Assembly: GCF_003334355.1 (NCBI RefSeq)
Contig: NZ_QOWP01000003.1
Reading direction: 5' to 3' (one strand)
Length of the DNA stretch: 64,000 nucleotides
Origin: Escherichia coli
Lineage (GTDB): Bacteria; Pseudomonadota; Gammaproteobacteria; Enterobacterales; Enterobacteriaceae
Shown: positions 1 through 64,000 of the stretch, in pieces
Numbering within the stretch: the first letter of the stretch is position 1
How the letters are laid out: each line of letters starts with the position of its first letter
Program-made: the position numbers and the translations under genes
Notes under the pieces: model-generated
What the model saw: only the letters and a program-made list of their open reading frames with translations
What the model was told of the DNA's origin: nothing
Database searches by the model: none

Positions 1-607
1 CCAGCGAAACAGTAGGAACGTCGGCTTTGATACGCGATTGCCGCCCCTGCTCACGCTGCTTTTCAACTCTTTCCAGGCGCGACTGTATCTGCACGATGCG
101 ATTACGCAACAAACGACGGTCGGTTTCGAGCTGGGTTTCACCCGGACCACGCAAACCTATCCCGCCTTTCTGTCTTTCAAGGTGGGTCCAGCCACGCACC
201 AGGCGCGTAGCCAGATGGCGCAGCTGCGCCAGCTCAACCTGCAACTTACCCTCATGGGTACGCGCACGTTGGGCGAAAATATCTAAAATAAGGCCGGTGC
301 GGTCGATAACACGACACTCGCACAAACGCTCCAGGTTACGCTCTTGCGCCGGGCTCAGGGCATGGTCAAAAAGAACGACCGAAGCACCCGTCGCTTTGAC
401 AGCTTCCGCAATTTCAACTGCTTTACCTTCACCTACAAAATACTTTGGGTGCGGCGCTTTACGGCTACCGGTAATCACCTGCAATGCTTCGACACCGGCG
501 GAAGAGACCAGAGATTCAAACTCCTGGAGGTCTTCCATATCTTTGTCTTGCGTAAAATAGATGTGTACCAGTACCGCCTGCTCACCAGCATCATAACGGT
601 CAAACAA
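1..607 (-). CDS. hflX: GTPase HflX, N-terminal part (3' end lies beyond window start); TTG start at 605-607
   Basis: Own translation of reverse complement of 541-607 gives (M)[21 protein letters not shown], the HflX N-terminus; lies just downstream of hfq on same strand. Not in ORF track (runs off window). Confidence 0.85.
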
Positions 608-663
608 GCGTATAACCCTCTAAATAGATCAGCGGGGAACGCAGGATCGCTGGCTCCCCGTGT

Positions 664-1004
<341 letters not shown>

Positions 1005-1077
1005 TTATATGCTTATTTGTACTTTGAACCTTTCGATTCTGAAAAAATTGCGCACGATACGTCTCAATTGTACACAT

Positions 1078-2028
1078 TCAGCCTGCGATAGCACCAACAA
1101 CCTGTAATACTTCGTCACGCGCCTGTTCTGGTTTTTCACTGTCAAGCCAGTGAACCCCTTCCCAACCACGCAGCCAGGTTATCTGCCGCTTCGCCAACTG
1201 TCTCGTGGCGCAAACACCTCGATAAACCATTTCATCGTATGAGATTTCGCCTTCAAGGTAAGACCACATCTGGCGATAACCCACGCAACGAATGGAAGGC
1301 AAGTCCGTATGCAAATCTCCTCGGGCAAAAAGCGCCCGGACTTCTGCTTCAAAACCTGAAGCCAACATCTGATGAAAACGCTGCTCAATGCGTTGATGGA
1401 GCAGTTCACGGCTCGCCGGGGCGATGGCGAACTGATGCACCTGATACGGTAGAGCGTCTCCTGACGTTTGCGTCAGTTCCGTTAAAGTTTTACCCGAAAT
1501 GAAAAAAACTTCCAGTGCCCGGGAAAGCCTTTGTGGATCATTTGGATGAATCCTTGCTGCCGCAACCGGATCTACCTCCTGAAGTTGACGATGCAATGAC
1601 TCCCAACCTTGCTCTGCCGCCTGTTGCTCAATTCTGGCCCGCACTTCCGGGTCTGCCGACGGTAGCGGCGACAACCCTTCCAGCAATGCCTTGAAATACA
1701 ACATCGTACCGCCCACTAACAGTGGGATCCGCCCCGCCGCGGTGATATCGGCCATTTCCGCCAGCGCATCGCGGCGAAAATCAGCAGCCGAGTAAGCCTG
1801 CGACGGATCGCGAATATCCAGCAATCGGTGCGGCGCGGCGAGTAACTCTTCAGCGTTCGGCTTCGCCGTCCCGATATCCATCCCTTTGTAAATAAGGGCA
1901 GAATCAACGCTTATCAACTCTACTGGTAAAATTTTACGCAGCTCAATGGCTAACGCCGTTTTACCGGAGGCCGTCGGCCCCATCAAAAAAATCGCCTTAG
2001 GCAGGCTCGCCTTACTGATATCACTCAT
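1078..2028 (-). CDS. miaA: tRNA dimethylallyltransferase MiaA
   Basis: ORF track 316 aa with P-loop GPTASGKT near N-terminus; sequence and position upstream of hfq match MiaA. Confidence 0.95.
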
Positions 2029-3868
2029 CTTTCAGGGCTTTTATCGCCGGATGTAAATCAACAGATTGTAACAGACCACCCGGCGGCGTTTTCACAAGTT
2101 GCGGACATAACCGTTCCACGTCCGCCAGCAGGGTTATGGCCTGTGCCATTGACCACTGCGCATGTTCGCTCATCAGATTTCGTGCAATCCACTGCGCAAT
2201 ATTGCCAGGTTCGAATACGGACTGCTTCGCCAGGTAGCCTATCAGTTCAGGAATCAAGATTTGTAAATTTTGTTGGCGTAAGGGTAAAGGCACGGCCCTG
2301 ATGGTCACATGCTGTGCATCTGACTGGAAATCAATACCCAATTCCGCCAGGGCAGACTGCGCTTTTTCTAATGCCGATTTTTCTTCGCCAGAAACTTTTA
2401 GCCGCAACGGAATAAGCAGCGGCTGAGCGCAAACTGGCGCTTCACCCGGCGTCAGTTGTACCTGACGCAGCCAACGTTCTGCCACTGGCAAGGCTAAAAG
2501 TGAAATGTTGCCGTCGCGCTCCAGCAACGCACAGTCGGAATGGACGATAGTCAGTACCCGACCAAAACTCTGACTGTTCGCCGCAAGTGCAGGTTCCTGC
2601 GGTTCCGGCGCTTTTAATTTTTGCATCGGCGCGGGCGTTTGCAAAAGCTGGCGATACACTTCACCTTGCTGTTTCTGGTAGCCTGGCTGCGCATTCGGCC
2701 AGGGGGCAGCCGGACGACTGCCTGATGCTGGCGCAGGAGTGTAGCGCGGAGCTACCGGCTCACGAGCTGCCGGTTCTGCAAAGTGATTGCGCCCCGCCGC
2801 CACGCGGTTTTCCGGAATGGAACGCGGTGCAGGTTGGGGTTCATCGTCCAGCGGTAGCGGCGTTTCCAGTTGCTGTTGTAGCACGCTCAGCACGCCCTGA
2901 TAGATAAAATCATGCACCAGACGCGACTGATGGAAACGCACTTCGTGTTTGGCGGGGTGCACGTTGACGTCCACCTGATGCGGATCGATCTCCAGATACA
3001 GCACAAATGCCGGTTGCTGATCGGCCCCCAGTTTGTCTTCGCAGGCCTGGCGGATCGCGTGATTGATCAGGCGATCGCGCATCATGCGACCGTTCACGTA
3101 GCAATACTGAATTTCTGCCAGTGCAGGCGTGGTGTGATTTGGATCGGCCACCCAGCCGCGTAGCGTGAGATCGCCGTGTTGCCATTCAATCGCCAGCGCT
3201 TGTTCAAGAAAAGCGGTGCCGCAAATCGCGCCTAAGCGCCGTTCTTTTTGCCCGCCTTCCGGCACTGCGCGGTACTGACGCACAATTTTACCGTTATGCG
3301 ACAGGTTGATCGTGACGTCGAAACGCGCCAGCGCAATGCGGCGGATGATCTCATCAATGTGGTTAAATTCGGTTTTCTCGGTGCGCAGGAATTTGCGCCG
3401 CGCCGGGGTGTTGTAGAACAGATCCAGCACCTCCAGCGTCGTCCCCACAGGATGCGCCGCCGGTTTTACCGTCACGTTCATATCGCGCCCTTCGGCATAG
3501 GCCTGCCAGGCTTCCTGCTGTTCTGCGGTGCGTGAAGTGAGCATCAGGCGGGAAACCGAACTGATACTCGCCAGCGCCTCACCGCGAAAGCCCAGGCTGA
3601 TAATGGCTTCGAGATCGTCCAGAGAGGCGATTTTACTGGTGGCATGACGAGCCAGCGCCAGCGCCAGCTCATCTTTTTTGATACCGCAGCCGTTATCACG
3701 AATGCGGATAAGTTTCGCCCCACCGCGTTCGATATCAATATCGATACGCGTCGCACCTGCATCGAGGCTGTTTTCCACTAGTTCTTTGACTACCGACGCA
3801 GGTCGCTCGACCACCTCACCTGCGGCAATCTGGTTCGCCAGTTGTGGCGGTAAGACCTGAATTGGCAT
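2021..3868 (-). CDS. mutL: DNA mismatch repair protein MutL
   Basis: ORF track 616 aa [39 protein letters not shown]...; start trimmed to second Met to give 615 aa; overlaps miaA by 8 nt. Confidence 0.95.
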
Positions 3869-3877
3869 CAATCGTCC

Positions 3878-5215
3878 TTAGTTTGGCAGCGTGCGATCTG
3901 GCGTCGTCACCGTACTGGCAGTTTGTGCCGTTGCACCCTGCGGCGCAGATTGCATCGGATGCGCAAGGAAGTAATTGCGCAGGCCTTTGTAAATGGCTTC
4001 TGCCAGCTGTTGTTGGTAATCGTCGCTCGCCAGCAAACGTTCTTCGCTGTTGTTGCTGATAAAACCGGTTTCGACCAGTACTGATGGGATATCCGGCGAG
4101 CGCAGAACGCCAAGGCTGGCGTGTTCTGGTCGACGTTTATGTATTTCGCCAATGCGTTGCAACTGACTGATCATACTGGTCGCTACATCATACCCTACCC
4201 GCTGGGAATGACCGAACTGTAAATCCAGCACCGCCTGGCTTAAATAGGGGTCAGACTGACTGTTCGCCAGCACATCACCCGCCCCACCCAGCAGCTCCGA
4301 CTGTTTCTCGTGCTGCTCCAGCCAGTTGGCCATTTCACTGTTGACGCGACGGTTAGAGAGCACCCATACGGAAGCGCCAGTCGCACTGCGGTTCGGTGCG
4401 GCATCAGCGTGAATCGACACGAGGAAATTGGCGTTTTGCTTACGTGCCACATCACTGCGCCCCATCACCGAGATAAAGTAATCCCCGTCACGGGTTAAAA
4501 CGCCTTTAAACATCGGATCGTCATTGAGCAAAGTACGCAATTTACGCGCGATGGCGATGGTGACATTTTTCTCCCGCGTACCACCGGGGCCGATAGCGCC
4601 AGGGTCCTGACCGCCGTGTCCGGCATCAATAGCGATGATAATTTTATCGCCAGTGTTAGCCGTCGCGCGCGCTGCCGGACGCGTTACCGTATTACTGCTG
4701 ATAACACCCGTAGTGCGGTTACTTTCCGTTTTAAACGGATTGCGCGCCGGTTCGCTGACGCGCGGTGCGACAACCGCAGGCGTTTCAACGCGTTTCGCAA
4801 CCACGGGCGGCGGAGGAGGCGGTGGCGGCACATCGGCGTTAATCGTAAAGACGACAGTGTAATTGCTGCCATTCTGCCGCTTCACCGCTTCGGTTTTACC
4901 GTTTTCGGTAAGATCGACCACCAGCCGTAGCGTTTGTGCATCTTTAGGCGTTCCAGAGCGAATCGCCTTCACCAGATTATTGCCGCTGAACAACAACGGC
5001 AGTCCCTGAATCACGCCCGTTTGTTTGATATCGAGCGCCACGGTGCGTTTGCTTTGATGGCTAAACGCATAATCAGGATCGCCAATAAAACTCAACGTTA
5101 TCCGCGCCTGTTGATTACCGTTAGAAACCTGAATATCAGAGAGCGTCGCGGCACCCACCGGCGTGCACAGCAGCAGCAGCGTCGCTACCAACCAATTTCT
5201 GATGCGATACATCAT
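3878..5215 (-). CDS. amiB: N-acetylmuramoyl-L-alanine amidase AmiB
   Basis: ORF track 450 aa; trimmed to [22 protein letters not shown] (signal peptide) for 445 aa; contains the octaproline tract and amidase_3 region. Confidence 0.93.
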
Positions 5216-5233
5216 CCCGCCACCTTTCAAAGG

Positions 5234-7212
<1,979 letters not shown>

Positions 7213-7214
<2 letters not shown>

Positions 7215-8352
7215 GTCAGAGCCCCTCGATCTCAATCAGTTAGCGCAAAAAATTAAACAGTGGGGGCTGGAACTGGGCTTTCAGCAGGTAGGTATTACCG
7301 ATACCGATCTCAGCGAGTCCGAGCCCAAACTGCAAGCATGGCTGGACAAACAATACCACGGCGAAATGGACTGGATGGCACGTCACGGTATGCTGCGCGC
7401 TCGCCCTCATGAGTTATTGCCCGGTACGCTGCGCGTGATCAGCGTGCGGATGAATTACCTTCCTGCTAACGCCGCATTTGCCAGCACGCTGAAAAACCCC
7501 AAACTCGGCTATGTTAGCCGTTATGCGCTGGGCCGTGACTATCACAAACTTCTGCGCAACCGACTCAAAAAGCTGGGCGAGATGATTCAGCAACATTGTG
7601 TTTCGCTGAATTTTAGACCGTTTGTCGATTCTGCGCCTATTCTCGAGCGCCCGTTAGCTGAAAAAGCTGGGCTCGGCTGGACAGGTAAGCACTCACTTAT
7701 CCTCAATCGCGAGGCCGGTTCGTTCTTCTTTTTAGGCGAATTGCTGGTCGATATTCCGCTGCCCGTGGATCAACCAGTCGAGGAAGGATGCGGCAAATGC
7801 GTGGCCTGTATGACGATTTGCCCGACCGGTGCCATCGTCGAGCCATATACCGTCGATGCTCGCCGCTGTATCTCTTATCTCACCATCGAACTTGAAGGGG
7901 CGATCCCGGAAGAGTTGCGACCGTTAATGGGAAACCGTATTTACGGTTGCGATGACTGCCAGCTTATCTGCCCGTGGAATCGCTATTCACAACTCACCAC
8001 AGAAGAGGATTTCAGCCCGCGTAAGCCGCTACACGCACCGGAACTCATTGAGTTATTCGCCTGGAGCGAAGAGAAGTTTTTAAAAGTCACGGAAGGATCG
8101 GCGATTCGTCGTATTGGTCACCTGCGTTGGCTGCGTAATATCGCCGTAGCATTAGGCAATGCCCCTTGGGATGAAACGATTTTGACAGCGCTGGAAAGTC
8201 GTAAAGGTGAGCACCCACTTCTCGATGAGCACATAGCGTGGGCGATTGCGCAGCAAATAGAGAGACGAAATGCGTGCATAGTCGAAGTGCAATTGCCGAA
8301 AAAACAGCGTCTGGTTCGGGTGATTGAAAAAGGGTTACCGCGTGACGCCTGA
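7213..8352 (+). CDS. queG: Epoxyqueuosine reductase QueG (YjeS), 379 aa
   Basis: ORF track 7105-8352 contains MSEPLDLNQLAQKIKQWGLELGFQQ from codon 37; start set to that ATG (7213); 4Fe-4S cysteine motifs CGKCVACMTICP present. Confidence 0.9.
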
Positions 8353-8621
8353 TTCATCCACAGCTTGTGAATAAAAATAAAAACGCATTGCAATTCAAGA
8401 CGAATAAAATCGTCAAGTGATCGACTCGACAAAACGGAATCTTAATTTTTAACTTATCTATCAATAGGTTAAAAAAATACTATTCACCGTGCGAAGTTTC
8501 TTTGAAATTAAGATTACAGCCTGAGGCTGTGGATAACTCTGTTTACAAGAGTTTGTCAGAGACAACAAAAACCAGCAATAACGCATCGCGTCGCTGTGGA
8601 TATTTTATTGAGAGAAGAATT

Positions 8622-8697
<76 letters not shown>

Positions 8698-8854
8698 TTA
8701 ATCTTCGTCTTTCGAACCGCTACTGCCTTGGCTGCCTTCACTCACCTTAGTCACATACTTTTGTAAGTTCCCAAGGATTCGTTCAGTTGCCGCCTTGTCG
8801 CAATTCGAAATACTGCGATTGGGTGGTCTGTGCTTTGCAGCACTTTTCAAATTT

Positions 8855-8930
<76 letters not shown>

Positions 8931-9140
8931 GTACTATTTAATTTTGCTTTCGTAATTTTCGCATTTCTGCGTCGTTACGGGAGGCGCATTATACGAGAAA
9001 TCTTTCCCTCTGCAACCCCCCAAAAAAGTTTTTTTTGCGTTTTTATCTCAAGTGCTGAAATTATCAGCAAGACGTTCAATTTAGCGTCAAAATCACGCCG
9101 CCGCAAGTGGATTCCGGCGCTTACGTGACCAGGAAAAATT

Positions 9141-9686
9141 TTACAGCTTGATAAAATGCTCGCGGTAGTAAGCCAGCTCCGCCACCGATTCACGGATATC
9201 ATCCATCGCCTGATGCGTCCCCTGCTTGGTAAAACCATCCAGAATTTCCGGCTTCCAGCGGCGCGCCAGCTCTTTCAGGGTGCTGACATCGAGATAACGG
9301 TAGTGGAAGTAGGCTTCCAGCTCCGGCATGTATTTAAACAGGAAACGACGGTCCTGACCGATGCTGTTACCGCAAATCGGCGATTTTCCCGCAGGCACCC
9401 ACTGTTTTAAAAATTCGAGCGTTGCCAGTTCAGCTTCCCGATCGCCCATCGTGCTCGCTTTCACGCGCTCTACCAGCCCGCTGGCGGTATGGGTGCGCAC
9501 GTTCCAGTCATCCATCAGCGCCAGCTGTTCATCAGACTGGTGTACTGCAATGGTCGGCCCTTCTGCCAGAATATTCAGGTTGGCATCGGTCACCAGCGTG
9601 GCAATCTCAATAATGCGATCGCGCTCGGGATCCAGACCGGTCATCTCAAGATCGATCCAAATCAGGTTGTTTTCATTGGCACTCAT
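9141..9686 (-). CDS. orn: Oligoribonuclease Orn, 181 aa
   Basis: ORF track 9141-9830; start trimmed to [29 protein letters not shown] (DEDDh exonuclease motif). Confidence 0.93.
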
Positions 9687-9780
9687 GCTATTTTCCACCC
9701 ATTCACAGTGACTATATTGATCCACAATTGCGTGTATCATAGATGTTTTGCCCATCAGGGGCGACCAGGAGTCTGTACGA

Positions 9781-10833
9781 TTGAGTAAAAATAAACTCTC
9801 CAAAGGCCAGCAGCGCCGCGTGAACGCCAATCACCAGCGTCGTCTTAAAACGTCTAAGGAGAAGCCCGACTACGACGACAATCTGTTTGGCGAGCCTGAT
9901 GAAGGTATCGTCATCAGCCGCTTTGGTATGCACGCTGATGTGGAATCCGCCGATGGCGACGTTCACCGCTGCAATATTCGCCGTACCATCCGTTCGCTGG
10001 TAACCGGCGACCGCGTAGTCTGGCGTCCGGGTAAACCGGCGGCGGAAGGCGTAAATGTCAAAGGGATCGTGGAAGCGGTGCATGAGCGTACCTCGGTGTT
10101 GACGCGTCCGGATTTCTACGACGGCGTAAAACCTATTGCCGCCAACATCGACCAGATTGTCATTGTCTCCGCCATTTTGCCGGAGCTGTCGCTCAATATT
10201 ATCGACCGTTACCTGGTGGCCTGCGAAACCTTGCAGATTGAGCCGATTATTGTGCTCAACAAGATAGACCTGCTGGACGACGAAGGCATGGCGTTCGTCA
10301 ACGAGCAGATGGATATCTACCGCAATATCGGTTATCGCGTATTGATGGTTTCCAGCCATACTCAGGATGGGCTAAAACCGCTGGAAGAGGCGTTGACCGG
10401 GCGCATCAGCATTTTTGCCGGGCAGTCTGGCGTCGGCAAATCCAGCCTGCTGAATGCGTTGCTGGGGCTGCAAAAAGAGATCCTGACCAACGATATCTCT
10501 GACAACTCGGGGCTCGGTCAGCACACCACGACCGCCGCTCGGCTGTATCACTTCCCGCACGGCGGTGATGTGATTGACTCCCCAGGAGTGCGTGAGTTCG
10601 GCCTCTGGCACCTGGAGCCGGAACAAATCACTCAGGGCTTTGTCGAATTCCATGACTATTTAGGTCTGTGTAAATATCGCGATTGCAAACACGATACCGA
10701 TCCGGGCTGCGCTATCCGGGAAGCGGTTGAGGAAGGGAAAATCGCGGAAACCCGTTTCGAAAACTATCACCGTATTCTGGAAAGCATGGCGCAGGTAAAA
10801 ACGCGTAAAAACTTTTCTGATACGGATGACTGA
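9781..10833 (+). CDS. rsgA: Ribosome small-subunit biogenesis GTPase RsgA (YjeQ), 350 aa, TTG start
   Basis: ORF track 9748-10833; product reads (M)[20 protein letters not shown] from TTG at 9781; GTPase motifs [15 protein letters not shown] present. Confidence 0.88.
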
Positions 10834-10876
10834 CAATTAAGCTAACCGTCGTTAGAATCGTCCCCTTTTTTTCAGG

Positions 10877-10898
10877 ATCCGGCATGTAGGCCGGATCA
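10877..10898. repeat. REP-like palindrome GATCCGGC-atgtag-GCCGGATC between rsgA and psd
   Basis: Perfect 8-bp inverted repeat with 6-nt loop, seen directly. Confidence 0.5.
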
Positions 10899-10929
10899 GG
10901 AACGACAAAACAATGGCCTGGAGGCTACC

Positions 10930-11898
10930 TTGTTAAATTCATTTAAACTTTCGCTACAGTACATTCTGCCGAAACTATGGCTTACTCGCCTGGCGGGTTG
11001 GGGCGCAAGCAAGCGGGCAGGATGGCTGACAAAACTGGTTATCGATCTGTTCGTTAAATACTACAAGGTCGACATGAAAGAGGCGCAAAAGCCGGACACC
11101 GCCAGCTACCGCACCTTTAACGAATTCTTTGTCCGTCCGCTGCGTGACGAAGTACGCCCAATTGATACCGATCCGAATGTACTGGTCATGCCTGCCGATG
11201 GCGTTATCAGCCAGTTGGGTAAAATCGAAGAAGATAAAATCCTGCAAGCCAAAGGCCACAACTACAGCCTCGAAGCCCTGCTGGCAGGCAACTATCTGAT
11301 GGCGGACCTGTTCCGCAACGGTACGTTTGTGACCACTTACCTCTCCCCGCGTGACTACCACCGCGTACACATGCCGTGCAACGGTATTCTGCGTGAGATG
11401 ATCTACGTGCCGGGCGATCTCTTCTCCGTTAACCATCTCACGGCTCAGAACGTGCCGAATCTGTTTGCCCGTAACGAACGCGTGATTTGCCTTTTCGATA
11501 CCGAATTTGGCCCAATGGCGCAGATTCTGGTCGGAGCGACGATTGTTGGCAGCATTGAGACGGTCTGGGCGGGCACCATTACGCCGCCGCGCGAAGGTAT
11601 CATCAAGCGCTGGACCTGGCCTGCCGGGGAAAACGACGGTTCTGTGGCACTGCTGAAAGGCCAGGAAATGGGTCGCTTTAAACTCGGTTCCACCGTTATC
11701 AACCTGTTTGCACCGGGTAAAGTGAATCTGGTTGAGCAACTGGAAAGCCTGTCTGTCACGAAAATTGGCCAGCCGCTGGCAGTATCTACCGAAACCTTTG
11801 TTACGCCAGACGCTGAACCTGCCCCGCTTCCTGCTGAAGAGATCGAAGCAGAACACGACGCCAGCCCATTGGTTGACGACAAAAAAGACCAGGTCTAA
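10930..11898 (+). CDS. psd: Phosphatidylserine decarboxylase proenzyme Psd, TTG start
   Basis: ORF track 322 aa [25 protein letters not shown]...; ends with LGST self-cleavage motif region ([11 protein letters not shown]). Confidence 0.93.
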
Positions 11899-11919
11899 TC
11901 CATCAAAGGAAACGCTGAC

Positions 11920-14900
11920 GTGCGCCTGATTATCACTTTTCTGATGGCCTGGTGCCTCAGTTGGGGGGCGTACGCCGCGACGGCCCCCGATAGCAAACAA
12001 ATCACTCAGGAACTGGAGCAGGCAAAAGCGGCGAAACCCGCACAGCCGGAAGTCGTAGAGGCGCTCCAGTCTGCCTTAAATGCGCTTGAGGAACGAAAAG
12101 GTTCCCTTGAGCGCATCAAACAATATCAGCAAGTTATCGATAATTATCCGAAACTCTCCGCTACTCTGCGCGCACAATTAAACAACATGCGTGACGAGCC
12201 GCGCAGCGTGTCGCCGGGAATGTCTACCGACGCGCTGAATCAGGAAATTCTCCAGGTCAGCAGCCAGTTGCTGGATAAAAGCCGTCAGGCCCAGCAAGAG
12301 CAGGAGCGCGCCCGCGAGATTGCCGATTCGCTGAATCAACTGCCGCAACAGCAAACCGACGCCCGCCGTCAGTTAAATGAGATCGAGCGCCGCCTGGGAA
12401 CGCTTACCGGCAATACTCCGCTCAATCAGGCACAAAATTTCGCGTTGCAGTCTGACTCTGCACGTCTTAAGGCGCTCGTTGATGAACTGGAGCTGGCGCA
12501 GCTGTCTGCCAATAACCGCCAGGAATTAGCGCGCTTACGCTCAGAGCTGGCGGAAAAAGAGAGCCAGCAACTGGATGCGTATTTGCAGGCCTTGCGTAAT
12601 CAATTAAACAGCCAACGTCAGCTTGAGGCGGAGCGGGCGCTGGAAAGTACCGAATTGCTGGCAGAAAACAGCGCCGATTTGCCGAAAGATATCGTCGCGC
12701 AATTCAAAATTAACCGCGAACTATCGGCGGCTTTGAATCAACAGGCGCAGCGGATGGATCTCGTTGCCTCGCAACAGCGTCAGGCTGCCAGCCAGACGTT
12801 ACAGGTCCGGCAGGCGTTGAATACGCTGCGTGAACAGTCGCAATGGCTGGGATCGTCCAATCTGCTCGGCGAAGCGCTGCGGGCGCAGGTGGCACGGCTG
12901 CCGGAAATGCCGAAACCACAACAGCTTGATACCGAAATGGCGCAGTTGCGTGTGCAACGGTTACGTTATGAGGATCTGCTTAATAAACAGCCGCTGCTAC
13001 GGCAAATTCATCAGGCCGACGGTCAGCCGCTGACTGCCGAGCAAAACCGTATTCTGGAAGCACAACTGCGCACTCAGCGTGAGTTGCTGAACTCATTGTT
13101 GCAGGGTGGCGACACGCTACTATTGGAACTGACCAAGCTGAAAGTCTCCAACGGGCAACTGGAGGATGCGCTGAAAGAGGTGAACGAAGCAACGCACCGC
13201 TATCTGTTCTGGACCTCTGACGTGCGCCCGATGACCATCGCCTGGCCGCTGGAAATCGCCCAGGATCTGCGTCGTCTCATTTCGCTGGACACCTTCAGTC
13301 AGTTGGGCAAAGCCAGTGTGATGATGCTGACCAGCAAAGAGACAATTTTGCCGCTGTTTGGCGCGTTGATTCTGGTCGGTTGCAGTATTTACTCGCGCCG
13401 CTATTTCACCCGTTTTCTTGAACGTTCGGCGGCGAAAGTTGGCAAAGTGACTCAGGATCACTTCTGGCTGACGTTGCGCACTCTTTTCTGGTCGATTCTC
13501 GTCGCGTCACCGTTACCGGTGCTGTGGATGACGCTGGGTTACGGCTTGCGCGAGGCGTGGCCTTATCCGCTGGCGGTCGCGATTGGCGATGGTGTAACGG
13601 CCACCGTGCCGCTGCTGTGGGTAGTGATGATTTGCGCCACCTTTGCCCGCCCGAACGGCTTGTTTATCGCTCATTTTGGCTGGCCGCGCGAACGTGTTTC
13701 CCGTGGGATGCGCTACTACCTGATGAGCATCGGGCTTATTGTGCCGCTGATTATGGCGCTGATGATGTTCGATAACCTCGACGACCGTGAATTCTCCGGT
13801 TCGCTGGGACGGCTTTGCTTTATCCTCATTTGCGGTGCGCTGGCGGTGGTCACCCTCAGCCTGAAAAAGGCCGGGATTCCGCTGTATCTCAACAAAGAGG
13901 GCAGCGGCGACAACATTACCAACCATATGCTGTGGAACATGATGATTGGCGCGCCGTTGGTTGCCATTCTGGCGTCGGCGGTGGGTTATCTGGCAACGGC
14001 ACAGGCGCTGTTAGCGAGGCTTGAAACCTCGGTTGCCATCTGGTTCCTGCTACTGGTGGTTTATCACGTTATCCGCCGCTGGATGCTGATCCAGCGCCGC
14101 AGGCTGGCGTTTGATCGGGCGAAGCATCGCCGGGCAGAGATGTTAGCGCAACGTGCGCGTGGCGAAGAGGAAGCGCATCATCACAGTAGCCCGGAAGGAG
14201 CAATTGAAGTCGATGAAAGCGAAGTCGATCTCGATGCCATCAGTGCGCAATCCTTGCGGCTGGTGCGCTCAATTTTGATGTTGATCGCCCTGCTTTCTGT
14301 CATTGTGCTGTGGTCAGAAATCCATTCCGCTTTCGGCTTCCTCGAAAATATTTCGCTGTGGGATGTCACCTCCACGGTACAGGGCGTAGAAAGTCTGGAG
14401 CCAATTACCCTCGGTGCGGTGCTGATTGCCATTCTGGTGTTTATCATCACCACGCAGCTGGTGCGCAACTTGCCCGCGCTGCTGGAACTGGCGATTTTGC
14501 AGCACCTGGATTTAACGCCGGGTACGGGTTACGCCATCACCACCATCACCAAATATCTGCTGATGCTGATTGGCGGGCTGGTCGGCTTCTCAATGATTGG
14601 TATTGAGTGGTCGAAATTGCAGTGGCTGGTTGCCGCGCTCGGTGTTGGTCTCGGTTTTGGTTTGCAGGAAATTTTCGCCAACTTTATCTCTGGTCTGATT
14701 ATCCTGTTCGAAAAACCGATTCGCATTGGCGATACGGTGACAATTCGCGATCTCACCGGTAGCGTGACGAAAATTAACACCCGCGCCACCACCATCAGCG
14801 ACTGGGACCGTAAAGAGATAATCGTGCCGAACAAGGCGTTTATTACCGAGCAGTTTATCAACTGGTCGCTCTCTGACTCGGTCACGCGCGTGGTGTTGAC

Positions 14901-15243
14901 GATACCGGCCCCTGCCGATGCCAATAGCGAAGAAGTGACGGAAATCCTGCTCACCGCAGCGCGTCGCTGCTCGCTGGTGATCGACAACCCGGCACCGGAA
15001 GTCTTCCTGGTGGATCTGCAACAGGGGATTCAGATTTTCGAGCTGCGTATTTACGCCGCTGAGATGGGTCACCGTATGCCGCTACGCCATGAGATCCACC
15101 AGCTGATTCTGGCTGGCTTCCATGCCCACGGTATCGATATGCCATTCCCGCCCTTCCAGATGCGTCTGGAAAGCCTCAACGGTAAACAAACGGGGAGAAC
15201 GCTGACGTCTGCGGGCAAAGGTCGTCAGGCGGGAAGTTTGTAA
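11920..15243 (+). CDS. mscM: Miniconductance mechanosensitive channel MscM (YjeP), GTG start
   Basis: ORF track 1107 aa; signal peptide, long Gln/Leu-rich periplasmic coiled-coil, C-terminal MscS-type channel domain. Confidence 0.92.
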   Translation: MRLIITFLMAWCLSWGAYAATAPDSKQITQELEQAKAAKPAQPEVVEALQSALNALEERKGSLERIKQYQQVIDNYPKLSATLRAQLNNMRDEPRSVSPGMSTDALNQEILQVSSQLLDKSRQAQQEQERAREIADSLNQLPQQQTDARRQLNEIERRLGTLTGNTPLNQAQNFALQSDSARLKALVDELELAQLSANNRQELARLRSELAEKESQQLDAYLQALRNQLNSQRQLEAERALESTELLAENSADLPKDIVAQFKINRELSAALNQQAQRMDLVASQQRQAASQTLQVRQALNTLREQSQWLGSSNLLGEALRAQVARLPEMPKPQQLDTEMAQLRVQRLRYEDLLNKQPLLRQIHQADGQPLTAEQNRILEAQLRTQRELLNSLLQGGDTLLLELTKLKVSNGQLEDALKEVNEATHRYLFWTSDVRPMTIAWPLEIAQDLRRLISLDTFSQLGKASVMMLTSKETILPLFGALILVGCSIYSRRYFTRFLERSAAKVGKVTQDHFWLTLRTLFWSILVASPLPVLWMTLGYGLREAWPYPLAVAIGDGVTATVPLLWVVMICATFARPNGLFIAHFGWPRERVSRGMRYYLMSIGLIVPLIMALMMFDNLDDREFSGSLGRLCFILICGALAVVTLSLKKAGIPLYLNKEGSGDNITNHMLWNMMIGAPLVAILASAVGYLATAQALLARLETSVAIWFLLLVVYHVIRRWMLIQRRRLAFDRAKHRRAEMLAQRARGEEEAHHHSSPEGAIEVDESEVDLDAISAQSLRLVRSILMLIALLSVIVLWSEIHSAFGFLENISLWDVTSTVQGVESLEPITLGAVLIAILVFIITTQLVRNLPALLELAILQHLDLTPGTGYAITTITKYLLMLIGGLVGFSMIGIEWSKLQWLVAALGVGLGFGLQEIFANFISGLIILFEKPIRIGDTVTIRDLTGSVTKINTRATTISDWDRKEIIVPNKAFITEQFINWSLSDSVTRVVLTIPAPADANSEEVTEILLTAARRCSLVIDNPAPEVFLVDLQQGIQIFELRIYAAEMGHRMPLRHEIHQLILAGFHAHGIDMPFPPFQMRLESLNGKQTGRTLTSAGKGRQAGSL

Positions 15244-15244
15244 G

Positions 15245-15279
15245 TTTGTGTGCCGGATGAACCAATCCGGCTCACAAAC
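15245..15279. terminator. Long hairpin (15-bp stem, one mismatch) between convergent mscM and yjeO; likely bidirectional terminator
   Basis: GTTTGTGTGCCGGAT...ATCCGGCTCACAAAC inverted repeat seen directly; overlaps yjeO stop codon. Confidence 0.5.
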
Positions 15280-15586
15280 AAAACTGATAGCGCAGAAAAA
15301 ACTGCCACAGCCAGTAGCCGAAAATAGCCAGCGCGGTGGCGTACATAAACCAGCCGCGTTTTTTTCGCCACAAAGCGAACCAGAGAAAAGGGAAAAAGAG
15401 CGGTAACGTCATTATCACACCAACATCACGGGTATCGTCTTCTTCGAGATACATCAACACATCGCAGACGTTGTTAATCCCGCGTCCATCAATCATCCAC
15501 TCTTTGTCCAGCGCGGAAGTGATGGTTATCCAGAGGAACGCCACAATAAACCAGATGCAGCATAAGACAAACATGCGCGCACTCAT
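15272..15586 (-). CDS. yjeO: Inner membrane protein YjeO (unknown function)
   Basis: ORF track 104 aa, hydrophobic (MSARMFVLCCIWFIVAFLWITITSAL...); matches YjeO by size and position. Confidence 0.8.
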   Translation of the reverse strand: MSARMFVLCCIWFIVAFLWITITSALDKEWMIDGRGINNVCDVLMYLEEDDTRDVGVIMTLPLFFPFLWFALWRKKRGWFMYATALAIFGYWLWQFFLRYQFCL

Positions 15587-15897
15587 AAGGTAACCGGTCG
15601 CTTAATTTCGCTATAGCGCATACGAAACAAATCGCCGTATCCCACTAATTCCCCGCGAAAAACCAGACATCGGATAAGATAAGCGCAATAAATATCCGGC
15701 AGGTTTCCCCACCGTTTACCATCGCGATCTTTGAGGGTGTTAATGGTGCTACCCACCACCATCGCCACTTTACGGGTGTGGCAGGCATCGACAAAAGAGA
15801 GAATCGTCTGCTCTATTTCCGCTACATCCCCGGCAGAAAATTGCAGCGCCCTGATTTCATCTTCGGTTATTGCCGGGTCCCGGCTGGTGTCATCCAT
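15583..15897 (-). CDS. yjeN: Uncharacterised protein YjeN
   Basis: ORF track 104 aa MDDTSRDPAITEDEIRALQFSAGDVAEIEQ...; overlaps yjeO by 4 nt. Confidence 0.75.
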   Translation of the reverse strand: MDDTSRDPAITEDEIRALQFSAGDVAEIEQTILSFVDACHTRKVAMVVGSTINTLKDRDGKRWGNLPDIYCAYLIRCLVFRGELVGYGDLFRMRYSEIKRPVTL

Positions 15898-15948
15898 AAC
15901 ATTTCCTGTCTTTACGCCCTATCGTCAGGTAGACGATAGGGCATCGGG

Positions 15949-17451
15949 TTATTCCACCGCCCACTGCGGATTTTTTGCCACTCTGCTGCAATAGTTCTGG
16001 TAAATCGCCATCGCTAACAGCGAGAAGAAGACAGGGCCGCCAATCATCCACAATGTGCTGTCCCAGTCTCCGGCTTCAACCACAGGTTGAATGATGGTGA
16101 AGACGTTCGCAAATGTCACCACCAGTACGACAACCACTGTCGCAATCATTGCCGACAAATGCGTTTTGAAAATCACAAACGGTCTGTCGAGATCCTGACG
16201 TGCTTTAAAGAACGGGAAAGCCAGCGCGAGGAACAGGTAAGGAAGCGTCATAGACACGTTCGCCATCAGCGTCAGCTTGTTAAAGAACGCCGATGCGGTA
16301 CCGCCACCAAACGAAACCAGCAGGATGAAGACAGTAACCAACCCGCACTGCATCCACATGGCGATAGACGGCATCCCCATCGCATTCAGGCGCGTCATCG
16401 GTTCCGGCCACAATGCTTTCGGCGTCCCCTGGATGATGGCTTTCAACGGTGAATAGCAAAGCGTAAAGAACGCACCGGTATAGGCGAGGAACATCGAAAG
16501 TCCAGTAATACGCGCAAACCATACGCCCAGCGACAATGACGCTTCAGGTGACAAATGCAGTGCATTACCCAGCGTCATCCCAAGGCTCTTCATCAGCACA
16601 TAGGTAATATTGCCGAGGTTAACGGAACCATTACTTAATACCTGCTGCCAGTTTGTGCTGACGCCCCATAAAAATATTGCCAGCGAATAACCGATTGAAA
16701 TAACAATAGCGGCAAAAACAATACCTTTGGCAAAGTTCTTTTCTGGATTTTCCGTTTTATCGACCAGACCACCAACCGCTTCAATTCCGCCATAGGCAAA
16801 AATGGCAAATACCACAAACGATAGCATTGCCAGACCGGACTGATAACCCGGGTTCGGTGATGCAAGGAAATTAATATCCTGCGCGAAATGCCCACCATTT
16901 AATAACAAAATAGTAATGCTTACTAACAGCAATACTAAATTCAGACACATTACTGCAATACCGCCCACCGCAGTAATGCGGGCAATTTTATTAATCCCCT
17001 TAGAAGCAACGACGGTGACCAGAATCATCCATGCCACTGCCAGCAGACCAACCACCTGCGTAGGCTCCAGTCCGGCAATACGCCAGTGCTGGGTCATGTC
17101 GCTACCATAGAGGAATGTTGAGAACGGTACCCAAACTTTCGCGGAGGTACTCACCATCCAGATGATATAAGAGGAAAACCACATAAACGTACCAATGAAG
17201 GCAAAACGTGGTCCGACACTATTATTCATCCAGGAATAGATACCGCCTTCTTCTTTGCGATAAGCAGCTCCCATTTCAGCCATCATTAAGGCGAATGGAA
17301 TAAAGAATAACAATGCAGAAAATATATAAAAGGGAATCGCACTATAACCCATTAAGTAATAAGCCGATGGGCTATTGGCAAATCCAAATACGGAAGTAAA
17401 GATCATCAATATGAGTCCTATCAGACTCATCTTTTTTATCGTGTGAGGCAT
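15949..17451 (-). CDS. yjeM: APC-family amino-acid transporter YjeM, 500 aa
   Basis: ORF track 514 aa; start trimmed to MPHTIKKMSLIGLILMIFTSVFGF; multi-TM permease. Confidence 0.88.
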   Translation of the reverse strand: MPHTIKKMSLIGLILMIFTSVFGFANSPSAYYLMGYSAIPFYIFSALLFFIPFALMMAEMGAAYRKEEGGIYSWMNNSVGPRFAFIGTFMWFSSYIIWMVSTSAKVWVPFSTFLYGSDMTQHWRIAGLEPTQVVGLLAVAWMILVTVVASKGINKIARITAVGGIAVMCLNLVLLLVSITILLLNGGHFAQDINFLASPNPGYQSGLAMLSFVVFAIFAYGGIEAVGGLVDKTENPEKNFAKGIVFAAIVISIGYSLAIFLWGVSTNWQQVLSNGSVNLGNITYVLMKSLGMTLGNALHLSPEASLSLGVWFARITGLSMFLAYTGAFFTLCYSPLKAIIQGTPKALWPEPMTRLNAMGMPSIAMWMQCGLVTVFILLVSFGGGTASAFFNKLTLMANVSMTLPYLFLALAFPFFKARQDLDRPFVIFKTHLSAMIATVVVVLVVTFANVFTIIQPVVEAGDWDSTLWMIGGPVFFSLLAMAIYQNYCSRVAKNPQWAVE

Positions 17452-17669
17452 GAAACCATCCTTCATTTCAGCGCGTGTATAACACGTGCCCACTGAACTG
17501 CACTGCGCAACATTGAGCAGGCAGCGTAAAAACCAATACAGAATTGATACCTGGATGATATCAAATATCCAGTCTTAAATTGTGGCCTTTAACGGAAAAA
17601 TGAAAACATATGCTACAGAATGGCGCTTATCACGCCATTCTTCGCTGTTAATTCAGTAATTTTTCAGAA

Positions 17670-18647
17670 TTATGCCCGGTCAACGCTAAAGGCGATGACT
17701 TCAGCCAGTGTCTCCGCGCCCAGCGCCAACATCACCAGACGATCAACACCTAATGCCACGCCGGAACAGTCAGGCATACCGACTTTCAAGGCTTCAATCA
17801 GATTCTGGTCAATGGGGTGCTGCGGCAAACCGCGCGCCGCGCGCTTACGGTTATCTTGTTCAAAGCGTTGTTGCTGCTCACGGGCATCCGTCAATTCATG
17901 GAAACCATTCGCCAGCTCAATACCTTTATAATAAACCTCAAAGCGTTCAGCGACCCGATGATCTTCGGTACTGATTTGCGCCAGTGATGCCTGGCTGGCT
18001 GGAAAGTGGTACACAAAGGTCGGTTTTTCTTTGCCAATATTTGGCTCTACGCCAAAGGTAAACAGCAATTGTAGCAGCGTGTCGCGGTCTTCTTCGGTAT
18101 CAGCAACATTGCTCAAATCCAGTTTCGCTGCGACTTCCCGCAGTTGCGTTTTGTCGGCAGAGAGCGGGTCAATTTCCAGATAACGCAAGAAAGCTTGTTG
18201 ATAAGAAAGGCTTTCTGCTGCCGGGCAGTCCAGCACCTGTTGTAAGAGATCGTCCACCTCGTTCATCAACCGGTACATATCATAGTGCGGTCGATACCAC
18301 TCCAGCATAGTGAACTCAGGGTTGTGATAACGCCCCATCTCTTCATTACGGAAGCTGCGGCACAGCTGGAATACCGGCCCACAACCGGCAACCAGCAGGC
18401 GTTTCATATGGTATTCCGGGCTGGTCATTAACCAGAGATTCATCCCCTGCGAATGCCCGGGGCCAACGAAACGTGTCTCAAACGGGACCAAATGAATATC
18501 GGTTACCGTCGCCTGGCTCATACAAGGCGTCTCCACCTCCAGCACTCCACGATCGGCAAAGAAACGACGGATCTCCGCCATAATCGCCGCGCGTTTTAAT
18601 AAGTTAGGAATGGATGCGCTCGGCTGCCAGGATGCCGTTTCGCTCAT
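17670..18647 (-). CDS. epmA: EF-P lysine34 beta-lysyl ligase EpmA (PoxA/GenX), 325 aa
   Basis: ORF track 340 aa; start trimmed to [30 protein letters not shown]; class II aaRS catalytic core motifs. Confidence 0.92.
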
Positions 18648-18819
18648 AGTTAAATCTCCAGTTTTTGACAAGGGCACGAAGTCTACTCGCAACGCGACGG
18701 CGAGACAAATTTTACGCAGGAATCAAACAGCGGTGGGCAGTGACTAAAAAAAGCACGATCTGATGGTTTAGTAATTAAATTAATCATCTTCAGTGATAAT
18801 TTAGCCCTCTTGCGCACTA

Positions 18820-18870
18820 AAAAAATCGATCTCGTCAAATTTCAGACTTATCCATCAGACTATACTGTTG
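18820..18870 (+). promoter_or_regulatory. frdABCD promoter with FNR site (TCGATCTCGTCAAA, 18826-18839) and -10 TATACT (18861-18866)
   Basis: FNR half-site match and spacing of about 29 bp to the -10 are seen directly; FNR activation of frd is established knowledge. Confidence 0.6.
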
Positions 18871-18971
18871 TACCTATAAAGGAGCAGTGGAATAGCGTTC
18901 GCAGACCGTAACTTTCAGGCACTTACCCTGAAGTACGGGGCTGTGGGATAAAAACAATCTGGAGGAATGTC

Positions 18972-20772
18972 GTGCAAACCTTTCAAGCCGATCTTGCCAT
19001 TGTAGGCGCCGGTGGCGCGGGATTACGTGCTGCAATTGCTGCCGCGCAGGCAAATCCAAATGCAAAAATCGCACTAATCTCAAAAGTATACCCGATGCGT
19101 AGCCATACCGTTGCTGCAGAAGGGGGCTCCGCCGCTGTCGCGCAGGATCATGACAGCTTCGAATATCACTTTCACGATACAGTAGCGGGTGGCGACTGGT
19201 TGTGTGAGCAGGATGTCGTGGATTATTTCGTCCACCACTGCCCAACCGAAATGACCCAACTGGAACTGTGGGGGTGCCCATGGAGCCGTCGCCCGGATGG
19301 TAGCGTCAACGTACGTCGCTTCGGCGGCATGAAAATCGAGCGTACCTGGTTCGCCGCCGATAAGACCGGCTTCCATATGCTGCACACGCTGTTCCAGACC
19401 TCTCTGCAATTCCCGCAGATCCAGCGTTTTGACGAACATTTCGTGCTGGATATTCTGGTTGATGATGGTCATGTTCGCGGCCTGGTAGCAATGAACATGA
19501 TGGAAGGCACGCTGGTGCAGATCCGTGCTAACGCGGTCGTTATGGCTACCGGCGGTGCGGGTCGCGTTTATCGTTACAACACCAACGGCGGCATCGTTAC
19601 CGGTGACGGTATGGGTATGGCGCTAAGCCACGGCGTTCCGCTGCGTGACATGGAATTCGTTCAGTATCACCCAACCGGTCTGCCAGGTTCCGGTATCCTG
19701 ATGACCGAAGGCTGCCGTGGTGAAGGCGGTATTCTGGTCAACAAAAATGGCTACCGTTATCTGCAAGATTACGGCATGGGCCCGGAAACTCCGCTGGGCG
19801 AGCCGAAAAACAAATATATGGAACTGGGTCCACGCGACAAAGTTTCTCAGGCCTTCTGGCACGAATGGCGTAAAGGCAACACCATCTCCACGCCGCGTGG
19901 TGATGTGGTTTATCTCGACCTGCGTCACCTCGGCGAGAAAAAACTGCATGAACGTCTGCCGTTCATCTGCGAACTGGCGAAAGCGTACGTTGGCGTCGAT
20001 CCGGTTAAAGAACCGATTCCGGTACGTCCGACCGCACACTACACCATGGGCGGTATCGAAACCGATCAGAACTGTGAAACCCGCATTAAAGGTCTGTTCG
20101 CCGTGGGTGAATGTTCCTCTGTTGGTCTGCACGGTGCAAACCGTCTGGGCTCCAACTCCCTGGCGGAACTGGTGGTCTTCGGCCGTCTGGCCGGTGAACA
20201 AGCGACAGAGCGTGCAGCAACTGCCGGTAATGGCAACGAAGCGGCAATTGAAGCGCAGGCAGCTGGCGTTGAACAACGTCTGAAAGATCTGGTTAACCAG
20301 GATGGCGGCGAAAACTGGGCGAAGATCCGCGACGAAATGGGCCTGGCAATGGAAGAAGGTTGCGGTATCTACCGTACGCCGGAACTGATGCAGAAAACCA
20401 TCGACAAGCTGGCAGAGCTGCAGGAACGCTTCAAGCGCGTGCGCATCACCGACACTTCCAGCGTGTTCAACACCGACCTGCTCTACACCATTGAACTGGG
20501 CCACGGTCTGAACGTTGCTGAATGTATGGCGCACTCCGCAATGGCACGTAAAGAGTCCCGCGGCGCACACCAGCGTCTGGACGAAGGTTGCACCGAGCGT
20601 GACGACGTCAACTTCCTCAAACACACCCTCGCCTTCCGCGATGCTGATGGCACGACTCGCCTGGAGTACAGCGACGTGAAGATTACTACGCTGCCGCCAG
20701 CTAAACGCGTTTACGGTGGCGAAGCGGATGCAGCCGATAAGGCGGAAGCAGCCAATAAGAAGGAGAAGGCGA

Positions 20773-20780
<8 letters not shown>
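18972..20780 (+). CDS. frdA: Fumarate reductase flavoprotein subunit FrdA, GTG start
   Basis: ORF track 602 aa [26 protein letters not shown]... (FAD-binding GxGxxG). Confidence 0.97.
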
Positions 20781-21913
<1,133 letters not shown>

Positions 21914-21923
21914 GGAGCCTGAG

Positions 21924-23479
<1,556 letters not shown>

Positions 23480-23567
23480 AATTTCATCGGGTCCGAATTT
23501 TCGGACCTTTTCTGCGCTTTTCCTTGCTGTCATCTACACTTAGAAAAAAACCAGTAAGGAAACATTT

Positions 23568-24101
23568 ATGCGCCTGCTCCCTCTCGTTGCCGCAGCGACA
23601 GCTGCATTTCTGGTCGTTGCCTGCAGTTCTCCTACGCCGCCGCGTGGCGTGACAGTAGTGAATAATTTCGACGCTAAACGCTATCTCGGTACCTGGTATG
23701 AGATTGCCCGTTTTGATCACCGTTTTGAACGTGGACTGGAAAAAGTCACCGCAACATACAGTCTGCGTGATGACGGCGGCCTGAATGTCATCAATAAAGG
23801 CTATAACCCTGACAGAGAAATGTGGCAGCAGAGTGAAGGGAAAGCGTACTTTACCGGCGCACCAACACGCGCTGCGCTGAAAGTGTCATTCTTTGGTCCT
23901 TTCTATGGCGGTTATAACGTCATTGCACTTGATCGGGAATACCGCCATGCGCTGGTTTGCGGCCCGGACCGCGACTACCTGTGGATACTCTCCCGCACGC
24001 CAACCATTTCTGACGAAGTGAAACAGGAGATGCTGGCAGTCGCGACCCGGGAAGGGTTTGATGTCAGTAAGTTTATTTGGGTACAGCAGCCCGGTAGTTA
24101 G
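23568..24101 (+). CDS. blc: Outer-membrane lipocalin Blc
   Basis: ORF track 177 aa [21 protein letters not shown] (lipoprotein signal) ...[10 protein letters not shown] lipocalin motif. Confidence 0.93.
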
Positions 24102-24415
24102 TGAGTGCTGAGTTTCAGACCAATAATCCCCAATACGATTAACGCCAGACTCGCCAGGCGCATCGGGTTAGCGGACTCACCGAGCAGTACAATGCCGGTG
24201 ATAGCCGCGCCGACTGCGCCAATACCCGTCCACACGGCATAAGCCGTCCCTACTGGTAACGATTTCATCGCCCAGGCAAGTAGCGCCATACTGACAATCA
24301 TCGCCGTCACGGTAATAACACTCGGCGTCAAACGACTAAAGCCGTGGGTATATTTCAGGCCAACGGCCCATACCACTTCCAGCAGACCAGCAATAACTAA
24401 GATAATCCAGGACAT
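24098..24415 (-). CDS. gdx: SMR-family guanidinium exporter Gdx (SugE), 105 aa
   Basis: ORF track 24098-24565 trimmed to [26 protein letters not shown]; four-TM SMR protein. Confidence 0.93.
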
Positions 24416-24431
24416 ATCAGGCTCCGGAGAA

Positions 24432-24479
24432 TTGGGGCCGTCCCCGGTGAAAAGACGCGTTTGCAGGTCGTCCTGCAAA
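24432..24479 (-). ncRNA. Guanidine-II riboswitch (mini-ykkC) in the gdx/sugE leader
   Basis: Minus-strand transcript has two GC-rich hairpins with ACGR tetraloops: UUUGCAGG-ACGA-CCUGCAAA (24460-24479) and GGGG-ACGG-CCCC (24434-24445), the second immediately upstream of the GGAG Shine-Dalgarno. Confidence 0.7.
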
Positions 24480-24596
24480 GCTGATGGTTGAACGGATATT
24501 TTGCCAGGTGGCAGGGGAATTTCAACTATTACCTTAGTGACTATCGCAGAAAAAACAAACGGCACGACACAGCTGTCGTACCGTTATTGCTTATTG

Positions 24597-24743
24597 CTAT
24601 TGCTGCGCTTTCGTTGCTGCGCCAGAAATCGCGTTACCGCCATCAGAAATGTCTTCACCAACGCCACGCGTGGTGTTGCAGGCAGTTAATACTGTTGAAA
24701 GCACCAGAACAGAAAAGATCGCTGCAATTGTCTTCTTCACCAT
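24597..24743 (-). CDS. ecnB: Entericidin B lipoprotein, 48 aa (not in ORF track)
   Basis: Own translation of reverse complement: [48 protein letters not shown]; lipobox LTAC. Confidence 0.85.
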
Positions 24744-24853
24744 AACGTCTTCCTTTTAGGTAATGTTATTTATGTTTGCCTATAGCAAATTAATAATAGA
24801 CAACATCGCCAAAAATGACGGAAATCTGATGATTTTTCGGAAGAGAAGAAAAA

Positions 24854-24979
24854 TTAGCTGGCAGCGCGAGAGATGGAGTTGCCGAGATGTTTGATGTCTT
24901 CGCCGAAACCGCGAGCGGTGTTACAGCCCGTGAGCAGCGTGCTGGCAAGCAAAACAAGAACGATAAGGCGTTTCATCAT
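24854..24979 (-). CDS. ecnA: Entericidin A lipoprotein, 41 aa (not in ORF track)
   Basis: Own translation of reverse complement: [41 protein letters not shown]; lipobox LTGC. Confidence 0.85.
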
Positions 24980-25030
24980 CTCTGACCTGAATAAGTGATG
25001 GTGCAGCCTGCAGGCCGCACCACAACCGCA

Positions 25031-25597
25031 TTACTTCACGCGAGAGACGTATTCACCAGAGCGGGTATCCACTTTGATGACTTCGCCGATTTGTACGAAC
25101 AGCGGAACCTTAACCACAGCGCCAGTAGACAGGGTAGCCGGTTTGCCGCCAGTACCTGCGGTATCACCTTTCAGGCCCGGATCGGTATCAACGATTTCCA
25201 GTTCAACGAAGTTCGGCGGAGTAACGGAGATCGGCTGACCATTCCACAGAGTTACGATACACTCTGCCTGATCCAGCAGCCATTTAGCGTTATCGCCAAT
25301 TGCTTTTGCATCAGCAGACAGCTGCTCGAAAGTTTCGTTGTTCATGAAGTGCCAGAACTCACCGTCGTTGTACAGGTAAGTCAGGTTCATATCGACAACA
25401 TCAGCGCCTTCAGCGGAATCAGTAGATTTGAAGGTTTTTTCTACGCGAGTACCGGTCAGCAGACGACGCAGTTTAACGCGAGCAAATGCCTGGCCTTTAC
25501 CCGGTTTTACGAATTCACTCGCTTCAACCGCGTAAGGTTCGCCGTCTAACATGATTTTAAGACCAGCACGAAAATCGTTGCTATAGTACGTTGCCAT
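25031..25597 (-). CDS. efp: Translation elongation factor P
   Basis: ORF track 188 aa [46 protein letters not shown] (Lys34 in KPGKG loop). Confidence 0.97.
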
Positions 25598-25638
25598 AAG
25601 GCCCTCTGAAATTTGTTAATTGGTAGCTAAGCCACAAA

Positions 25639-26667
25639 ATGGCGCATATTGTAACCCTAAATACCCCATCCAGAGAAGATTGGTTAACGCAACTTGCCGA
25701 TGTTGTGACCGATCCTGATGAACTTCTGCGTCTTTTGAATATAGACGCGGACGAAAAACTGTTGGCCGGACGCAGCGCCAAAAAGCTGTTTGCCCTGCGT
25801 GTGCCCCGCTCATTTATCGATCGCATGGAGAAAGGCAATCCGGACGATCCTCTTTTGCGTCAGGTACTTACCTCGCAAGATGAGTTTGTCGTCGCGTCCG
25901 GATTCTCCACCGACCCACTGGAAGAACAGCACAGCGTAGTGCCTGGTTTGTTGCATAAATACCACAACCGGGCGCTTTTGCTGGTCAAAGGCGGCTGCGC
26001 GGTAAATTGCCGCTATTGCTTCCGTCGCCACTTCCCCTATGCCGAAAATCAGGGCAACAAGCGTAACTGGCAGACTGCACTTGAGTATGTTGCTGCGCAT
26101 CCGGAACTGGACGAGATGATTTTCTCTGGCGGCGATCCGCTGATGGCGAAAGATCACGAGCTGGACTGGTTGCTCACACAACTGGAAGCCATCCCGCATA
26201 TCAAACGTCTGCGGATTCACAGCCGTCTGCCGATTGTGATCCCGGCACGCATCACAGATGCGCTGGTTGAACGCTTTTCACATTCTACGCTGCAAATCTT
26301 GCTGGTGAATCACATCAACCATGCCAATGAGATAGATGAAACATTCCGTCAGGCGATGGCTAAGTTGCGCCGGGTAGGCGTTACTTTGCTGAACCAGAGC
26401 GTTCTGTTACGTGATGTGAACGATAACGCACAAACGCTGGCAAACCTGAGTAATGCGTTGTTCGATGCCGGCGTGATGCCGTATTACCTGCATGTGCTCG
26501 ATAAAGTACAGGGCGCGGCGCATTTTATGGTGAGTGATGACGAAGCACGGCAGATTATGCGTGAGTTGCTGACATTGGTGTCGGGATATCTGGTGCCGAA
26601 ACTGGCGCGAGAAATTGGCGGCGAACCCAGCAAAACGCCGCTGGATCTCCAGCTACGCCAGCAGTAA
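25639..26667 (+). CDS. epmB: EF-P lysine 2,3-aminomutase EpmB (YjeK)
   Basis: ORF track 342 aa; radical-SAM CxxxCxxC motif (CAVNCRYCFRRH); divergent from efp with only 41 bp between them. Confidence 0.95.
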   Translation: MAHIVTLNTPSREDWLTQLADVVTDPDELLRLLNIDADEKLLAGRSAKKLFALRVPRSFIDRMEKGNPDDPLLRQVLTSQDEFVVASGFSTDPLEEQHSVVPGLLHKYHNRALLLVKGGCAVNCRYCFRRHFPYAENQGNKRNWQTALEYVAAHPELDEMIFSGGDPLMAKDHELDWLLTQLEAIPHIKRLRIHSRLPIVIPARITDALVERFSHSTLQILLVNHINHANEIDETFRQAMAKLRRVGVTLLNQSVLLRDVNDNAQTLANLSNALFDAGVMPYYLHVLDKVQGAAHFMVSDDEARQIMRELLTLVSGYLVPKLAREIGGEPSKTPLDLQLRQQ

Positions 26668-26698
26668 CTGATTAAACAGGGAAGTTAAACATTAAAAT

Positions 26699-26800
<102 letters not shown>

Positions 26801-27061
26801 GAGCAACAAACGCAAGTACCGCAACCTGTCATTAAACTGAGAAATTTAATCTTTGCCCGTTGCATAACCTTTAATTATTCATATGCATTGCTGTTGTTAC
26901 TTTTTATATAGCTAACACCAATAATTAACCTTTCTTTTCTGTTTATATAGAGTGAGCACGGCTATTTATGTTATTTTAACAACTATTACTACCAAGCCCA
27001 TTTATCTGGCTTATAAATTAAAATTAATTATTTAATTGAGAAATGGTTAGGGAGAACCTAC

Positions 27062-27931
27062 ATGGCCATAAGCATCAAGGGTGTTAATACCGGTGTTATT
27101 CGCAAGAGTAATAATTTCATTGCACTGGCGCTGAAAATTAAAGAACCTCGCAATAAAGAATCGTTGTTCTTTATGTCTGTCATGGAACTGCGCGACCTGC
27201 TGATTGCGCTGGAAAGTCGTCTGCATCAAAAGCATAAACTGGATGCTGCTGCACGCCTTCAGTATGAGCAAGCTCGCGATAAAGTCATTAAGAAAATGGC
27301 AGAAAACATCCCAGAAATTCTGGTTGATGAGCTTAAAAATGCCGATATTAATCGTCGGGTTAACACGCTGGAACTTACCGATAATCAAGGCGAAAATCTT
27401 ACCTTCGTATTAACGCTACATGACGGTAGCAAATGTGAGTTAGTCGTCAATGAGTTGCAGATTGAAATGCTGGCGCGAGCAATCATTCATGCAATTAATA
27501 ATGCGGAAATGCGTGAACTGGCATTACGTATTACCTCACTGTTAGATTTCCTGCCGTTATATGACGTTGACTGCCAAGAAAATGGCAATCTGGAATATGA
27601 CACCTATTCCCAACCGGAATGGAAACATAACCTGTTCGACCATTATCTGGCGGTGCTTTACCGCTTTAAAGATGAAAGTGGCAAAGAACAATTTAGCGGC
27701 GCAGTGGTGAAAACGCGTGAAGCAACGCCGGGTAAAGAAATAGAGGCGATCACTCGCCGAATGCTTGATTTCAGCCCACGACTGAAAAAACTCGCGGGTG
27801 TGCCATGTCAGGTCTATGTTCGCACCGTAGCGGCGAATAACGCCCAACCGCTAACCCAGGATCAATGCTTACGCGCGCTGCATCACTTACGTGTTCAATC
27901 CACCAGCAAAACTGCACCACAGGCGAAATAA
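27062..27931 (+). CDS. yjeJ: Uncharacterised protein YjeJ, 289 aa
   Basis: ORF track MAISIKGVNTGVIRKSNNFIALALKIKEPRNKESLFF...; no recognisable motif; matches the K-12 y-gene by size and position. Confidence 0.8.
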   Translation: MAISIKGVNTGVIRKSNNFIALALKIKEPRNKESLFFMSVMELRDLLIALESRLHQKHKLDAAARLQYEQARDKVIKKMAENIPEILVDELKNADINRRVNTLELTDNQGENLTFVLTLHDGSKCELVVNELQIEMLARAIIHAINNAEMRELALRITSLLDFLPLYDVDCQENGNLEYDTYSQPEWKHNLFDHYLAVLYRFKDESGKEQFSGAVVKTREATPGKEIEAITRRMLDFSPRLKKLAGVPCQVYVRTVAANNAQPLTQDQCLRALHHLRVQSTSKTAPQAK

Positions 27932-28000
27932 TCTCATCTTTGCTAATGCGAGGCTGGAGCCATCCAGCCTGAAATGACTGATAACGTGATCGTTGGTCAT

Positions 28001-28100
<100 letters not shown>

Positions 28101-28133
28101 ATAATACGTTTGTCACCCAGCCTCTGGATCACA

Positions 28134-28487
28134 TCAGTTCGGGCACTTATAAACCTGACCGATAATCTGGCTATCCGTCGGGACAAAACTGGACAACATT
28201 CCCTGCGACGGGCTGCTGATGCCATAAATCACGTTACCGCCCATTGCAGCCGCCTGGTTGCGCAGATCGTTTGCTGCGCCGCGCATAGAACCGCCCTCTT
28301 CTCCGTGTTGCCCGGAAAGCCAGTTGCTTTGCTTACCTGTCGCAGTACCAATCAGCTGGCACTCTGCGCCTGGCTGCTCGTCCACAATGCGTACACTCTG
28401 ACCGGCAGCACTCAATTCGTTGCTGGAGCCACAACCCGCCATCAGTAGCGCGGCACCGACAATCCCTGCTAAGTATTTTACGTGCAT
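28134..28487 (-). CDS. yjeI: Putative lipoprotein YjeI, 117 aa
   Basis: ORF track 28134-28520 trimmed to MHVKYLAGIVGAALLMAGCGSS (lipobox). Confidence 0.8.
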   Translation of the reverse strand: MHVKYLAGIVGAALLMAGCGSSNELSAAGQSVRIVDEQPGAECQLIGTATGKQSNWLSGQHGEEGGSMRGAANDLRNQAAAMGGNVIYGISSPSQGMLSSFVPTDSQIIGQVYKCPN

Positions 28488-28560
28488 GTTATTCCCCATA
28501 ATCAATGAGCTGGACGCCACTCGCGTCGTCCGTGTCTGAATCTTATACTAGAAAGATGAC

Positions 28561-28595
28561 CAAAAGAAAAACCCCCAGACATTTCTGCCCGGGGG
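28561..28595 (-). terminator. Probable groESL terminator
   Basis: On minus transcript: CCCCC...GGGGG stem with inner CAG/CUG pairing followed by UUUUUCUUUUG, 30 nt downstream of groL stop. Confidence 0.55.
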
Positions 28596-28624
28596 TTTGT
28601 TTATTTCTGCGAGGTGCAGGGCAA

Positions 28625-30283
<1,659 letters not shown>

Positions 30284-30314
30284 TTAAATTCGTATGTTCA
30301 GTGTCGTGCGAGGA

Positions 30315-30659
<345 letters not shown>

Positions 30660-30688
30660 TTACGTGGTTTCCCGGCTGGTGACCAGAG

Positions 30689-30720
30689 AAATGGGGATGA
30701 GGCTTCGCCCCTTCAAGGGG
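30689..30720 (-). promoter_or_regulatory. groESL sigma-32 heat-shock promoter (-35 CTTGAA, -10 CCCCATTT)
   Basis: Minus strand reads CCCCCTTGAAGGGGCGAAGCCTCATCCCCATTTCTC; matches the sigma-32 consensus hexamers and spacing. Confidence 0.7.
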
Positions 30721-30883
30721 GAAAAAGAAAAAAAATTCTGATCAGCACAAAATCGGGTGAAAACCCTGATTCACCTCACATTTCATCGCAATTTCTTCAT
30801 CGCCGTCATAAGCGAATCTGATTGTGCTACCATCGAAAATCTACGCAGTTGCCCAAAATTTGGGCGCAATCGGACATCAACCC

Positions 30884-32140
30884 ATGAGTGGACTCAAACA
30901 AGAACTGGGGCTGGCCCAGGGCATTGGCCTGCTATCGACGTCATTATTAGGCACTGGCGTGTTTGCCGTTCCTGCGTTAGCTGCGCTGGTAGCGGGCAAT
31001 AACAGCCTGTGGGCGTGGCCCGTTTTGATTATCTTAGTGTTCCCGATTGCGATTGTGTTTGCGATTCTGGGTCGCCACTATCCCAGCGCAGGCGGCGTCG
31101 CGCACTTCGTCGGTATGGCGTTTGGTTCGCGGCTTGAGCGAGTCACCGGCTGGCTGTTTTTATCGGTCATTCCCGTGGGTTTGCCTGCCGCACTACAAAT
31201 TGCCGCCGGGTTCGGCCAGGCGATGTTTGGCTGGCATAGCTGGCAACTGTTGTTGGCAGAACTCGGTACGCTGGCGCTGGTGTGGTATATCGGTACTCGC
31301 GGTGCCAGTTCCAGTGCTAATCTACAAACCGTTATTGCCGGACTTATCGTCGCGCTGATTGTCGCTATCTGGTGGGCGGGCGATATCAAACCTGCGAATA
31401 TCCCCTTTCCGGCACCTGGTAATATCGAACTTACCGGGTTATTTGCTGCGTTATCAGTGATGTTCTGGTGTTTTGTCGGTCTGGAGGCATTTGCCCATCT
31501 CGCCTCGGAATTTAAAAATCCAGAGCGTGATTTTCCTCGTGCTTTGATGATTGGTCTGCTGCTGGCAGGATTAGTCTACTGGGGCTGTACGGTAGTCGTC
31601 TTACACTTCGACGCCTATGGTGAAAAAATGGCGGCGGCAGCATCGCTTCCAAAAATTGTAGTGCAGTTGTTCGGTGTAGGAGCGTTATGGATTGCCTGCG
31701 TGATTGGCTATCTGGCCTGCTTTGCCAGTCTCAACATTTATATACAGAGCTTCGCCCGCTTGGTCTGGTCGCAGGCGCAACATAATCCTGACCACTACCT
31801 GGCACGCCTCTCTTCTCGCCATATCCCGAATAATGCCCTCAATGCGGTGCTCGGCTGCTGTGTGGTGAGCACTTTGGTGATTCATGCTTTAGAGATCAAT
31901 CTGGACGCTCTTATTATTTATGCCAATGGCATCTTTATTATGATTTATCTGTTATGCATGCTGGCAGGCTGTAAATTATTGCAAGGACGTTATCGACTAC
32001 TGGCGGTGGTTGGCGGGCTGTTATGCGTTCTGTTACTGGCAATGGTCGGCTGGAAAAGTCTCTATGCGCTGATCATGCTGGCGGGGTTATGGCTGTTGCT
32101 GCCAAAACGAAAAACGCCGGAAAATGGCATAACCACATAA
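30884..32140 (+). CDS. yjeH: APC-family amino-acid exporter YjeH, 418 aa
   Basis: ORF track 30824-32140 trimmed to MSGLKQELGLAQGIGLLSTSLLGTGVF; 12-TM permease. Confidence 0.9.
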   Translation: MSGLKQELGLAQGIGLLSTSLLGTGVFAVPALAALVAGNNSLWAWPVLIILVFPIAIVFAILGRHYPSAGGVAHFVGMAFGSRLERVTGWLFLSVIPVGLPAALQIAAGFGQAMFGWHSWQLLLAELGTLALVWYIGTRGASSSANLQTVIAGLIVALIVAIWWAGDIKPANIPFPAPGNIELTGLFAALSVMFWCFVGLEAFAHLASEFKNPERDFPRALMIGLLLAGLVYWGCTVVVLHFDAYGEKMAAAASLPKIVVQLFGVGALWIACVIGYLACFASLNIYIQSFARLVWSQAQHNPDHYLARLSSRHIPNNALNAVLGCCVVSTLVIHALEINLDALIIYANGIFIMIYLLCMLAGCKLLQGRYRLLAVVGGLLCVLLLAMVGWKSLYALIMLAGLWLLLPKRKTPENGITT

Positions 32141-32155
32141 TCCGGCGTTTCGACA

Positions 32156-32632
32156 TTAATCCTGGCGATCGTCTTTATGATCAAGGCGGTCGCGCTCATC
32201 ATCCTTTCGCTGGTACTCACCATCAAAAGTATTACCGCCACCGGTCCCGGCGCTAAAACCGCCGCCAGGCATGCGAGAAAAGCGCAAATGCGGCATCAAC
32301 TTCACTGTCAGATGCTTTTGCACCGGCGGCAATAAAAGTAGAAGACCGAGGAAGTCGGTAAAAAAGCCCGGTAATAAAAGCAGCAAACCAGCAATGATCA
32401 GCGAAACACTTTTAATCATCTCCGCCGCTGGGTTTTCACCCGCCGCCATTTTTTGCTGCATCAGCACGAAATTCTTAAAGCCCTGGTTACGTACCAGTGA
32501 CATACCGATAACTGACGTGAATATAACCAGCACGAGGGTCAGCAATACCCCCAATACATGGGCAACCTGAATAAAGATTGAAATCTCAATATAGACATAA
32601 AGGAAAATGGCAATAAAAGGTAACCAGCGCAA
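32156..32632 (-). CDS. fxsA: Inner membrane protein FxsA
   Basis: ORF track 158 aa MRWLPFIAIFLYVYIEISIFIQVAHVLGVLLTLVLV... Confidence 0.9.
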   Translation of the reverse strand: MRWLPFIAIFLYVYIEISIFIQVAHVLGVLLTLVLVIFTSVIGMSLVRNQGFKNFVLMQQKMAAGENPAAEMIKSVSLIIAGLLLLLPGFFTDFLGLLLLLPPVQKHLTVKLMPHLRFSRMPGGGFSAGTGGGNTFDGEYQRKDDERDRLDHKDDRQD

Positions 32633-32968
32633 AGGTTTCTCCTGTAATAGCAGCCGGTTAACCTCGGCTACCTGAATGGGTTGCGAATCGCGTTTAGCTT
32701 ATATTGTGGTCATTAGCAAAATTTCAAGATGTTTGCGCAACTATTTTTGGTAGTAATCCCAAAGCGGTGATCTATTTCACAAATTAATAATTAATGGGTA
32801 AAAACCGACACTTAAAGTGATCCAGATTACGGTAGAAATCCTCAAGCAGCATATGATCTCGGGTATTCGGTCGATGCAGGGGATAATCGTCGGTCGAAAA
32901 ACATTCGAAACCACATATATTCTGTGTGTTTAAAGCAAATCATTGGCAGCTTGAAAAAGAAGGTTCAC

Positions 32969-34405
32969 ATGTCAAACAACATTCGTATCGAAGAAGATCT
33001 GTTGGGTACCAGGGAAGTTCCAGCTGATGCCTACTATGGTGTTCACACTCTGAGAGCGATTGAAAACTTCTATATCAGCAACAACAAAATCAGTGATATT
33101 CCTGAATTTGTTCGCGGTATGGTAATGGTTAAAAAAGCCGCAGCTATGGCAAACAAAGAGCTGCAAACCATTCCTAAAAGTGTAGCGAATGCCATCATTG
33201 CCGCATGTGATGAAGTCCTGAACAACGGAAAATGCATGGATCAGTTCCCGGTAGACGTCTACCAGGGCGGCGCAGGTACTTCCGTAAACATGAACACCAA
33301 CGAAGTGCTGGCCAATATCGGTCTGGAACTGATGGGTCACCAAAAAGGTGAATATCAGTACCTGAACCCGAACGACCATGTTAACAAATGTCAGTCCACT
33401 AACGACGCCTACCCGACCGGTTTCCGTATCGCAGTTTACTCTTCCCTGATTAAGCTGGTAGATGCGATTAACCAACTGCGTGAAGGCTTTGAACGTAAAG
33501 CTGTCGAATTCCAGGACATCCTGAAAATGGGTCGTACCCAGCTGCAGGACGCAGTACCGATGACCCTCGGTCAGGAATTCCGCGCTTTCAGCATCCTGCT
33601 GAAAGAAGAAGTGAAAAACATCCAACGTACCGCTGAACTGCTGCTGGAAGTTAACCTTGGTGCAACAGCAATCGGTACTGGTCTGAACACGCCGAAAGAG
33701 TACTCTCCGCTGGCAGTGAAAAAACTGGCTGAAGTTACTGGCTTCCCATGCGTACCGGCTGAAGACCTGATCGAAGCGACCTCTGACTGCGGCGCTTATG
33801 TTATGGTTCACGGCGCGCTGAAACGCCTGGCTGTGAAGATGTCCAAAATCTGTAACGACCTGCGCTTGCTCTCTTCAGGCCCACGTGCCGGCCTGAACGA
33901 GATCAACCTGCCGGAACTGCAGGCGGGCTCTTCCATCATGCCAGCTAAAGTAAACCCGGTTGTTCCGGAAGTGGTTAACCAGGTATGCTTCAAAGTCATC
34001 GGTAACGACACCACTGTTACCATGGCAGCAGAAGCAGGTCAGCTGCAGTTGAACGTTATGGAGCCGGTCATTGGCCAGGCCATGTTCGAATCCGTTCACA
34101 TTCTGACCAACGCTTGCTACAACCTGCTGGAAAAATGCATTAACGGCATCACTGCTAACAAAGAAGTGTGCGAAGGTTACGTTTACAACTCTATCGGTAT
34201 CGTTACTTACCTGAACCCGTTCATCGGTCACCACAACGGTGACATCGTGGGTAAAATCTGTGCCGAAACCGGTAAGAGTGTACGTGAAGTCGTTCTGGAA
34301 CGCGGTCTGTTGACTGAAGCGGAACTTGACGATATTTTCTCCGTACAGAATCTGATGCACCCGGCTTACAAAGCAAAACGCTATACTGATGAAAGCGAAC
34401 AGTAA
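32969..34405 (+). CDS. aspA: Aspartate ammonia-lyase AspA, 478 aa
   Basis: ORF track 32924-34405 trimmed to [30 protein letters not shown]; fumarase/aspartase signature [10 protein letters not shown]. Confidence 0.97.
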
Positions 34406-34428
34406 TCGTACAGGGTAGTACAAATAAA

Positions 34429-34458
34429 AAAGGCACGTCAGATGACGTGCCTTTTTTC
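34429..34458 (+). terminator. aspA intrinsic terminator
   Basis: AGGCACGTCA-gat-GACGTGCCT hairpin followed by TTTTTT. Confidence 0.8.
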
Positions 34459-34522
34459 TTGTGAGCAGTAACTTAAAAATAACAATCTAATATCAACTTG
34501 TTAAAAAACAAGGAAGGCTAAT

Positions 34523-35824
34523 ATGCTAGTTGTAGAACTCATCATAGTTTTGCTGGCGATCTTCTTGGGCGCCAGATTGGGGGGAATAGGTATTGGTTTT
34601 GCAGGCGGATTGGGGGTGCTGGTTCTTGCCGCTATTGGCGTTAAACCCGGTAACATCCCGTTCGATGTCATCTCCATTATCATGGCGGTTATCGCCGCTA
34701 TTTCTGCCATGCAGGTTGCTGGCGGTCTGGACTATCTGGTTCATCAGACAGAAAAGCTGCTGCGCCGTAACCCGAAATACATCACGATCCTCGCACCGAT
34801 CGTGACCTATTTCCTGACTATCTTTGCTGGTACTGGCAACATCTCTCTGGCGACACTGCCAGTTATCGCTGAAGTTGCGAAGGAACAAGGCGTTAAACCT
34901 TGCCGTCCGCTGTCTACTGCAGTGGTATCCGCGCAGATTGCGATCACCGCATCGCCAATCTCAGCGGCAGTGGTTTACATGTCTTCCGTGATGGAAGGTC
35001 ATGGCATCAGCTACCTCCATCTGCTCTCCGTGGTCATCCCGTCCACCCTGCTGGCGGTTCTGGTGATGTCCTTCCTGGTCACTATGCTGTTCAACTCCAA
35101 ACTCTCTGACGATCCGATTTATCGCAAGCGTCTGGAAGAGGGCCTGGTTGAACTGCGCGGTGAAAAGCAGATTGAAATCAAATCCGGTGCAAAAACGTCC
35201 GTCTGGCTGTTCCTGCTGGGCGTAGTTGGCGTGGTTATCTATGCAATCATCAACAGCCCAAGCATGGGTCTGGTTGAAAAACCGCTGATGAACACCACCA
35301 ACGCAATCCTGATCATCATGCTCAGCGTTGCAACTCTGACCACCGTTATCTGTAAAGTCGATACCGACAACATCCTCAACTCCAGCACCTTCAAAGCAGG
35401 TATGAGCGCCTGTATTTGTATCCTGGGTGTTGCGTGGCTGGGCGATACTTTCGTTTCCAACAACATCGACTGGATCAAAGATACCGCTGGTGAAGTGATT
35501 CAGGGTCATCCGTGGCTGCTGGCCGTCATCTTCTTCTTTGCTTCTGCTCTGCTGTACTCTCAGGCTGCAACCGCAAAAGCACTGATGCCGATGGCTCTGG
35601 CACTGAACGTTTCACCGCTGACCGCTGTTGCTTCTTTCGCTGCGGTGTCTGGTCTGTTCATTCTGCCGACCTACCCGACGCTGGTTGCTGCGGTACAGAT
35701 GGATGACACGGGTACTACCCGTATCGGTAAATTCGTCTTCAACCATCCGTTCTTCATCCCGGGTACTCTGGGTGTTGCCCTGGCCGTTTGCTTCGGCTTC
35801 GTGCTGGGTAGCTTCATGCTGTAA
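34523..35824 (+). CDS. dcuA: Anaerobic C4-dicarboxylate transporter DcuA
   Basis: ORF track 433 aa MLVVELIIVLLAIFLGARLGGIGIGFAGGLGVLVLA... Confidence 0.95.
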   Translation: MLVVELIIVLLAIFLGARLGGIGIGFAGGLGVLVLAAIGVKPGNIPFDVISIIMAVIAAISAMQVAGGLDYLVHQTEKLLRRNPKYITILAPIVTYFLTIFAGTGNISLATLPVIAEVAKEQGVKPCRPLSTAVVSAQIAITASPISAAVVYMSSVMEGHGISYLHLLSVVIPSTLLAVLVMSFLVTMLFNSKLSDDPIYRKRLEEGLVELRGEKQIEIKSGAKTSVWLFLLGVVGVVIYAIINSPSMGLVEKPLMNTTNAILIIMLSVATLTTVICKVDTDNILNSSTFKAGMSACICILGVAWLGDTFVSNNIDWIKDTAGEVIQGHPWLLAVIFFFASALLYSQAATAKALMPMALALNVSPLTAVASFAAVSGLFILPTYPTLVAAVQMDDTGTTRIGKFVFNHPFFIPGTLGVALAVCFGFVLGSFML

Positions 35825-35833
35825 TGATCAATC

Positions 35834-35860
35834 GCGGGGCGTTCACGCCCCGCTTTCTTT
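35834..35860 (+). terminator. dcuA intrinsic terminator
   Basis: GCGGGGCG-ttca-CGCCCCGC hairpin followed by TTTCTTT. Confidence 0.8.
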
Positions 35861-35939
35861 CCCGCCGACTAACATCCTTCCCCCGTCCGTTGTATAGTGA
35901 CCTCTCTCTTGCGGTTCCATCTGTTCTTGCGAGGTGTTT

Positions 35940-36278
35940 ATGCTTGATGAAAAAAGTTCGAATACCGCGTCTGTCGTGGTGCTATGTACGGCACCAGATG
36001 AAGCGACAGCCCAGGATTTAGCCGCCAAAGTGCTGGCGGAAAAACTGGCGGCCTGCGCGACCTTGATCCCCGGCGCTACCTCTCTCTATTACTGGGAAGG
36101 TAAGCTGGAGCAAGAATACGAAGTGCAGATGATTTTAAAAACTACCGTATCTCACCAGCAGGCACTGCTGGAATGCCTGAAGTCTCATCATCCATATCAA
36201 ACCCCGGAACTTCTGGTTTTACCTGTTACACACGGAGACACAGATTACCTCTCATGGCTCAACGCATCTTTACGCTGA
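35940..36278 (+). CDS. cutA: Divalent-cation tolerance protein CutA, 112 aa
   Basis: ORF track 35934-36278 (GTG) trimmed to [32 protein letters not shown]. Confidence 0.88.
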
Positions 36279-37951
36279 TCCTGCTACTTTGCAGCACTTC
36301 CGTTTTTGCCGGATTATTCGACGCGCCGGGACGTTCACAATTTGTCCCCGCGGATCAAGCCTTTGCTTTTGATTTTCAGCAAAACCAACATGACCTTAAT
36401 CTGACCTGGCAGATCAAAGACGGTTACTACCTCTACCGTAAACAGATCCGCATTACGCCGGAACACGCGAAAATTGCCGACGTGCAGCTGCCGCAAGGCG
36501 TCTGGCATGAAGATGAGTTTTACGGCAAAAGCGAGATTTACCGCGATCGGCTGACGCTTCCCGTCACCATCAACCAGGCGAGTGCGGGAGCGACGTTAAC
36601 TGTCACCTACCAGGGCTGTGCTGATGCCGGTTTCTGTTATCCGCCAGAAACCAAAACCGTTCCGTTAAGCGAAGTGGTCGCCAACAACGCAGCGCCACAG
36701 CCTGTGTCTGTTCCGCAGCAAGAGCAGCCCACCGCGCAATTGCCCTTTTCCGCACTCTGGGCGTTGTTGATCGGTATTGGTATCGCCTTTACGCCATGCG
36801 TGCTGCCAATGTACCCACTGATTTCTGGCATCGTGCTGGGTGGTAAACAGCGGCTCTCCACTGCCAGAGCATTGTTGCTGACCTTTATTTATGTGCAGGG
36901 GATGGCGCTGACCTACACGGCGCTGGGTCTGGTGGTTGCCGCCGCAGGGTTACAGTTCCAGGCGGCGCTACAGCACCCATACGTGCTCATTGGCCTCGCC
37001 ATCGTCTTTACCTTGCTGGCGATGTCAATGTTTGGCTTGTTTACCCTGCAACTCCCCTCTTCGCTGCAAACACGTCTCACGTTGATGAGCAATCGCCAAC
37101 AGGGCGGCTCACCTGGCGGTGTGTTTGTTATGGGGGCGATTGCCGGACTGATCTGTTCACCATGCACCACCGCACCGCTTAGCGCGATTCTGCTGTATAT
37201 CGCCCAAAGCGGGAACATGTGGCTGGGCGGCGGCACGCTTTATCTCTATGCGTTGGGCATGGGCCTGCCGCTGATGCTAATTACCGTCTTTGGTAACCGC
37301 TTGCTGCCGAAAAGCGGCCCGTGGATGGAACAAGTCAAAACCGCGTTTGGTTTTGTGATCCTCGCACTGCCGGTCTTCCTGCTGGAGCGAGTGATTGGTG
37401 ATGTATGGGGATTACGCTTGTGGTCGGCGCTGGGTGTCGCATTCTTTGGCTGGGCCTTTATCACCAGCCTACAGGCTAAACGCGGCTGGATGCGTATTGT
37501 GCAAATTATTCTGCTGGCAGCGGCATTGGTTAGCGTGCGCCCACTTCAGGATTGGGCATTTGGTGCGACGCATACCGCGCAAACTCAGACGCATCTCAAC
37601 TTTACACAAATCAAAACGGTAGATGAGTTAAATCAGGCGCTCGTTGAAGCCAAAGGCAAACCGGTGATGTTAGATCTTTATGCCGACTGGTGCGTCGCCT
37701 GTAAAGAGTTTGAGAAATACACCTTCAGCGACCCGCAGGTGCAAAAAGCGTTAGCAGACACGGTCTTACTTCAGGCCAACGTCACGGCCAACGACGCACA
37801 AGATGTGGCGCTGTTAAAGCATCTTAATGTCCTTGGCCTACCGACAATTCTCTTTTTTGACGGACAAGGCCAGGAGCATCCACAAGCACGCGTCACGGGC
37901 TTTATGGATGCTGAAACCTTCAGCGCACATTTGCGCGATCGCCAACCGTGA
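36254..37951 (+). CDS. dsbD: Thiol:disulfide interchange protein DsbD, 565 aa
   Basis: ORF track 36173-37951 trimmed to [22 protein letters not shown]; C-terminal thioredoxin-like WCVAC motif; overlaps cutA by 25 nt. Confidence 0.95.
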
Positions 37952-37987
37952 ACGACACTTGCAGTGGGAAAGACGGAGGAAAATAGC

Positions 37988-38563
37988 GTGCAACGTGAAG
38001 ATGTACTGGGAGAAGCCCTGAAATTATTAGAATTACAAGGGATTGCCAACACCACGCTGGAGATGGTTGCTGAACGTGTGGATTATCCACTGGACGAGCT
38101 ACGCCGCTTCTGGCCAGACAAAGAGGCAATCCTCTACGATGCGCTGCGTTATCTTAGCCAACAGATAGATGTCTGGCGTCGTCAGCTGATGCTGGACGAA
38201 ACGCAAACCGCCGAACAAAAGCTGCTGGCACGTTATCAGGCGTTATCGGAGTGCGTTAAAAACAACCGCTATCCGGGCTGTCTATTTATCGCTGCCTGTA
38301 CGTTTTATCCCGATCCTGGCCACCCTATTCATCAACTGGCCGATCAGCAAAAAAGCGCGGCCTACGATTTCACCCACGAACTGTTAACCACACTGGAAGT
38401 TGACGATCCGGCGATGGTAGCAAAGCAGATGGAACTGGTGCTGGAAGGCTGTTTAAGCCGAATGCTGGTGAATCGTAGCCAGGCGGATGTCGACACTGCA
38501 CATCGGCTGGCGGAAGATATCCTGCGCTTCGCCCGCTGCCGCCAGGGTGGTGCATTGACCTGA
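37988..38563 (+). CDS. yjdC: Putative TetR-family transcriptional regulator YjdC, 191 aa, GTG start
   Basis: ORF track 37964-38563; product from GTG at 37988 reads (M)[30 protein letters not shown] (HTH). Confidence 0.82.
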
Positions 38564-38669
38564 CAGAAACACAGAAAAGAAGCGATTTGCCGCAATCTTA
38601 AGCAGTTGAATCGCTTTTACTGAAATTAGGTTGACGAGATGTGCAGATTACGGTTTAATGCGCCCCGTT

Positions 38670-38745
38670 GCCCGGATAGCTCAGTCGGTAGAGCAGGGGA
38701 TTGAAAATCCCCGTGTCCTTGGTTCGATTCCGAGTCCGGGCACCA
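38670..38745 (+). tRNA. pheU: tRNA-Phe (anticodon GAA)
   Basis: GCCCGGATAGCTCAGTCGGTAGAGCAGGGGATTGAAAATCCCCGTGTCCTTGGTTCGATTCCGAGTCCGGGCACCA, 76 nt with cloverleaf and CCA end. Confidence 0.95.
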
Positions 38746-38755
38746 AATTCATATA

Positions 38756-38786
38756 AACGGACCTCCACGGAGGTCCGTTTTTCGTT
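38756..38786 (+). terminator. pheU intrinsic terminator
   Basis: GGACCTCC-ac-GGAGGTCC hairpin followed by GTTTTTCGTTT, 10 nt after the tRNA. Confidence 0.8.
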
Positions 38787-39361
38787 TCAGGACGCCACGA
38801 TTTAAGCGTTCTGCCTCCAAATCAATTCTACCGAACTCAACCAGATTCTCCCCACATCACCAGCAATTTGCGGGCATATCCCAATTCGGGAAAATTTGTT
38901 CCTGAGCTATAGCACTAACTGACGTGAAATGTCGTGCGGCCCCGTGATGCTGTTGAACGTCAAATGACGTCATCAGGAGCGTAACGCATCCATAAAGCAC
39001 AACACCGGTCTGAACGGCGACTGATGAGATTTTCTGAATGAGAACAAAGAGAAATGTATCAGTTCGCTTGCTCATGCAAAGACTAACAATCCATTAAAAT
39101 AGTAAGTGCTCCGGACAATTTTCCATGGATTATTTTCTGAACATTTTTCTTTGGCAAAGATGATGAATTTTGATGGTAAGGAATATTACTTCTGGTTCTC
39201 AGTAAAATCCTTTCGTAATACTATGTAATCAAGAAGTTTATGGCTGGTAAAAATAACGTCTTGCATTCACCAATAATATGTAAATAAACCCATCTATAGA
39301 TGGTAAAAATAGGTTGTGGCAATTATCATTGCATCATTCCCTTTTCGAATGAGTTTCTATT

Positions 39362-40900
39362 ATGCAACAACCTGTAGTTCGCGTTGGCGAATGGCTTGTT
39401 ACTCCGTCCATAAACCAAATTAGCCGCAATGGGCGTCAACTTACCCTTGAGCCGAGATTAATCGATCTTCTGGTTTTCTTTGCTCAACACAGTGGCGAAG
39501 TACTTAGCAGGGATGAACTTATCGATAATGTCTGGAAGAGAAGTATTGTCACCAATCACGTTGTGACGCAGAGTATCTCAGAACTACGTAAGTCATTAAA
39601 AGATAATGATGAAGATAGTCCTGTCTATATCGCTACTGTACCAAAGCGCGGCTATAAATTAATGGTGCCGGTTATCTGGTACAGCGAAGAAGAGGGAGAG
39701 AAAATAATGCTATCTTCGCCTCCCCCTATACCAGAGGCGGTTCCTGCCACAGATTCTCCCTCCCACAGTCTTAACATTCAAAACACCGCAACGCCACCTG
39801 AACAATCCCCAGTTAAAAGCAAACGATTCACTACCTTTTGGGTATGGTTTTTTTTCCTGTTGTCGTTAGGTATCTGTGTAGCACTGGTAGCGTTTTCAAG
39901 TCTTGATACACGTCTTCCTATGAGCAAATCGCGTATTTTGCTCAATCCACGCGATATTGACATTAATATGGTAAATAAAAGTTGTAACAGCTGGAGTTCC
40001 CCGTATCAGCTCTCTTACGCGATAGGCGTGGGTGATTTGGTGGCGACATCACTTAACACCTTCTCCACCTTTATGGTGCATGACAAAATCAACTACAACA
40101 TTGATGAACCGAGCAGTTCCGGTAAAACATTATCTATTGCGTTTGTTAATCAGCGCCAATACCGTGCTCAACAATGCTTTATGTCGATAAAATTGGTAGA
40201 CAATGCAGATGGTTCAACCATGCTGGATAAACGTTATGTCATCACTAACGGTAATCAGCTGGCGATTCAAAATGATTTACTGGAGAGTTTATCAAAAGCG
40301 TTAAACCAACCGTGGCCACAACGAATGCAGGAGACGCTCCAGAAAATTTTGCCGCATCGTGGTGCGTTATTAACTAATTTTTATCAGGCACATGATTATT
40401 TACTGCATGGCGATGATAAATCATTGAACCGTGCCAGTGAATTATTAGGTGAGATTGTTCAATCATCCCCAGAATTTACCTACGCGAGAGCAGAAAAAGC
40501 ATTAGTTGATATCGTGCGCCATTCTCAACATCCTTTAGATGAAAAACAATTAGCAGCACTGAACACAGAAATAGATAACATTGTTACACTGCCGGAATTG
40601 AACAACCTGTCCATTATATATCAAATAAAAGCGGTCAGTGCTCTGGTAAAAGGTAAAACAGATGAGTCTTACCAGGCGATAAATACTGGCATTGATCTTG
40701 AAATGTCCTGGCTAAATTATGTGTTGCTTGGCAAGGTTTATGAAATGAAGGGGATGAACCGGGAAGCAGCTGATGCATATCTCACCGCCTTTAATTTACG
40801 CCCAGGGGCAAACACCCTTTACTGGATTGAAAATGGTATATTCCAGACTTCTGTTCCTTATGTTGTACCTTATCTCGACAAATTTCTTGCTTCAGAATAA
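39362..40900 (+). CDS. cadC: Membrane-integrated pH/lysine-responsive transcriptional activator CadC
   Basis: ORF track 512 aa MQQPVVRVGEWLVTPSINQISRNGRQLTLEPRLIDLLVFF (winged-helix), single TM, PPPIP motif at codons 120-124. Confidence 0.95.
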   Translation: MQQPVVRVGEWLVTPSINQISRNGRQLTLEPRLIDLLVFFAQHSGEVLSRDELIDNVWKRSIVTNHVVTQSISELRKSLKDNDEDSPVYIATVPKRGYKLMVPVIWYSEEEGEKIMLSSPPPIPEAVPATDSPSHSLNIQNTATPPEQSPVKSKRFTTFWVWFFFLLSLGICVALVAFSSLDTRLPMSKSRILLNPRDIDINMVNKSCNSWSSPYQLSYAIGVGDLVATSLNTFSTFMVHDKINYNIDEPSSSGKTLSIAFVNQRQYRAQQCFMSIKLVDNADGSTMLDKRYVITNGNQLAIQNDLLESLSKALNQPWPQRMQETLQKILPHRGALLTNFYQAHDYLLHGDDKSLNRASELLGEIVQSSPEFTYARAEKALVDIVRHSQHPLDEKQLAALNTEIDNIVTLPELNNLSIIYQIKAVSALVKGKTDESYQAINTGIDLEMSWLNYVLLGKVYEMKGMNREAADAYLTAFNLRPGANTLYWIENGIFQTSVPYVVPYLDKFLASE

Positions 40901-41264
40901 GTAACTCCGGGTTGATTTATGCTCGGAAATATTTGTTGTTGAGTTTTTGTATGTTCCTGTTGGTATAATATGTTGCGGCAATTTATTTGCCGCATAATTT
41001 TTATTACATAAATTTAACCAGAGAATGTCACGCAATCCATTGTAAACATTAAATGTTTATCTTTTCATGATATCAACTTGCGATCCTGATGTGTTAATAA
41101 AAAACCTCAAGTTCTCACTTACAGAAACTTTTGTGTTATTTCACCTAATCTTTAGGATTAATCCTTTTTTCGTGAGTAATCTTATCGCCAGTTTGGTCTG
41201 GTCAGGAAATAGTTATACATCATGACCCGGACTCCAAATTCAAAAATGAAATTAGGAGAAGAGC
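40901..41264 (+). promoter_or_regulatory. cadBA promoter region (Pcad), AT-rich; expected to hold the CadC and H-NS binding sites
   Basis: 364-bp AT-rich intergenic region upstream of cadB; exact site positions not resolved by eye. Confidence 0.5.
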
Positions 41265-42599
41265 ATGAGTTCTGCCAAGAAGATCGGGCTATTTGCCTGT
41301 ACCGGTGTTGTTGCCGGTAATATGATGGGGAGCGGTATTGCATTATTACCTGCGAACCTAGCAAGTATCGGTGGTATTGCTATCTGGGGTTGGATTATCT
41401 CTATTATTGGTGCAATGTCGCTGGCGTATGTATATGCCCGACTGGCAACAAAAAACCCGCAACAAGGTGGCCCAATTGCTTATGCCGGAGAAATTTCCCC
41501 TGCATTTGGTTTTCAGACAGGTGTTCTTTATTACCATGCTAACTGGATTGGTAACCTGGCGATTGGTATTACCGCTGTATCTTATCTTTCCACCTTCTTC
41601 CCAGTATTAAATGATCCTGTTCCGGCGGGTATCGCCTGTATTGCTATCGTCTGGGTATTTACCTTTGTAAATATGCTCGGCGGTACTTGGGTAAGCCGTT
41701 TAACCACTATTGGTCTGGTGCTGGTTCTTATTCCTGTGGTGATGACTGCTATTGTTGGCTGGCATTGGTTTGATGCGGCAACTTATGCAGCTAACTGGAA
41801 TACTGCGGATACCACTGATGGTCATGCGATCATTAAAAGTATTCTGCTCTGCCTGTGGGCCTTCGTGGGTGTTGAATCCGCAGCTGTAAGTACTGGTATG
41901 GTTAAAAACCCGAAACGTACCGTTCCGCTGGCAACCATGCTGGGTACTGGTTTAGCAGGTATTGTTTACATCGCTGCGACTCAGGTGCTTTCCGGTATGT
42001 ATCCGTCTTCTGTAATGGCGGCTTCCGGTGCTCCGTTTGCAATCAGTGCTTCAACTATCCTCGGTAACTGGGCTGCGCCGCTGGTTTCTGCATTCACCGC
42101 CTTTGCGTGCCTGACTTCTCTGGGCTCCTGGATGATGTTGGTAGGCCAGGCAGGTGTACGTGCCGCTAACGACGGTAACTTCCCGAAAGTTTATGGTGAA
42201 GTCGACAGCAACGGTATTCCGAAAAAAGGTCTGCTGCTGGCTGCAGTGAAAATGACTGCCCTGATGATCCTTATCACTCTGATGAACTCTGCCGGTGGTA
42301 AAGCATCTGACCTGTTCGGTGAACTGACCGGTATCGCAGTACTGCTGACTATGCTGCCGTATTTCTACTCTTGCGTTGACCTGATTCGTTTTGAAGGCGT
42401 TAACATCCGCAACTTTGTCAGCCTGATCTGCTCTGTACTGGGTTGCGTGTTCTGCTTCATCGCGCTGATGGGCGCAAGCTCCTTCGAGCTGGCAGGTACC
42501 TTCATCGTCAGCCTGATTATCCTGATGTTCTACGCTCGCAAAATGCACGAGCGCCAGAGCCACTCAATGGATAACCACACCGCGTCTAACGCACATTAA
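41265..42599 (+). CDS. cadB: Lysine:cadaverine antiporter CadB
   Basis: ORF track 444 aa MSSAKKIGLFACTGVVAGNMMGSGIALLPANLASIGG... Confidence 0.95.
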   Translation: MSSAKKIGLFACTGVVAGNMMGSGIALLPANLASIGGIAIWGWIISIIGAMSLAYVYARLATKNPQQGGPIAYAGEISPAFGFQTGVLYYHANWIGNLAIGITAVSYLSTFFPVLNDPVPAGIACIAIVWVFTFVNMLGGTWVSRLTTIGLVLVLIPVVMTAIVGWHWFDAATYAANWNTADTTDGHAIIKSILLCLWAFVGVESAAVSTGMVKNPKRTVPLATMLGTGLAGIVYIAATQVLSGMYPSSVMAASGAPFAISASTILGNWAAPLVSAFTAFACLTSLGSWMMLVGQAGVRAANDGNFPKVYGEVDSNGIPKKGLLLAAVKMTALMILITLMNSAGGKASDLFGELTGIAVLLTMLPYFYSCVDLIRFEGVNIRNFVSLICSVLGCVFCFIALMGASSFELAGTFIVSLIILMFYARKMHERQSHSMDNHTASNAH

Positions 42600-42616
42600 T
42601 TAAAAGTATTTTCCGA

Positions 42617-42662
42617 GGCTCCTCCTTTCATTTTGTCCCATGTGTTGGGAGGGGCCTTTTTT
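42617..42662 (+). other. Intercistronic hairpin with U tract between cadB and cadA
   Basis: GGCUCCUCC...GGAGGGGCC stem (one G-U pair) followed by UUUUUU, ending 17 nt before the cadA start codon. Confidence 0.4.
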
Positions 42663-42678
42663 ACCTGGAGATATGACT

Positions 42679-44826
42679 ATGAACGTTATTGCAATATTGA
42701 ATCACATGGGGGTTTATTTTAAAGAAGAACCCATCCGTGAACTTCATCGCGCGCTTGAACGTCTGAACTTCCAGATTGTTTACCCGAACGACCGTGACGA
42801 CTTATTAAAACTGATCGAAAACAATGCGCGTCTGTGCGGCGTTATTTTTGACTGGGATAAATATAATCTCGAGCTGTGCGAAGAAATTAGCAAAATGAAC
42901 GAGAACCTGCCGTTGTACGCGTTCGCTAATACGTATTCCACTCTCGATGTAAGCCTGAATGACCTGCGTTTACAGATTAGCTTCTTTGAATATGCGCTGG
43001 GTGCTGCTGAAGATATTGCTAATAAGATCAAGCAGACCACTGACGAATATATCAACACTATTCTGCCTCCGCTGACTAAAGCACTGTTTAAATATGTTCG
43101 TGAAGGTAAATATACTTTCTGTACTCCTGGTCACATGGGCGGTACTGCATTCCAGAAAAGCCCGGTAGGTAGCCTGTTCTATGATTTCTTTGGTCCGAAT
43201 ACCATGAAATCTGATATTTCCATTTCAGTATCTGAACTGGGTTCTCTGCTGGATCACAGTGGTCCACACAAAGAAGCAGAACAGTATATCGCTCGCGTCT
43301 TTAACGCAGACCGCAGCTACATGGTGACCAACGGTACTTCCACTGCGAACAAAATTGTTGGTATGTACTCTGCTCCAGCAGGCAGCACCATTCTGATTGA
43401 CCGTAACTGCCACAAATCGCTGACCCACCTGATGATGATGAGCGATGTTACGCCAATCTATTTCCGCCCGACCCGTAACGCTTACGGTATTCTTGGTGGT
43501 ATCCCACAGAGTGAATTCCAGCACGCTACCATTGCTAAGCGCGTGAAAGAAACACCAAACGCAACCTGGCCGGTACATGCTGTAATTACCAACTCTACCT
43601 ATGATGGTCTGCTGTACAACACCGACTTCATCAAGAAAACACTGGATGTGAAATCCATCCACTTTGACTCCGCGTGGGTGCCTTACACCAACTTCTCACC
43701 GATTTACGAAGGTAAATGCGGTATGAGCGGTGGCCGTGTAGAAGGGAAAGTGATTTACGAAACCCAGTCCACTCACAAACTGCTGGCGGCGTTCTCTCAG
43801 GCTTCCATGATCCACGTTAAAGGTGACGTAAACGAAGAAACCTTTAACGAAGCCTACATGATGCACACCACCACTTCTCCGCACTACGGTATCGTGGCGT
43901 CCACTGAAACCGCTGCGGCGATGATGAAAGGCAATGCAGGTAAGCGTCTGATCAACGGTTCCATTGAACGTGCGATCAAATTCCGTAAAGAGATCAAACG
44001 TCTGAGAACGGAATCTGATGGCTGGTTCTTTGATGTATGGCAGCCGGATCATATCGATACGACTGAATGCTGGCCGCTGCGTTCTGACAGCACCTGGCAC
44101 GGCTTCAAAAACATCGATAACGAGCACATGTATCTTGACCCGATCAAAGTCACCCTGCTGACTCCGGGGATGGAAAAAGACGGCACCATGAGCGACTTTG
44201 GTATTCCGGCCAGCATCGTGGCGAAATACCTCGACGAACATGGCATCGTTGTTGAGAAAACCGGTCCGTATAACCTGCTGTTCCTGTTCAGCATCGGTAT
44301 CGATAAGACCAAAGCACTGAGCCTGCTGCGTGCTCTGACTGACTTTAAACGTGCGTTCGACCTGAACCTGCGTGTGAAAAACATGCTGCCGTCTCTGTAT
44401 CGTGAAGATCCTGAATTCTATGAAAACATGCGTATTCAGGAACTGGCTCAGAATATCCACAAACTGATTGTTCACCACAATCTGCCGGATCTGATGTATC
44501 GCGCATTTGAAGTGCTGCCGACGATGGTAATGACTCCGTATGCTGCATTCCAGAAAGAGCTGCACGGTATGACCGAAGAAGTTTACCTCGACGAAATGGT
44601 AGGTCGTATTAACGCCAATATGATCCTTCCGTACCCGCCGGGAGTTCCTCTGGTAATGCCGGGTGAAATGATCACCGAAGAAAGCCGTCCGGTTCTGGAG
44701 TTCCTGCAGATGCTGTGTGAAATCGGCGCTCACTATCCGGGCTTTGAAACCGATATTCACGGTGCATACCGTCAGGCTGATGGCCGCTATACCGTTAAGG
44801 TATTGAAAGAAGAAAGCAAAAAATAA
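42679..44826 (+). CDS. cadA: Inducible lysine decarboxylase CadA, 715 aa
   Basis: ORF track 42640-44826 trimmed to MNVIAILNHMGVYFKEEPIRELHRALERLNF; PLP-lysine motif region STHKLL. Confidence 0.97.
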   Translation: MNVIAILNHMGVYFKEEPIRELHRALERLNFQIVYPNDRDDLLKLIENNARLCGVIFDWDKYNLELCEEISKMNENLPLYAFANTYSTLDVSLNDLRLQISFFEYALGAAEDIANKIKQTTDEYINTILPPLTKALFKYVREGKYTFCTPGHMGGTAFQKSPVGSLFYDFFGPNTMKSDISISVSELGSLLDHSGPHKEAEQYIARVFNADRSYMVTNGTSTANKIVGMYSAPAGSTILIDRNCHKSLTHLMMMSDVTPIYFRPTRNAYGILGGIPQSEFQHATIAKRVKETPNATWPVHAVITNSTYDGLLYNTDFIKKTLDVKSIHFDSAWVPYTNFSPIYEGKCGMSGGRVEGKVIYETQSTHKLLAAFSQASMIHVKGDVNEETFNEAYMMHTTTSPHYGIVASTETAAAMMKGNAGKRLINGSIERAIKFRKEIKRLRTESDGWFFDVWQPDHIDTTECWPLRSDSTWHGFKNIDNEHMYLDPIKVTLLTPGMEKDGTMSDFGIPASIVAKYLDEHGIVVEKTGPYNLLFLFSIGIDKTKALSLLRALTDFKRAFDLNLRVKNMLPSLYREDPEFYENMRIQELAQNIHKLIVHHNLPDLMYRAFEVLPTMVMTPYAAFQKELHGMTEEVYLDEMVGRINANMILPYPPGVPLVMPGEMITEESRPVLEFLQMLCEIGAHYPGFETDIHGAYRQADGRYTVKVLKEESKK

Positions 44827-44837
44827 TTAGCTCGTAC

Positions 44838-44868
44838 AAGGGAAGTGGCTTGCCACTTCCCTTTTTTG
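44838..44868 (+). terminator. cadBA operon intrinsic terminator
   Basis: AAGGGAAGTGG-cttg-CCACTTCCCTT hairpin followed by TTTTTG, 12 nt after cadA stop. Confidence 0.85.
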
Positions 44869-44884
44869 CTCATAAGGAGAACAC

Positions 44885-46342
44885 ATGAAAACACCCTCAC
44901 AGCCGCGCGCGATATACTATATCGTGGCGATCCAAATCTGGGAGTACTTCAGTTTTTACGGCATGCGTGCCTTACTCATTCTCTATCTCACCCATCAGCT
45001 TGGTTTTGATGATAACCATGCCATCAGCCTGTTCAGCGCATATGCTTCTCTGGTTTACGTTACCCCTATTCTCGGCGGCTGGCTTGCCGACCGCCTGCTC
45101 GGCAACCGCACTGCAGTGATTGCCGGCGCGCTGTTAATGACCCTTGGCCATGTGGTGCTGGGTATTGATACAAATTCAACCTTTAGCCTGTATCTGGCGC
45201 TGGCAATCATTATTTGTGGCTACGGTTTATTCAAATCAAACATCAGCTGTTTGCTTGGCGAGCTCTACGACGAGAACGATCATCGACGTGATGGCGGTTT
45301 TTCGCTGCTGTATGCTGCGGGCAATATCGGTTCTATCGCAGCCCCAATCGCCTGCGGCCTGGCTGCTCAGTGGTATGGATGGCATGTTGGCTTTGCCCTT
45401 GCGGGTGGCGGCATGTTTATCGGTTTGTTGATTTTCTTAAGCGGTCATCGTCATTTCCAGTCCACACGTAGTATGGATAAAAAAGCGCTCACTAGTGTCA
45501 AATTTGCCTTACCAGTATGGAGCTGGTTAGTGGTGATGCTCTGTTTAGCCCCAGTATTTTTTACTCTGCTGCTGGAGAACGACTGGTCCGGATATTTGCT
45601 GGCGATCGTTTGCCTCATTGCCGCACAAATCATTGCCCGCATGATGTTCAAATTCCCCGAACATCGCCGTGCTCTTTGGCAAATTGTATTGTTGATGTTT
45701 GTCGGGACATTGTTCTGGGTACTGGCACAACAGGGCGGCAGTACCATCAGCTTGTTTATCGATCGCTTTGTGAATCGTCAGGCATTCAATATTGAAGTAC
45801 CTACAGCACTATTCCAGTCGGTGAATGCAATTGCGGTGATGCTCGCTGGGGTTGTACTGGCCTGGCTGGCGTCGCCAGAAAGCCGCGGCAACTCAACATT
45901 GCGCGTCTGGCTGAAGTTTGCCTTTGGCTTACTGCTGATGGCTTGTGGCTTTATGTTGTTGGCATTTGATGCCCGACATGCAGCGGCTGACGGTCAAGCG
46001 TCAATGGGCGTGATGATATCCGGGCTGGCGCTAATGGGCTTTGCCGAACTCTTTATTGACCCGGTGGCGATTGCGCAAATCACGCGTCTGAAAATGTCTG
46101 GCGTATTAACCGGGATTTATATGCTGGCAACAGGCGCGGTCGCCAACTGGCTGGCAGGCGTCGTGGCACAGCAGACGACAGAGTCGCAAATTAGCGGTAT
46201 GGCAATTGCAGCTTACCAGCGATTCTTTTCTCAGATGGGAGAGTGGACGTTGGCTTGTGTCGCGATCATCGTCGTATTGGCCTTTGCTACCCGTTTTCTG
46301 TTTAGCACGCCGACGAATATGATACAGGAGAGCAACGATTAA
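44885..46342 (+). CDS. dtpC: Dipeptide/tripeptide:H+ symporter DtpC (YjdL), POT family
   Basis: ORF track 485 aa [36 protein letters not shown] (POT signature). Confidence 0.93.
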
Positions 46343-46578
46343 CTGTCGTAAAAACAATTGGTTATGAATAAATTAACTTTCAGTTTATAACACTAACAAA
46401 TCGAGATTAATAAGTCATTTAAACCATTTTGATGGTTATTTATTAGTGATATCAACTTGAGGTAAGCGTTAGTTTCGATAAGATAAACTGAGTTACTAAT
46501 AGTCGAGGCAGATAATACAGTGTACCGATCTGTCTCTTTATCTACGCTAAATTGAAAGCTGGATTTAGAGGAACCAAA

Positions 46579-48096
46579 ATGTCTGAACAAGAAACACGGG
46601 GAGCCAATGAGGCTATTGATTTTAACGATGAACTGAGAAATCGCCGCGAAAAACTGGCGGCACTACGTCAGCAAGGTGTGGCGTTTCCCAATGATTTTCG
46701 CCGCGACCATACCTCTGACCAGTTGCACGAAGAGTTTGATGCGAAGGATAACCAGGAACTGGAATCCTTAAACATTGAAGTCTCGGTTGCTGGCCGAATG
46801 ATGACCCGTCGTATCATGGGGAAAGCCTCCTTTGTAACGTTGCAGGATGTCGGTGGCCGTATTCAACTGTACGTTGCAAGAGATAGCCTGCCAGAAGGTG
46901 TTTATAACGATCAGTTTAAAAAATGGGATCTGGGTGACATTATCGGTGCCCGCGGTACGCTGTTTAAGACGCAAACGGGTGAGCTTTCCATTCACTGTAC
47001 TGAGTTGCGCCTGCTGACAAAAGCACTACGTCCTTTACCAGATAAATTCCATGGTCTGCAGGATCAGGAAGTCCGTTATCGTCAACGTTATCTGGACCTC
47101 ATCGCTAACGATAAATCCCGTCAAACGTTTGTTGTCCGTTCAAAAATTCTGGCCGCTATCCGTCAGTTCATGGTCGCGCGCGGCTTTATGGAAGTAGAAA
47201 CCCCGATGATGCAGGTAATTCCAGGTGGGGCATCTGCTCGCCCATTTATTACCCATCATAATGCTCTGGATTTAGATATGTATCTGCGTATCGCGCCGGA
47301 GCTGTATCTGAAACGTCTGGTTGTAGGCGGTTTTGAACGGGTATTCGAAATCAACCGTAACTTCCGTAATGAAGGTATTTCTGTTCGCCATAATCCTGAG
47401 TTCACAATGATGGAACTCTACATGGCGTATGCGGATTACCACGATTTGATTGAACTGACAGAGTCACTGTTCCGCACCCTGGCACAAGAGGTTCTGGGTA
47501 CCACTAAAGTCACTTATGGCGAGCATGTGTTTGATTTCGGCAAACCGTTTGAAAAACTCACCATGCGCGAAGCAATCAAAAAATATCGTCCAGAAACCGA
47601 TATGGCCGACCTGGATAATTTTGATGCTGCTAAAGCATTAGCTGAATCTATCGGAATTACGGTAGAGAAAAGCTGGGGGCTGGGACGTATTGTCACGGAG
47701 ATCTTTGATGAAGTGGCAGAAGCACATCTGATTCAGCCAACCTTTATTACGGAATATCCGGCAGAAGTGTCCCCGCTGGCGCGCCGTAATGATGTTAACC
47801 CGGAAATCACCGACCGTTTTGAATTCTTCATCGGTGGTCGTGAAATCGGTAATGGTTTTAGCGAATTAAACGACGCAGAAGATCAGGCTGAACGTTTCCA
47901 GGAACAGGTTAACGCTAAAGCTGCAGGTGACGACGAAGCCATGTTCTATGACGAAGATTACGTGACTGCGCTGGAATATGGTCTGCCGCCAACCGCTGGT
48001 CTGGGTATTGGCATCGACCGAATGATTATGCTGTTTACAAACAGTCATACTATTCGTGACGTTATTCTCTTCCCGGCGATGCGCCCACAGAAATAA
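46579..48096 (+). CDS. lysU: Lysine--tRNA ligase, inducible form LysU, 505 aa
   Basis: ORF track 46552-48096 trimmed to [33 protein letters not shown]; assigned lysU rather than lysS by genomic context next to cadA/dtpC. Confidence 0.93.
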
Positions 48097-48114
48097 ATTT
48101 CTCTTTTCTTTAAT

Positions 48115-48144
48115 GAACGAAGCAGTCAGGCGACTGCTTCGTTC
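48115..48144. other. 13-bp-stem hairpin between convergent lysU and ghoT (no clear U tract on either strand)
   Basis: GAACGAAGCAGTC-agg-CGACTGCTTCGTTC perfect inverted repeat seen directly. Confidence 0.5.
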
Positions 48145-48219
48145 ATCGTTCCGCAAATCCAGTTTTGAGGAGAGACGCTTCGTTTCACGATAACCAGCGG
48201 GTCCACTCAACTACAGCTC

Positions 48220-48393
48220 CTAAAAGAGAGAAAAAAGTAATGCCACAGGCAGACTCATTGGCCAGGTTATTCCGACCAGGAATGCACTAAGTAAACGAAT
48301 ATGTGTTTTCTCATGTGAGATAAACCAGATAATGACAAAGGATATGTTCACACCAATCACATAAAAAATTAATATTTTAGAGAATAGTGCCAT
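48220..48393 (-). CDS. ghoT: Type V toxin-antitoxin membrane toxin GhoT (YjdO), 57 aa (not in ORF track)
   Basis: Own translation of reverse complement: MALFSKILIFYVIGVNISFVIIWFISHEKTHIRLLSAFLVGITWPMSLPVALLFSLF*; 27 nt downstream of ghoS. Confidence 0.82.
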   Translation of the reverse strand: MALFSKILIFYVIGVNISFVIIWFISHEKTHIRLLSAFLVGITWPMSLPVALLFSLF

Positions 48394-48420
48394 TTTTTAT
48401 GTTCTTCTTATCCTTCCTGG

Positions 48421-48717
48421 CTACTTGTAAAACTGACGGAAATAGTCATCAACTGTCATAATGTTGAGGTCAAAATCAATATCCGGTAAGTCTAAGCATT
48501 TAAGCCTGATTAAATCTTCGATTTCACTTGCGGCTAACGATGTCGTTATTGCGAAGGAATTTTCATTCAATTGTCGTGGTATCCCATATTCATCAGCCAC
48601 GATAGAAGAGAAATTCATATCATACATCAATGATCTTAATCTTAAGAACACTGAGGAATAAGATGATGGATAATCAAAAGAAACAATATAAGTATTGAAC
48701 TTGTTTTTACCTTCCAT
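48421..48717 (-). CDS. ghoS: Type V antitoxin GhoS (YjdK), endoribonuclease specific for ghoT mRNA
   Basis: ORF track 98 aa MEGKNKFNTYIVSFDYPSSYSSVFLRLRSLMYDMNF... Confidence 0.85.
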   Translation of the reverse strand: MEGKNKFNTYIVSFDYPSSYSSVFLRLRSLMYDMNFSSIVADEYGIPRQLNENSFAITTSLAASEIEDLIRLKCLDLPDIDFDLNIMTVDDYFRQFYK

Positions 48718-48943
48718 AATATGACTCCTATCAATATTGAACGCTCAGGGGACGCAAAACTTATTAACCCCGATTGATGATTCTCATATAGGAGATATTC
48801 TTTTTTTTGCTCAGTAAAGGGGATGACTTGGGACAAAAAAACGCGCTCTCTGCCCATTCTTTGTGCATCCCCCTACCTTTCAGATGCTCTCCTGCATCAC
48901 ACCGCGGAGAGCATGAAAAATATCGTGAATCTGTACTCTCCCA

Positions 48944-49216
48944 TCAACTGCGAATATCATCATACTCCCGCGTTTTATCAAATTCGTGTTTCGCAAATGG
49001 GCATAGTGGGATAATTTTTCGTTTTTCCCGACGCATTTTTTCCACGACTTTCGCAACCAGCTGTTTACCAATCCCTTGCCCTTTCAGGCTTTCATCGACA
49101 TCGGTATGTTCGATAATCGCTAAATTCTCTCCGGTCGGCACAAAAACAATTTCAGCGATTTGCTTGCCTTGTTCGTCATTAATGTAAAATTTATTGTGGC
49201 CTTCGCGTATTTCCAT
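48944..49216 (-). CDS. yjdJ: Small GNAT-family putative acetyltransferase YjdJ
   Basis: ORF track 90 aa [54 protein letters not shown] (acetyl-CoA binding Q/RxxGxG/A-like). Confidence 0.8.
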
Positions 49217-49227
49217 TTTACCCTCGC

Positions 49228-49458
49228 TTATTTATGACGGTATTTCAGCGCGCCGCTCGGGCACGTATCAATCACTTTAACCACAGTGACGACGTCGACT
49301 TCATCCGGCATGATCCACGGCTTTCGTTTGAGATTAAATAACTTGCCGTTGCCACGTACGCAATTGCCAGAATGCTGACATATCGCAGTGTTGAAATAGA
49401 CATCGATCTTTTCGCCGGTATAACAGCGATAACCCTCGTCCAGTAGCGCCTGATCCAT
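49228..49458 (-). CDS. yjdI: Uncharacterised Cys-rich protein YjdI
   Basis: ORF track 76 aa [41 protein letters not shown]... Confidence 0.8.
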
Positions 49459-49638
49459 GACTTTCCCTCTCTCATCAGTATGATTATCGCTATAAGCATA
49501 GCCCTGGAATCTTCATACAGCACTGGCAGTTTCCGTTGCCAGAGTCTCTTCCCCTATATAGCCAATCATTCTTACTCCCTTTGAATTACCCGCCTCATCA
49601 GAGATAATGCTTAAGAAATTTGTCACACAAGGAAGCTG

Positions 49639-51270
49639 ATGAGACATTCATTGCCCTACCGCATGTTACGCAAACGTCCGATGAAATTGAGTACCACAGT
49701 GATCTTAATGGTCAGCGCGGTACTGTTCTCGGTGCTATTGGTGGTGCATCTGATTTACTTCTCGCAAATCAGTGATATGACGCGAGACGGGCTGGCCAAC
49801 AAGGCACTGGCAGTGGCGCGTACCCTCGCCGACTCGCCGGAAATCCGTCAGGGCTTGCAGAAAAAACCGCAGGAGAGTGGAATCCAGGCCATCGCGGAAG
49901 CCGTGCGCAAACGCAACGATCTGCTGTTTATTGTCGTTACCGATATGCAAAGTCTTCGCTATTCGCATCCTGAAGCCCAGCGTATTGGTCAGCCATTTAA
50001 AGGTGATGACATCCTTAAAGCGCTGAATGGCGAAGAAAATGTCGCTATCAATCGCGGTTTTCTGGCGCAGGCTTTACGCGTATTTACCCCCATCTACGAT
50101 GAAAATCATAAACAAATTGGCGTGGTGGCGATCGGCCTTGAGTTAAGCCGCGTGACCCAACAGATCAATGACAGTCGCTGGAGCATTATCTGGTCAGTAT
50201 TATTTGGCATGCTGGTCGGACTGATTGGCACCTGCATTCTGGTTAAAGTACTGAAAAAAATCCTTTTCGGCCTGGAACCCTACGAAATCTCCACGCTGTT
50301 TGAGCAACGCCAGGCCATGTTGCAGTCTATCAAAGAAGGCGTCGTTGCCGTGGACGATCGCGGCGAGGTCACGCTGATCAACGATGCCGCACAAGAATTG
50401 CTGAATTACCGTAAGTCGCAGGACGATGAGAAACTGTCGACGCTAAGCCACTCGTGGTCACAGGTGGTAGATGTCTCGGAAGTGTTACGCGACGGTACCC
50501 CGCGCCGCGACGAAGAGATTACGATTAAAGATCGGCTATTACTGATCAACACCGTTCCGGTGCGCAGTAATGGCGTTATCATCGGTGCCATTTCAACCTT
50601 CAGGGACAAAACTGAAGTACGTAAACTGATGCAGCGACTCGACGGTCTGGTCAACTATGCTGATGCACTTCGTGAACGATCCCACGAATTTATGAATAAA
50701 TTGCATGTGATTCTCGGATTATTGCATCTGAAGAGTTATAAGCAGTTGGAAGATTACATTCTCAAAACAGCCAATAACTATCAGGAAGAGATTGGCTCTC
50801 TGCTGGGTAAGATCAAATCTCCGGTTATCGCTGGTTTTTTAATCAGCAAGATTAATCGCGCGACCGATTTAGGCCATACGCTGATTTTAAACAGTGAAAG
50901 CCAGCTGCCAGACAGCGGCAGTGAGGACCAGGTCGCGACGCTGATTACCACATTGGGAAATCTGATAGAAAACGCGCTGGAAGCATTAGGGCCGGAACCC
51001 GGTGGCGAAATTAGCGTAACATTGCACTACCGTCACGGCTGGCTGCACTGCGAAGTTAACGATGATGGACCGGGGATCGCACCCGACAAAATCGATCACA
51101 TTTTTGACAAAGGTGTCTCGACAAAAGGAAGCGAGCGAGGCGTCGGTTTAGCACTTGTCAAACAACAGGTAGAAAATCTCGGCGGCAGCATCGCCGTGGA
51201 ATCGGAACCCGGGATTTTCACACAATTTTTTGTCCAGATACCCTGGGACGGGGAGAGGTCGAACAGATGA
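49639..51270 (+). CDS. dcuS: C4-dicarboxylate sensor histidine kinase DcuS
   Basis: ORF track 543 aa; two TM helices, periplasmic PAS-like domain, C-terminal HATPase (GLALVKQQVENLGGSI). Confidence 0.95.
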   Translation: MRHSLPYRMLRKRPMKLSTTVILMVSAVLFSVLLVVHLIYFSQISDMTRDGLANKALAVARTLADSPEIRQGLQKKPQESGIQAIAEAVRKRNDLLFIVVTDMQSLRYSHPEAQRIGQPFKGDDILKALNGEENVAINRGFLAQALRVFTPIYDENHKQIGVVAIGLELSRVTQQINDSRWSIIWSVLFGMLVGLIGTCILVKVLKKILFGLEPYEISTLFEQRQAMLQSIKEGVVAVDDRGEVTLINDAAQELLNYRKSQDDEKLSTLSHSWSQVVDVSEVLRDGTPRRDEEITIKDRLLLINTVPVRSNGVIIGAISTFRDKTEVRKLMQRLDGLVNYADALRERSHEFMNKLHVILGLLHLKSYKQLEDYILKTANNYQEEIGSLLGKIKSPVIAGFLISKINRATDLGHTLILNSESQLPDSGSEDQVATLITTLGNLIENALEALGPEPGGEISVTLHYRHGWLHCEVNDDGPGIAPDKIDHIFDKGVSTKGSERGVGLALVKQQVENLGGSIAVESEPGIFTQFFVQIPWDGERSNR

Positions 51271-63372: not shown

Positions 63373-64000
63373 ATGAGGATTTGCAGCGACCAACCTTGTA
63401 TTGTTTTATTGACTGAAAAAGATGTCTGGATAAGGGTGAATGGGAAAGAACCTATTAGCCTTAAAGCTAACCATATGGCGTTATTAAATTGTGAAAATAA
63501 TATTATCGACGTCTCCTCTCTTAACAACACTTTGGTTGCTCATATTAGTCACGACATCATCAAAGATTACCTCCGGTTTCTGAATAAAGATCTCTCGCAA
63601 ATACCAGTATGGCAACGTAGCGCTACGCCCATACTCACCCTGCCATGCCTGACGCCAGACGTCTTTCGCGTTGCCGCGCAACACAGCATGATGCCCGCAG
63701 AAACTGAGTCAGAAAAGGAACGAACACGCGCATTATTATTCACGGTGCTATCCCGTTTTCTCGACAGTAAAAAATTCGTTTCATTAATGATGTATATGTT
63801 ACGTAATTGTGTAAGTGACAGCGTTTATCAAATTATTGAAAGCGATATTCACAAAGACTGGAATCTTAGTATGGTAGCCAGTTGTTTATGTCTTAGCCCA
63901 AGTCTGTTAAAGAAAAAGTTGAAAAGCGAAAACACCAGTTATAGCCAAATAATCACCACCTGCCGCATGCGTTATGCCGTAAATGAATTAATGATGGACG
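63373..64000 (+). CDS. adiY: AraC-family regulator AdiY, N-terminal 209 codons (3' end beyond window)
   Basis: Own translation from ATG at 63373: MRICSDQPCIVLLTEKDVWIRVNGKEPISLKANHMALLNCENNIID...; open to the window end; not in ORF track. Confidence 0.85.
   Translation, partial: MRICSDQPCIVLLTEKDVWIRVNGKEPISLKANHMALLNCENNIIDVSSLNNTLVAHISHDIIKDYLRFLNKDLSQIPVWQRSATPILTLPCLTPDVFRVAAQHSMMPAETESEKERTRALLFTVLSRFLDSKKFVSLMMYMLRNCVSDSVYQIIESDIHKDWNLSMVASCLCLSPSLLKKKLKSENTSYSQIITTCRMRYAVNELMMD

Follow-up and report, generated by a model that had tools for sequence, protein, structure and literature searches.

The stretch of DNA analysed here, called the window below, comprises 64,000 nucleotides from Escherichia coli. 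It carries amiB on the minus strand, in the context tsaE-amiB-mutL. The neighbouring open reading frames are mutL, a tsaE of 153 amino acids, an nnr of 522 amino acids and queG; mutL was named from its translation, and tsaE, nnr and queG from the RefSeq annotation of the strain D3 locus. The amiB product matches the NCBIfam equivalog NF007751 over positions 1-445 of 445 with 975 bits, the cut-off being 532, and the matching stretch is labelled amiB by RefSeq in 5,426 of 5,426 complete E. coli genomes. Pfam recognises both domains expected of an AmiB, AMIN and Amidase_3. The main features are the following.

3878..5215, minus strand: amiB coding sequence, 445 amino acids plus stop, N-acetylmuramoyl-L-alanine amidase AmiB (NF007751, 975 bits; RefSeq annotation)
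4835..5146, minus strand: AMIN domain, residues ~24-127 (PF11741 at residues 27-112; AlphaFold2 strands 24-127 with pLDDT ~80-90)
4805..4828, minus strand: octaproline tract, residues 130-137 (sequence reading and published EF-P-dependent pause)
4643..4834, minus strand: predicted inter-domain linker, residues 128-191 (pLDDT <50 at 131-189; composition)
3962..4642, minus strand: Amidase_3 catalytic domain, residues ~192-418 (PF01520 at residues 194-413, E 4e-48; PDB 8C0J)

An AlphaFold2 model of AmiB was built from 31 orthologues, with poor overall quality (mean pLDDT 59) but clear domain boundaries. Confidence is high over the AMIN strands and drops over residues 131-189; the catalytic domain starts at ~192. 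The last AMIN beta-strand is formed by residues 118-127 (YTVVFTINA) and the tract begins two residues later. The linker has ~60 residues, of which 16% are proline, and is predicted to be non-globular; the tract is its first element and is followed by a conserved VVAKRVE. In the model the tract therefore occupies the place of a spacer, in a non-globular segment between two folded domains. Residues 3-16 are modelled as an N-terminal helix resembling a signal peptide, and AmiB is a periplasmic protein. The only solved structure of E. coli AmiB (8C0J) covers residues 190-422, and the tract has therefore never been experimentally visible. The equivalent linker was not buildable in the published model of the Pseudomonas AmiB-EnvC-FtsEX supercomplex.

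At the other end of the gene, the amiB stop codon TAA (3880-3878, minus strand) is followed 9 nt further on by the ATG of mutL (3868). A Shine-Dalgarno-like AAGGA overlaps this stop codon (window 3866-3880, minus strand), and translational coupling between amiB and mutL appears possible from this arrangement. A search of 3500-5600 against Rfam gave two sub-threshold chance matches only, and the scan for promoters and terminators returned nothing above shuffle expectation. An open reading frame of 104 amino acids on the plus strand (4616-4930) was discarded, being merely an Arg/Gly-rich antisense reading of the tract.

Re-reading of the window confirmed the octaproline reported by the sequence-only reading, with coordinates, plus-strand string and peptide all exact. 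The minus strand from 4828 to 4805 reads CCG CCA CCG CCT CCT CCG CCG CCC, eight proline codons in the amiB frame, and the plus strand at 4805-4828 reads GGGCGGCGGAGGAGGCGGTGGCGG. A run of this length is far beyond chance. It occurred in 0 of 200,000 shuffles of AmiB, and at a frequency of 1e-5 when the proline-rich linker alone was shuffled; for an E. coli-sized proteome of 1.35 million residues with 4.4% proline, about 2e-5 runs of eight are expected. An EF-P stalling site is expected to have three or more consecutive proline codons in a translated reading frame, and amiB has eight. The long open reading frames of the window contain one other run of at least three prolines, in the SPPPIPE of cadC, which agrees with the earlier description of amiB as the second EF-P client in the window.

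The genes for EF-P itself and for its beta-lysylation, efp, epmB and epmA, are found in the same 64-kb window. EF-P, its modifiers and the clients cadC and amiB thus lie within ~36 kb of one another, a proximity that is probably coincidental.

25031-25597 (minus strand), 25639-26667 (plus strand), 17670-18692 (minus strand), 39362-40900 (plus strand): efp, epmB, epmA and cadC loci, listed jointly

The tract, the ribosome pause and its EF-P dependence are already in the literature, and the dependence of the pause on EF-P was judged here from published profiling data. A paper from 2015 reported that no other E. coli gene has as long a run of proline codons as amiB, and showed a sharp footprint peak and a pile-up of ribosomes at that place (PMC4402525). 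In a study from 2024, asymmetry scores of the Woolstenhulme type are tabulated for amiB, covering its six PPP windows and its PPV window (PMC11611912, Supplementary Data 3B). The scores are 1.0-1.24 in the wild type versus 6.7 climbing to 10.5 along the tract in delta-efp; in delta-efpL they are 1.0-2.9, and in delta-efp with plasmid-borne EfpL 3.8-6.7. Together with the footprint peak, these values bear out the claim that the AmiB tract needs EF-P. The further claim, that the run belongs to the strongest stalling motifs, holds only in part: amiB is a clear EF-P client with a score of ~10, but lies well below other genes in the delta-efp column of the same table (cpxA ~39, bcsB ~32, atpD ~19), cadC having ~11. 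A search of the literature found no value for the AmiB protein level in delta-efp, nor any data on how AmiB or MutL is expressed in this mutant. In the available portions of the text and supplements of Elgamal 2014 and Elgamal 2016, amiB is not mentioned.

What is new here is the variation of the tract, which ranges from 5 to 8 codons among strains as stable, lineage-specific alleles. A 241-nt query around the tract found a match in each of the 5,426 complete E. coli genomes, and the spans among the matches listed were 241, 238, 235 or 232 nt only. The alleles were read codon by codon in sixteen fetched representative loci. The numbers of genomes given below are approximate, as they derive from allele-specific queries and identity bands, with ~45 short-tract genomes assigned to no allele.

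P8: CCG CCA CCG CCT CCT CCG CCG CC(C/T); window sequence, O55:H7; ~4,530-4,543 genomes, ~83%
P7: first CCG lost; O145 (O145:H28); 30 genomes
P6: CCG CCA CCG CCT CCG CCA; UPEC-455U, 8178, DETEC-P881
P6, divergent strain: CCG CCA CCG CCG CCG CCA; SCPM-O-B-9504
PPSPPP: P6 allele with CCG -> TCG; ST131, A26
P5: CCA CCG CCG CCG CCC; E2348/69, O99:H6 CU42ET-1, TR01, 14EC033 and others; 19 genomes

The allele of the window is 100% identical to that of K-12 strains over the 241-nt query. The 30 genomes with P7, most of them named O145, share 100% identity over 238 nt. For P6, at least 87 genomes fall within 99% of the allele. Some 714 genomes (~13%) lie within 99% of the ST131 allele and are counted as PPSPPP; Nissle 1917 is 99.6% identical to this allele. 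The suggestion that the proline count could vary between strains has thus proved correct. No allele of nine or more codons was found at or above 97.6% identity, a synthetic P10 query matching ordinary P8 genomes best, although a P9 in a strongly divergent flank background could hide below the bulk of the P8 matches. At the short end, a synthetic P3 query gave nothing shorter than P5 in the 5,426 genomes, and alleles of four or fewer codons were thus not seen among them.

Two further loci carry the interrupted allele in unexpected surroundings. The Nissle-labelled E. coli EcN_Sk (L014, NZ_CP172017.1) has a PPSPPP-M tract as in ST131 and A26, and its 212 nt upstream of the tract are identical to the window allele, while ST131 differs at 11 sites there. 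This pattern implies either a recombination breakpoint at or beside the tract or else an assembly that is engineered or chimeric. A contig of 1,060 nt labelled MAG: Collinsella sp., Actinobacteria (L063) encodes an AmiB fragment that is 97% identical to the window protein and has the PPSPPP allele as in ST131; it is almost certainly a binning contaminant.

Such length alleles might be taken for the trace of a contingency locus, a phase-variable simple sequence in which frequent slippage switches or tunes amiB. That length alleles exist, and that all indels of the 241-nt region map to the tract in the sequences examined, is what such a locus would show. The indels sit at two-copy codon repeats (GCCGCC, CCTCCT, CCGCCG), a placement that would fit occasional replication slippage. 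However, Tandem Repeats Finder called no repeat in the DNA of the tract at a score of 30 or above, because the codons are mixed, with four different proline codons in use, and a microsatellite was on these grounds rejected. Every length difference among the matches listed is a multiple of three and keeps the frame. The alleles checked are fixed in lineages, as seen from the 30 identical P7 genomes, mostly O145, and the 714 within 99% of the allele of ST131; the full-length 241-nt span is retained throughout dozens of K-12 laboratory and evolved lines. Frequent or out-of-frame changes of length within lineages were not seen. We therefore regard phase variation as effectively refuted and hardly credible as an explanation of the tract. 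Of the proposal that the repeat is a slippage site, the in-frame indels at short codon repeats survive; a true microsatellite does not, and the indels are rare and lineage-fixed. The variation amounts to ordinary indel polymorphism, in frame, within a low-complexity linker.

The remainder of the linker behaves differently from the tract. Variants of AmiB with 414 and 420 amino acids occur in E. coli and Shigella (proteins P0006, P0007, P0009-P0012, P0014, P0016 and P0017), in which 31 or 25 linker residues are missing and P8 is intact. The affected segment is as follows.

~4664-4759, minus strand: linker segment lost in variants, AmiB residues 153-183 (...TRPAAR)

The loss sits between GCA(C/G)CGCGCG direct repeats. 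The short-linker variants differ in the flanks of the tract, with DV or DA before it and VVAK or VVVK after it, which suggests that the deletions may have been recurrent. A junction query for the 31-residue deletion, which joins the flanking pieces at one place, gave no count in the complete genomes. To judge from these natural variants, the rest of the linker is dispensable in nature.

A disrupted copy of the gene was met in E. coli strain D3, a dog isolate (L009, NZ_CP010140.1, 2226-3469). Here an IS1 truncates amiB shortly after the tract region and the truncated gene is joined to a partial cpdB, a structure that indicates a probable IS1-mediated rearrangement inactivating amiB.

Conservation beyond E. 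coli was followed in a scan with one genome per species, of which the 80 best loci were retained. These 80 species span Escherichia, Citrobacter, Salmonella, Enterobacter, Kluyvera, Buttiauxella, Cedecea, Atlantibacter and others. Five or more consecutive prolines at the AMIN-linker junction were found in 74 of the 80 enterobacterial species, with a range of 5-10 and a mode of 8 (nine species with a longest run of 5, 14 with 6, 12 with 7, 34 with 8, four with 9 and one with 10). The run is below five in the other 6 of 80, mostly because one Ser, Ala or Arg interrupts it, and in Pantoea the species scan found the tract wholly absent. The surrounding motif is conserved as FTINAD[AV]-Pn-VVAKRVE. 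The 74 tracts that reach five prolines or more are encoded in 71 distinct codon arrangements. Proline has thus been kept while synonymous sites turned over, which argues for selection on the protein and against a recently expanded DNA repeat. The comparison shows that selection in Enterobacteriaceae maintains 5-10 prolines in a row at the AMIN-linker junction.

In Escherichia whittamii (L021) a tandem duplication of 10 residues directly follows the tract, and AmiB has 455 amino acids.

The tract is specific to Enterobacteriaceae. Among 150 diverse AMIN/amidase representatives, clustered at 50% identity, 118 have no proline run longer than two, and polyproline was on this account rejected as a general feature of AMIN amidases. 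A run of at least four is present in 7 of the 150: five of these have the enterobacterial FTI[ND]AD flank, and two are unrelated proteins, with P6 and P4. Since the tract is missing from Pantoea and from the 118 representatives, AmiB-type amidases do not need it in general. It is an innovation of Enterobacteriaceae and not a requirement of the enzyme family.

We consider it probable that the tract is maintained as a spacer at the level of the protein, with an EF-P-relieved pause as a side-effect and with occasional in-frame indels that become fixed in lineages. The tract would act as a short, stiff, polyproline-II-like element that keeps the linker at a distance from the AMIN domain, which targets septal peptidoglycan. 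This role is suggested by the position and the conservation of the run, and the polyproline-II conformation is putative. It agrees with the 414- and 420-residue variants, in which linker residues outside the tract are gone and P8 stays. During translation, slow Pro-Pro bond formation causes ribosomes to pile up unless EF-P, beta-lysylated via EpmA and EpmB, accelerates it, as the published profiling shows. The two-copy repeats CCTCCT, CCGCCG and GCCGCC now and then gain or lose whole codons, presumably by slippage, and the resulting in-frame alleles, P5-P8 and PPSPPP, are tolerated and have become fixed in lineages. EF-P dependence would then be a cost of the tract rather than its purpose.

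Selection for the pause itself would account just as well for the conservation of so costly a motif. The tract might be kept as an EF-P-gated throttle, like the PPPIP of CadC, that sets the copy number of AmiB; ribosome-RNA polymerase uncoupling might in addition set expression of the downstream mutL-miaA-hfq. Such a role would explain why the run is conserved despite its translation cost, and the amiB asymmetry of ~10 in delta-efp matches that of cadC in the same data set (PMC11611912). In favour of an effect on downstream genes, only 9 nt separate the amiB stop from the mutL ATG. A general mechanism connecting EF-P, Rho and transcription-translation coupling has moreover been described, in which Rho-dependent termination can set in beyond polyproline codons when EF-P is lost (PMC5021804). 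However, the asymmetry in the wild type is ~1, so there is no throttling with EF-P present (PMC11611912). A length that drifts from 5 to 10, with 13% of E. coli interrupted by serine, is odd for a tuned regulator, and amiB does not appear in the main text, candidate Table 1 or supplements of PMC5021804, as far as these are available. On balance we regard the throttle as rather unlikely. That its strength differs between the natural alleles (P8, P7, P6, P5 and the PPSPPP of ST131 and Nissle-type strains) and reaches mutL-miaA-hfq may be entertained as a long shot. Were it true, stalling under limiting EF-P would lower AmiB, and uncoupling 1 kb upstream of the mutL start would lower the mutL-miaA-hfq superoperon; translation capacity would then be linked to cell separation, to mismatch repair and to the level of Hfq, differently in different lineages.

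The pause could also buy time for a co-translational event at the domain boundary, such as folding of AMIN or targeting for export. A function of this sort has been proposed in general for polyproline motifs close to the ends of domains. In E. coli such motifs are over-represented between positions -2 and +9 counted from a domain end, and the AmiB tract, at about +2 from the end of AMIN, falls inside this range; the published enrichment is weak, 1.2-fold (PMC5811046). Against such a role, the signal-peptide-like helix and the periplasmic location of AmiB imply that the domains fold after export and not at the ribosome. There is likewise no asymmetry with EF-P present (PMC11611912), and we hold a function of this kind to be improbable.

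Little of the underlying biology is new, as the tract and its EF-P-dependent pause were published previously. The present analysis adds that the run in amiB, the longest polyproline of E. coli, differs between strains, with 5-8 codons and ~13% Ser-interrupted, and is stable within lineages; that 5-10 prolines are retained at the domain boundary in Enterobacteriaceae amid synonymous turnover; and that deletion of the remainder of the linker can leave the run in place. Together these three additions speak for selection of the run at the protein level and against a leftover of DNA slippage. They also make amiB a convenient natural allelic series for relating polyproline length to EF-P dependence in vivo.

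In CadC the motif adjusts how many copies of a regulator are made, and we know of no such regulatory role for AmiB. In other respects the two proteins are alike: the PPPIP of CadC (39719-39727, same window) is the classic EF-P stalling site, and in both proteins the consecutive prolines lie in an inter-domain linker. Their asymmetry in delta-efp versus wild type is comparable, with ~11 versus ~2.6 for cadC and ~10 versus ~1 for amiB (PMC11611912). The run of AmiB is longer than that of CadC (8 versus 3) and variable in length.

The proline-rich region of TonB is of the rigid spacer type found in periplasmic and envelope proteins, and AmiB resembles it. Like the TonB-type spacers, the AmiB segment is rich in proline, non-globular, placed between domains of an envelope protein and predicted to be disordered or extended. 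Unlike them, it is a pure homopolymer of eight residues that opens a linker of ~60 residues.

Among the closest relatives, amiC of E. coli has only a PPA motif, on which delta-efp has no effect (PMC11611912). E. coli AmiC (PDB 4BIN) and Pseudomonas AmiB have the same order of AMIN, flexible linker and Amidase_3 as E. coli AmiB, but unlike it they carry no polyproline run.

Follow-up and report, generated by a model that had tools for sequence, protein, structure and literature searches.

The genes blc and gdx (sugE) of Escherichia coli converge until their stop codons interlock, and the locus raises the question of whether so tight a junction ties the expression of the two genes together or is simply the way in which two neighbouring reading frames end. 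A sequence-only reading of the 64,000-nucleotide stretch of E. coli DNA considered here (the window) had held that the two transcripts must overlap at their 3′ ends, and that transcriptional interference could couple the genes. The local order on the E. coli chromosome is frdABCD, ampC and blc, with gdx (sugE), ecnB, ecnA and efp on the opposite strand. The features that define the junction are as follows.

23568-24101, plus strand: blc, encoding the 177-residue outer-membrane lipocalin lipoprotein Blc (open reading frame list, NF007786, RefSeq)
24098-24415, minus strand: gdx (sugE), encoding a 105-residue guanidinium exporter of the SMR family (NF008512, RefSeq)
24098-24101, both strands: TTAG, the 4-nt overlap of the blc and gdx reading frames (read from the sequence)

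The junction and its two genes

At its 3′ end blc reads ...CAG CAG CCC GGT AGT TAG, the TAG at 24099-24101 closing 177 codons and being followed directly on its 3′ side by a back-up TGA. The gdx tail reads ...AGC ACT CAC (S-T-H) and then TAA, which is the complement of 24098-24100 (TTA). The bases common to the two stop codons are 24099-24100, and the reading frames share 24098-24101. Direct reading thus bears out two earlier statements, namely that the blc TAG and the gdx TAA have two nucleotides in common and that there is zero intergenic space between the genes, the frames overlapping by TTAG.

Blc scores 346 bits against NCBIfam profile NF007786 (cut-off 267) over residues 1-175, and Gdx scores 193.5 bits against NF008512 (cut-off 126), where residues 1-104 of 105 cover profile positions 1-104 of 104. 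Both proteins align with their family profiles to within a residue or two of their ends, and judged on their sequences both reading frames are genuine genes. The true start of gdx is the ATG at 24415; the mechanical list of open reading frames gives a 155-residue product from GTG 24565, which is an artefact because the profile aligns with its residues 51-154.

RefSeq (PGAP) annotates an identical 4-nt blc-gdx overlap in a strain of 100% identity, in K-12 MG1655 and on a CMY-2 plasmid. In MG1655 gdx occupies 4376875-4377192 and blc 4377189-4377722, a window position being 4401290 minus the MG1655 coordinate. A stretch of approximately 1.1 kb around the junction is 100% identical to E. coli strain 720632, and the window coordinates coincide with the annotation of that strain. 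Were one of the two stops an artefact of annotation and not a real gene end, the overlap would not be true. We reject this explanation, which is barely credible: nothing speaks in its favour, the sole artefact being the GTG 24565 extension at the other end of gdx, whereas the curated profiles align right to the last residues of both proteins and both stops hold their position in 41 of 45 loci. Neither frame has an alternative in-frame end, and blc has its back-up TGA.

The four-nucleotide overlap and its conservation

Enumeration reveals that convergent reading frames cannot overlap by 1, 2, 3 or 5 nt, and that an overlap of 4 nt, the shortest possible, can only take the form TTAA, CTAA, TTAG or CTAG (YTAR). 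Given a gene whose end reads TTA or CTA on the opposite strand, an incoming frame that is to stop there needs the right register (1 in 3) and a purine as the next base (approximately 1 in 2). Converging frames lock easily into YTAR because TTA or CTA already holds the TA of the next-base stop, and the arrangement persists because only transitions at the two outer bases keep both stops. Lillo and Krakauer (2007; PMC2174442) named the same four tetramers and found 4 bp to be the modal overlap; they counted 58 convergent overlaps in E. coli, 1218 of 1890 convergent overlaps measured at least 5 nt, and such convergent genes have to carry any terminator within the partner gene. The blc and gdx genes lie on opposite strands with facing 3′ ends, both ends being conserved, and they share with this class an allowed tetramer (TTAG), the modal length and termination inside the partner. 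There is no difference in kind, apart from the pair being unusually well kept (39 of 43 species loci) and also plasmid-borne with blaCMY-2. The overlap is therefore the commonest and shortest kind of tail-to-tail overlap and not more than chance would give. It is also already known, since it is annotated in RefSeq and included in a published catalogue (ExcludonFinder).

The window holds seven convergent pairs, with spacings of -18, +28, -4, +202, +15, +123 and +138 nt. Among them, queG and the convergent 17-codon frame yjeV overlap by 18 nt (8224-8241), mscM and yjeO are separated by a 28-nt spacer (15243-15272), and yjeH and fxsA, which are also an ExcludonFinder excludon, by one of 15 nt (32131-32147). 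The latter two spacers are too small for a normal bidirectional terminator. Close packing is seen in other orientations as well: tsaE and nnr, on the same strand, overlap by 29 nt (5556-5584), and the start regions of the divergent genes nnr and queG overlap by 2 nt (7102-7103).

The blc-gdx locus belongs to the core of E. coli, being found in 5425 of 5426 complete genomes. Eighty blc loci were taken, one genome per species, and 43 of these also had a convergent gdx; BLAST supplied two more loci. The 4-nt overlap is kept in 39 of the 43 species loci, and in 41 of 45 when the two BLAST loci are counted. The tetramer in these 41 is TTAA in 20, TTAG in 17, CTAA in two and CTAG in two; only its outer bases vary, through transitions that preserve both stops. 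The loci span Escherichia, Citrobacter, Enterobacter, Klebsiella, Raoultella, Kosakonia, Cedecea, Buttiauxella, Leclercia, Pluralibacter, Pseudescherichia, Pseudocitrobacter and Superficieibacter, and the Citrobacter-derived blaCMY-2-blc-sugE plasmid unit has the same annotated overlap. Among the blc loci, one genome per species, gdx was not found next to blc outside the Enterobacterales.

Four lineages depart from the pattern. The genes abut (0 nt) in a Raoultella MAG, overlap by 7 nt in Serratia grimesii and are separated by a 75-nt spacer in S. microhaemolytica. In Salmonella enterica subsp. arizonae a 16-nt spacer lies between the blc and gdx stops, approximately 20 nt having been inserted (L013:3032-3053); this spacer is a natural “uncoupled” variant and a possible comparison for expression work. 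Since four lineages have lost it, the overlap geometry is dispensable. The tetramer pattern is that expected from purifying selection on two stops together with a low indel rate, and by itself it is no sign of selection for the overlap. The last two to four residues of Blc vary freely (PGS, PGA, PH, KG and others), with length differing by one codon, and the tetramer end persists. That the overlap is kept despite this free variation of the Blc tail could mean that the geometry itself, rather than inertia, is under selection.

Transcript ends on the two strands

With no DNA between them, neither blc nor gdx has a terminator of its own. On neither strand did the terminator scan detect an intrinsic terminator at the junction or close to it, and from 24102, the first base past the blc stop, to 24800 the plus strand has none. 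Inside the partner genes its sole match, which we do not accept as a terminator, was a weak minus-strand site of 5 bp (23767-23750), approximately 330 nt past the gdx stop. Nor does the junction carry the G+C-rich hairpin, with an A-run on one side and a T-run on the other, that characterizes an intrinsic bidirectional terminator.

In many genera the junction is a near-palindrome, such as CAGCCCCA-TTAA-TGGGTGCTG, whose loop holds the stops and whose folding energy is -11 to -13 kcal/mol. Both proteins end with His-stop in Enterobacter, Kosakonia, Leclercia and others, and there the palindrome is near-perfect, CAGCCCCA TTAA TGGGYGCTG (palindromic loci L014-L041, e.g. L027:3012-3047 and L036:3012-3047). 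The palindrome is not family-wide: E. coli and Citrobacter, in which blc is one codon longer, have a decayed form of it, and the remnant in E. coli is a hairpin with a 5-bp outer stem and a 17-nt loop (-7 kcal/mol). RNAalifold gave no consensus for a conserved junction structure on either strand. An 8-bp junction hairpin was considered as a conserved bidirectional terminator and rejected: its positions are 73% paired, yet 112 of 500 column shuffles match this figure and a single pair covaries. Collision-driven bidirectional terminators between convergent E. coli genes (Ju et al. 2019; Wang et al., bioRxiv 10.1101/2022.10.23.513370) resemble the present locus in two ways: the convergent pair is without intrinsic terminators of the classical kind, and there is a stem-loop close to where the genes meet. 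Those terminators, however, are found in intergenic DNA and produce uniform Rho-independent 3′ ends, whereas blc and gdx have no intergenic DNA, their junction hairpin is not conserved and the gdx strand is Rho-sensitive.

The RNA that each gene would add beyond its stop has the following composition.

24007-24097, minus strand: gdx read-through, antisense to blc, with C 33-36%, G 15-18% and C/G 2.0-2.2; candidate Rho loading region
24102-24440, plus strand: untranslated extension of blc, antisense to gdx, with C/G 1.04-1.9; candidate Rho loading region

On both sides the RNA past the stop has the composition associated with Rho termination, that is, a C-rich and G-poor stretch of at least approximately 80 untranslated nucleotides. 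In the blc extension C/G exceeds 1.1 in all but one 78-nt window over approximately 340 nt, and no terminator consisting of a hairpin plus T-run was found between 24102 and 24440, where the RNA folds without a U-tract. Farther along, at 24558-24585 on the minus strand, lies the ecnB terminator, a 12-bp hairpin followed by TGTTTTTTCT, for which the published 3′ end (4376736) corresponds to window position 24554. Read on the plus strand this hairpin contains an A·C mismatch and its T-run is poor; blc read-through that had passed all of gdx and the riboswitch might meet a leaky stop here.

The leader of gdx bears on how much RNA reaches the junction from that side.

24433-24479, minus strand: guanidine-II riboswitch (mini-ykkC) in the gdx leader (Rfam RF01068, 49.3 bits against a gathering score of 32, E 5.9e-08)
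24498-24525, minus strand: promoter-like gdx site, TTGAAA and CAAAAT separated by 16 nt, with an upstream TG (consensus scan)
24414 (MG1655 4376876), minus strand: published dominant 3′ end of gdx in LB, Rho score 3.7 (PMC7815308)

The riboswitch consists of two hairpins with the loops ACGA and ACGG directly upstream of gdx, and the position of the promoter-like site agrees with the published transcription start approximately 76 nt upstream of 24414 (about 24490; PMC7815308). In the data of Adams et al. (2021; PMC7815308) the dominant 3′ end in LB is at the start codon, 76 nt from the transcription start and approximately 316 nt before the overlap. They also placed a Rho termination region inside the gdx frame, centred at 4377088 (window position about 24202; score 8.4, p = 4e-73), which is of low resolution because it was measured over 800-nt windows. 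In the same work bicyclomycin (BCM) raised the ratio of downstream to upstream reads on the gdx strand 8.4-fold, the downstream window taking in antisense blc. A fusion of the sugE 5′UTR and ORF to lacZ was more than twofold higher in rhoR66S, where longer transcripts, probably full-length gdx mRNA, were enriched.

Leaning on these results, we conclude that the guanidine-II riboswitch controls the translation of gdx and thereby decides if Rho stops the transcript ahead of the overlap. As gdx RNA is terminated prematurely by Rho when the ligand is lacking, most gdx transcripts stop short of the overlap unless guanidine is present, and this early termination means that Rho limits transcription into antisense blc. 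The gene, the element and the exposure of untranslated RNA to Rho are those of Adams et al. (2021); their account covers the 5′ end of gdx, and the consequence for the 3′ overlap with blc is not discussed there. For blc itself the tables of that paper give no 3′ end (no row naming blc and no minus-strand sugE row), and the supplements of Yan et al. (2018) give none either. PMC7815308 records no blc read-through, the sugE rows (a single Rho-region row and the 3′-end rows displayed) all being on the gdx strand.

The earlier claim that the 3′ ends must overlap consequently stands in part. It holds for any mRNA that carries its own stop, by simple logic and in keeping with the lack of a junction terminator and the ExcludonFinder listing, and the conclusion that full-length blc and gdx transcripts overlap is sound. 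As a general rule it has to be qualified, since in LB the majority of gdx transcripts do not extend as far as the overlap (PMC7815308).

One further structure lies in the overlap zone.

23963-24051, minus strand: stem-loop of approximately 89 nt with a 17-bp closing helix, inside blc and probably on the gdx-sense strand (folds, pair counts in 38 species, synonymous-codon null)

Its closing helix pairs 24051-24035 with 23979-23963, and the structure spans nucleotides 47-135 beyond the gdx stop. As minus-strand RNA it has a folding energy of -45.2 kcal/mol (z -4.06), with comparable values in Enterobacter (-45.6, z -3.3) and Kosakonia (-48, z -3.9). In each of the four species examined the fold is weaker on the blc-sense strand than on the gdx-sense strand. 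Over 38 related species the 33 pairs of the stem-loop are 74.9% paired, against 40-47% for slid partners, a comparison that is biased because the stem-loop was found post hoc from this sequence; 11 of the 33 pairs show changes on both sides. The 17-bp helix retains a mean of 13.7 of its 17 pairs, where 10.2 are expected from synonymous-codon shuffles, and in the window all 17 are formed, a number reached by none of 20,000 synonymous shuffles. A 13-bp core is 90% paired as gdx-sense RNA and 74% as blc-sense RNA.

Possible coupling of blc and gdx

The explanation that we favour, and hold to be probable, is that blc and gdx form an ordinary, ancestral and minimal tail-to-tail overlap without a dedicated signal of its own. 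Each transcript would run into the coding sequence of its partner as untranslated antisense RNA, and this read-through would most likely be ended by Rho, with 3′ trimming afterwards; on the blc side the action of Rho is suggested by composition. The amount of overlap would be set upstream. For gdx the guanidine-II riboswitch would decide, in that without ligand there would be no translation, an early Rho stop and little RNA at the overlap; for blc the amount would depend on RpoS-dependent transcription in stationary phase. The expression of blc is indeed reduced in an rpoS mutant and induced on entry into stationary phase (PMC4512719, citing Bishop et al. 1995). Mutual damping, whether by polymerase collision or by an RNA duplex, would then be a conditional by-product, to be expected only with both genes strongly on, and any coupling would probably be weak. 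Because uninduced gdx transcripts are ended early by Rho and blc is expressed in stationary phase, we treat coupling as conditional and as a hypothesis.

The idea of coupling through transcriptional interference is plausible and is not new, being the published excludon idea. In the ExcludonFinder catalogue of Sanmartin et al. (NAR 2025; PMC12288877) gdx-blc is one of 165 convergent excludons listed for E. coli MG1655, a listing which denotes that at least 50% of RNA-seq samples showed the overlap. In their procedure a coding sequence is extended up to the point where coverage drops under half of the mean for that gene, and since the blc and gdx coding sequences already overlap, the call is nearly automatic for this pair, which was not individually validated there. 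Four other pairs of the window are listed as well, including queG-nnr and yjeV-queG, and from these two the “non-contiguous operon” yjeV-queG-nnr is built. With the convergent excludons of the Sesto and Lasa concept (PMC12288877), blc-gdx shares neighbouring convergent genes and, by its own place in the catalogue, probably overlapping 3′ transcript ends. The defining outcome of excludons is mutually exclusive expression by way of interference or RNase III, which for this pair is a hypothesis. Here gdx and blc overlap even in their coding sequences.

Expression data from strain ZX-1 bear on the same point. This strain carries a 20-bp deletion in hairpin P2 of the riboswitch and expresses gdx constitutively (Kojima and Ito 2025; PMC13064478). 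In strand-specific RNA-seq (n = 1 per condition) gdx rises from 468 to 26029 counts (log2 +6.08, approximately 56-fold) and blc falls from 1180 to 263 (log2 -1.89, approximately fourfold less; n = 1). Other RpoS genes fall as well, namely dps (-2.09), otsA (-1.73), katE (-1.35) and osmY (-1.10), and the neighbouring gene ecnB changes by -0.47 (PMC13064478). In ZX-1 with 700 mM CsCl katE (+4.59), otsA (+3.51), ecnB (+2.49) and dps (+2.26) increase 5- to 24-fold, and blc is not among the top 1205 ranked rows of this response (PMC13064478). The fall in blc is compatible with damping by gdx read-through, in an experiment without replicates in which strain background, plasmid background and a shift of the RpoS regulon are all confounding factors. 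As proof of interference we reject this transcriptome, given that n = 1 and that blc falls no further than other RpoS genes.

A rival explanation is a functional convergent excludon, in which guanidine-induced gdx transcription running into blc lowers Blc through head-on collision and cleavage of the RNA duplex by RNase III, RpoS-driven blc RNA that is antisense to the whole of gdx damps the exporter, and the overlap is kept in order to guarantee this cross-talk. We consider it improbable. No terminator insulates blc from gdx, and the geometry is kept in 39 of 43 species, yet four lineages do without the overlap. To our knowledge the lipocalin and the guanidinium exporter have no functional link, which also counts against such an arrangement. 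The place of the pair among the 165 convergent excludons of E. coli favours it (PMC12288877), but that call, as noted, is nearly automatic for overlapping coding sequences and was not individually validated. The 8.4-fold rise of the gdx-strand ratio with bicyclomycin likewise agrees with transcription into blc, the ratio being measured over 800-nt windows with its best position inside gdx. Both promoters, however, are weak or conditional, the 3′-end read count of gdx being 1663 against 75293 for frdD. In ZX-1 the opposite changes of gdx (+6.08) and blc (-1.89), with blc outside the top 1205 CsCl responders while RpoS genes rise, are what an excludon would predict, but the comparison has n = 1 and spans different plasmid backgrounds, and RpoS genes in general drop in that strain to a degree that matches blc.

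The stem-loop supplies a different argument. Conserved just past the gdx stop, it is a hint of a selected RNA element in the overlap zone and so speaks against a purely passive reading. Such an element would be the place where Rho-terminated gdx transcripts are trimmed and stabilised, or a pause hairpin that positions head-on polymerase collisions. Fold stability, pairing over 38 species, the excess over the synonymous null and the gdx-sense bias all argue for it. Trimming of 3′ ends reportedly halts at a stable stem-loop. That Rho-terminated 3′ ends are trimmed back by 3′-to-5′ exonucleases (PMC7815308, citing Dar and Sorek 2018) and that a stem-loop is required to position collisions (bioRxiv 10.1101/2022.10.23.513370) are further points in its favour. 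Against these, the structure was found post hoc in this very sequence, and both of its arms encode conserved Blc motifs (GPDRDYL and LAxATRE/Q). Pairing on the plus strand is also above its own null (11.8 versus 8.0-9.2), and a cause in the blc mRNA or at the DNA level is possible. The long helix is missing from the MFE fold of Klebsiella spallanzanii, nothing in Rfam matches the stem-loop, and the tables of PMC7815308 have no 3′ end there, though gdx was uninduced in those conditions. The stem-loop could, on the strength of these predicted folds, be a 3′-end-stabilising or pause structure for gdx mRNA; as an explanation of the locus a selected RNA element is unlikely, if somewhat less so than the excludon. 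A combination of the two, in which the fixed 4-nt overlap and the stem-loop make up a selected, coding-embedded module for termination and 3′-end formation, with guanidine-induced gdx damping Blc and the reverse across the Enterobacteriaceae and the CMY-2 plasmids, is a long shot.

If the ordinary overlap that we prefer is taken as it stands, it matters little, being a textbook case of the minimal convergent kind. It does have practical consequences, in that deleting or tagging the 3′ end of either blc or gdx alters the stop codon of the other gene, and with blc deleted the gdx mRNA would also lose any 3′ extension that it has. The blaCMY-2-blc-sugE unit brings the same junction onto resistance plasmids. 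Should the coupling be true, the locus would offer a clean, inducible natural test case for interference of the excludon type, because guanidine and the riboswitch (gdx) and RpoS (blc) can be titrated independently.

Some other features of the window may be recorded here. Rfam matched Trp_leader at 22240-22329 on the plus strand with 21.7 bits against 41, and we reject this match; what is present is only the hairpin GGCCCGCCTATGGCGGGCC and a T-run after frdD. This hairpin is the frd terminator, described in earlier work as the attenuator of ampC, and the 3′ end published for frdD in MG1655 (4378962) corresponds to window position 22328. Just past the ampC stop and upstream of the blc promoter region, at 23490-23513 on the plus strand, the hairpin GGTCCGAATTTTCGGACC is followed by TTTTCT; it is absent from the output of the consensus scan and looks like the ampC terminator. 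An integrase fragment adjoins tRNA-Phe (38934-39093), and a frameshifted transposase of the IS3 family lies between dtpC and ghoT (46382-47872); by their annotation both are strain-specific remnants of mobile elements.

Follow-up and report, generated by a model that had tools for sequence, protein, structure and literature searches.

Entericidin genes ecnA and ecnB in a 64,000-nucleotide window of Escherichia coli: a known prolipoprotein pair, its expression anatomy and its unsettled toxin/antidote function

The function attributed to the entericidins goes back to Bishop et al. (1998; J Mol Biol 280:583), who, as cited in PMC5389655, PMC7296081 and PMC5105897, reported that overproduction of EcnB resulted in bacteriolysis and that ecnA in cis protected against it. 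In the outline of their 1998 model, expression is driven by sigma-S in stationary phase at high osmolarity and repressed by EnvZ/OmpR; excess EcnB would destabilise the envelope and cause lysis, and EcnA would counteract it. The label "lipoprotein toxin / antitoxin" has spread to thousands of genomes from that one overexpression study. The EcnB toxin label has already been questioned in print (PMC7296081), and few small proteins of E. coli are picked up by mass spectrometry as consistently as EcnB (PMC12529367). The locus was described in 1998, all RefSeq genomes of E. coli carry its annotation, and nothing about the sequence described here is in itself new.

The window, that is, the whole stretch of 64,000 nucleotides of E. 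coli DNA that was analysed, contained two intact minus-strand open reading frames (ORF) with ATG starts, at 24854-24979 (41 amino acids) and at 24597-24743 (48 amino acids). A first-pass annotation had placed two genes of 41 and 48 codons at these positions and on this strand, in exact agreement with the ORF listing, and re-translation revealed neither a frameshift nor a premature stop. The 41-amino acid protein was 100% identical to EcnA of K-12 MG1655 (b4410), and the 48-amino acid protein was 100% identical to EcnB (b4411). The former matched the NCBIfam equivalog NF007319, "lipoprotein antitoxin entericidin A" (114.9 bits, cut-off 86, E 1e-33), and the latter matched NF007487, "lipoprotein toxin entericidin B" (121.9 bits, cut-off 94, E 6e-36). 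Because the reciprocal cross-hits fell under the cut-offs (46.5 and 44.5 bits), the A and B assignments were unambiguous. Pfam PF08085 (Entericidin EcnA/B), a conserved motif of 20 residues in the mature peptide, aligned along its whole length, from position 1 to position 20, with EcnB (E 5.9e-07) and EcnA (E 7.6e-06). A 701-bp query over the locus was matched in all 5426 of 5426 complete E. coli genomes, in many of them with 100% identity, and the RefSeq annotation of the matches read ecnB, ecnA, efp, sugE; a 396-bp query was matched in 5425 of 5426. The entericidin identity proposed in the first-pass annotation was thus borne out by the NCBIfam equivalogs, PF08085, K-12 protein identity and RefSeq annotation, and it is virtually certain that these are the chromosomal ecnA and ecnB genes of E. 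coli (entericidin A and B prolipoproteins). The reading as a whole, comprising a lipoprotein pair, its expression anatomy and its published function, is held with high confidence. The locus is an ordinary one, already known and annotated, and not a discovery. Both genes were below the 60-amino acid default of the ORF listing. A length-filtered ORF track does not show genes of fewer than 50 codons, and two real ones were recovered here from the raw sequence.

Both proteins had the predicted features of lipoprotein precursors, assigned by rule. EcnA started with MMKR, carried the lipobox ...LLTGC and had a predicted signal peptide of residues 1-18 with Cys19 as the lipidation residue; EcnB started with MVKK, carried ...VLTAC and had a predicted signal peptide of residues 1-21 with Cys22 as the lipidation residue. 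A basic n-region (KR in EcnA, KK in EcnB) was followed by a hydrophobic core and the lipobox, so that both proteins satisfied a PROSITE PS51257-type rule, in accordance with the signal peptides and the lipoboxes LTGC and LTAC described earlier. EcnA also had a weak match to Pfam LPAM_1. The pattern used was [LVI][ASTVI][GAS]C with a positive n-region and a hydrophobic h-region, and it was weak alone, as it was passed by 9 of the 242 ATG-initiated ORF of 30-80 amino acids in the window. Because the rule was unspecific, identification of the locus rested on homology and evolution.

The reading in which both ORF are chance intergenic frames with fortuitous lipobox-like motifs draws on that same commonness of lipobox-type patterns (9 of 242), and its probability is negligible. 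It conflicts with the equivalog E values given above (1e-33 and 6e-36), with syntenic orthologues in other genera at dN/dS far below 1, with the third-codon-position substitutions within E. coli ecnA, and with the detection of the EcnB protein by mass spectrometry (PMC12529367). Chance frames were ruled out by homology, synteny and substitution pattern, with no reliance on the lipobox pattern.

Each ecnA and ecnB precursor would be exported by Sec, to judge from its sequence and the general lipoprotein pathway. Lgt would place diacylglycerol on Cys19 of EcnA and Cys22 of EcnB, LspA would remove the signal peptide and Lnt would N-acylate the new N-terminus, giving lipopeptides of 23 (EcnA) and 27 (EcnB) amino acids. 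The predicted mature peptides were Gly-rich and of low net charge, with a helical hydrophobic moment that was high in EcnA (0.68-0.75) and moderate in EcnB (0.49-0.55). Residue +2 was Asn, not Asp, in both. Because Asn at +2 is not the Asp Lol-avoidance signal, sorting to the outer membrane is expected, and the Lol system would carry both mature lipopeptides there; in agreement with this expectation, EcnB homologues have been reported from the outer-membrane vesicles of several genera (PMC7296081). Lipidation of EcnB at Cys22 is a curated UniProt assignment cited in PMC12529367, and top-down mass spectrometry in the same paper detected only a truncated, non-lipidated EcnB fragment. Zero PDB sequences matched EcnB, even at E ≤ 10.

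The two genes are clearly paralogues that arose by tandem duplication, and both are under strong purifying selection. Between genera (E. coli vs. Salmonella and Klebsiella), dS was about 1 or more, and dN/dS was 0.01-0.05 for ecnB and 0.08-0.24 for ecnA. The core C-N-T-x-R-G-x-G-E-D-I-x-x-x-G-x-x-I-S was invariant in the six proteins compared. Among six E. coli strains, ecnA had 12 variable sites, 11 of them synonymous at third positions and one (T14A) in the signal peptide, and ecnB had a single change, V28I. Within-species diversity was in this respect very uneven (12 variable sites per 126 nt in ecnA and 1 per 147 nt in ecnB, in a small sample of six strains). Synonymous sites of ecnB were unusually quiet within E. 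coli, and between-genera dS was normal at about 1.3-1.6. A recent sweep, recombination or constraint at the RNA level (MicA pairing, mRNA stability) are possible causes of this quietness.

The pair lay between sugE/gdx (24098-24415, minus strand) and efp (25031-25597, minus strand), as had been stated in the first-pass annotation; beyond these genes were blc (23568-24101, plus strand) and epmB (25639-26667, plus strand), all four in the same order as in K-12. The genes blc and sugE were convergent, ending at 24101 and 24098, respectively, with 3' ends that overlapped by 4 bp, likewise in K-12. A tandem ecnA-ecnB between efp and sugE/gdx, on the efp strand, was found in the window, K-12, five further E. 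coli strains, Salmonella and Klebsiella, the order in the latter two genera being efp-ecnA-like-ecnB-...-sugE-blc. In the Salmonella sp. record, ecnB and sugE were separated by an oppositely oriented gene (882-1469 of the record) for a regulator with a LuxR C-terminal-type domain; neither the E. coli window nor Klebsiella had this gene, which presumably corresponds to ecnR described in Citrobacter. The same record was labelled as a 453-kb IncHI2A conjugative plasmid and carried chromosomal-type blc, sugE, efp and epmB. A search of a plasmid collection returned 13 ecnAB matches, most of them in records that bore a plasmid label but were very large or of chromosome size, and the two records inspected (Salmonella and Klebsiella) retained the chromosomal neighbours. 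A mobile or plasmid-borne addiction cassette was considered and rejected, as these 13 matches, two of them inspected, yielded no evidence for it.

Between the stop codon of efp and the start codon of sugE, the window differed from K-12 by four point differences and one 6-bp indel, with both proteins unchanged. Two of the point differences were in the ecnA-ecnB spacer, one was 3' of the ecnB terminator, and one was in the sugE riboswitch, in the linker that joins its two stem-loops. The indel was an extra GCAATA unit at the ecnB stop (24599-24604), by which the stop codon was TAG in the window and TAA in K-12. Three near-tandem GCAATA(A) units spanned the ecnB stop codon at 24585-24604 (minus strand), one more than in K-12 and four other E. 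coli strains. The allele of the window was common: of 40 records taken at even steps through the match ranking, 10 were 100% identical. Insertion sequences were observed at the locus in two strains. In E. coli IAI39, IS1 was inserted between ecnA and ecnB (2772-3469 of its locus) with both ORF intact, and it probably separates ecnB from its promoter region too. In E. coli elppa9, IS200C was inserted between ecnB and sugE (1-127 of its locus) with ecnA and ecnB intact.

Other elements were observed around the locus. The gene for the guanidinium exporter of E. coli is known to have a guanidine-II riboswitch. This element (mini-ykkC; Rfam RF01068, 49.3 bits, gathering 32) was present at 24433-24479 (minus strand), directly upstream of the sugE/gdx start at 24415, and a sigma-70-like promoter, TTGAAA-16-(TG)CAAAAT, was located upstream of it at 24498-24525 (minus strand). 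A terminator-like match at 24479-24460 was the first hairpin of this riboswitch and not a terminator. A longer sugE ORF with GTG at 24565 (155 amino acids) would cross the riboswitch, and of the two starts the annotated one at 24415 (105 amino acids) was the credible one. Downstream of epmB, at 26731-26857, there were two sub-threshold matches to Rfam naRNA4 (REP-derived) on opposite strands (43.6 and 23.9 bits, gathering 59.5), most likely an ordinary REP/BIME cluster. The Rfam scan of 23000-27000 placed zero RNA families inside ecnAB, its matches being confined to the riboswitch and the naRNA4 pair.

The spacer between efp and ecnA was 51 bp. It contained a GC-rich hairpin, GGTGCGGCCTGCAGGCTGCACC, at 25000-25021 (minus strand; RNA fold -22.6 kcal/mol) that lacked a U-tract and was not called by the terminator scan; at this position Salmonella and Klebsiella also had a GC hairpin, but with another sequence. 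This hairpin may act as a stabiliser of the efp 3' end or as a leaky terminator. The translation-initiation region of ecnA, CAGGTCAGAG (24980-24989, minus strand), had a weak AGG Shine-Dalgarno-like element before an ATGATG start, and ecnA would be poorly translated. The sigma-70 promoter scan returned nothing upstream of ecnA or ecnB, as would be expected if ecnB has a sigma-S promoter and ecnA is transcribed by read-through. Because no promoter was recognisable at ecnA, it is probably transcribed by read-through from efp. The terminator scan found none after ecnA.

The ecnA-ecnB spacer was 110 bp. A probable sigma-S-type extended -10 of ecnB with C at -13, TGTCTATTAT, was located at 24793-24802 (minus strand). 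The block GTTGTCTAT(T/G)(A/C)T was conserved in E. coli, Salmonella and Klebsiella; the block GTTGTCTATTAT (24793-24802), common to all three genera, had the form of a sigma-S extended -10. RNA polymerase carrying sigma-38 transcribes from the promoter ecnB P, and the sigma-70 enzyme hardly does (PMC5389655); 24793-24802 is probably the -10 of this sigma-S-dependent promoter, the exact assignment following from the numbering in that paper. In the same study, a -10-like motif at about +5 of ecnB P caused sigma-38-dependent promoter-proximal pausing at +17/+18, with a pause region that overlaps an OmpR site (PMC5389655). The -10-like element TGCTATAGG at 24779-24787 (minus strand), at the start of the ecnB transcript, fits this pause signal, which may be mapped onto it. 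Transcription of ecnB would start at about 24785-24787, where the published numbering fits with no single base fixed.

Translation of ecnB had a strong Shine-Dalgarno sequence, AAGGAAG (24749-24755, minus strand), read from the sequence at 5 nt before the ATG, and its AAGGA was conserved in Salmonella and Klebsiella. A pairing site for the 5' end of MicA was predicted by RNAduplex at 24712-24742 (minus strand), from the ecnB start codon through about codon 10. The duplex of K-12 MicA nucleotides 1-28 with the ecnB leader had -24.2 kcal/mol, which was reached by none of 300 shuffled targets (mean -13.5). This prediction agrees with the experiment in which MicA lowered E. coli ecnB mRNA and the 5' linear region of MicA was required (PMC3551931). 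Downstream of the gene, the terminator scan called an intrinsic terminator at 24548-24585 (minus strand), with a 12-bp stem, AACGGTACGACA/TGTCGTGCCGTT, followed by TGTTTTTTCT; the stem-loop spanned 24585-24558, the T-run continued to 24548, and the fold had -24.3 kcal/mol. An equivalent ACGGTACG...CGTACCGT hairpin was located 3' of ecnB in Salmonella and Klebsiella. An ecnB expression unit with its own sigma-S-type promoter, a strong ribosome-binding site, a predicted MicA site and its own terminator fits the literature. With regard to co-transcription, ecnA and ecnB were adjacent and on the same strand, but ecnB had its probable own promoter in the spacer, and the two genes were split by IS1 in IAI39.

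The words "antidote/toxin" used for the pair in the first-pass annotation are a fair statement of the published model and of current NCBI product names, and the model is not settled. That a strict toxin/antidote mechanism of programmed lysis is the physiological role of ecnAB has somewhat less than an even chance. Doubt arises because deletion of ecnA is viable (Keio collection), which a strict antitoxin should not allow (PMC7296081); because the EcnB homologue Atu8019 was without lytic or pore-forming activity (PMC7296081); because EcnB reached up to ~70,000 copies per cell in growing minimal-medium cultures, in a report that does not mention EcnA as detected (PMC12529367); because ecnB was induced without ecnA, in a sigma-S-linked manner, under a LolCDE inhibitor (PMC5105897); and because IS1 split the pair in IAI39. 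Literature searches found no direct test of toxin and antidote in E. coli at native expression levels.

The main alternative is that ecnAB is not a toxin-antitoxin pair, that its products are abundant, sigma-S-induced lipopeptides of the outer membrane or its vesicles with a structural, adhesive or envelope-stabilising role, and that lysis upon EcnB overproduction is an overexpression artefact of a kind common for small membrane proteins. Taken jointly, these statements fall just short of an even chance. They are favoured by the viable ecnA deletion and by the copy number of EcnB, and also by Atu8019 being surface-exposed, present in outer-membrane vesicles, non-lytic and a mediator of docking, and by the many Proteobacteria that have ecnB and lack ecnA (PMC7296081). 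The lower dN/dS of EcnB (0.01-0.05) than of EcnA (0.08-0.24) is what a housekeeping-like structural protein would show, and Asn at +2 predicts outer-membrane sorting. They are opposed by the lysis upon EcnB overproduction and the protection by ecnA in cis, as Bishop et al. (1998) are cited for, and by a secreted EcnB homologue that inhibited Flavobacterium (Schubiger et al. 2015, as cited in PMC7296081). The textbook label may be questioned in a more specific form, in which EcnB would be no suicide toxin and would rank among the most abundant small outer-membrane or vesicle lipopeptides (structural, adhesive or envelope-protective) of E. coli in stationary phase and minimal medium, and EcnA would be a weakly expressed paralogue that modulates EcnB and is not its antidote; this form is advanced tentatively, at rather under even odds. 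If true, it concerns the biology of a known locus, in which EcnB is a very abundant and extremely conserved lipopeptide of 27 residues, and not a new feature of the window.

In a further alternative, which is improbable, EcnB would act mainly outward, cells releasing it in vesicles as a bacteriocin-like lipopeptide that attacks competitors, with EcnA as the immunity factor of the producer. A 3-kDa EcnB homologue secreted by Enterobacter C6-6 has been reported to lyse Flavobacterium psychrophilum, as cited in PMC7296081, and EcnB homologues occur in the vesicles of several genera, as summarised there; a small active peptide in tandem with a paralogous partner may also be taken to resemble bacteriocin/immunity pairs. 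Vesicles enriched in Atu8019, however, did not inhibit bacteria (PMC7296081). The plasmid-collection matches were mostly records that had the chromosomal frd, blc, sugE, efp and epmB or were chromosome-sized, and not dedicated mobile cassettes. Bacteriocin loci are typically variable accessory genes, and ecnAB was in contrast a universal core pair (5425-5426 of 5426 E. coli genomes) with nearly invariant proteins.

Compared with known systems, the locus was the same as ecnA/ecnB of K-12 in its proteins, in the order efp-ecnA-ecnB-gdx/sugE-blc-ampC, and in its spacers, ribosome-binding sites, promoter block and terminator, and it differed in the four point differences and in the stop, which in K-12 is TAA without the extra GCAATA unit. 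As in the window, each member of the PF08085 family in Salmonella, Klebsiella and Agrobacterium (Atu8019) is a small prolipoprotein whose lipobox leads into the motif C-N-T-x-R-G-x-G-E-D-I. Unlike the entericidin model, Atu8019 is a non-lytic vesicle-docking protein (PMC7296081), and many species of the family have an ecnB-like gene alone (PMC7296081), compared with ecnA plus ecnB here. The entericidins resemble type I toxins (Hok, Ibs, Ldr, TisB) in their very small size, their hydrophobic or amphipathic character and the envelope damage that follows overproduction. The only Pfam similarity to the Ibs toxin family was non-significant (E = 2.5). Like type I toxin genes, ecnB is repressed by a small RNA, MicA, but MicA is trans-acting, sigma-E-dependent and has many targets, and is not a cognate antitoxin. 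The antidote of a type I system is an antisense RNA, whereas the antidote proposed in the entericidin model is a paralogous lipoprotein; and type I toxins are helical peptides of the inner membrane, whereas EcnA and EcnB are predicted to be exported, lipidated lipoproteins.

Follow-up and report, generated by a model that had tools for sequence, protein, structure and literature searches.

The window, as the whole 64-kb stretch of Escherichia coli DNA analysed is called here, carries an intact gene for tRNA-Phe, pheU, flanked by dicD (yjdC) and cadC; ARAGORN, Rfam and RefSeq annotation agree on this arrangement. With yjdC on one side and cadC on the other, pheU is a textbook site of island insertion (PMC7686366, PMC11537424, PMC7545054), and these two genes serve as the flanks of the island site (PMC7686366). 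A spacer of 616 bp separates the end of pheU from the cadC ATG at 39362. The features from pheU onwards are the following:

38670-38745, plus strand: pheU, tRNA-Phe(GAA), intact (ARAGORN; Rfam RF00005, 68.3 bits; annotated in K-12 and other genomes)
38723-38745, plus strand: attB core, the last 23 nt of pheU (the far-end direct repeat of islands in occupied genomes)
38746-38908, plus strand: island-type arm and integrase leader, hairpin included (alignment A1; left junctions; terminator scan)
38909-39102, plus strand: P4-type tyrosine integrase relic, the K-12 pseudogene yjdQ, b4654 (tblastn, RefSeq, K-12 annotation)
39103-39216, plus strand: DNA matching the int 3' flank of an intact pheU island, with a degenerate int terminator hairpin (blastn)
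39217-39295, no strand assigned: 79-bp stretch between the island homology and the cad-block homology (conserved in other Escherichia lineages, alignment A2)
39296-48096, plus strand: cadC-cadB-cadA-dtpC-lysU block, all genes intact (ORFs, stop-free translations, near-identity to K-12)
39362-40900, plus strand: cadC, 512 aa, no internal stop
41265-42599, plus strand: cadB, 444 aa, no internal stop
42679-44826, plus strand: cadA, 715 aa, no internal stop
44885-46342, plus strand: dtpC
ending at 48096, plus strand: lysU ORF

The attB core of the window has the same sequence as the direct repeat at the borders of islands in occupied genomes, and the window has a single copy of it. Where an island is present, the match to the window on the cadC side starts at 38716-38725, and at the right junction of strain 55989 the repeat reads TTCGATTCCGAGTCC-GGCACCA (alignment A1). 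The 23-nt tRNA 3' end does not recur in the 64-kb window, whether 3 or 6 mismatches are allowed. A degenerate-repeat search of the window (23 nt at up to 6 mismatches, 18 nt at up to 4 and 15 nt at up to 3) recovered the tRNA itself and two chance 15-mers and nothing else, and Rfam at permissive thresholds matched only the tRNA within 38500-41400. A preliminary description of this DNA had called the pheU hotspot unoccupied, with no foreign genes and no direct repeat of the tRNA 3' end, and these statements stand: the attachment core is intact, there is no island, and no cargo lies between pheU and cadC. The pheU site is currently without an island and would be open to P4-type integrases. Judging from its sequence, the attB is probably still competent for integration.

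The same description reported no integrase, which proved incorrect. A relic of a P4-type integrase occupies 38909-39102, and RefSeq annotates a pseudogene at 38943-39102 as a frameshifted, N-terminally incomplete tyrosine recombinase; in K-12 the relic bears the name yjdQ. The tblastn query used to delimit it was the intact 420-aa Int of strain FORC_043, whose pheU site is occupied and whose integrase gene starts 198 bp past the tRNA. Residues 1-11 of this Int align at 38909-38941 (IALTDVKCRAA versus MALTDAKIRAA), with the start ATG changed to ATA. Residues 359-391 follow one base after this 5' piece, at 38943-39026, interrupted by an in-frame stop and a gap of 5 codons, and residues 397-420 lie past a frameshift at 39028-39099, reaching the stop codon. 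The relic retains about 73 of 420 codons. The roughly 347 missing codons encode the arm-binding and central domains and almost the whole catalytic domain; in the intact Int, which matches PHROG 1 (integrase), Arm-DNA-bind_3, Phage_int_M and Phage_integrase span residues 3-86, 98-192 and 210-383.

The 11-codon 5' piece has an E value of 0.11 by itself and owes its credibility only to its collinearity with the alignment of the arm DNA. The first codon of the relic, at 38909, aligns with the int start codon of intact pheU islands, and its offset from the tRNA falls below 198 bp because of deletions of 12 bp and 22 bp in the arm. A PHROG profile search with the conceptual translation of the relic returned no match, the translation being too degraded. 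Homology to one intact integrase family, together with the RefSeq annotation, points to a P4-type integrase. Whatever remains of that gene is interrupted and annotated as a pseudogene, so that no functional integrase adjoins the tRNA 3' end, and yjdQ is a gene remnant rather than a functional member of the P4-type tyrosine integrase family. Among the papers searched, none dealt with yjdQ. A 72-aa minus-strand ORF runs antisense over the relic at 38857-39075; it is regarded as spurious, as no genome inspected carries an annotation for it.

The DNA between the tRNA and the relic is likewise of island type. Apart from the 12-bp and 22-bp deletions, 38746-38908 is homologous to the DNA that extends from pheU to the int start in intact islands (A1), and the left junctions of occupied genomes match the window as far as about 38859. 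A terminator scan places a terminator-like hairpin, with a 12-bp perfect stem followed by a T run, at 38755-38780. The preliminary description assigned this structure to pheU as its own terminator; the hairpin and the T run are indeed present, but the assignment to pheU is contradicted by a survey of other genera. A DicD scan with one genome per species yielded 80 Enterobacteriaceae loci, among them 61 non-Escherichia loci with enough sequence. In these, pheU usually precedes another hairpin, AACCCAGCC...GGCTGGGTT and variants, and the window-type hairpin, GGACCTCC...GGAGGTCC, is found in just 5 of the 61. An integrase of the relic's family begins 196-198 bp past the tRNA in 4 of these 5 loci, while 55 of the 56 loci without the window hairpin are also without such an integrase (Fisher p = 5e-5). 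Since the window hairpin co-occurs with this Int family, it is part of the island arm. The hairpin after pheU is thus linked to the island and is not the ancestral pheU terminator.

Homology to islands continues downstream of the relic. Window positions 39090-39216 align by blastn with 5674-5801 of L003, an intact pheU island, at 71.5% over 130 bp (E = 8e-9). The match starts in the last codons of the relic and extends over 127 bp, 114 of them past the stop. Taken together, island-derived sequence runs from 38746 to about 39216 and makes up about 470 bp of the 616-bp spacer, roughly three quarters of it.

The composition of the spacer is uneven. Its GC content is 39.6%, compared with 50.4% for the whole window. 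The earlier characterization of the spacer as AT-rich is accurate only in part: the last 259 bp upstream of cadC (31.7% GC) are the sole strongly AT-rich portion, and the relic reaches 44%. The distance of about 570 bp given for the DNA between the terminator and cadC agrees with the 581 bp measured past the hairpin. Shortly upstream of cadC, a 34-nt direct repeat (39239-39272 versus 39295-39328, 71% identity) shares the core TGGTAAAAATA, and its second copy starts where the cad-block homology of E. fergusonii begins. The repeat may reflect duplication of an operator or promoter element, or of a junction. Across Escherichia, the best-conserved part of the spacer is the last ~190 bp upstream of cadC. 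A genomic SELEX study of minor sigma factors reported a holoenzyme binding peak in the K-12 cadC-pheU spacer (PMC5493296); coordinate conversion suggests that this peak maps near the leader of the relic integrase.

The window very probably holds an ordinary K-12-type pheU locus in which the spacer is mostly the decayed tRNA-proximal end of an ancient P4-like island. Such an island at pheU would have left behind its left arm with the hairpin, the integrase pseudogene yjdQ and about 110 bp of int-downstream DNA, the integrase having lost its start codon in addition to the ~347 internal codons. The relic arose by deletion and not by site-specific excision, because precise excision by tyrosine recombinases leaves no integrase; the order of the deletions is inferred. 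The far boundary of the ancient island is not placeable: the search for an attR was negative both downstream of lysU and in the rest of the 64 kb, and the "native" pheU downstream hairpin of other genera, searched for in the window as a marker of an ancient attR, gave chance-level short matches only.

The preliminary description instead amounts to a reading in which the hotspot is pristine and has never been occupied, the intergenic DNA is simply AT-rich and the backbone is of commensal type. Between pheU and cadC there is indeed no intact integrase, direct repeat or cargo, and the closest genome over 44000-64000 is that of PSS-12, a human faecal isolate. However, comparison with island-bearing genomes reveals homology to the island arm, int and the int 3' flank in succession from 38746 to about 39216, and a spacer in which an integrase relic and island-type flanks take up about 470 of 616 bp refutes "never occupied". 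Two marks of past occupancy had been named in that description: integrase remnants, which were found, and a repeat of the tRNA 3' end, which was not. The pristine reading is very improbable on these grounds, and the distribution of the empty site among strains speaks against it further.

Occupied and empty sites can be told apart with a 961-bp query that reaches from dicD through pheU and the relic to the region upstream of cadC. Shorter junction queries do not separate the two states, since the right junction by itself covers 85% of such a query and the arms of island and relic are homologous. The long query is matched in one piece, indicating an uninterrupted dicD-pheU-relic-cadC order, in 3702 of 5426 complete E. 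coli genomes (68%). The uninterrupted site is present in O157:H7 strains, an ETEC and a strain named UPEC85, and a urinary-tract isolate that is 100% identical at the pheU region has it as well. In the opposite direction, a 44-kb pheU island is listed for ED1a, a commensal strain (PMC7545054). Emptiness at pheU is the majority state and is uninformative on lifestyle, and the proposal of a commensal-like backbone at this site is not borne out. "Empty" E. coli pheU sites always bear the integrase pseudogene and the island-type arm. An integrase fragment at pheU is no proof of an island for automated finders, just as small size is no proof of a clean site.

In most of the remaining sampled genomes, the far-end repeat of an island is followed by the relic and then by cadC; strain 55989, for example, has the order island end, direct repeat, relic, cadC. 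Modern islands enter the tRNA 3' end upstream of the relic, which stays beside cadC. In occupied genomes the island is flanked on either side by an imperfect repeat of about 200 bp, formed by the new arm and the relic arm. The island of 55989 ends in a CP4-type module with antirestriction, radC, cbeA/cbtA and DUF4942 genes. E. coli UTME-6 is the only chromosomal match in a spread sample that fits best at the tRNA-side rather than the cadC-side junction; its record holds just two matching places, and its pheU island opens with an intact integrase followed by IS66 fragments.

The relic might alternatively be a recent scar, left where this strain, or close ancestors of it, lost a modern pheU island by deletion. 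Islands are commonly lost in this way, and the ~200-bp imperfect repeats that flank islands in occupied genomes are a plausible substrate for recombinational loss. This reading is nonetheless scarcely credible, as the relic sits beside cadC with the same deletion junction in occupied E. coli too. E. whittamii, Escherichia sp. E1V33 and a more divergent lineage also have a spacer with the same internal deletion junction, at 76-91% identity (A2), and they retain small spacer pieces that have since been lost from E. coli. The internal deletion junction is shared across Escherichia lineages, and the relic is therefore ancient and predates the species. Fixation of the relic preceded the split of E. 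coli from E. whittamii and other Escherichia lineages.

The dicD side of pheU differs among genomes as well. The distance from dicD to pheU is about 107 bp in E. coli and about 2.2 kb in E. whittamii, E1V33 and many other genera; the latter genomes have an extra gene-sized segment between dicD and pheU, and E. coli is without it.

The closest described counterpart of the locus is in K-12 MG1655, where pheU, yjdQ' and cadC (b4134, b4654, b4133) show the same gene order, the same 616-bp spacing and the same yjdQ offset. Identity between the two genomes is 99.96% over 11 kb and 100% over 38400-39360; the 11,001 bp compared contain only 4 SNPs and not a single gap. Outside the pheU-cad region, the window is closer to PSS-12 than to K-12. 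The arrangement is ordinary and already annotated in K-12.

Genomic islands with a P4-type integrase at pheU and pheV have been described repeatedly (PMC7686366, PMC11537424, PMC7545054). The window shares the core, the arm, the hairpin and the int start with such intP4 islands (PAI-CFT073-pheU, LEE at pheU, SHI-3). It differs from them in that its integrase is interrupted and reduced to about 73 of 420 codons, and in that it lacks both a direct repeat and recognisable accessory cargo. The relic also resembles the decayed P4-like elements of K-12. In these cryptic CP4-type prophages and tRNA-adjacent integrase pseudogenes, deletional decay has left an integrase fragment directly 3' of a tRNA gene. 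The relic, at about 470 bp, is far smaller than they are, and it is conserved across Escherichia species.

The cad locus of the window is intact, as the preliminary description stated, with full-length, K-12-like cadC, cadB and cadA. The sole amino-acid change in the cad genes relative to K-12 is CadC E114K (window 39701), which is one of the 4 SNPs; the only other SNP in these genes is a synonymous one in cadA, and the cadC-cadB spacer has none. The Pfam families of CadC, Trans_reg_C (ToxR-like) and CadC_C1, are taken from a 99%-identical CadC. The CadC protein of PSS-12 has an accession that differs from the common one. The CadC-CadBA module is complete, with cadC, the cadB antiporter and the cadA decarboxylase in operon order and an intergenic promoter region, suggesting a functional cad operon, including the lysine-dependent acid response. 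The cad locus is the classic "antivirulence" locus, lost in Shigella and enteroinvasive E. coli. The "black hole" of those strains concerns the same cadCBA locus by pheU that is intact and K-12-like in the window.

The neighbourhood of the cad genes in other genomes raises the question of where the block came from. The dcuA-dsbD-dicD-pheU synteny is kept in all 80 Enterobacteriaceae loci, yet cadC follows pheU in Escherichia only. E. fergusonii carries the same five genes between dgcT and the tRNA-Ser gene serX with ghrA; its homology to the window extends exactly from 39296 to the lysU stop at 48096, at 90.2%, and the flanks differ. In Raoultella, Pseudescherichia vulneris and Trabulsiella guamensis, cadCBA-dtpC-lysU occupies yet another neighbourhood in each. 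As far as is known to the authors, the varying neighbourhood of cadCBA-dtpC-lysU among the genera examined is a new side result. Within E. coli the block is fixed. In one O8:H- strain of E. coli that carries LEE at pheU, about 10 kb comprising lysU-yjdL-cadABC is missing as a unit (PMC3408504).

An extension of the main explanation would make the relic the tRNA-proximal edge of an ancient P4-type pheU island whose cargo was cadCBA-dtpC-lysU. The idea is tentative and somewhat less probable than its negation, although several observations favour it: the restriction of cadC after pheU to Escherichia despite the conserved synteny upstream, the different flanks of the block in E. fergusonii, Raoultella, Pseudescherichia and Trabulsiella, and the exact ends of the E. 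fergusonii homology. Only 79 bp (39217-39295) separate the island-derived DNA from the block. The GC content of cadC is 41.9%, and that of cadC plus its flanks, at 32-42%, is low. The loss of lysU-yjdL-cadABC as a unit in the O8:H- strain is in keeping with such an origin. Against it, the attR is missing after lysU and from the rest of the window, and the boundary of the cad block cannot be tied to the relic. The block may have come first, and an unrelated island may have entered and decayed afterwards; relocation could have run either way between E. coli and E. fergusonii; and differing flanks may mean rearrangement rather than transfer. Among the papers searched, none treated the cad block as island cargo.

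It is possible, if rather doubtful, that cadCBA-dtpC-lysU is surviving island cargo and not ancestral backbone, in which case the integrase would have become yjdQ and the far repeat would have eroded. The cad block would then be an island turned core genome in one genus, and the ready loss of the whole block would be easier to understand from its location in an island slot next to a hotspot that is still active.

The wider surroundings of pheU vary too. Some Enterobacter and Kosakonia have yjdF 190-510 bp after pheU. In the window, yjdF (55744-56373) lies 17 kb downstream of pheU, past cad, dtpC, lysU, dcuSR, dcuB and fumB, and the whole 17 kb between pheU and yjdF may be a variable slot. The lysU-dcuS interval, at 48100-49640 and directly past the right edge of the cad block, has a GC content of 35-43% and contains small ORFs only. 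Elsewhere in the window, at 8622-8930 on the minus strand, two tandem tRNA-Gly(GCC) genes stand where the nearly identical PSS-12 has three, a difference of one ~111-bp unit.

Follow-up and report, generated by a model that had tools for sequence, protein, structure and literature searches.

A canonical CadC triproline stall site in Escherichia coli, and a linkage to efp, epmB, and epmA that looks like a historical accident

Does it matter to the Escherichia coli acid response that cadC, whose product is translated with the help of elongation factor P (EF-P), lies near the genes that encode EF-P and the enzymes that modify it? The question is raised by a 64,000-nucleotide stretch of E. coli DNA (the window, meaning this whole stretch), which is collinear with K-12 at 99.4 to 99.9% identity. 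A sequence-only reading of the window had pointed to a PPPIP motif in CadC, had named efp, epmB, epmA, and lysU as neighbors, and had proposed that CadC copy number, and with it acid-stress induction, is coupled to genes within 25 kb. It is very probable that the motif is the canonical, already characterized E. coli CadC triproline stall site and that its linkage to those genes is a historical accident, not a selected cluster. In what follows, EF-P dependence, copy numbers, and the balance with LysP come from the literature. The sequence, frame, codons, gene identities, domain context, lack of conservation (of both the linkage and the position of the motif), and disruption by islands come from our own analysis.

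The features of the cad region are these:

39362..40900, plus strand: cadC, ToxR-like membrane-integrated pH-sensing activator of cadBA, 512 amino acids (open reading frame; NCBIfam NF007540; Pfam; K-12 annotation)
39719..39733, plus strand: PPPIP triproline ribosome-stall motif in the cytoplasmic linker (translation; codons match PMC8129111; mutant in PMC5936718)
39794..39799, plus strand: P145-P146 (TPPE), a further diproline of the linker, weaker than PPPIP (translation; "two polyproline motifs" in PMC5811046 and PMC5936718)
41265..44826, plus strand: cadB (41265-42599) and cadA (42679-44826), the CadC-activated operon (open reading frames; K-12 annotation)

CadC matched the NCBIfam equivalog NF007540 at 751.6 bits (cut-off, 400), with residues 1 to 509 covered. 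Pfam placed Trans_reg_C at residues 24 to 100 and CadC_C1 at 191 to 324. The linker spans about 101 to 158, followed at about 159 to 180 by a transmembrane helix, whose hydrophobic stretch, FWVWFFFLLSLGICVALVAF at about 159 to 178, was taken straight from the sequence. The winged-helix OmpR/ToxR-type N terminus, the single transmembrane helix, and the periplasmic sensor domain are all present. Furthermore, cadC is directly upstream of cadB-cadA, and the order is identical in about 65 loci of other genera.

Direct translation of 39719-39733 on the plus strand confirmed the motif, with CCT CCC CCT ATA CCA yielding PPPIP. There are (39719-39362)/3 = 119 codons ahead of it, so that it occupies codons 120 to 124, and the triple proline (CCT CCC CCT, 39719-39727, codons 120 to 122) is an in-frame run of at least three consecutive proline codons. 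The codons published for CadC, CCU-P120, CCC-P121, and CCU-P122 (PMC8129111), are the same. A feature on the opposite strand was considered and rejected; it would read WYRGR, and no open reading frame of 80 amino acids or more lies there. Scanning the window with Rfam gave no RNA element within cadC or close to it.

The context of the motif was also inspected. The residue at position -1 is Ser, which has been grouped with weaker-stalling contexts (C, T, L, G, and S; PMC4176338), and this fits tuning rather than a block of translation. The proline codons avoid the fast CCG, and codons other than CCG strengthen pausing (PMC8129111). As the net of these two features, the putative CadC stall is predicted to be moderate and tunable. 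We also asked if rare codons are confined to the motif, an idea that was rejected because the whole gene is low in GC and rich in rare codons. At 0.42, the GC content of cadC is the lowest among 51 genes measured, ATA accounts for 10 of its 34 Ile codons (5.6% across the window), and CCG for 8 of its 28 Pro codons (55% across the window). Recoding nevertheless shows that the Pro codons of cadC matter (PMC8129111).

Control of CadC by EF-P has been described in K-12. The CadC/EF-P work is reportedly that of Ude et al. in 2013 (Science 339:82), with Doerfel et al. in 2013 said to be in the same Science issue. That CadC synthesis, and hence cadBA induction, depends on EF-P, as the sequence-only reading had stated, agrees with published work (PMC5936718, PMC6544042, PMC8129111). 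Two Pro motifs in the unstructured CadC linker stall ribosomes, and only EF-P relieves the stall (PMC5936718). The same study counted 3 to 5 copies of CadC per cell, whereas a PPPIP/AAAIS variant reached 11 to 14 and activated PcadBA aberrantly. Synonymous recoding of CCU-CCC-CCU to three CCG codons deregulates the acid response (PMC8129111), and PMC6544042 describes the PcadBA::lacZ reporter from Ude et al. 2013 as having low activity in Δefp. This biology is already published, and the CadC triproline is a textbook case of copy number tuned by EF-P.

The window and K-12 can be compared directly. Gene, codons 120 to 124, PPPIP, and CCU-CCC-CCU are the same as in the K-12 system (Ude et al. 2013; Krafczyk et al. 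2021, PMC8129111). Over the 2.3 kb that surround cadC, identity to MG1655 is about 100% (one mismatch by bit scores), and the pheU-cadCBA-dtpC-lysU context is the same. The sole difference in the protein is Glu to Lys at about residue 114 (GEEIML in K-12, GEKIML in the window), six residues before PPPIP. By analogy with K-12, whose motif and codons are identical, the motif in the window would be EF-P dependent too. Other EF-P-dependent E. coli proteins of the XPPX/PPP class (such as AmiB, NlpD, LepA, EnvZ, and CpxA) likewise have consecutive Pro codons and are relieved by beta-lysylated EF-P, and for them, as for CadC, upstream residues and codon choice set stall strength (PMC4176338, PMC8129111). 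Unlike most proteins with PP motifs, CadC has a stall with a demonstrated regulatory purpose, its stoichiometry with LysP.

The EF-P genes of the window and lysU are the following:

17670..18647, minus strand: epmA (yjeA/poxA/genX), EF-P-(R)-beta-lysine ligase, a paralogue of the LysRS catalytic core (open reading frame; NF006828, 604 bits)
25031..25597, minus strand: efp, elongation factor P, modification site Lys34 (open reading frame; NCBIfam TIGR00038/NF001810)
25639..26667, plus strand: epmB (yjeK), lysine 2,3-aminomutase-type radical SAM protein, maker of (R)-beta-lysine (open reading frame; TIGR03821, 532.9 bits, cut-off 369)
46579..48096, plus strand: lysU, second lysyl-tRNA synthetase, at the end of the cadCBA-dtpC-lysU block (NF009101, 1203.6 bits; K-12 annotation)

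The identities and coordinates proposed for these four genes held up against open reading frames and NCBIfam equivalogs, with efp and epmA on the minus strand. EF-P has Lys34, the residue that tips the beta3-beta4 loop (KPGKGQ), within FVKPGKGQA (residues 29 to 37). As proposed, epmB is adjacent and divergent to efp (41-bp spacer), and LysU and EpmA are paralogues; EpmA aligns to the LysU catalytic core with 31% identity (E = 1e-44). Neither the hydroxylase gene epmC nor lysP is among the genes annotated for the window. Distances from PPPIP are 6.8 kb to lysU, 13.1 kb to epmB, 14.1 kb to efp, and 21.1 kb to epmA.

The published work and the gene content suggest the following mechanism. At codons 120 to 122, peptidyl-Pro-Pro-tRNA would occupy the P site while Pro-tRNA waits in the A site; peptide bond formation would be slow and the ribosome would pause. 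EpmB produces beta-lysine, EpmA attaches it to give (R)-beta-lysyl-Lys34 on EF-P, and EF-P would bind the stalled ribosome and accelerate peptide bond formation. The motif, the nonpreferred Pro codons, and the poor codon usage of the whole gene would together leave few CadC molecules per cell, a low level that would balance the cosensor LysP, so that cadBA induction is confined to low pH in the presence of lysine. Loss of EF-P, EpmA, or EpmB would make CadC too scarce for cadBA activation, and removal of the prolines would raise CadC and abolish regulation. EF-P dependence acts in trans, and the roughly 13- to 21-kb spacing would reflect only where the mobile-looking cadCBA-dtpC(-lysU) block landed in the Escherichia lineage, immediately after pheU.

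The triproline itself might be a neutral by-product of a Pro-rich, disordered, fast-evolving linker, with EF-P dependence incidental to it and not selected as a control of copy number. Several findings speak for this idea. The linker is the least conserved region of CadC, with zero invariant columns from W106 to V161. PPP at 120 to 122 is narrow in distribution, being restricted to E. coli, E. whittamii, and further Escherichia species (L004 and L005); at that position, E. albertii has SPTSIP, LPSVP, or LPPVP. Any PPP at all occurs in only about 20 of 65 CadC orthologues, at varying positions. The weak-stalling Ser at -1 and the spread of rare codons through all of cadC point the same way. However, replacing PPPIP with AAAIS both raises CadC and misactivates PcadBA, and synonymous CCG recoding deregulates the response too. 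In addition, triprolines have arisen independently in the same linker across genera: PPPP at 121 in Salmonella diarizonae, PPP at 151 in Klebsiella pneumoniae, and others in CadC of Yokenella, Edwardsiella, Serratia rubidaea, and Vibrio sinensis. This recurrence is consistent with selection having favored a brake more than once, at one place or another in the linker. We therefore consider a neutral origin unlikely and favor the regulatory stall site already described for K-12.

The physical linkage is the sole new element. One explanation for it is that proximity is functional, with selection holding together a lysine- and EF-P-centered neighborhood (cadCBA-dtpC-lysU, efp-epmB, and epmA), for instance for a common gene dosage as the region replicates or is amplified, for a common chromatin domain, or for coinheritance; the linkage would thereby tune the output of CadC. 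Three observations speak for it. All five functions fall inside a 30-kb span and use either lysine or an enzyme of the lysyl-adenylate type; ampC-centered amplicons can hold efp, epmA, and epmB together, though rarely cadC (PMC12625342); and PPP at 120 and the location at pheU are both restricted to Escherichia. The sequence-only reading had suggested checking other genera for the linkage.

We examined 75 CadC loci, collected by scanning 100,044 species genomes, by querying their flanks by tblastn with all 55 window proteins. The flanks were 10 kb (about 20 kb in K. pneumoniae), and "unlinked" outside Escherichia refers to flank content plus backbone synteny with the E. coli map. The linkage was not conserved. 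Only Escherichia has cadC beside the aspA-dcuA-cutA-dsbD-dicD-pheU side of the efp region, and aspA-dcuA-cutA-dsbD-dicD was upstream of cadC solely in Escherichia loci (L004, L006, and L013). In the loci outside Escherichia, roughly 60 in number and spread over more than 25 genera, dtpC and lysU were the only window genes besides cadC, cadB, and cadA within 10 kb of cadC, and none of efp, epmA, and epmB was that close in any locus.

The cad genes are instead found at other places. In 18 loci, among them those of Salmonella, Kluyvera, Pluralibacter, and one labeled Citrobacter sp., they are between glyA-hmp and glnB. In 17 loci, such as those of Serratia, Edwardsiella, and Hafnia, they are between dnaE-accA(-ldcC) and tilS. 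The K. pneumoniae site has purK-purE-lpxH-ppiB-cysS-folD plus a fimbrial operon, whereas cad is beside putP in Yersinia ruckeri and beside purD in Vibrio. The glnB-, tilS-, and folD-type backbone sites are 1.69, 0.48, and 0.82 Mb, respectively, from efp in K-12. We also considered lysU as a universal companion of cad (a "lysine cluster"), which was rejected because lysU is absent after dtpC in the Salmonella-type and Serratia-type contexts; it follows dtpC only in Escherichia and in a group of Klebsiella, Raoultella, Buttiauxella, and Pseudescherichia.

Conversely, the efp block is kept without cad. A contig whose EpmB is named as that of Salmonella diarizonae reads mscM-yjeM-epmA-frdABCD-blc-sugE-efp-epmB-yjeJ-yjeI-groLS-yjeH-fxsA-aspA-dcuA-cutA-dsbD and has no cad genes. 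The efp-epmB(-epmA) neighborhood is itself conserved, with efp and epmB adjacent and divergent and epmA 6.4 kb from efp, and this layout also occurs in Yokenella and in contig L079 of the Salmonella type. However, cadC is outside that neighborhood and adjoins it only in Escherichia, across an integration site at pheU:

38670..38745, plus strand: pheU, tRNA-Phe GAA, island-integration site between dicD and cadC (ARAGORN; Rfam; match breaks in island-bearing genomes)
38943..39102, plus strand: frameshifted tyrosine recombinase/integrase remnant in the pheU-cadC gap (K-12 pseudogene annotation mapped; annotated in other strains too)

Even within E. coli, the linkage is often disturbed. Among 5426 complete genomes, the cadC region is present in 5203 and the dicD-pheU-cadC junction is intact in 3685; the junction at pheU is interrupted in at least 1518 (at least 28%). 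Matches break inside the 3' end of pheU in island-carrying genomes, and in two that were inspected, the insert between pheU and cadC is at least 20 kb and is the LEE or another island. The site has been listed as an insertion site, "tRNA-pheU: yjdC - cadC" (PMC7686366). The interval between epmB and cadC holds 11 unrelated protein genes, on both strands, plus the tRNA gene (K-12 annotation mapped). With these genes in between and the junction often interrupted, cadC, efp, epmA, and epmB are neither a contiguous or cotranscribed cluster nor a stable one within the species.

A physical consequence of the linkage has been recorded in a different setting: ampC amplicons selected with amoxicillin often coamplify efp, epmB, or epmA (PMC12625342). 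One of them (25,157 bp, cadB to yjeM) also took in cadC.

Chance alone could place a gene like cadC near efp. In a polyproline census of 55 window genes, 17 had at least one PP and two, cadC and amiB, had PPP or longer. The amiB run is a stronger polyproline than that of cadC:

4805..4828, minus strand: PPPPPPPP in amiB, residues 130 to 137 (census; translation; AmiB equivalog)

According to PMC5811046, about one-third of E. coli proteins have polyproline motifs, in line with 17 of 55. At such a frequency, any window with efp in it should include many proteins that could be EF-P clients. The colocation of cadC and efp is not statistically remarkable.

Functional proximity therefore has to contend with the absence of linkage outside Escherichia, an efp block that does without cad, a junction that islands break, unrelated genes in between, the position of epmC and lysP outside the window, and the frequency of polyproline genes. 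Furthermore, EF-P is plentiful and diffusible, at about 40,000 per cell (PMC11611912). CadC depends in trans on this abundant factor, and the significance that had been given to its coupling to genes within 25 kb did not stand. We regard functional proximity as highly improbable. A lineage-specific connection is formally conceivable, because PPP at 120 to 122 and the pheU location are both Escherichia specific, but we give the least credence of all to the idea that the move of cadCBA-dtpC-lysU to pheU (13 kb from efp/epmB) and the 120-to-122 triproline were connected events, with a shared efp/epmA/epmB dosage domain buffering CadC; if it were true, CadC output would be buffered against regional changes in copy number, such as ampC-type amplifications and fast-growth dosage gradients.

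The linkage is thus probably an accident of chromosome history that concerns Escherichia only. The known mechanism gains nothing from it, and its use is as a negative: a famous EF-P client near efp, epmA, and epmB should not be mistaken for part of a functional cluster. Among Enterobacterales and Vibrio, the cad cassette is found at five or more distinct chromosomal sites, and its triproline brake is lineage specific, though other genera have one elsewhere in the linker.

The sequence-only reading had placed a polyproline stall motif at CadC codons 120-124 and attached significance to its nearness to efp, epmA, and epmB, the genes for EF-P and the two enzymes that modify it. Translation of 39719-39733 gave PPPIP, and the frame [(39719 - 39362)/3 = 119] confirmed the codon numbers. 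The genes and motifs concerned are as follows.

39362-40900, plus strand: cadC ORF, 512 codons
39719-39733, plus strand: PPPIP of CadC
39794-39799: second diproline of CadC, P145-P146
25031-25597, minus strand: efp
25639-26667, plus strand: epmB, divergent from efp with 41 bp between them
17670-18647, minus strand: epmA
46579-48096, plus strand: lysU

The ORF matched the NCBIfam CadC equivalog model at 751.6 bits (cut-off 400). Pfam placed Trans_reg_C at residues 24-100 and CadC_C1 at residues 191-324, and a hydrophobic stretch at residues ~159-178 (FWVWFFFLLSLGICVALVAF) marks a single membrane helix. PPPIP therefore falls in the cytoplasmic linker that joins the DNA-binding domain to the membrane. 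One residue separates this CadC from that of K-12 (GEKIML versus GEEIML), and the feature is the K-12 stall motif itself rather than a relative of it. A feature on the opposite strand of 39719-39733 was dismissed; that strand reads WYRGR and has no ORF of at least 80 aa there.

The identities and coordinates proposed for efp, epmB, epmA, and lysU were all right, with only their strands left unstated. All four scored far over the curated NCBIfam cut-offs, and Lys34 of EF-P is present in FVKPGKGQA. The suggested paralogy of LysU and EpmA also holds, with 31% identity (E = 1e-44) over the catalytic core (LysU residues 187-502). The membership tests with a clear outcome, for CadC, the polyproline stall motif, and the EpmA/EpmB pathway, were all positive.

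Detailed publications already cover the motif, how it works, and what it does physiologically. In the unstructured linker of CadC, two motifs of consecutive prolines stall ribosomes, EF-P alone relieves the stalling, and CadC is thereby kept at 3 to 5 molecules per cell (PMC5936718, a review citing Ude et al. 2013, Science 339:82). Replacing PPPIP with AAAIS raises this to 11 to 14 copies, and PcadBA is misactivated by the upset CadC:LysP balance (PMC5936718). A PcadBA::lacZ reporter has low activity in a Δefp strain (PMC6544042). Silent recoding of the triproline (CCU-P120, CCC-P121, CCU-P122) to three CCG codons increases the number of copies and leaves the acid response deregulated (PMC8129111), and the codons here (CCT CCC CCT) are identical to those. 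When XPPP motifs were ranked in the CadC context, Ser at position -1 was among the weaker contexts (PMC4176338). The residue before the CadC triproline is Ser (SSPPPIP), which therefore fits a brake and not a block. In the published mechanism, the ribosome pauses at the CadC prolines, β-lysyl-EF-P relieves the pause, and the few CadC copies per cell are matched to LysP. cadBA induction is abolished when EF-P is lost and deregulated when the prolines are. This one genome encodes three in-frame linker prolines in a bona fide cadC with nonpreferred codons, EF-P with Lys34, EpmA, and EpmB.

Poor codon choice spans the whole of cadC and is not confined to the motif. Its GC content of 0.42 (GC3, 0.39) is the lowest among the 51 window genes measured. 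ATA accounts for 10 of 34 Ile codons (5.6% across the window), and CCG for 8 of 28 Pro codons (55% across the window). None of the PPPIP codons is a preferred one, and Ile123 (39728-39730), directly after the triproline, is ATA. This ATA might add to the pause; to our knowledge, published tests have addressed the proline codons.

The motif itself varies among orthologues. In an alignment of 17 CadC proteins the linker was the least conserved part, with no invariant column from W106 to V161. PPPIP at 120-124 was found in E. coli, E. whittamii, and unnamed Escherichia species (loci L004 and L005 in the genome scan). E. albertii has SSPTSIP at this position, LPSVP or LPPVP stands there in two other E. 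coli-like proteins, and E. fergusonii has PPALP here and PPP further on. PPP occurs in about 20 of 65 full-length orthologues, mostly within the linker and at varied positions, and is absent from many others. For example, Salmonella diarizonae has PPPP at 121; K. pneumoniae and Yokenella, PPP at 151; Edwardsiella piscicida, PPPP at 152; Serratia rubidaea, PPPP at 141; and Vibrio sinensis, PPP at 129. Judged from these sequences, the linker proline brake seems to have been repeatedly reinvented rather than inherited.

The 2.3 kb around cadC is ~100% identical to K-12 MG1655 and many other strains and is held by 5295 of 5426 complete genomes, and the full-length window is collinear with K-12 at 99.4 to 99.9% identity. 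The order by K-12 annotation is hflX(part)-hfq-miaA-mutL-amiB-tsaE-nnr-queG-[tRNA-Gly]-orn-rsgA-psd-mscM-yjeO-yjeN-yjeM-epmA-frdABCD-ampC-blc-sugE-ecnBA-efp-epmB, then yjeJ-yjeI-groLS-yjeH-fxsA-aspA-dcuA-cutA-dsbD-dicD-pheU-[integrase remnant]-cadC-cadB-cadA-dtpC-lysU, and then ghoTS-yjdJ-yjdI-dcuSR-dcuB-fumB-yjdF-melBA-melR-adiA-adiY(part). The proteins most diverged from K-12 are those of ampC (97.1% identity) and epmB (97.7%). The sugE-efp interval (24415-25031, the ecnAB region) differs in length from the K-12 record by a net 6 bp. Directly upstream of sugE is a known element, a guanidine-II (mini-ykkC) riboswitch aptamer at 24433-24479 on the minus strand (Rfam RF01068, 49.3 bits; gathering score, 32). 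Two tRNA-Gly(GCC) genes lie at 8622-8697 and 8855-8930 on the minus strand, ~157 nt apart, with ~116 nt unrelated to K-12 (region 8698-8857). In K-12 there are three in tandem (glyV, glyX, and glyY); in 1607 of 5426 complete E. coli genomes the two-copy form spans 80% or more of the probe.

As the sequence-only reading had proposed, we asked whether the linkage is conserved in other genera. An alignment of 17 CadC proteins (62 to 84% identity to the query) was scanned against the genomes of 100,044 species, one per species. This gave 75 loci, kept with 10-kb flanks, which were searched with all 55 window proteins by tblastn; marker genes of other contexts were confirmed by NCBIfam. Within 10 kb of cadC, none of the 75 loci had efp, epmB, or a genuine epmA. 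Matches to epmA at 30% were the lysU gene and were set aside. The upstream set of fxsA, aspA, dcuA, cutA, dsbD, dicD, and tRNA-Phe was found only in Escherichia: Escherichia sp. E1V33, E. whittamii, and an E. coli strain with a 91% identical CadC (loci L004, L006, and L013). Other genera share only cadC, cadB, and cadA, usually dtpC, and sometimes lysU.

Elsewhere, cadCBA-dtpC occupies at least five backbone sites (hmp|glnB, accA(-ldcC)|tilS, folD-fimbrial, putP, and purD; loci L035, L036, L052, L022, L034, and L078). It lies between glyA-hmp and glnB at 18 loci, including Salmonella diarizonae, Kluyvera, Pluralibacter, Phytobacter, Superficieibacter, and a genome labelled Citrobacter sp. It lies between dnaE-accA(-ldcC) and tilS at 17 loci, including Serratia, Edwardsiella, Hafnia, Shimwellia, Enterobacillus, Tatumella, and one C. 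freundii. The putP context is that of Yersinia ruckeri (L034), and the purD context that of four Vibrio loci. The Klebsiella, Raoultella, Buttiauxella, and Pseudescherichia group keeps lysU downstream with different upstream DNA. In K. pneumoniae, a view widened to about -20 kb and +21 kb around cad contained no efp, epmA, or epmB; upstream are a fimbrial operon and then folD, ybcJ, cysS, ppiB, lpxH, purE, and purK, and downstream are sugar-catabolism genes. By the coordinates of the K-12 record, efp lies at 4.147 Mb, the junction hmp|glnB at 1.196 Mb (1.69 Mb off around the circle), accA-ldcC-yaeR-tilS at 3.67 Mb (0.48 Mb from efp), and purK…folD-sfm at 3.32 to 3.33 Mb (0.82 Mb from efp). Distances in other genera are inferred from the 10- to 20-kb flanks and backbone synteny.

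The contig with the EpmB database-named for Salmonella diarizonae has mscM-yjeM-epmA-frdABCD-blc-sugE-…-efp-epmB-yjeJ-yjeI-groLS-yjeH-fxsA-aspA-dcuA-cutA-dsbD intact, and this block has no cad gene. Therefore, the efp/epmAB neighbourhood is old backbone and the cad cassette moves. In Serratia, the gene for the paralogous lysine decarboxylase, ldcC, is only ~1.5 kb upstream of cad, a possible hint of where the cassette lay ancestrally. A landing of the cad-lysU block at pheU in the Escherichia lineage would account for its position there. In Y. ruckeri, a tRNA-Lys(CTT) gene (17399-17474 of L034) lies ~2 kb downstream of cadA; its proximity to a lysine decarboxylase operon may be coincidence. 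Two records with nonenterobacterial labels carry enterobacterial cadC DNA (L020/L072: "Chryseobacterium sp. 18061," with the full glyA-hmp-cadCBA-dtpC-glnB, and a 425-bp Myxococcus contig), probably through mislabelling or contamination.

Even within E. coli the junction is often split. cadC starts 617 bp past pheU, with a frameshifted integrase remnant between them (~38943-39102; interval, 38670-39361). A 1.5-kb probe spanning dicD-pheU-cadC matched without a break in only 3685 of 5426 complete genomes, whereas the cadC region was intact in 5203. Therefore, at least 1518 genomes (28%) have cadC but a split junction. In the genomes sampled, the break falls at probe position ~424, inside the pheU 3' end, the signature of integrase-mediated insertion. 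"tRNA-pheU: yjdC - cadC" is a major pathogenicity-island integration site (PMC7686366). In strain 2009C_3612 the LEE type III secretion island occupies 20 kb or more directly upstream of the remnant and cadC, and strain B2.3 has a different island of at least 20 kb upstream of cadC. In these two inspected genomes (loci L082 and L095), the only ones in which island size was measured, cadC is >30 kb from epmB. E. albertii has no dicD or tRNA-Phe within 4.3 kb upstream of cadC; a 612-aa ORF and neighbours there, unrelated to any window gene, look like mobile-element DNA.

The proximity does not exceed chance either. About 100 of roughly 4300 K-12 proteins carry PPP, so ~1.3 would be expected among 55 genes. 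Among the 55 annotated protein genes mapped to the window, 17 encode Pro-Pro and two, cadC and amiB, encode at least three consecutive prolines. PMC5811046 puts the share of E. coli proteins with polyproline motifs at about one third. In any 64-kb stretch containing efp, at least a dozen possible EF-P clients are expected, including, in the majority of cases, one with PPP. The amiB run (PPPPPPPP, residues 130-137, at 4805-4828 on the minus strand of a gene at 3881-5215) is much longer than that of CadC, is ~20 kb from efp, and had no part in the original linkage argument.

The proposed linked cluster thus fails on cross-genus conservation, on contiguity and stability, and on excess over chance. 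The motif and gene identities stand and the mechanism was already known, but the meaning given to the linkage is not supported beyond an Escherichia-specific accident of chromosome history. EF-P dependence would act in trans, independent of map position. We found no paper commenting on cadC-efp proximity, and the present evidence suggests little that would call for comment. One documented consequence of the physical linkage is hitchhiking on ampC amplicons: those selected by amoxicillin often carry efp, epmB, or epmA, and one of 25,157 bp runs from cadB to yjeM and hence includes cadC (PMC12625342).

Follow-up and report, generated by a model that had tools for sequence, protein, structure and literature searches.

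In a 64,000-nt stretch of Escherichia coli DNA (hereafter the window; the MG1655 coordinate equals 4,401,296 minus the window coordinate), the 13-mer TGATATCAACTTG is found upstream of both cadB and lysU, raising the question of whether these genes share a regulatory element or whether the match is fortuitous. A pattern search of the window returned two exact copies only, both on the plus strand (table 1); their 3′ ends precede the cadB ATG by 184 nt and the lysU ATG by 119 nt. This agrees with the initial annotation in the existence, positions, and orientation of the repeat, the distances given there being 185 and 120 nt. The window is E. coli chromosome, and the 10 kb compared (38000–48000) matched strain PSS-12 at 100% identity.

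The premise that cadB and lysU are both inducible by acid and anaerobiosis agrees with the literature. CadC is a membrane-anchored activator that counters H-NS silencing and turns on cadBA at low pH in the presence of lysine, and heat, anaerobiosis, and low pH all induce lysU. Cadaverine inhibits LysU less than it does LysS, and LysU has been reported to be the cadaverine-tolerant LysRS. CadC, at 3–5 molecules per cell, is regarded as having a single target; CadC clusters were nevertheless seen in ∼19% of cells without the cadBA operator, which the authors ascribed to nonspecific binding or to ompF. Some membrane activators of the ToxR family have multiple targets, for example V. cholerae ToxR at ompU, ompT, and toxT. 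Silencing of the lysU promoter has reportedly been assigned to Lrp (Lin 1992) and to H-NS (Ito 1994). Lrp sits on the lysU promoter and represses the gene strongly (for Lrp, Gazeau 1992 as cited in a later paper).

The genes cadC, cadB, cadA, dtpC, and lysU follow one another in this order on the plus strand. Among 54 orthologous loci retrieved with DtpC as the query and then mapped for genes, the cadC-cadB-cadA-dtpC order is kept in the Enterobacteriaceae genera recovered and also in Serratia; a lysU after dtpC is confined to Escherichia, Klebsiella, Raoultella, Buttiauxella, one “Enterobacter” strain, and Pseudescherichia. In Pseudescherichia and relatives (L028, L029, and L032; ∼11461–11488), lysU starts ∼27 nt after dtpC, and no spacer, prfB relic match (see below), or motif precedes it; because the gap is this short and spacer-free, the two genes are probably cotranscribed there. 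Within ∼25 kb of cadCBA-lysU, the window also holds epmA (17669–18646), efp and epmB (25030–26666), adiA (60781–63048), and adiY (63373–64000, clipped by the window end). CadC translation depends on EF-P and on the enzymes that lysylate it, among them the LysRS paralogue EpmA; adiA and adiY are arginine acid-resistance genes.

Table 1. Features of the cadB and lysU upstream regions (window coordinates), with identity to E. coli over 17 enterobacterial genus representatives for segments of the cadB promoter
Feature	Position	Strand	Description
12/13 copy TAATATCAACTTG	34488–34500	+	aspA-dcuA spacer, 23 nt before dcuA ATG
cadC	39362–40900	+	Gene
Cad1 41-mer of PcadBA, TTGTAAACATTAAATGTTTATCTTTTCATGATATCAACTTG	41040–41080	+	Window letters identical to published oligo
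17-mer quasi-palindrome	41043–41059	+	Part of Cad1 41-mer
cadB-upstream 13-mer	41068–41080	+	Published oligo Cad1C, 3′ third of CadC-binding site Cad1
40 nt further upstream			44% identity, 17 genera
Cad1A			52% identity, 17 genera
Cad1B			86% identity, 17 genera
Cad1C (13-mer)			82% identity, 17 genera
TAATCT, −10 candidate of cadBA	41177–41182	+	Conserved
cadBA transcription start (approximate)	41187–41193	+	Back-calculated from published numbering
cadB	41265–42599	+	Coding sequence
dtpC	44885–46342	+	Gene
lysU-upstream stretch aligning with Cad1 41-mer	46419–46459	+	33/44 identities gapped, 23/28 ungapped
lysU-upstream 13-mer	46447–46459	+	Exact copy; last 3 bases begin −35-like TTGAGG
Candidate lysU promoter TTGAGG-16-TAAGAT	46457–46484	+	Sequence reading; TTGAGG 46457–46462, TAAGAT 46479–46484; −35 overlaps last 3 nt of 13-mer
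Decayed prfB (RF2) 3′-end relic	46468–46578	+	nhmmer, tblastn, and DNA alignment; starts 8 nt downstream of 13-mer
GATAAT, alternative lysU −10 candidate	46511–46516	+	Sequence reading
lysU	46579–48096	+	Coding sequence

The cadB copy is a known and already published part of the CadC operator Cad1. The Cad1 41-mer is numbered −153 to −113 of PcadBA, and its Cad1C oligo reads 5′-TGATATCAACTTG-3′ (Schlundt et al. 2017, PMC5430869), so that the comparison with known CadC sites proposed in the initial annotation gives a letter-for-letter match and experimentally defined CadC-binding DNA includes the 13-mer. When the CadC DNA-binding domain was assayed in vitro, its binding to Cad1C was weaker and more dynamic than to the AT-rich fragments Cad1A and Cad1B (PMC5430869). 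The 13-mer lies at approximately −125 to −107 from the mapped cadBA start, which is itself only approximate because two published numbering statements differ by 6 nt.

Conservation across the Enterobacteriaceae, also proposed as a check, is evident for this copy. Most genera carry TGATATCAAC[A/T]TG in their cadB promoters at a constant ∼182 nt from the start codon, the first three positions of the 13-mer (T1, G2, and A3) are invariant across 17 genera, and the element sits inside a strongly conserved block, TGTTTATCTTTTnATGATATCAACnTGTCATCCTGAT. Given this conserved position and identity, the cadB copy is a functional, conserved portion of the known operator region. Across genera (window 41040–41110; cadB promoters of L006–L053), the conserved CadC region consists of Cad1B, Cad1C, and the next ∼25 nt, at 69–86% identity. 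Since Cad1A is poorly conserved, the comparison suggests that the determinants of recognition in vivo differ from the quasi-palindromic Cad1A half emphasized in vitro.

Three further observations concern cadC-cadB spacers. The centre of the Cad1 17-mer (ATTAAATGTT, 41049–41058) equals 10 contiguous bases of the ArcA consensus GTTAATTAAATGTTA and could possibly be relevant to the anaerobic induction of cadBA. In Buttiauxella, the cadB promoter contains a second Cad1B-like match (TGTTTATCTTATTATGG..., 13.8 bits; L006:6089–6115), located 76 nt upstream of its main site. A TTGAGT-19-TATAAT at 40939–40969, upstream of Cad1, appears as a “constitutive” RpoD promoter in a genomic SELEX list (PMC3946193).

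The initial annotation had offered a shared promoter element or a shared regulator site as the explanation of the repeat. The second part holds for cadB, where the copy is part of the CadC operator, and the first does not: a common extended −10 element of the form TGnTATCAA seems to us very improbable. Its TG is correctly spaced before TATCAA in both copies, but TATCAA lacks the near-invariant final T (position 6), and a promoter scan listed no plus-strand promoter using it. The cadB copy is not a −10 because it lies more than 100 bp upstream of the cadBA start, and the orthologous lysU elements of other genera (TGAGATCAG or TGAAATCAG) are not −10-like. The same scan yielded no convincing candidate for the lysU transcription start.

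How far the repeat exceeds chance depends on how the comparison is framed. As such, a repeated 13-mer is ordinary, because the window has 66 maximal direct exact repeats of at least 13 nt. When tests were confined to the 42 annotated intergenic regions of the window, an exact 13-mer was common to 6 pairs of regions, against 0.78 expected from shuffles; 3 of these were of REP type, and the cadB/lysU pair was accompanied by 2 other non-REP pairs, one of which also involves the lysU spacer. For cadB/lysU in fixed orientation, an exact 13-mer was attained in 2/1000 shuffles, and the local alignment of the two spacers (score 20, 33/44 identities) was attained in 1/2000. It was the top non-REP pair among 1722 intergenic comparisons, scoring 20 versus 17 for the next. 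The probability of a chance match for this pair specifically is ∼2e-4 to 2e-3. The earlier judgment that a chance 13-mer is unlikely is thus correct for a prespecified pair (∼0.002) but overstated in general, as roughly half of such windows are expected to hold some intergenic pair of this kind.

The similarity between the two spacers stops at the 3′ edge of the 13-mer. With two exact copies in the window and only cadB-type and lysU-type sites in ∼1.15 Mb of fetched enterobacterial DNA, the element does not behave as a dispersed repeat (REP, IS, or mobile element). Rfam covariance models run over both spacers and a Klebsiella lysU leader returned nothing better than E ∼0.5, and no hit overlapped either copy. 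REP/BIME-like repeats (e.g., ATGCCGGATGCGGCGT) at 26667–27060, 27932–28133, and 56374–56511 gave the top similarity scores among intergenic pairs, and a 78-nt exact direct repeat (8620–8697 and 8853–8930) corresponds to tandem tRNA-Gly genes. The lysU spacer shares another exact 13-mer, TTATGAATAAATT (46362–46374), with the interior of dcuS (50690–50702) and an inverted one with the tRNA-Gly/orn spacer (8930–9139), which illustrate chance matches in AT-rich DNA.

A 12/13 copy before dcuA is probably also due to chance, since its flanks are unrelated to Cad1; the Cad1 profile described below found no match of at least 8 bits there. This copy overlaps an inverted repeat, CTTGTT-N5-AACAAG, and fits the IHF consensus (TATCAACTTGTTA), unlike the cadB and lysU copies.

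The main alternative to chance is that Escherichia acquired, in the lysU copy, a weak second operator for CadC through which lysU is co-induced with cadBA, a reading that we regard as rather unlikely. It was evaluated with a position weight matrix (PWM) of 27 columns, spanning Cad1B and Cad1C and built from non-Escherichia cadB promoters only. In the window, the true Cad1 scores 41.3 bits, the lysU site is second with 14.1 bits, and the next match has 6.4 bits. Over the whole scan (55 loci plus the window; ∼1.09 Mb, 2.18 million positions), all matches of at least 8.6 bits fall in cadC-cadB spacers or in Escherichia lysU spacers, the next one elsewhere (8.4 bits) being inside a cadC gene. The lysU site is the best non-cadB match in this DNA, occurs in all five Escherichia lineages, and reaches a score attained by dinucleotide shuffles of the lysU spacer in 4/20000. 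Analytically, 1–9 sites with a lysU-level score are expected per E. coli genome. Most authentic Cad1 sites score 28–41 bits and the most divergent 10–20.

The composition of the lysU score tells against a second operator. The 13-mer contributes +20.4 bits and the Cad1B-like flank −6.3 bits, so the T-rich 5′ flank similarity pointed out in the initial annotation (9/14 by our count) does not hold up against the Cad1 profile. A 45-column profile extended downstream gives −9.5 bits at lysU. With a negative flank and a negative extended score, only the 13-mer is common to the two sites and the wider resemblance is not real in profile terms. Searches of the lysU spacer revealed no Cad2-like second site, no similarity downstream of the 13-mer, and no head-to-head TTAxxxxT pair, the matches to this low-information motif being on the same strand only. 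The best matches in the lysU spacers of Klebsiella, Raoultella, and Buttiauxella range from −14 to +1.5 bits, and the Cad1-like form is Escherichia-only rather than present wherever lysU follows the cad operon.

Within Escherichia, the lysU element is conserved at 12–13 of 13 positions in five lineages, in all of them 119 nt before the ATG. Identity at 13/13 is limited to E. coli and its closest clades: the exact lysU 13-mer is found in E. coli, E1V33, and MOD1-EC7003, and a further Escherichia lineage has TGATATCGACTTG. The two copies do not co-vary in the sister species compared, with TGATATCAGCTTG at lysU and TGATATCTACTTG at cadB in E. albertii, and the exact TGATATCAACTTG at lysU and TGATATCAACCTT at cadB in MOD1-EC7003. 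The corresponding lysU motifs are TGAGATCAGCTTG in K. pneumoniae, TGAAATCAGCCGG in K. oxytoca, TGATATCAGCCTT in Raoultella, and TGATATCAGACTG in Buttiauxella; these genera share a homologous element, TGA[G/T/A]ATCAGC[C/T]nn, within an inverted repeat, GCTGA-N6-TCAGC. Judged from these alignments, the lysU core TGAnATCAGCYTG predates Escherichia and would have been present in the common ancestor of the lysU-bearing genera. This older element matches the cadB motif of its own genus at 8–11 of 13 positions only, which by calculation is the chance level between two ∼300-nt spacers. The lysU spacer has a G+C content of 0.31 in E. coli and 31–33% across Escherichia versus 0.41–0.53 elsewhere, and it was through G/C to A/T transitions that the identity became complete.

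The lysU leader has an origin of its own. Translated in their reading frames, the spacers of Klebsiella and Raoultella showed the C-terminal part of RF2 immediately ahead of lysU. With prfB-lysS of MG1655 as the comparison sequence, an HMM of the leader matched prfB in nhmmer at E=1.5e-24 and window 46434–46583 at E=1e-6, tblastn with RF2 gave matches down to E=2e-11 (Raoultella), and DNA alignment agrees with a prfB 3′-end relic. Approximately 30 RF2 codons are recognizable in Raoultella and only ∼9 in E. coli; the relic lies at L008:11724–11825, L012:11766–11867, and L053:11735–11807 in relatives. A second nhmmer match, between the leader and the prfB 5′ region (E = 0.001), conflicts with a colinear 3′ relic. 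By homology, then, the lysU leader is the decayed 3′ end of prfB, including a lysS-type Shine-Dalgarno context, so lysU arose by duplication of a prfB′-lysS segment inserted after dtpC. A derivation of the 13-mer itself from the RF2 codons Ser-Asp-Ile-Gly-Trp, attractive in view of the 8-nt distance to the relic, found no support, local alignment upstream of codon L82 being at null level and anchored extension not significant (p = 0.09–0.8).

In genera other than Escherichia, the lysU leader is rich in G+C and contains several blocks of high conservation (L053:11603–11812, L049:11650–11855, L012:11620–11872, L006:11523–11742, and related loci): AGGAGGAGGATATTCTGG, the GCTGA-N6-TCAGC hairpin with one compensatory change, a second hairpin with three CG-to-UA compensatory changes, and a long-range GCCAGG/CCTGG pairing. 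The hairpin over the motif is lost in Escherichia. This may be an undescribed structured cis-regulatory leader, one without an Rfam match. A small conserved ORF in the Klebsiella-group leader was considered and rejected because its frames are not conserved. Downstream of the lysU 13-mer in E. coli, by 16 nt, TCGATAAGAT (46475–46484) matches the high-affinity H-NS nucleation motif TCGATAAATT at 8/10 positions and overlaps the TAAGAT −10 candidate.

Taken together, we favor a known CadC operator segment at cadB and a coincidental look-alike at lysU, a combination to which we would give about an even chance. At cadB, the 13-mer is the promoter-distal end of Cad1 and lies over 100 bp ahead of the cadBA start, and CadC acting against H-NS silencing activates cadBA through the conserved block at low pH with lysine; the operator identity and conservation are results of this analysis, and the CadC/H-NS mechanism is taken from the literature. 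At lysU, the copy lies in an AT-rich, Lrp-repressed upstream region at the 5′ edge of the prfB pseudogene relic. The ancestral core would have resembled the cadB motif at only 10–11 of 13 positions, as expected by chance, the Escherichia spacer drifted from ∼50% to 31% G+C, and we infer that one or two G/C to A/T transitions were then enough to make the match exact. Given the chance-level ancestral match and this AT-drift route, the 13/13 match is most likely coincidental and carries no sign of common regulation.

Several facts count against coincidence and favor the second operator instead, in which CadC, while holding the cad locus at the membrane, would also bind 5.4 kb away upstream of lysU and relieve Lrp/H-NS silencing. 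The lysU copy is identical at 13/13 positions to a footprinted, conserved operator segment, has the same orientation, and lies within ∼110 bp upstream of either candidate lysU promoter. The pair-specific probability is low and the pair ranks first among non-REP pairs, and the lysU sites in five lineages are the only PWM matches of at least 8.6 bits away from cadC-cadB spacers. The genes are neighbors induced by the same conditions, with a physiological rationale in a cadaverine-tolerant LysU, and CadC clusters persist in the ∼19% of cells mentioned above. Against this reading, Cad1C is the weakest CadC-binding subfragment in vitro, with Cad1A and Cad1B better; the lysU flank is negative against the conserved Cad1B profile; a Cad2-like partner is lacking; the two sites do not co-vary in sister species; and the lysU leaders of Klebsiella, Raoultella, and Buttiauxella have either no such motif or a different one. 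CadC is also present at only 3–5 molecules per cell, and thirty years of work on lysU have described Lrp and H-NS control with no CadC effect reported. The searchable literature, which treats CadC as single-target, contains no CadC-lysU link and does not describe the lysU copy.

A third reading, that both copies are bound by another common protein (Lrp, H-NS, IHF, or a different factor) at the palindromic core TGATATCA, appears improbable from the motifs compared. The core reads as a perfect palindrome of 8 bp and is found at both loci in several genera, conservation at cadB is far higher for the 13-mer than for Cad1A, the half preferred by CadC in vitro, and Lrp occupies the lysU promoter. 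By eye, however, neither copy has the TTR of the IHF consensus WATCAANNNNTTR (cadB TATCAACTTGCGA, lysU TATCAACTTGAGG); the FNR box TTGATnnnnATCAA is represented by its ATCAA half only, with TTTCA and ATTAG in place of the left half-site; and the Lrp consensus, at 9/15, was likewise rejected. The Klebsiella lysU element is TGAGATCA or TGAAATCA and lies inside a different inverted repeat, GCTGA-N6-TCAGC. We know of no factor with TGATATCA specificity.

The repeat is largely explained, because its only secure element, the cadB copy, is a piece of a published CadC operator. If the lysU copy were functional, CadC would become a two-promoter regulator, the decades-old finding that lysU, like its neighbor cadA, responds to low pH and anaerobiosis would acquire a mechanism, and membrane-bound CadC would have a second natural place of capture in the diffusion-and-capture model. 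Such a site would be a product of the Escherichia lineage, built where the prfB relic ends, and could account for the residual CadC clusters in cells without the cadBA operator. By-products of the analysis are the conserved region formed by Cad1B-Cad1C and a further ∼25 nt, and the recognition of the lysU leader as a decayed prfB 3′ end.

Among known systems, the closest is Cad1 of the E. coli cadBA promoter (Kueper and Jung 2005; Schlundt et al. 2017, PMC5430869), whose Cad1C is the cadB copy; the lysU copy differs in sharing only the Cad1C third, with a negative Cad1B-like flank and no Cad2 partner. Compared with extended −10 promoters (TGnTATAAT), the TG-n-TATCAA spacing is formally the same, but the position is wrong at cadB, the final T is missing, and other genera do not keep the motif as such at lysU. 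The Lrp/H-NS-silenced lysU promoter is a further comparison: its AT-rich upstream region, occupied by Lrp, contains the lysU copy, and the 13-mer itself is a poor match to the Lrp consensus. Relative to the prfB-lysS operon junction, the ∼110 nt before the lysU ATG descend from the prfB 3′ end, and the lysU 13-mer lies 8 nt outside the secure edge of the relic. The multitarget ToxR-family activators provide the remaining comparison. E. coli CadC differs from them in currently being treated as single-target, but if it bound at lysU it would resemble them in using degenerate AT-rich sites at several promoters. A CadC with a second operator 5.4 kb downstream, before lysU, would let acid and lysine stress co-induce LysRS and cadBA, an arrangement that the sequence comparisons leave somewhat unlikely.

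Follow-up and report, generated by a model that had tools for sequence, protein, structure and literature searches.

The spacer examined here separates cadB from cadA in a stretch of Escherichia coli DNA of 64,000 nucleotides, referred to below as the window, whose coordinates are used throughout. Between the two genes lie a single-stranded flank, a long-looped stem, a short linker and the cadA Shine-Dalgarno (SD) sequence, and a canonical terminator follows cadA:

42597-42599, + strand: cadB stop codon TAA, on which direct reading, the ORF list and the K-12 annotation agree
42600-42614, + strand: A/U-rich single-stranded 5' flank, UUAAAAGUAUUUUCC
42615-42626, + strand: 5' arm of the stem, GAGGCUCCUCCU, assigned from fold and covariation, with a 9-nt core at 42617-42625
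42627-42646, + strand: loop of 20 nt (20-22 nt depending on the extent of the stem)
42647-42658, + strand: 3' arm of the stem, GGGAGGGGCCUU, purine-rich and SD-like, with its core at 42648-42656
42657-42662, + strand: U6 tract, present in the main E. coli allele only
42659-42666, + strand: linker from stem to SD, pyrimidine-rich and G-poor, 8-13 nt long in orthologues
42667-42670, + strand: cadA SD, GGAG, of which GGA is invariant in 60/60 aligned loci
42679-42681, + strand: cadA start codon ATG
44838-44863: canonical intrinsic terminator after cadA, with an 11-bp stem, a 4-nt loop, U6 and a terminator discriminant score (d-score) of +30

The core of the stem joins GGCUCCUCC (that is, GGCTCCTCC, 42617-42625) to GGAGGGGCC (42648-42656) through nine pairs, seven G-C, one U-A and one U·G, and direct reading places 16 nt between U6 and the cadA ATG. 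Over 401 nt spanning the site, the window matches O157:H7 and K-12-type genomes with 100% identity; the K-12 intergenic region is identical to that of the window, and the K-12 annotation has the same 15 nt upstream of cadA. Two in-frame ATGs precede the true cadA start, one at 42640 within the hairpin loop and one at 42673. The mechanically called cadA ORF has 728 aa rather than 715 aa because it takes the ATG at 42640, which is not kept in other genera. The terminator after cadA ends only ~20 nt before the next ORF (44885-46342, same strand).

An earlier note, based on the sequence of the window, had placed a GC-rich 9-bp stem followed by U6 between cadB and cadA, and both direct reading and folding bear this out. 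With RNAfold, the stem grows to 12 bp (42615-26/42647-58), absorbing two of the U's and leaving U4. The hairpin is stable (-23.8 kcal/mol; z = -4.13 against dinucleotide shuffles, of which 1/200 folded equally well; z = -2.5 in a 91-nt context), and in a 260-nt context its probability is ~1 in 15/16 species. The antisense strand folds far more weakly (-15.5 kcal/mol, z = -1.8). Intrinsic terminators typically combine a GC-rich stem of ~5-14 bp, a short loop of 3-8 nt and an adjoining U-tract. The E. coli hairpin has such a stem (9-12 bp, 7 G-C pairs) and, in its main allele, a U-tract that no orthologue outside E. coli carries, but its loop spans 20-22 nt. Because this loop far exceeds 8 nt, a consensus terminator scan limited to loops of 3-8 nt did not report the cadB-cadA site. 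The + strand between cadB and cadA showed no predicted sigma-70-like promoter, and on this ground we rejected the idea that cadA has an internal sigma-70 promoter of its own within the spacer.

To follow the element across species, we collected 80 cadB loci from species-representative genomes, located cadA in them and extracted the spacers. The stem-loop was found in about 55 cadBA loci of Enterobacterales, Vibrio and Aeromonas, with its 3' end 8-13 nt upstream of the cadA SD in nearly all true Enterobacterales cadBA operons as well as in Vibrio and Aeromonas, so that the same structure occupies the same position in orthologous loci of gut as well as marine bacteria. The cadBA copies of Sutterella, Tatumella and Ignatzschineria have no such hairpin. 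A plain MAFFT alignment of 60 spacers gave 5 pairs and -1 kcal/mol with RNAalifold, because the 5' arms were out of register in it. A covariance model built from 22 Enterobacteriaceae with a hand-specified structure produced one match per cadBA locus and matched 54 loci at the cadB-cadA junction. In the resulting alignment, which was fitted to the model structure and therefore inflates pairing, 86.6% of cells were paired, compared with 46-57% for slid controls, and compensatory changes that keep the pairing, with both sides altered, occurred at 14/17 pairs. The observed covariation was reached by 0/500 shuffles, a test in which related sequences can outscore all shuffles without any structure.

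The copies from Vibrio and Aeromonas were not reached by the covariance model even at E up to 10, and were compared instead by individual folding and arm-swap chimeras. This exchange of arms, which is independent of alignment, gave a mean of -20.5 kcal/mol for native hairpins and -13.6 kcal/mol for cross-species 5'/3' chimeras, and the native hairpins ranked first or near first. The arms themselves (5'/3') read as follows:

Escherichia, Klebsiella and Salmonella: GCYCCUYC / GRGAGGGGC
Serratia proteamaculans and Yersinia ruckeri: GCCCCUUGC / GCAAGGGGC
Edwardsiella: GCCUCUCUC / GAGAGAGGC
Vibrio: GGCGCUC / GAGCGCC
Aeromonas: GCGCUCUUC / GGAGAGCGC

Those of Vibrio and Aeromonas are wholly unlike the enteric arms, and at close range E. 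albertii differs from E. coli by the exchange of one G-C for an A-U pair. Most Enterobacteriaceae also carry an inner 5-bp helix, GUCAC-N3-GUGAC, in the loop region, which has decayed in Escherichia. U·G pairs are frequent in the alignment, and this abundance, together with the weak antisense fold, identifies the sense RNA as the selected form; a palindrome or operator acting at the DNA level and an antisense RNA were both rejected on the same grounds. Since the hairpin is conserved with compensatory change, it is more than a chance fold: a stable sense-strand hairpin lies between cadB and cadA, under purifying selection for its structure.

Several further observations were made in the same set of loci. 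Paralogous cadBA-like operons (L049, L058, L059, L061 and L063; CadA identity 76-80%) hold GC-rich hairpins in the corresponding spacer that are unrelated to this one and lack U-tracts, which suggests a general need for a structured spacer. In the longer spacers of Vibrio (L074/L075/L079) and of Edwardsiella and Hafnia (L043/L047/L051/L057/L080), a second, unrelated hairpin stands just past the cadB stop, for example GCUGGCACUACGGUGCCAGC in Vibrio and GUAAUC-N5-GAUUAC in Edwardsiella, with A/U-rich sequence lying between it and the conserved stem-loop. In L016, L018, L028 (Kluyvera), L022, L026 and L027, 6 nt are duplicated in tandem where cadA starts (ATGACTATGACTATG or ATGTCTATG), which gives alternative in-frame starts two codons apart, with the SD weakened to GGAA. 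One record titled Chryseobacterium sp. 18061 (L032, CACSKA010000009.1) holds an enterobacterial cadBA locus that hardly differs from the one in Citrobacter sp. 18056 (L030), and the assembly is probably contaminated or mislabelled.

The U-tract behaves differently from the stem. U6 is confined to the main E. coli allele, and elsewhere the longest U run adjoining the stem has at most 4 residues. The sequences that adjoin the stem in other lineages are:

divergent E. coli SCPM-O-B-8794: UUCUUU
E. albertii: UUUCUUU
Klebsiella: UUUCUAC
Buttiauxella: UCCCCAU
Salmonella: CCACUUU
Vibrio: CUCAUUC

A single C-to-U transition from the common CCUUCUUUACC, found in the divergent E. coli and in relatives, accounts for U6. 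The 88-nt spacer is identical in 4845/5205 complete E. coli genomes (93%), and rare variants include a deletion of 2 nt, a 3'-arm change of G to A, and a T-to-C change at 42659 in the U-tract, which is the SCPM-O-B-8794 allele. In E. coli W5-6 and 98215 (L082/L083), the 3'-arm G-to-A change falls at the equivalent of 42654 and turns a C-G pair into a C·A mismatch. Such a pair could in principle exist as a protonated A+·C wobble when the pH is low, which is a curiosity given that acid induces the operon. The d'Aubenton-Carafa discriminant, with zero as the threshold, gave a d-score of +10.6 for E. coli, -6 to -51 for 19 other alleles and orthologues, +5.0 for the hairpin after cadC and, as listed above, +30 for the real cadA terminator. 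The terminator-like tail is thus a derived feature of E. coli and not part of the conserved element, and because the U-tract is absent in all orthologues, termination cannot explain why the hairpin is conserved. A single transition can make a conserved structural hairpin resemble a terminator, which calls for caution when terminators are annotated from one genome.

For the expression of the two genes we drew on RNA-seq and ribosome footprints from acid-shifted K-12 (Schumacher et al., 2023, Table S5), in which three values are given per gene and condition:

cadB, rpkm: pH 4.4, 1412 / 1795 / 1200; pH 5.8, 290 / 355 / 289
cadA, rpkm: pH 4.4, 2827 / 1973 / 2165; pH 5.8, 492 / 698 / 414

The cadA/cadB RNA ratio in these data is 1.58 at pH 4.4 and 1.72 at pH 5.8, although it could also stem from coverage bias, from faster decay of membrane-protein mRNA or from an unrecognised internal promoter. 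The ribosome footprint ratio is 4.5 at pH 4.4 and 2.5 at pH 5.8, and the translation efficiency at pH 4.4 is 0.94 for cadA and 0.34 for cadB (Schumacher et al., 2023). As cadA RNA exceeds cadB RNA under acid induction, no net RNA is lost across the hairpin, and an efficient terminator between the two genes is excluded; a weak one may be compatible with the ratios, provided that the cadA segment is more stable. Term-seq in LB or M63 has no curated 3' end assigned to cadB or cadA (Adams et al., 2021, supp. file 1), a negative of little weight since those cultures were not acid-induced and expressed the operon poorly. The same study lists bicyclomycin-sensitive Rho termination regions at K-12 4359249(-) and 4360512(-) (supp. 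file 2), which map to ~42047 of the window, inside cadB, and to ~40784, inside cadC near its end.

It is nevertheless conceivable that the E. coli allele acts as a leaky intrinsic terminator, with pausing on U6 and a fraction of transcripts ending at ~42660-42663; the result would be a cadB-only mRNA and a reduced dose of cadA, and this activity may coexist with a conserved role. Such an activity would draw on the GC-rich stem directly adjoining U6, on a d-score that lies above the threshold and near that of the post-cadC hairpin, on the prevalence of the U6 allele among complete E. coli genomes, and on a stem that begins 16 nt after the stop codon, where a terminating ribosome should not block folding. 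We consider it unlikely. The long loop departs from the usual range and led the consensus scan to reject the site, the orthologues without a U-tract leave the conservation unexplained, and neither the 1.6-1.7-fold higher level of induced cadA RNA nor the Term-seq data point to ends at this site. Lowering cadA would, moreover, oppose the 2.5-4.5-fold excess of CadA synthesis. The headline description of the element as terminator-like is therefore one that we do not retain, given a U-tract absent outside mainstream E. coli and a cadA RNA level above that of cadB.

We infer that the conserved job of the stem-loop is post-transcriptional and not termination, and we favour, with a probability of roughly 0.45, its being a segmental stability or processing determinant of the cadBA mRNA. 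Four observations speak for this reading: the downstream cadA RNA is more abundant than the upstream cadB RNA, the stem is preceded by a single-stranded A/U-rich stretch, the longer spacers of some species hold a second hairpin after cadB with A/U-rich sequence in between, and the paralogous operons have unrelated U-less hairpins in the same spacer. Two hairpins flanking an A/U-rich stretch are a layout that suits cleavage between protective hairpins. Once made, the stem-loop would fold on the sense transcript 8-13 nt upstream of the cadA ribosome-binding site (RBS), followed by the unstructured pyrimidine-rich linker. Endonucleolytic cleavage in the upstream A/U-rich stretch could then leave the stem-loop to protect the cadA segment; alternatively, the stem-loop might simply hinder RNase E as it scans 5' to 3', and 3' exonucleases as well. 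Either route would let the cadA segment persist or decay independently of the cadB segment, which is translated less well, and the outcome would be a soluble decarboxylase in several-fold excess over the membrane antiporter from one promoter. In E. coli proper, the C-to-U change would have created U6 and with it the look of a weak terminator, possibly adding weak termination as a recent extra.

RNase E prefers RN↓WUU, where the arrow marks the cut, and we take GU↓AUU in the 5' flank (42600-42614) to fit this motif, which makes 42607/42608 the single candidate cleavage site identified. A cut there would put 7 unpaired nt in front of the stem, which speaks against the model; 2-4 unpaired nt are reportedly the number usually compatible with protection by a 5' hairpin. 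V. cholerae is said to have monocistronic cadB and cadA transcripts besides cadBA. The earlier note had offered partial termination, processing or stability, and translational coupling as interpretations. Of these, the terminator label does not hold as a conserved feature, and the processing or stability option appears to fit the evidence best.

The main rival to a stability or processing determinant is a role in translation initiation, which we regard as improbable. Here the hairpin would lock away an SD-like purine tract together with its pyrimidine partner, insulate the cadA RBS from the coding sequence of cadB and block 70S scanning from the cadB stop, and the linker would serve as a single-stranded landing or S1-binding platform, so that cadA is initiated de novo and more efficiently than cadB. 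The higher translation efficiency of cadA is in line with this, as are the constant stem-to-SD distance of 8-13 nt and the composition of the linker, which over 32 distinct sequences is 41% U, 36% C, 18% A and 5% G, hence 77% pyrimidine; the U-runs of Hafnia, Enterobacillus and Edwardsiella stand 4-5 nt off the stem and cannot serve termination. When the hairpin is deleted in silico, the mean RBS opening energy rises by 0.9 kcal/mol, but this effect is small and varies between species, and disruption of the 5' arm even lowers the opening cost. An insulator would also not need sequence conservation at the level of GGGAGGGGC in Enterobacteriaceae.

Coupling by sequestration of the SD is a different proposition and, in our view, a highly improbable one. 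In both the MFE and the centroid fold of 42600-42690, UUUCC (42610-14) pairs with GGAGA (42667-71) as a 5-bp extension, which ribosomes finishing cadB would open, and an equivalent helix is predicted in several orthologues. This helix has just 5 bp including a G·U pair, closes an 8-nt internal loop and is not predicted in many other orthologues, and covariation is uninformative there because the SD is invariant. It starts 11 nt past the stop codon, which should place it at the edge of the terminating ribosome's reach, and 1:1 coupling cannot be reconciled with footprints that are 2.5-4.5 times higher on cadA. The coupling option of the earlier note is therefore left with a weak helix, while the stem-loop itself starts 16 nt past the cadB stop and therefore beyond the reach of a terminating ribosome.

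The stem-loop might also be a binding site or a sensor, through which cadA is tuned by a factor acting in trans (RNase III, ProQ, some other protein or an sRNA) or by a physical or chemical signal such as pH, cadaverine or another polyamine, a reading that we think very unlikely. The conservation of GGGAGGGGC and of the GUCAC-N3-GUGAC helix in Enterobacteriaceae exceeds what pairing requires, the stem with its asymmetric internal loop totals ~17 bp, and AzuR, an sRNA associated with ProQ/Hfq, has been proven to target the adjacent RBS. Conversely, the arms differ completely in Vibrio and Aeromonas and the inner helix is lost in E. coli, so any recognition would be of shape rather than sequence; the element also has no Rfam family, and the AzuR complementarity lies downstream of the stem. 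AzuR represses cadA by pairing near its RBS (Raina et al., 2022). Scanning with K-12 azuR (L081:3844-4002, minus strand), we found the best complementarity at ~42661-42686, where AzuR nt 92-116 match the cadA linker, SD and AUG at 20/25 positions, a predicted site that agrees with the published repression near the cadA RBS. Pairing of AzuR with the hairpin was rejected, as this best site lies downstream of the stem. It also seems a slim prospect that the lysine-decarboxylase operons of gammaproteobacteria carry, in this element, a cis-regulatory RNA motif that has gone undescribed and that a specific factor or signal reads. If it were true, the motif would set CadA output post-transcriptionally and add a feedback layer to the CadC circuit, with RNase III, ProQ, acid pH or cadaverine, acting on the RBS-adjacent bulged helix, as candidate readers.

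The cadBA operon is a textbook case of acid stress and a model for quantitative work on CadC signalling, in which it is treated as one transcript with one output. A conserved RNA structure between the genes and a 2.5-4.5-fold excess of CadA synthesis over CadB together imply that the enzyme:antiporter ratio is set by a post-transcriptional layer. In practical terms the impact is modest.

An Rfam 15 search of 41000-45200 at E up to 10 gave no match overlapping 42600-42680, and the searched literature contained no description of a cadB-cadA hairpin, terminator, processing site or monocistronic transcript. The stem-loop belongs to a known kind, that of intercistronic mRNA hairpins, and is undescribed in Rfam or the searched literature. 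The only other covariance-model match in the 64-kb window (18645-18705, minus strand, 18 bits, E = 0.13) is most likely due to chance.

Among known systems, intra-operon attenuator terminators resemble the element in having a GC-rich stem and then a U-run inside an operon, and the E. coli allele has a weakly positive discriminant; unlike them, however, cadBA has a loop of 20-22 nt, orthologues without a U-tract and no drop in RNA. The MS2 coat-replicase region and RNA thermometers share the pairing of an anti-SD-like pyrimidine tract with an SD-like purine tract near a start codon, whereas in cadBA the purines in the helix are distinct from the functional SD, which follows 8-13 nt further downstream and should, by prediction, be largely unpaired, and cadB and cadA are not expressed 1:1. 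The REP/BIME element of malE-malF and the stem-loops of Rhodobacter puf are reportedly stabiliser hairpins. They are alike in placing a non-terminating stem-loop between unequally expressed cistrons of one promoter, with unequal steady-state RNA, but there the upstream segment is the richer one, whereas in cadBA it is the downstream cadA segment that is richer and far more translated. The hairpin is also single-copy, unlike REP elements, and a REP/BIME repeat was rejected because it occurs at exactly one place per E. coli genome. The ompA 5' UTR is said to be stabilised by a 5'-terminal stem-loop, and hairpins have been described as obstacles to RNase E scanning (Richards and Belasco, 2019). 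The cadBA hairpin differs from ompA-type stabilisers in being internal to a polycistronic RNA, where it would require processing, and in its ~7 unpaired nt. It is like them, and like the obstacles to RNase E, in standing at a short fixed distance from an efficient RBS, in heading the more abundant segment and in following an A/U-rich strand.

What the first reader, a model, noticed from the sequence alone, without database searches (positions are those of the whole stretch)
48220..48717. ghoS-ghoT type V toxin-antitoxin pair in a low-GC pocket; ghoT is missing from the ORF track
ghoT (57 aa) falls below the ORF-track cutoff but translates cleanly 27 nt downstream of ghoS on the minus strand. 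The ghoS-ghoT-yjdJ-yjdI stretch is visibly AT-rich compared with the flanking lysU and dcuS, suggesting a horizontally acquired insert between two housekeeping operons. It is the only toxin-antitoxin module I can find in the window.
Basis: partly seen in the sequence, partly recalled or inferred. Interest (0 to 1): 0.4.

Follow-up and report, generated by a model that had tools for sequence, protein, structure and literature searches.

The report
Known ghoS-ghoT toxin-antitoxin pair of E. coli
This is the already well-studied GhoS/GhoT toxin-antitoxin pair at its normal place in the E. coli chromosome. It is intact, almost identical to the laboratory strain, and ordinary apart from its AT-rich, lineage-restricted character.

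Summary
On the minus strand, 48421-48717 encodes a 98-aa GhoS: Pfam PF11080 at E 2e-40, and 97/98 identical to the solved YjdK/GhoS structure 2LLZ (V11I). A 27-nt spacer separates it from 48220-48393, which encodes a 57-aa GhoT (PF10753, E 1e-25). The ghoT gene is identical to K-12 at every nucleotide.

The window is E. coli with K-12 gene order: cadCBA-dtpC-lysU / ghoT-ghoS-yjdJ-yjdI / dcuSR. About 97% of 5,426 complete E. coli genomes carry the pair at this site.

The low-GC pocket is real for ghoST (GC 0.34-0.35, against 0.52 for 40 long genes in the window). It is weak for yjdJ (0.42) and absent for yjdI (0.48).

ghoST alone looks like an old, lineage-restricted addition. Only 36 GhoS relatives turned up among 1.84 billion representative proteins, scattered across Enterobacterales. 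The yjdI-yjdJ pair is conserved in Citrobacter and Enterobacter without ghoST, so the four-gene "insert" is not supported. No mobility genes or flanking repeats were found.

The claim that this is the only toxin-antitoxin module in the window is wrong. The entericidin antidote/toxin pair ecnA/ecnB lies at 24597-24979.

Verdict: already known, low interest. One side observation is worth noting. GhoS-family genes recur beside lysine/ornithine decarboxylase-antiporter operons and lysU-like genes in several different arrangements.

The parts
48421..48717 (-). ghoS (yjdK): 98-aa antitoxin, a sequence-specific endoribonuclease. Differs from K-12 by V11I plus three synonymous changes.
   Evidence: ORF. 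Pfam PF11080 at E 2.3e-40. 97/98 identical to PDB 2LLZ. RefSeq annotates it as ghoS. Differences from K-12. R28, L25 and M31 are wild type, read from the translation; their roles are described in PMC4010927.
48220..48393 (-). ghoT (yjdO): 57-aa hydrophobic membrane toxin, identical to K-12 at every nucleotide.
   Evidence: ORF. Pfam PF10753 at E 9.8e-26. Same protein as WP_001173343.1 / b4559. Two hydrophobic segments, about residues 3-26 and 34-57, and no GCT triplet. F38 is present; its role is described in PMC4344625.
48394..48420 (-). 27-nt ghoS-ghoT spacer (CCAGGAAGGATAAGAAGAACATAAAAA). It is purine-rich and identical to K-12.
48718..48943 (-). 226-nt yjdJ-ghoS intergenic region, presumed to hold the ghoST promoter and leader. 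An AGGAG Shine-Dalgarno at 48725-48729 lies 7 nt before the ghoS ATG.
   Evidence: Sequence. Six SNPs relative to K-12. No sigma-70 consensus match lies inside this region; the nearest minus-strand match is at 48981-48953, within the 3' end of yjdJ. The promoter assignment is an inference.
48113..48146 (.). Perfect 15-bp inverted repeat with a 4-nt loop between the convergent ghoT and lysU 3' ends. It is probably a shared transcript-end hairpin. No U-tract follows it on either strand.
   Evidence: Inverted repeat I1. Folding of the intergenic RNA gives MFE -42.7 kcal/mol, z -3.4. The terminator scan found no canonical terminator. A 5-nt indel relative to K-12 lies next to it.
48495..48597 (-). 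Stretch of ghoS holding its three 5'-GCU (MqsR-type) triplets, at 48597-48595, 48505-48503 and 48497-48495. ghoT and the spacer contain none.
   Evidence: The significance comes from the literature (PMC4905990; PMC4344625). By composition alone, ghoT would lack GCT in about 9% of shuffles.
48944..49458 (-). yjdJ (48944-49216, GNAT acetyltransferase) and yjdI (49228-49458, 4Fe-4S mono-cluster protein). These are context genes and not part of the toxin-antitoxin module or of its insert.
   Evidence: The pair is conserved in Citrobacter and Enterobacter without ghoST. Composition.

Best explanation
The locus is the chromosomal ghoS-ghoT operon of E. coli, the founding type V toxin-antitoxin system, at its usual position between yjdJ and lysU and apparently intact. 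The mechanism is taken from published work on K-12, whose ghoT gene is identical and whose GhoS differs by V11I. The two genes lie in the order antitoxin then toxin; that they are co-transcribed is recalled from the primary paper, which could not be opened here. GhoT is a 57-aa two-helix inner-membrane peptide that damages the membrane, lowers ATP and produces 'ghost' cells. GhoS is a stable Cas2-like endoribonuclease, with R28 its most important catalytic residue. It neutralises the toxin by cleaving ghoT mRNA, not by binding it. Under stress, the type II toxin MqsR, which cuts at GCU, degrades the ghoS part of the message. The ghoT part has no GCU and is spared, so GhoT is made and growth slows. 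In evolutionary terms, the two-gene module is an AT-rich, lineage-restricted addition. It was fixed at this site early in the E. coli lineage and is not a recent mobile insert. Shown here: gene identity, intactness, the asymmetric GCU distribution, composition and distribution. Inferred from the literature: all biochemical steps.
For: ORFs and spacer. Pfam GhoS at E 2e-40 and GhoT_OrtT at E 1e-25. 97/98 identity to the solved GhoS structure 2LLZ. Zero differences from K-12 in ghoT and the spacer; one conservative change in ghoS, V11I, which is also the residue in most family members. RefSeq and K-12 annotation of the same DNA as ghoS/ghoT. Residues R28, L25 and M31 of GhoS and F38 of GhoT are retained (translations; roles). 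There are three GCU triplets in ghoS and none in ghoT, matching the published MqsR cascade. GhoT has two hydrophobic segments. The module is present in 5,273-5,322 of 5,426 complete E. coli genomes and is syntenic in E. whittamii and two unnamed Escherichia species. Low GC and GC3. The GhoS family is very small and patchy.
Against: Nothing contradicts the identification. Several caveats apply. NCBIfam and PADLOC have no model that matches either protein. No promoter or canonical terminator was found by consensus scans within the ghoST intergenic regions. The absence of GCU from a 174-nt AT-rich gene would occur by chance in about 9% of shuffles. The primary papers (PMC3514572, PMC3620836) could not be opened, so the mechanism rests on secondary citations. 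Whether mqsRA is present in this strain cannot be seen from the window, and some E. coli lack it (PMC7232551).
Confidence: 0.95

Rival explanations
1. One reading: the whole ghoS-ghoT-yjdJ-yjdI stretch is one horizontally acquired block inserted between lysU and dcuS.
For: All four genes lie on the same strand between lysU and dcuS. yjdJ is mildly AT-rich: GC 0.42, in the lowest 2.7% of length-matched segments. The interval is variable in E. coli. About 14% of complete genomes match less than 80% of the block, and in the one such genome examined an autotransporter gene abuts a truncated yjdI. Some strains have lost parts of the interval next to IS1.
Against: yjdI has normal GC (0.48) and GC3 (0.57). 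YjdJ homologues at 78-88% identity occur in Citrobacter, Enterobacter, Kosakonia, Klebsiella and Buttiauxella. In Citrobacter and Enterobacter the yjdI-yjdJ pair is intact in other chromosomal contexts with no ghoST beside it. GhoS, in contrast, has almost no relatives. No flanking repeats or mobility genes were found.
Confidence: 0.07
2. The low GC of ghoST reflects functional constraint and not foreign origin. On this view the gene composition follows from an Ile/Phe/Leu/Asn/Lys-rich small protein and an A/U-rich mRNA that must be cleaved by GhoS.
For: GhoT is extremely hydrophobic. In six of seven other hosts examined, the GhoS or GhoST genes are 6-13 GC points below their 7-12 kb surroundings, in loci ranging from 0.43 to 0.57 GC. 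Codon-usage distance from the window's genes is only borderline (Karlin B in the top 5-8% of length-matched segments).
Against: GC3, which is largely free of protein constraint, is also very low: 0.36 against 0.57. One orphan GhoS homologue has near-host GC, 0.536 against 0.552, so the fold does not demand AT-richness. The patchy distribution and island-borne copies independently point to horizontal movement.
Confidence: 0.25
3. The locus in this strain is an inactive remnant, with either the toxin or the antitoxin non-functional.
For: None directly. Truncated and fused variants do exist elsewhere (P0003, P0016, P0029 and P0042).
Against: Both reading frames are full length. ghoT and the spacer are identical to K-12, and ghoS carries only V11I and keeps R28.
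Confidence: 0.02

Closest known systems
GhoS/GhoT (YjdK/YjdO) type V toxin-antitoxin system of E. coli K-12 (Wang et al. 2012, Nat Chem Biol 8:855; GhoS NMR structure PDB 2LLZ)
   Same: It is the same locus. The neighbours are the same (yjdJ upstream, lysU convergent downstream). The GhoT protein and gene are identical, as is the 27-nt spacer. GhoS is 97/98 identical, and the GCU asymmetry is the same.
   Different: GhoS carries V11I and three synonymous changes. There are six SNPs in the upstream intergenic region and a 5-nt indel beside the downstream hairpin. None of these is expected to change function.
OrtT (YdcX), orphan GhoT-like toxin of E. coli
   Same: It belongs to the same Pfam family (PF10753) and is the same size (57 aa). 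It is 63% identical to GhoT, is a two-helix membrane toxin, and keeps the conserved F38 (PMC4344625; plasmid-collection hits).
   Different: OrtT has no antitoxin and is not neutralised by GhoS. It carries two GCU sites and sits at a different locus, yncL-ortT. The gene in this window is GhoT, not OrtT.
Cas2 (CRISPR-associated endoribonuclease fold)
   Same: GhoS is described as a structural homologue of Cas2 with conserved catalytic residues (PMC4010927).
   Different: No sequence-level match to Cas2 was seen in the PDB search. There is no CRISPR context here. The fold comparison was not re-run.
Entericidin ecnA/ecnB antidote/toxin lipoprotein pair, in the same window at 24597-24979
   Same: It is a chromosomal two-gene pair encoding a small membrane-active toxin and its antidote, and K-12 annotates it that way.
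   Different: The proteins are unrelated and both are lipoproteins. The antidote is not an RNase, and the composition is normal. It is not usually counted among TA types I-VIII (general knowledge).

Membership tests
GhoS antitoxin (Pfam PF11080) | Significant full-length match to the family profile | tested here: met
   PF11080 at E 2.3e-40, residues 7-94 matching model positions 6-93 of 94.
GhoS antitoxin (Pfam PF11080) | Orthology to the experimentally characterised protein (YjdK/GhoS, PDB 2LLZ) | tested here: met
   97/98 identical, E 1e-61. Same locus as K-12 b4128.
GhoS antitoxin (Pfam PF11080) | Catalytic R28 retained, and absence of the L25I/M31L changes that convert GhoS into a toxin | tested here: met
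   The translation reads ...F24 L25 R26 L27 R28 S29 L30 M31.... The roles of these residues are given in PMC4010927.
GhoS antitoxin (Pfam PF11080) | Endoribonuclease activity specific for ghoT mRNA | not testable with these tools
   Inferred from near-identity to the characterised protein. It would need an in vitro cleavage assay.
GhoT/OrtT toxin (Pfam PF10753) | Significant match to the family profile, and identity to K-12 GhoT as opposed to OrtT | tested here: met
   PF10753 at E 9.8e-26. 57/57 identical to K-12 b4559, with 0/174 nucleotide differences. OrtT is only 63% identical.
GhoT/OrtT toxin (Pfam PF10753) | Small protein with two hydrophobic transmembrane segments and the conserved F38 | tested here: met
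   In 15-residue windows, Kyte-Doolittle means are 1.7-2.6 for windows lying within residues 1-27 and 1.1-1.7 for windows within 31-57, with a polar HEKTH turn between them. F38 is present (role).
Type V toxin-antitoxin system | Adjacent same-strand genes, antitoxin first, separated by a short spacer | tested here: met
   ghoS at 48717-48421, a 27-nt spacer, then ghoT at 48393-48220, all on the minus strand. Co-transcription itself was not tested.
Type V toxin-antitoxin system | Differential MqsR (GCU) sensitivity: sites in ghoS and none in ghoT | tested here: met
   Three GCT triplets in ghoS and none in ghoT or the spacer. The chance probability of none in ghoT is about 0.09, so this is consistent with the model but not proof.
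   Met for ghoS and ghoT: GC 0.34-0.35 and GC3 0.36 against 0.52 and 0.57. Weak for yjdJ and not met for yjdI.
   GhoS has 36 hits among 1.84e9 representative proteins, named only from Escherichia, some Salmonella, Pluralibacter and Serratia fonticola. YjdJ is widespread. The status in E. albertii and E. fergusonii was not resolved. The species-representative scan returned only four Escherichia loci and one contaminant, and it did not obviously return the E. coli type genome, so its negatives are weak.
   No such ORFs lie between lysU and dcuS. Only two 12-nt chance repeats were found. The nearest tRNA in the window is at 38670-38742, which corresponds to pheU in K-12.

The most novel reading that the evidence does not exclude
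The chromosomal neighbourhood of GhoS-family genes may not be accidental. In five different arrangements, a GhoS or GhoST module sits directly beside an inducible amino-acid decarboxylase/antiporter operon (cadBA-like or speF-potE), a lysU-like lysyl-tRNA synthetase gene, or both. The arrangements seen were: (1) E. coli, cadCBA-dtpC-lysU / ghoT-ghoS; (2) an Escherichia accessory locus, speF-potE-ghoS-ghoT-rarD; (3) Pluralibacter, speF-potE-ghoT-ghoS-rarD; (4) Salmonella, cadC-lysU-ghoT-ghoS; (5) Salmonella, cadBA-ghoS-lysU. Gene order varies, and some GhoS genes have no GhoT partner. This could mean that GhoS/GhoT are functionally tied to the acid-stress/polyamine response, or that GhoS has RNA targets in those operons. 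Under that reading, the toxin-antitoxin relationship would be only one use of the family.
Probability: 0.2. Interest if true: 0.45.

Novelty: already known. Interest (0 to 1): 0.1.

Why it matters
For this window it matters little. The useful corrections are these:
- The AT-rich, lineage-restricted unit is the two-gene ghoST module, not the four-gene stretch.
- It is an old, fixed component of the E. coli chromosome, present in about 97% of complete genomes and lost secondarily next to IS1 in the two genomes examined.
- The window holds a second toxin/antidote pair, ecnAB.

If the side observation holds up, it would give a concrete physiological context for a toxin-antitoxin system whose natural role is still debated. 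That observation is that GhoS-family genes are repeatedly linked to cad/speF decarboxylase-antiporter operons and lysU, with toxin-first and orphan-GhoS variants. One paper reports ghoT induction at acid pH (PMC7232551).

Tried and rejected
- **NCBIfam and PADLOC scans of GhoS and GhoT.** No family matched. This is uninformative, because those libraries lack matching models, and it is not evidence against the identification.
- **Primary papers.** PMC3514572, PMID 22941047 and PMC3620836 could not be opened. The mechanism is cited from PMC4344625, PMC4010927, PMC4905990 and PMC5086665.
- **Consensus promoter/terminator scan.** It found no canonical terminator and no promoter in the ghoS upstream intergenic region.
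- **Scan of species-representative genomes with the 15-sequence GhoS alignment.** The 7-sequence version returned only 5 loci, too few to infer absence in E. albertii, E. fergusonii or Salmonella representatives.
- **Using strain OW1E2 to annotate the whole window.** OW1E2 is 100% identical over 48100-49650, but this failed because it carries a pheU island and a disrupted cadC, so it is not collinear with the window. K-12 was used instead.
- **'Plasmid' hits for ghoST.** Three of the nine records are 4.8-4.9 Mb and so are evidently mislabelled chromosomes. Five more are 0.37-1.0 Mb and one is 94 kb, and all nine are typed non-mobilizable. They were rejected as evidence of plasmid carriage.
- **P0055 and P0070.** These are long repeat proteins matching GhoS in 5-6 stretches. 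By inspection they are compositional matches of Ig-like repeats, and they were rejected as homologues.
- **The paper found with the search terms ghoS, lysU and cadA.** It matched the author name 'Ghosh'.
- **Naming E. albertii or E. fergusonii YjdJ proteins.** The attempt, meant to allow inspection of their loci, gave no such names.

Full report
**What is there.** On the minus strand, a 98-codon ORF (48421-48717) is followed after 27 nt by a 57-codon ORF (48220-48393). The first ORF matches Pfam GhoS (PF11080) at E 2.3e-40. It is 97/98 identical to the only solved structure of the family, PDB 2LLZ 'YjdK'. The second ORF matches Pfam Toxin_GhoT_OrtT (PF10753) at E 9.8e-26. The window is E. coli. 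The 1.55-kb block 48100-49650 is 100% identical to strain OW1E2 and 97-99% identical to thousands of other genomes, all annotated ghoT, ghoS, yjdJ, yjdI, dcuS.

Gene order matches K-12 MG1655 read in reverse: cadC-cadB-cadA-dtpC-lysU, then ghoT-ghoS-yjdJ-yjdI on the other strand, then dcuS-dcuR. Compared with K-12, ghoT and the spacer have no nucleotide difference. ghoS has one conservative replacement (V11I) and three synonymous changes. The upstream intergenic region has six SNPs, and there is a 5-nt indel beside the downstream hairpin. Isoleucine at position 11 is the commoner residue across family members.

**Anatomy.** ghoS has an AGGAG Shine-Dalgarno 7 nt upstream of its ATG (48725-48729). 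GhoT has two hydrophobic stretches separated by a polar HEKTH turn. A perfect 15-bp inverted repeat (48113-48146) lies between the convergent 3' ends of ghoT and lysU. It folds strongly, but no U-tract follows it, and the consensus scan reports no canonical terminator. ghoS contains three GCT triplets, whereas ghoT and the spacer contain none. This is the published basis for selective survival of the ghoT message when MqsR is active. By composition alone, ghoT would lack GCT in about 9% of shuffles.

The residues reported as functionally important are all in their wild-type state. These are R28 of GhoS; L25 and M31 of GhoS, whose mutation turns it into a toxin; and F38 of GhoT.

**How it works.** The mechanism is taken from work on K-12 and was not shown here. 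The antitoxin gene lies first, and the two genes are reported to be co-transcribed; that point comes from my recollection of the primary paper, which I could not open. GhoT is a membrane-damaging peptide that lowers ATP and gives 'ghost' cells. GhoS is a stable, Cas2-like endoribonuclease that neutralises the toxin by cleaving its mRNA, not by binding the protein or repressing the promoter. MqsR degrades the ghoS portion of the transcript during stress and so releases GhoT (PMC4344625, PMC4010927, PMC4905990, PMC5086665). The two primary papers could not be opened.

**Composition.** GC is 0.351 for ghoT and 0.337 for ghoS, against 0.519 ± 0.033 for 40 long genes of the window. None of 5,000 length-matched segments of long genes was as low. 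GC3 is 0.35-0.36 against 0.57, which falls in the lowest 0.6-1.6%. Karlin codon-bias distance is only borderline, in the top 5-8%. yjdJ is mildly low (GC 0.42) and yjdI is normal (GC 0.48, GC3 0.57). In 100-nt windows the pocket runs from about 48250 to 48850. It has the lowest 500-nt GC in the window (0.334). Five other places also drop to 0.38 or below, near yjeJ, around cadC, between dcuR and dcuB, and near 63 kb.

**Distribution within E. coli.** A 561-nt query covering only ghoST matches 5,322 of 5,426 complete E. coli genomes, and 5,273 of them match over at least 80% of its length. In the two genomes examined that lack ghoST, the loss is secondary. In one, IS1 abuts dcuS and the whole cad-lysU-ghoST-yjdJI segment is gone. 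In the other, IS1 sits between pheU and yjdJ. About 14% of genomes match less than 80% of the 1.55-kb block. In the one example examined, an autotransporter gene abuts a truncated yjdI. The hits in 'plasmid' records are 0.09-4.9 Mb and all typed non-mobilizable; three exceed 4.8 Mb and are evidently mislabelled chromosomes.

**Distribution outside E. coli.** GhoS is a remarkably small family. There are 47 hits among 5.8 billion clustered proteins and 36 among 1.84 billion representatives read exhaustively by HMMER. Two of those 36 are spurious repeat proteins. Named members come from Escherichia, from two unrelated lineages in Salmonella enterica, from Pluralibacter gergoviae and from Serratia fonticola.

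The scan of species-representative genomes returned syntenic copies in E. whittamii, in two unnamed Escherichia species and in one E. coli-labelled genome, plus a 306-bp contaminant contig. Because so few loci came back, I do not treat its negatives as proof of absence in E. albertii or E. fergusonii.

YjdJ, in contrast, is widespread at 78-88% identity in Citrobacter, Enterobacter, Kosakonia and Klebsiella. In Citrobacter and Enterobacter, yjdI-yjdJ is an intact pair in other contexts with no ghoST beside it. No integrase, tRNA, IS or meaningful direct repeat borders the module in the window.

Together these results support ghoST alone as an old, now fixed, lineage-restricted addition. They do not support a four-gene insert or a recent one. 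Functional constraint may contribute to the AT-richness, because homologues are 6-13 GC points below their surroundings in six other loci. One orphan homologue, however, has near-host GC, and GC3 is low as well, so constraint is unlikely to be the whole story.

**The 'only TA module' remark.** The window also carries ecnA (24854-24979) and ecnB (24597-24743) on the minus strand. K-12 annotates them as 'entericidin A lipoprotein, antidote to entericidin B' and 'bacteriolytic entericidin B lipoprotein'. This is a toxin/antidote pair, although it is not usually placed in TA types I-VIII (general knowledge).

**Side observations from related loci.** GhoS-family genes recur next to amino-acid decarboxylase/antiporter operons and lysU-like genes:
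- The E. coli core locus lies three genes from cadBA (the window).
- A rare second copy, present in about 33 complete E. coli genomes, lies directly after speF-potE. In the one strain examined (QA-1986 630) that speF-potE-ghoS-ghoT-rarD block sits among IS elements beside a potE fragment.
- Pluralibacter has speF-potE-ghoT-ghoS-rarD, with the toxin first.
- One Salmonella lineage has a cadC-like gene (46% identical), a cadA remnant and a lysU-like gene, then ghoT-ghoS with the toxin first. Invasin-domain and CaiF/GrlA-family genes and an integrase follow.
- Another Salmonella lineage has cadB-cadA-ghoS-lysU with no detectable GhoT.
- Serratia fonticola and an unnamed enterobacterial contig have orphan GhoS genes.
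- A 135-aa ORF that fuses the C-terminal part of GhoS to GhoT recurs in metagenomes.

One paper reports ghoT induction at acid pH (PMC7232551). I could not decide whether the linkage reflects function or the hitchhiking of one ancestral block. It is recorded as the most novel reading that the evidence does not exclude.

**Verdict.** This is a correct re-identification of a known, well-characterised locus, so the novelty is 'already known' and the interest is low. The gene calls are right. The horizontal-acquisition idea is plausible for ghoST but not for yjdJ-yjdI. The uniqueness claim is wrong.

Noticed in passing
window 24597-24979 (-): ecnB (24597-24743, 48 aa) and ecnA (24854-24979, 41 aa) form the entericidin toxin/antidote lipoprotein pair.
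   Followed up: partly
window 24433-24479 (-): A guanidine-II (mini-ykkC) riboswitch hit (49.3 bits) lies upstream of the gdx/sugE gene. Three tRNAs were also found, at 8625-8697, 8858-8930 and 38670-38742; the last corresponds to pheU in K-12.
   Followed up: no
L005 6001-6497; L015 2893-3346; L029 4805-5300; L017 5789-6288; L025 5001-5273; L034 7263-7767: GhoS-family genes recur directly beside cadBA-like or speF-potE decarboxylase/antiporter operons, lysU-like genes, or both. This was seen in five different arrangements across Escherichia, Salmonella and Pluralibacter.
   Followed up: partly
L017 5789-6288 (Salmonella enterica); L029 4805-5300 (Pluralibacter gergoviae): In these relatives the gene order is toxin first (ghoT then ghoS, with 22-29 nt between them), the opposite of E. 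coli. In Salmonella the pair follows a lysU-like gene on the same strand, and an integrase gene lies about 5 kb further on in the same locus.
   Followed up: partly
L025 5001-5273; L027 5001-5300; L035 5001-5291: These are orphan GhoS homologues (28-34% identity) with no GhoT-like sequence within 5 kb by tblastn. They occur in Salmonella, Serratia fonticola and an unnamed enterobacterial contig. This suggests that GhoS can have a role other than neutralising GhoT.
   Followed up: partly
L007 1050-1457; L008 455-862; L009 980-1387: A 135-aa ORF (P0042, a cluster of 91 member sequences) joins the C-terminal two-thirds of a GhoS-like protein to a GhoT-like peptide in one reading frame. It occurs in metagenome contigs next to an EamA transporter gene.
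   Followed up: no
L004 5122-9161; window 49228-49640: About 14% of complete E. coli genomes match less than 80% of the ghoT-dcuS block. In the one example examined, yjdI is truncated and a large autotransporter gene sits where the yjdI-dcuS intergenic region is in the window.
   Followed up: partly
L002 5250-5947; L003 4248-4945; L022 5491-7294: The cad-lysU-ghoST segment is lost in some strains. In two of them IS1 sits at the deletion edge. In a third, an Eco29kI-type restriction-modification pair lies between yjdJ and dsbD.
   Followed up: partly
L014 1-306: A 306-bp contig in a 'Bacillus sanguinis' assembly is 100% identical at the protein level to E. coli ghoS/ghoT. It is almost certainly contamination of that assembly.
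   Followed up: no
window 39362-40900 and 46579-48096: cadC (GC 0.419, GC3 0.39) and lysU (GC3 0.45) are themselves below the window average. The whole cad-lysU-ghoST side is therefore compositionally lighter than the dcuS side.
   Followed up: no
window 48102-48111: There is a 5-nt insertion (AAAGA on the minus strand) and one SNP relative to K-12, immediately next to the 15-bp hairpin between ghoT and lysU.
   Followed up: no
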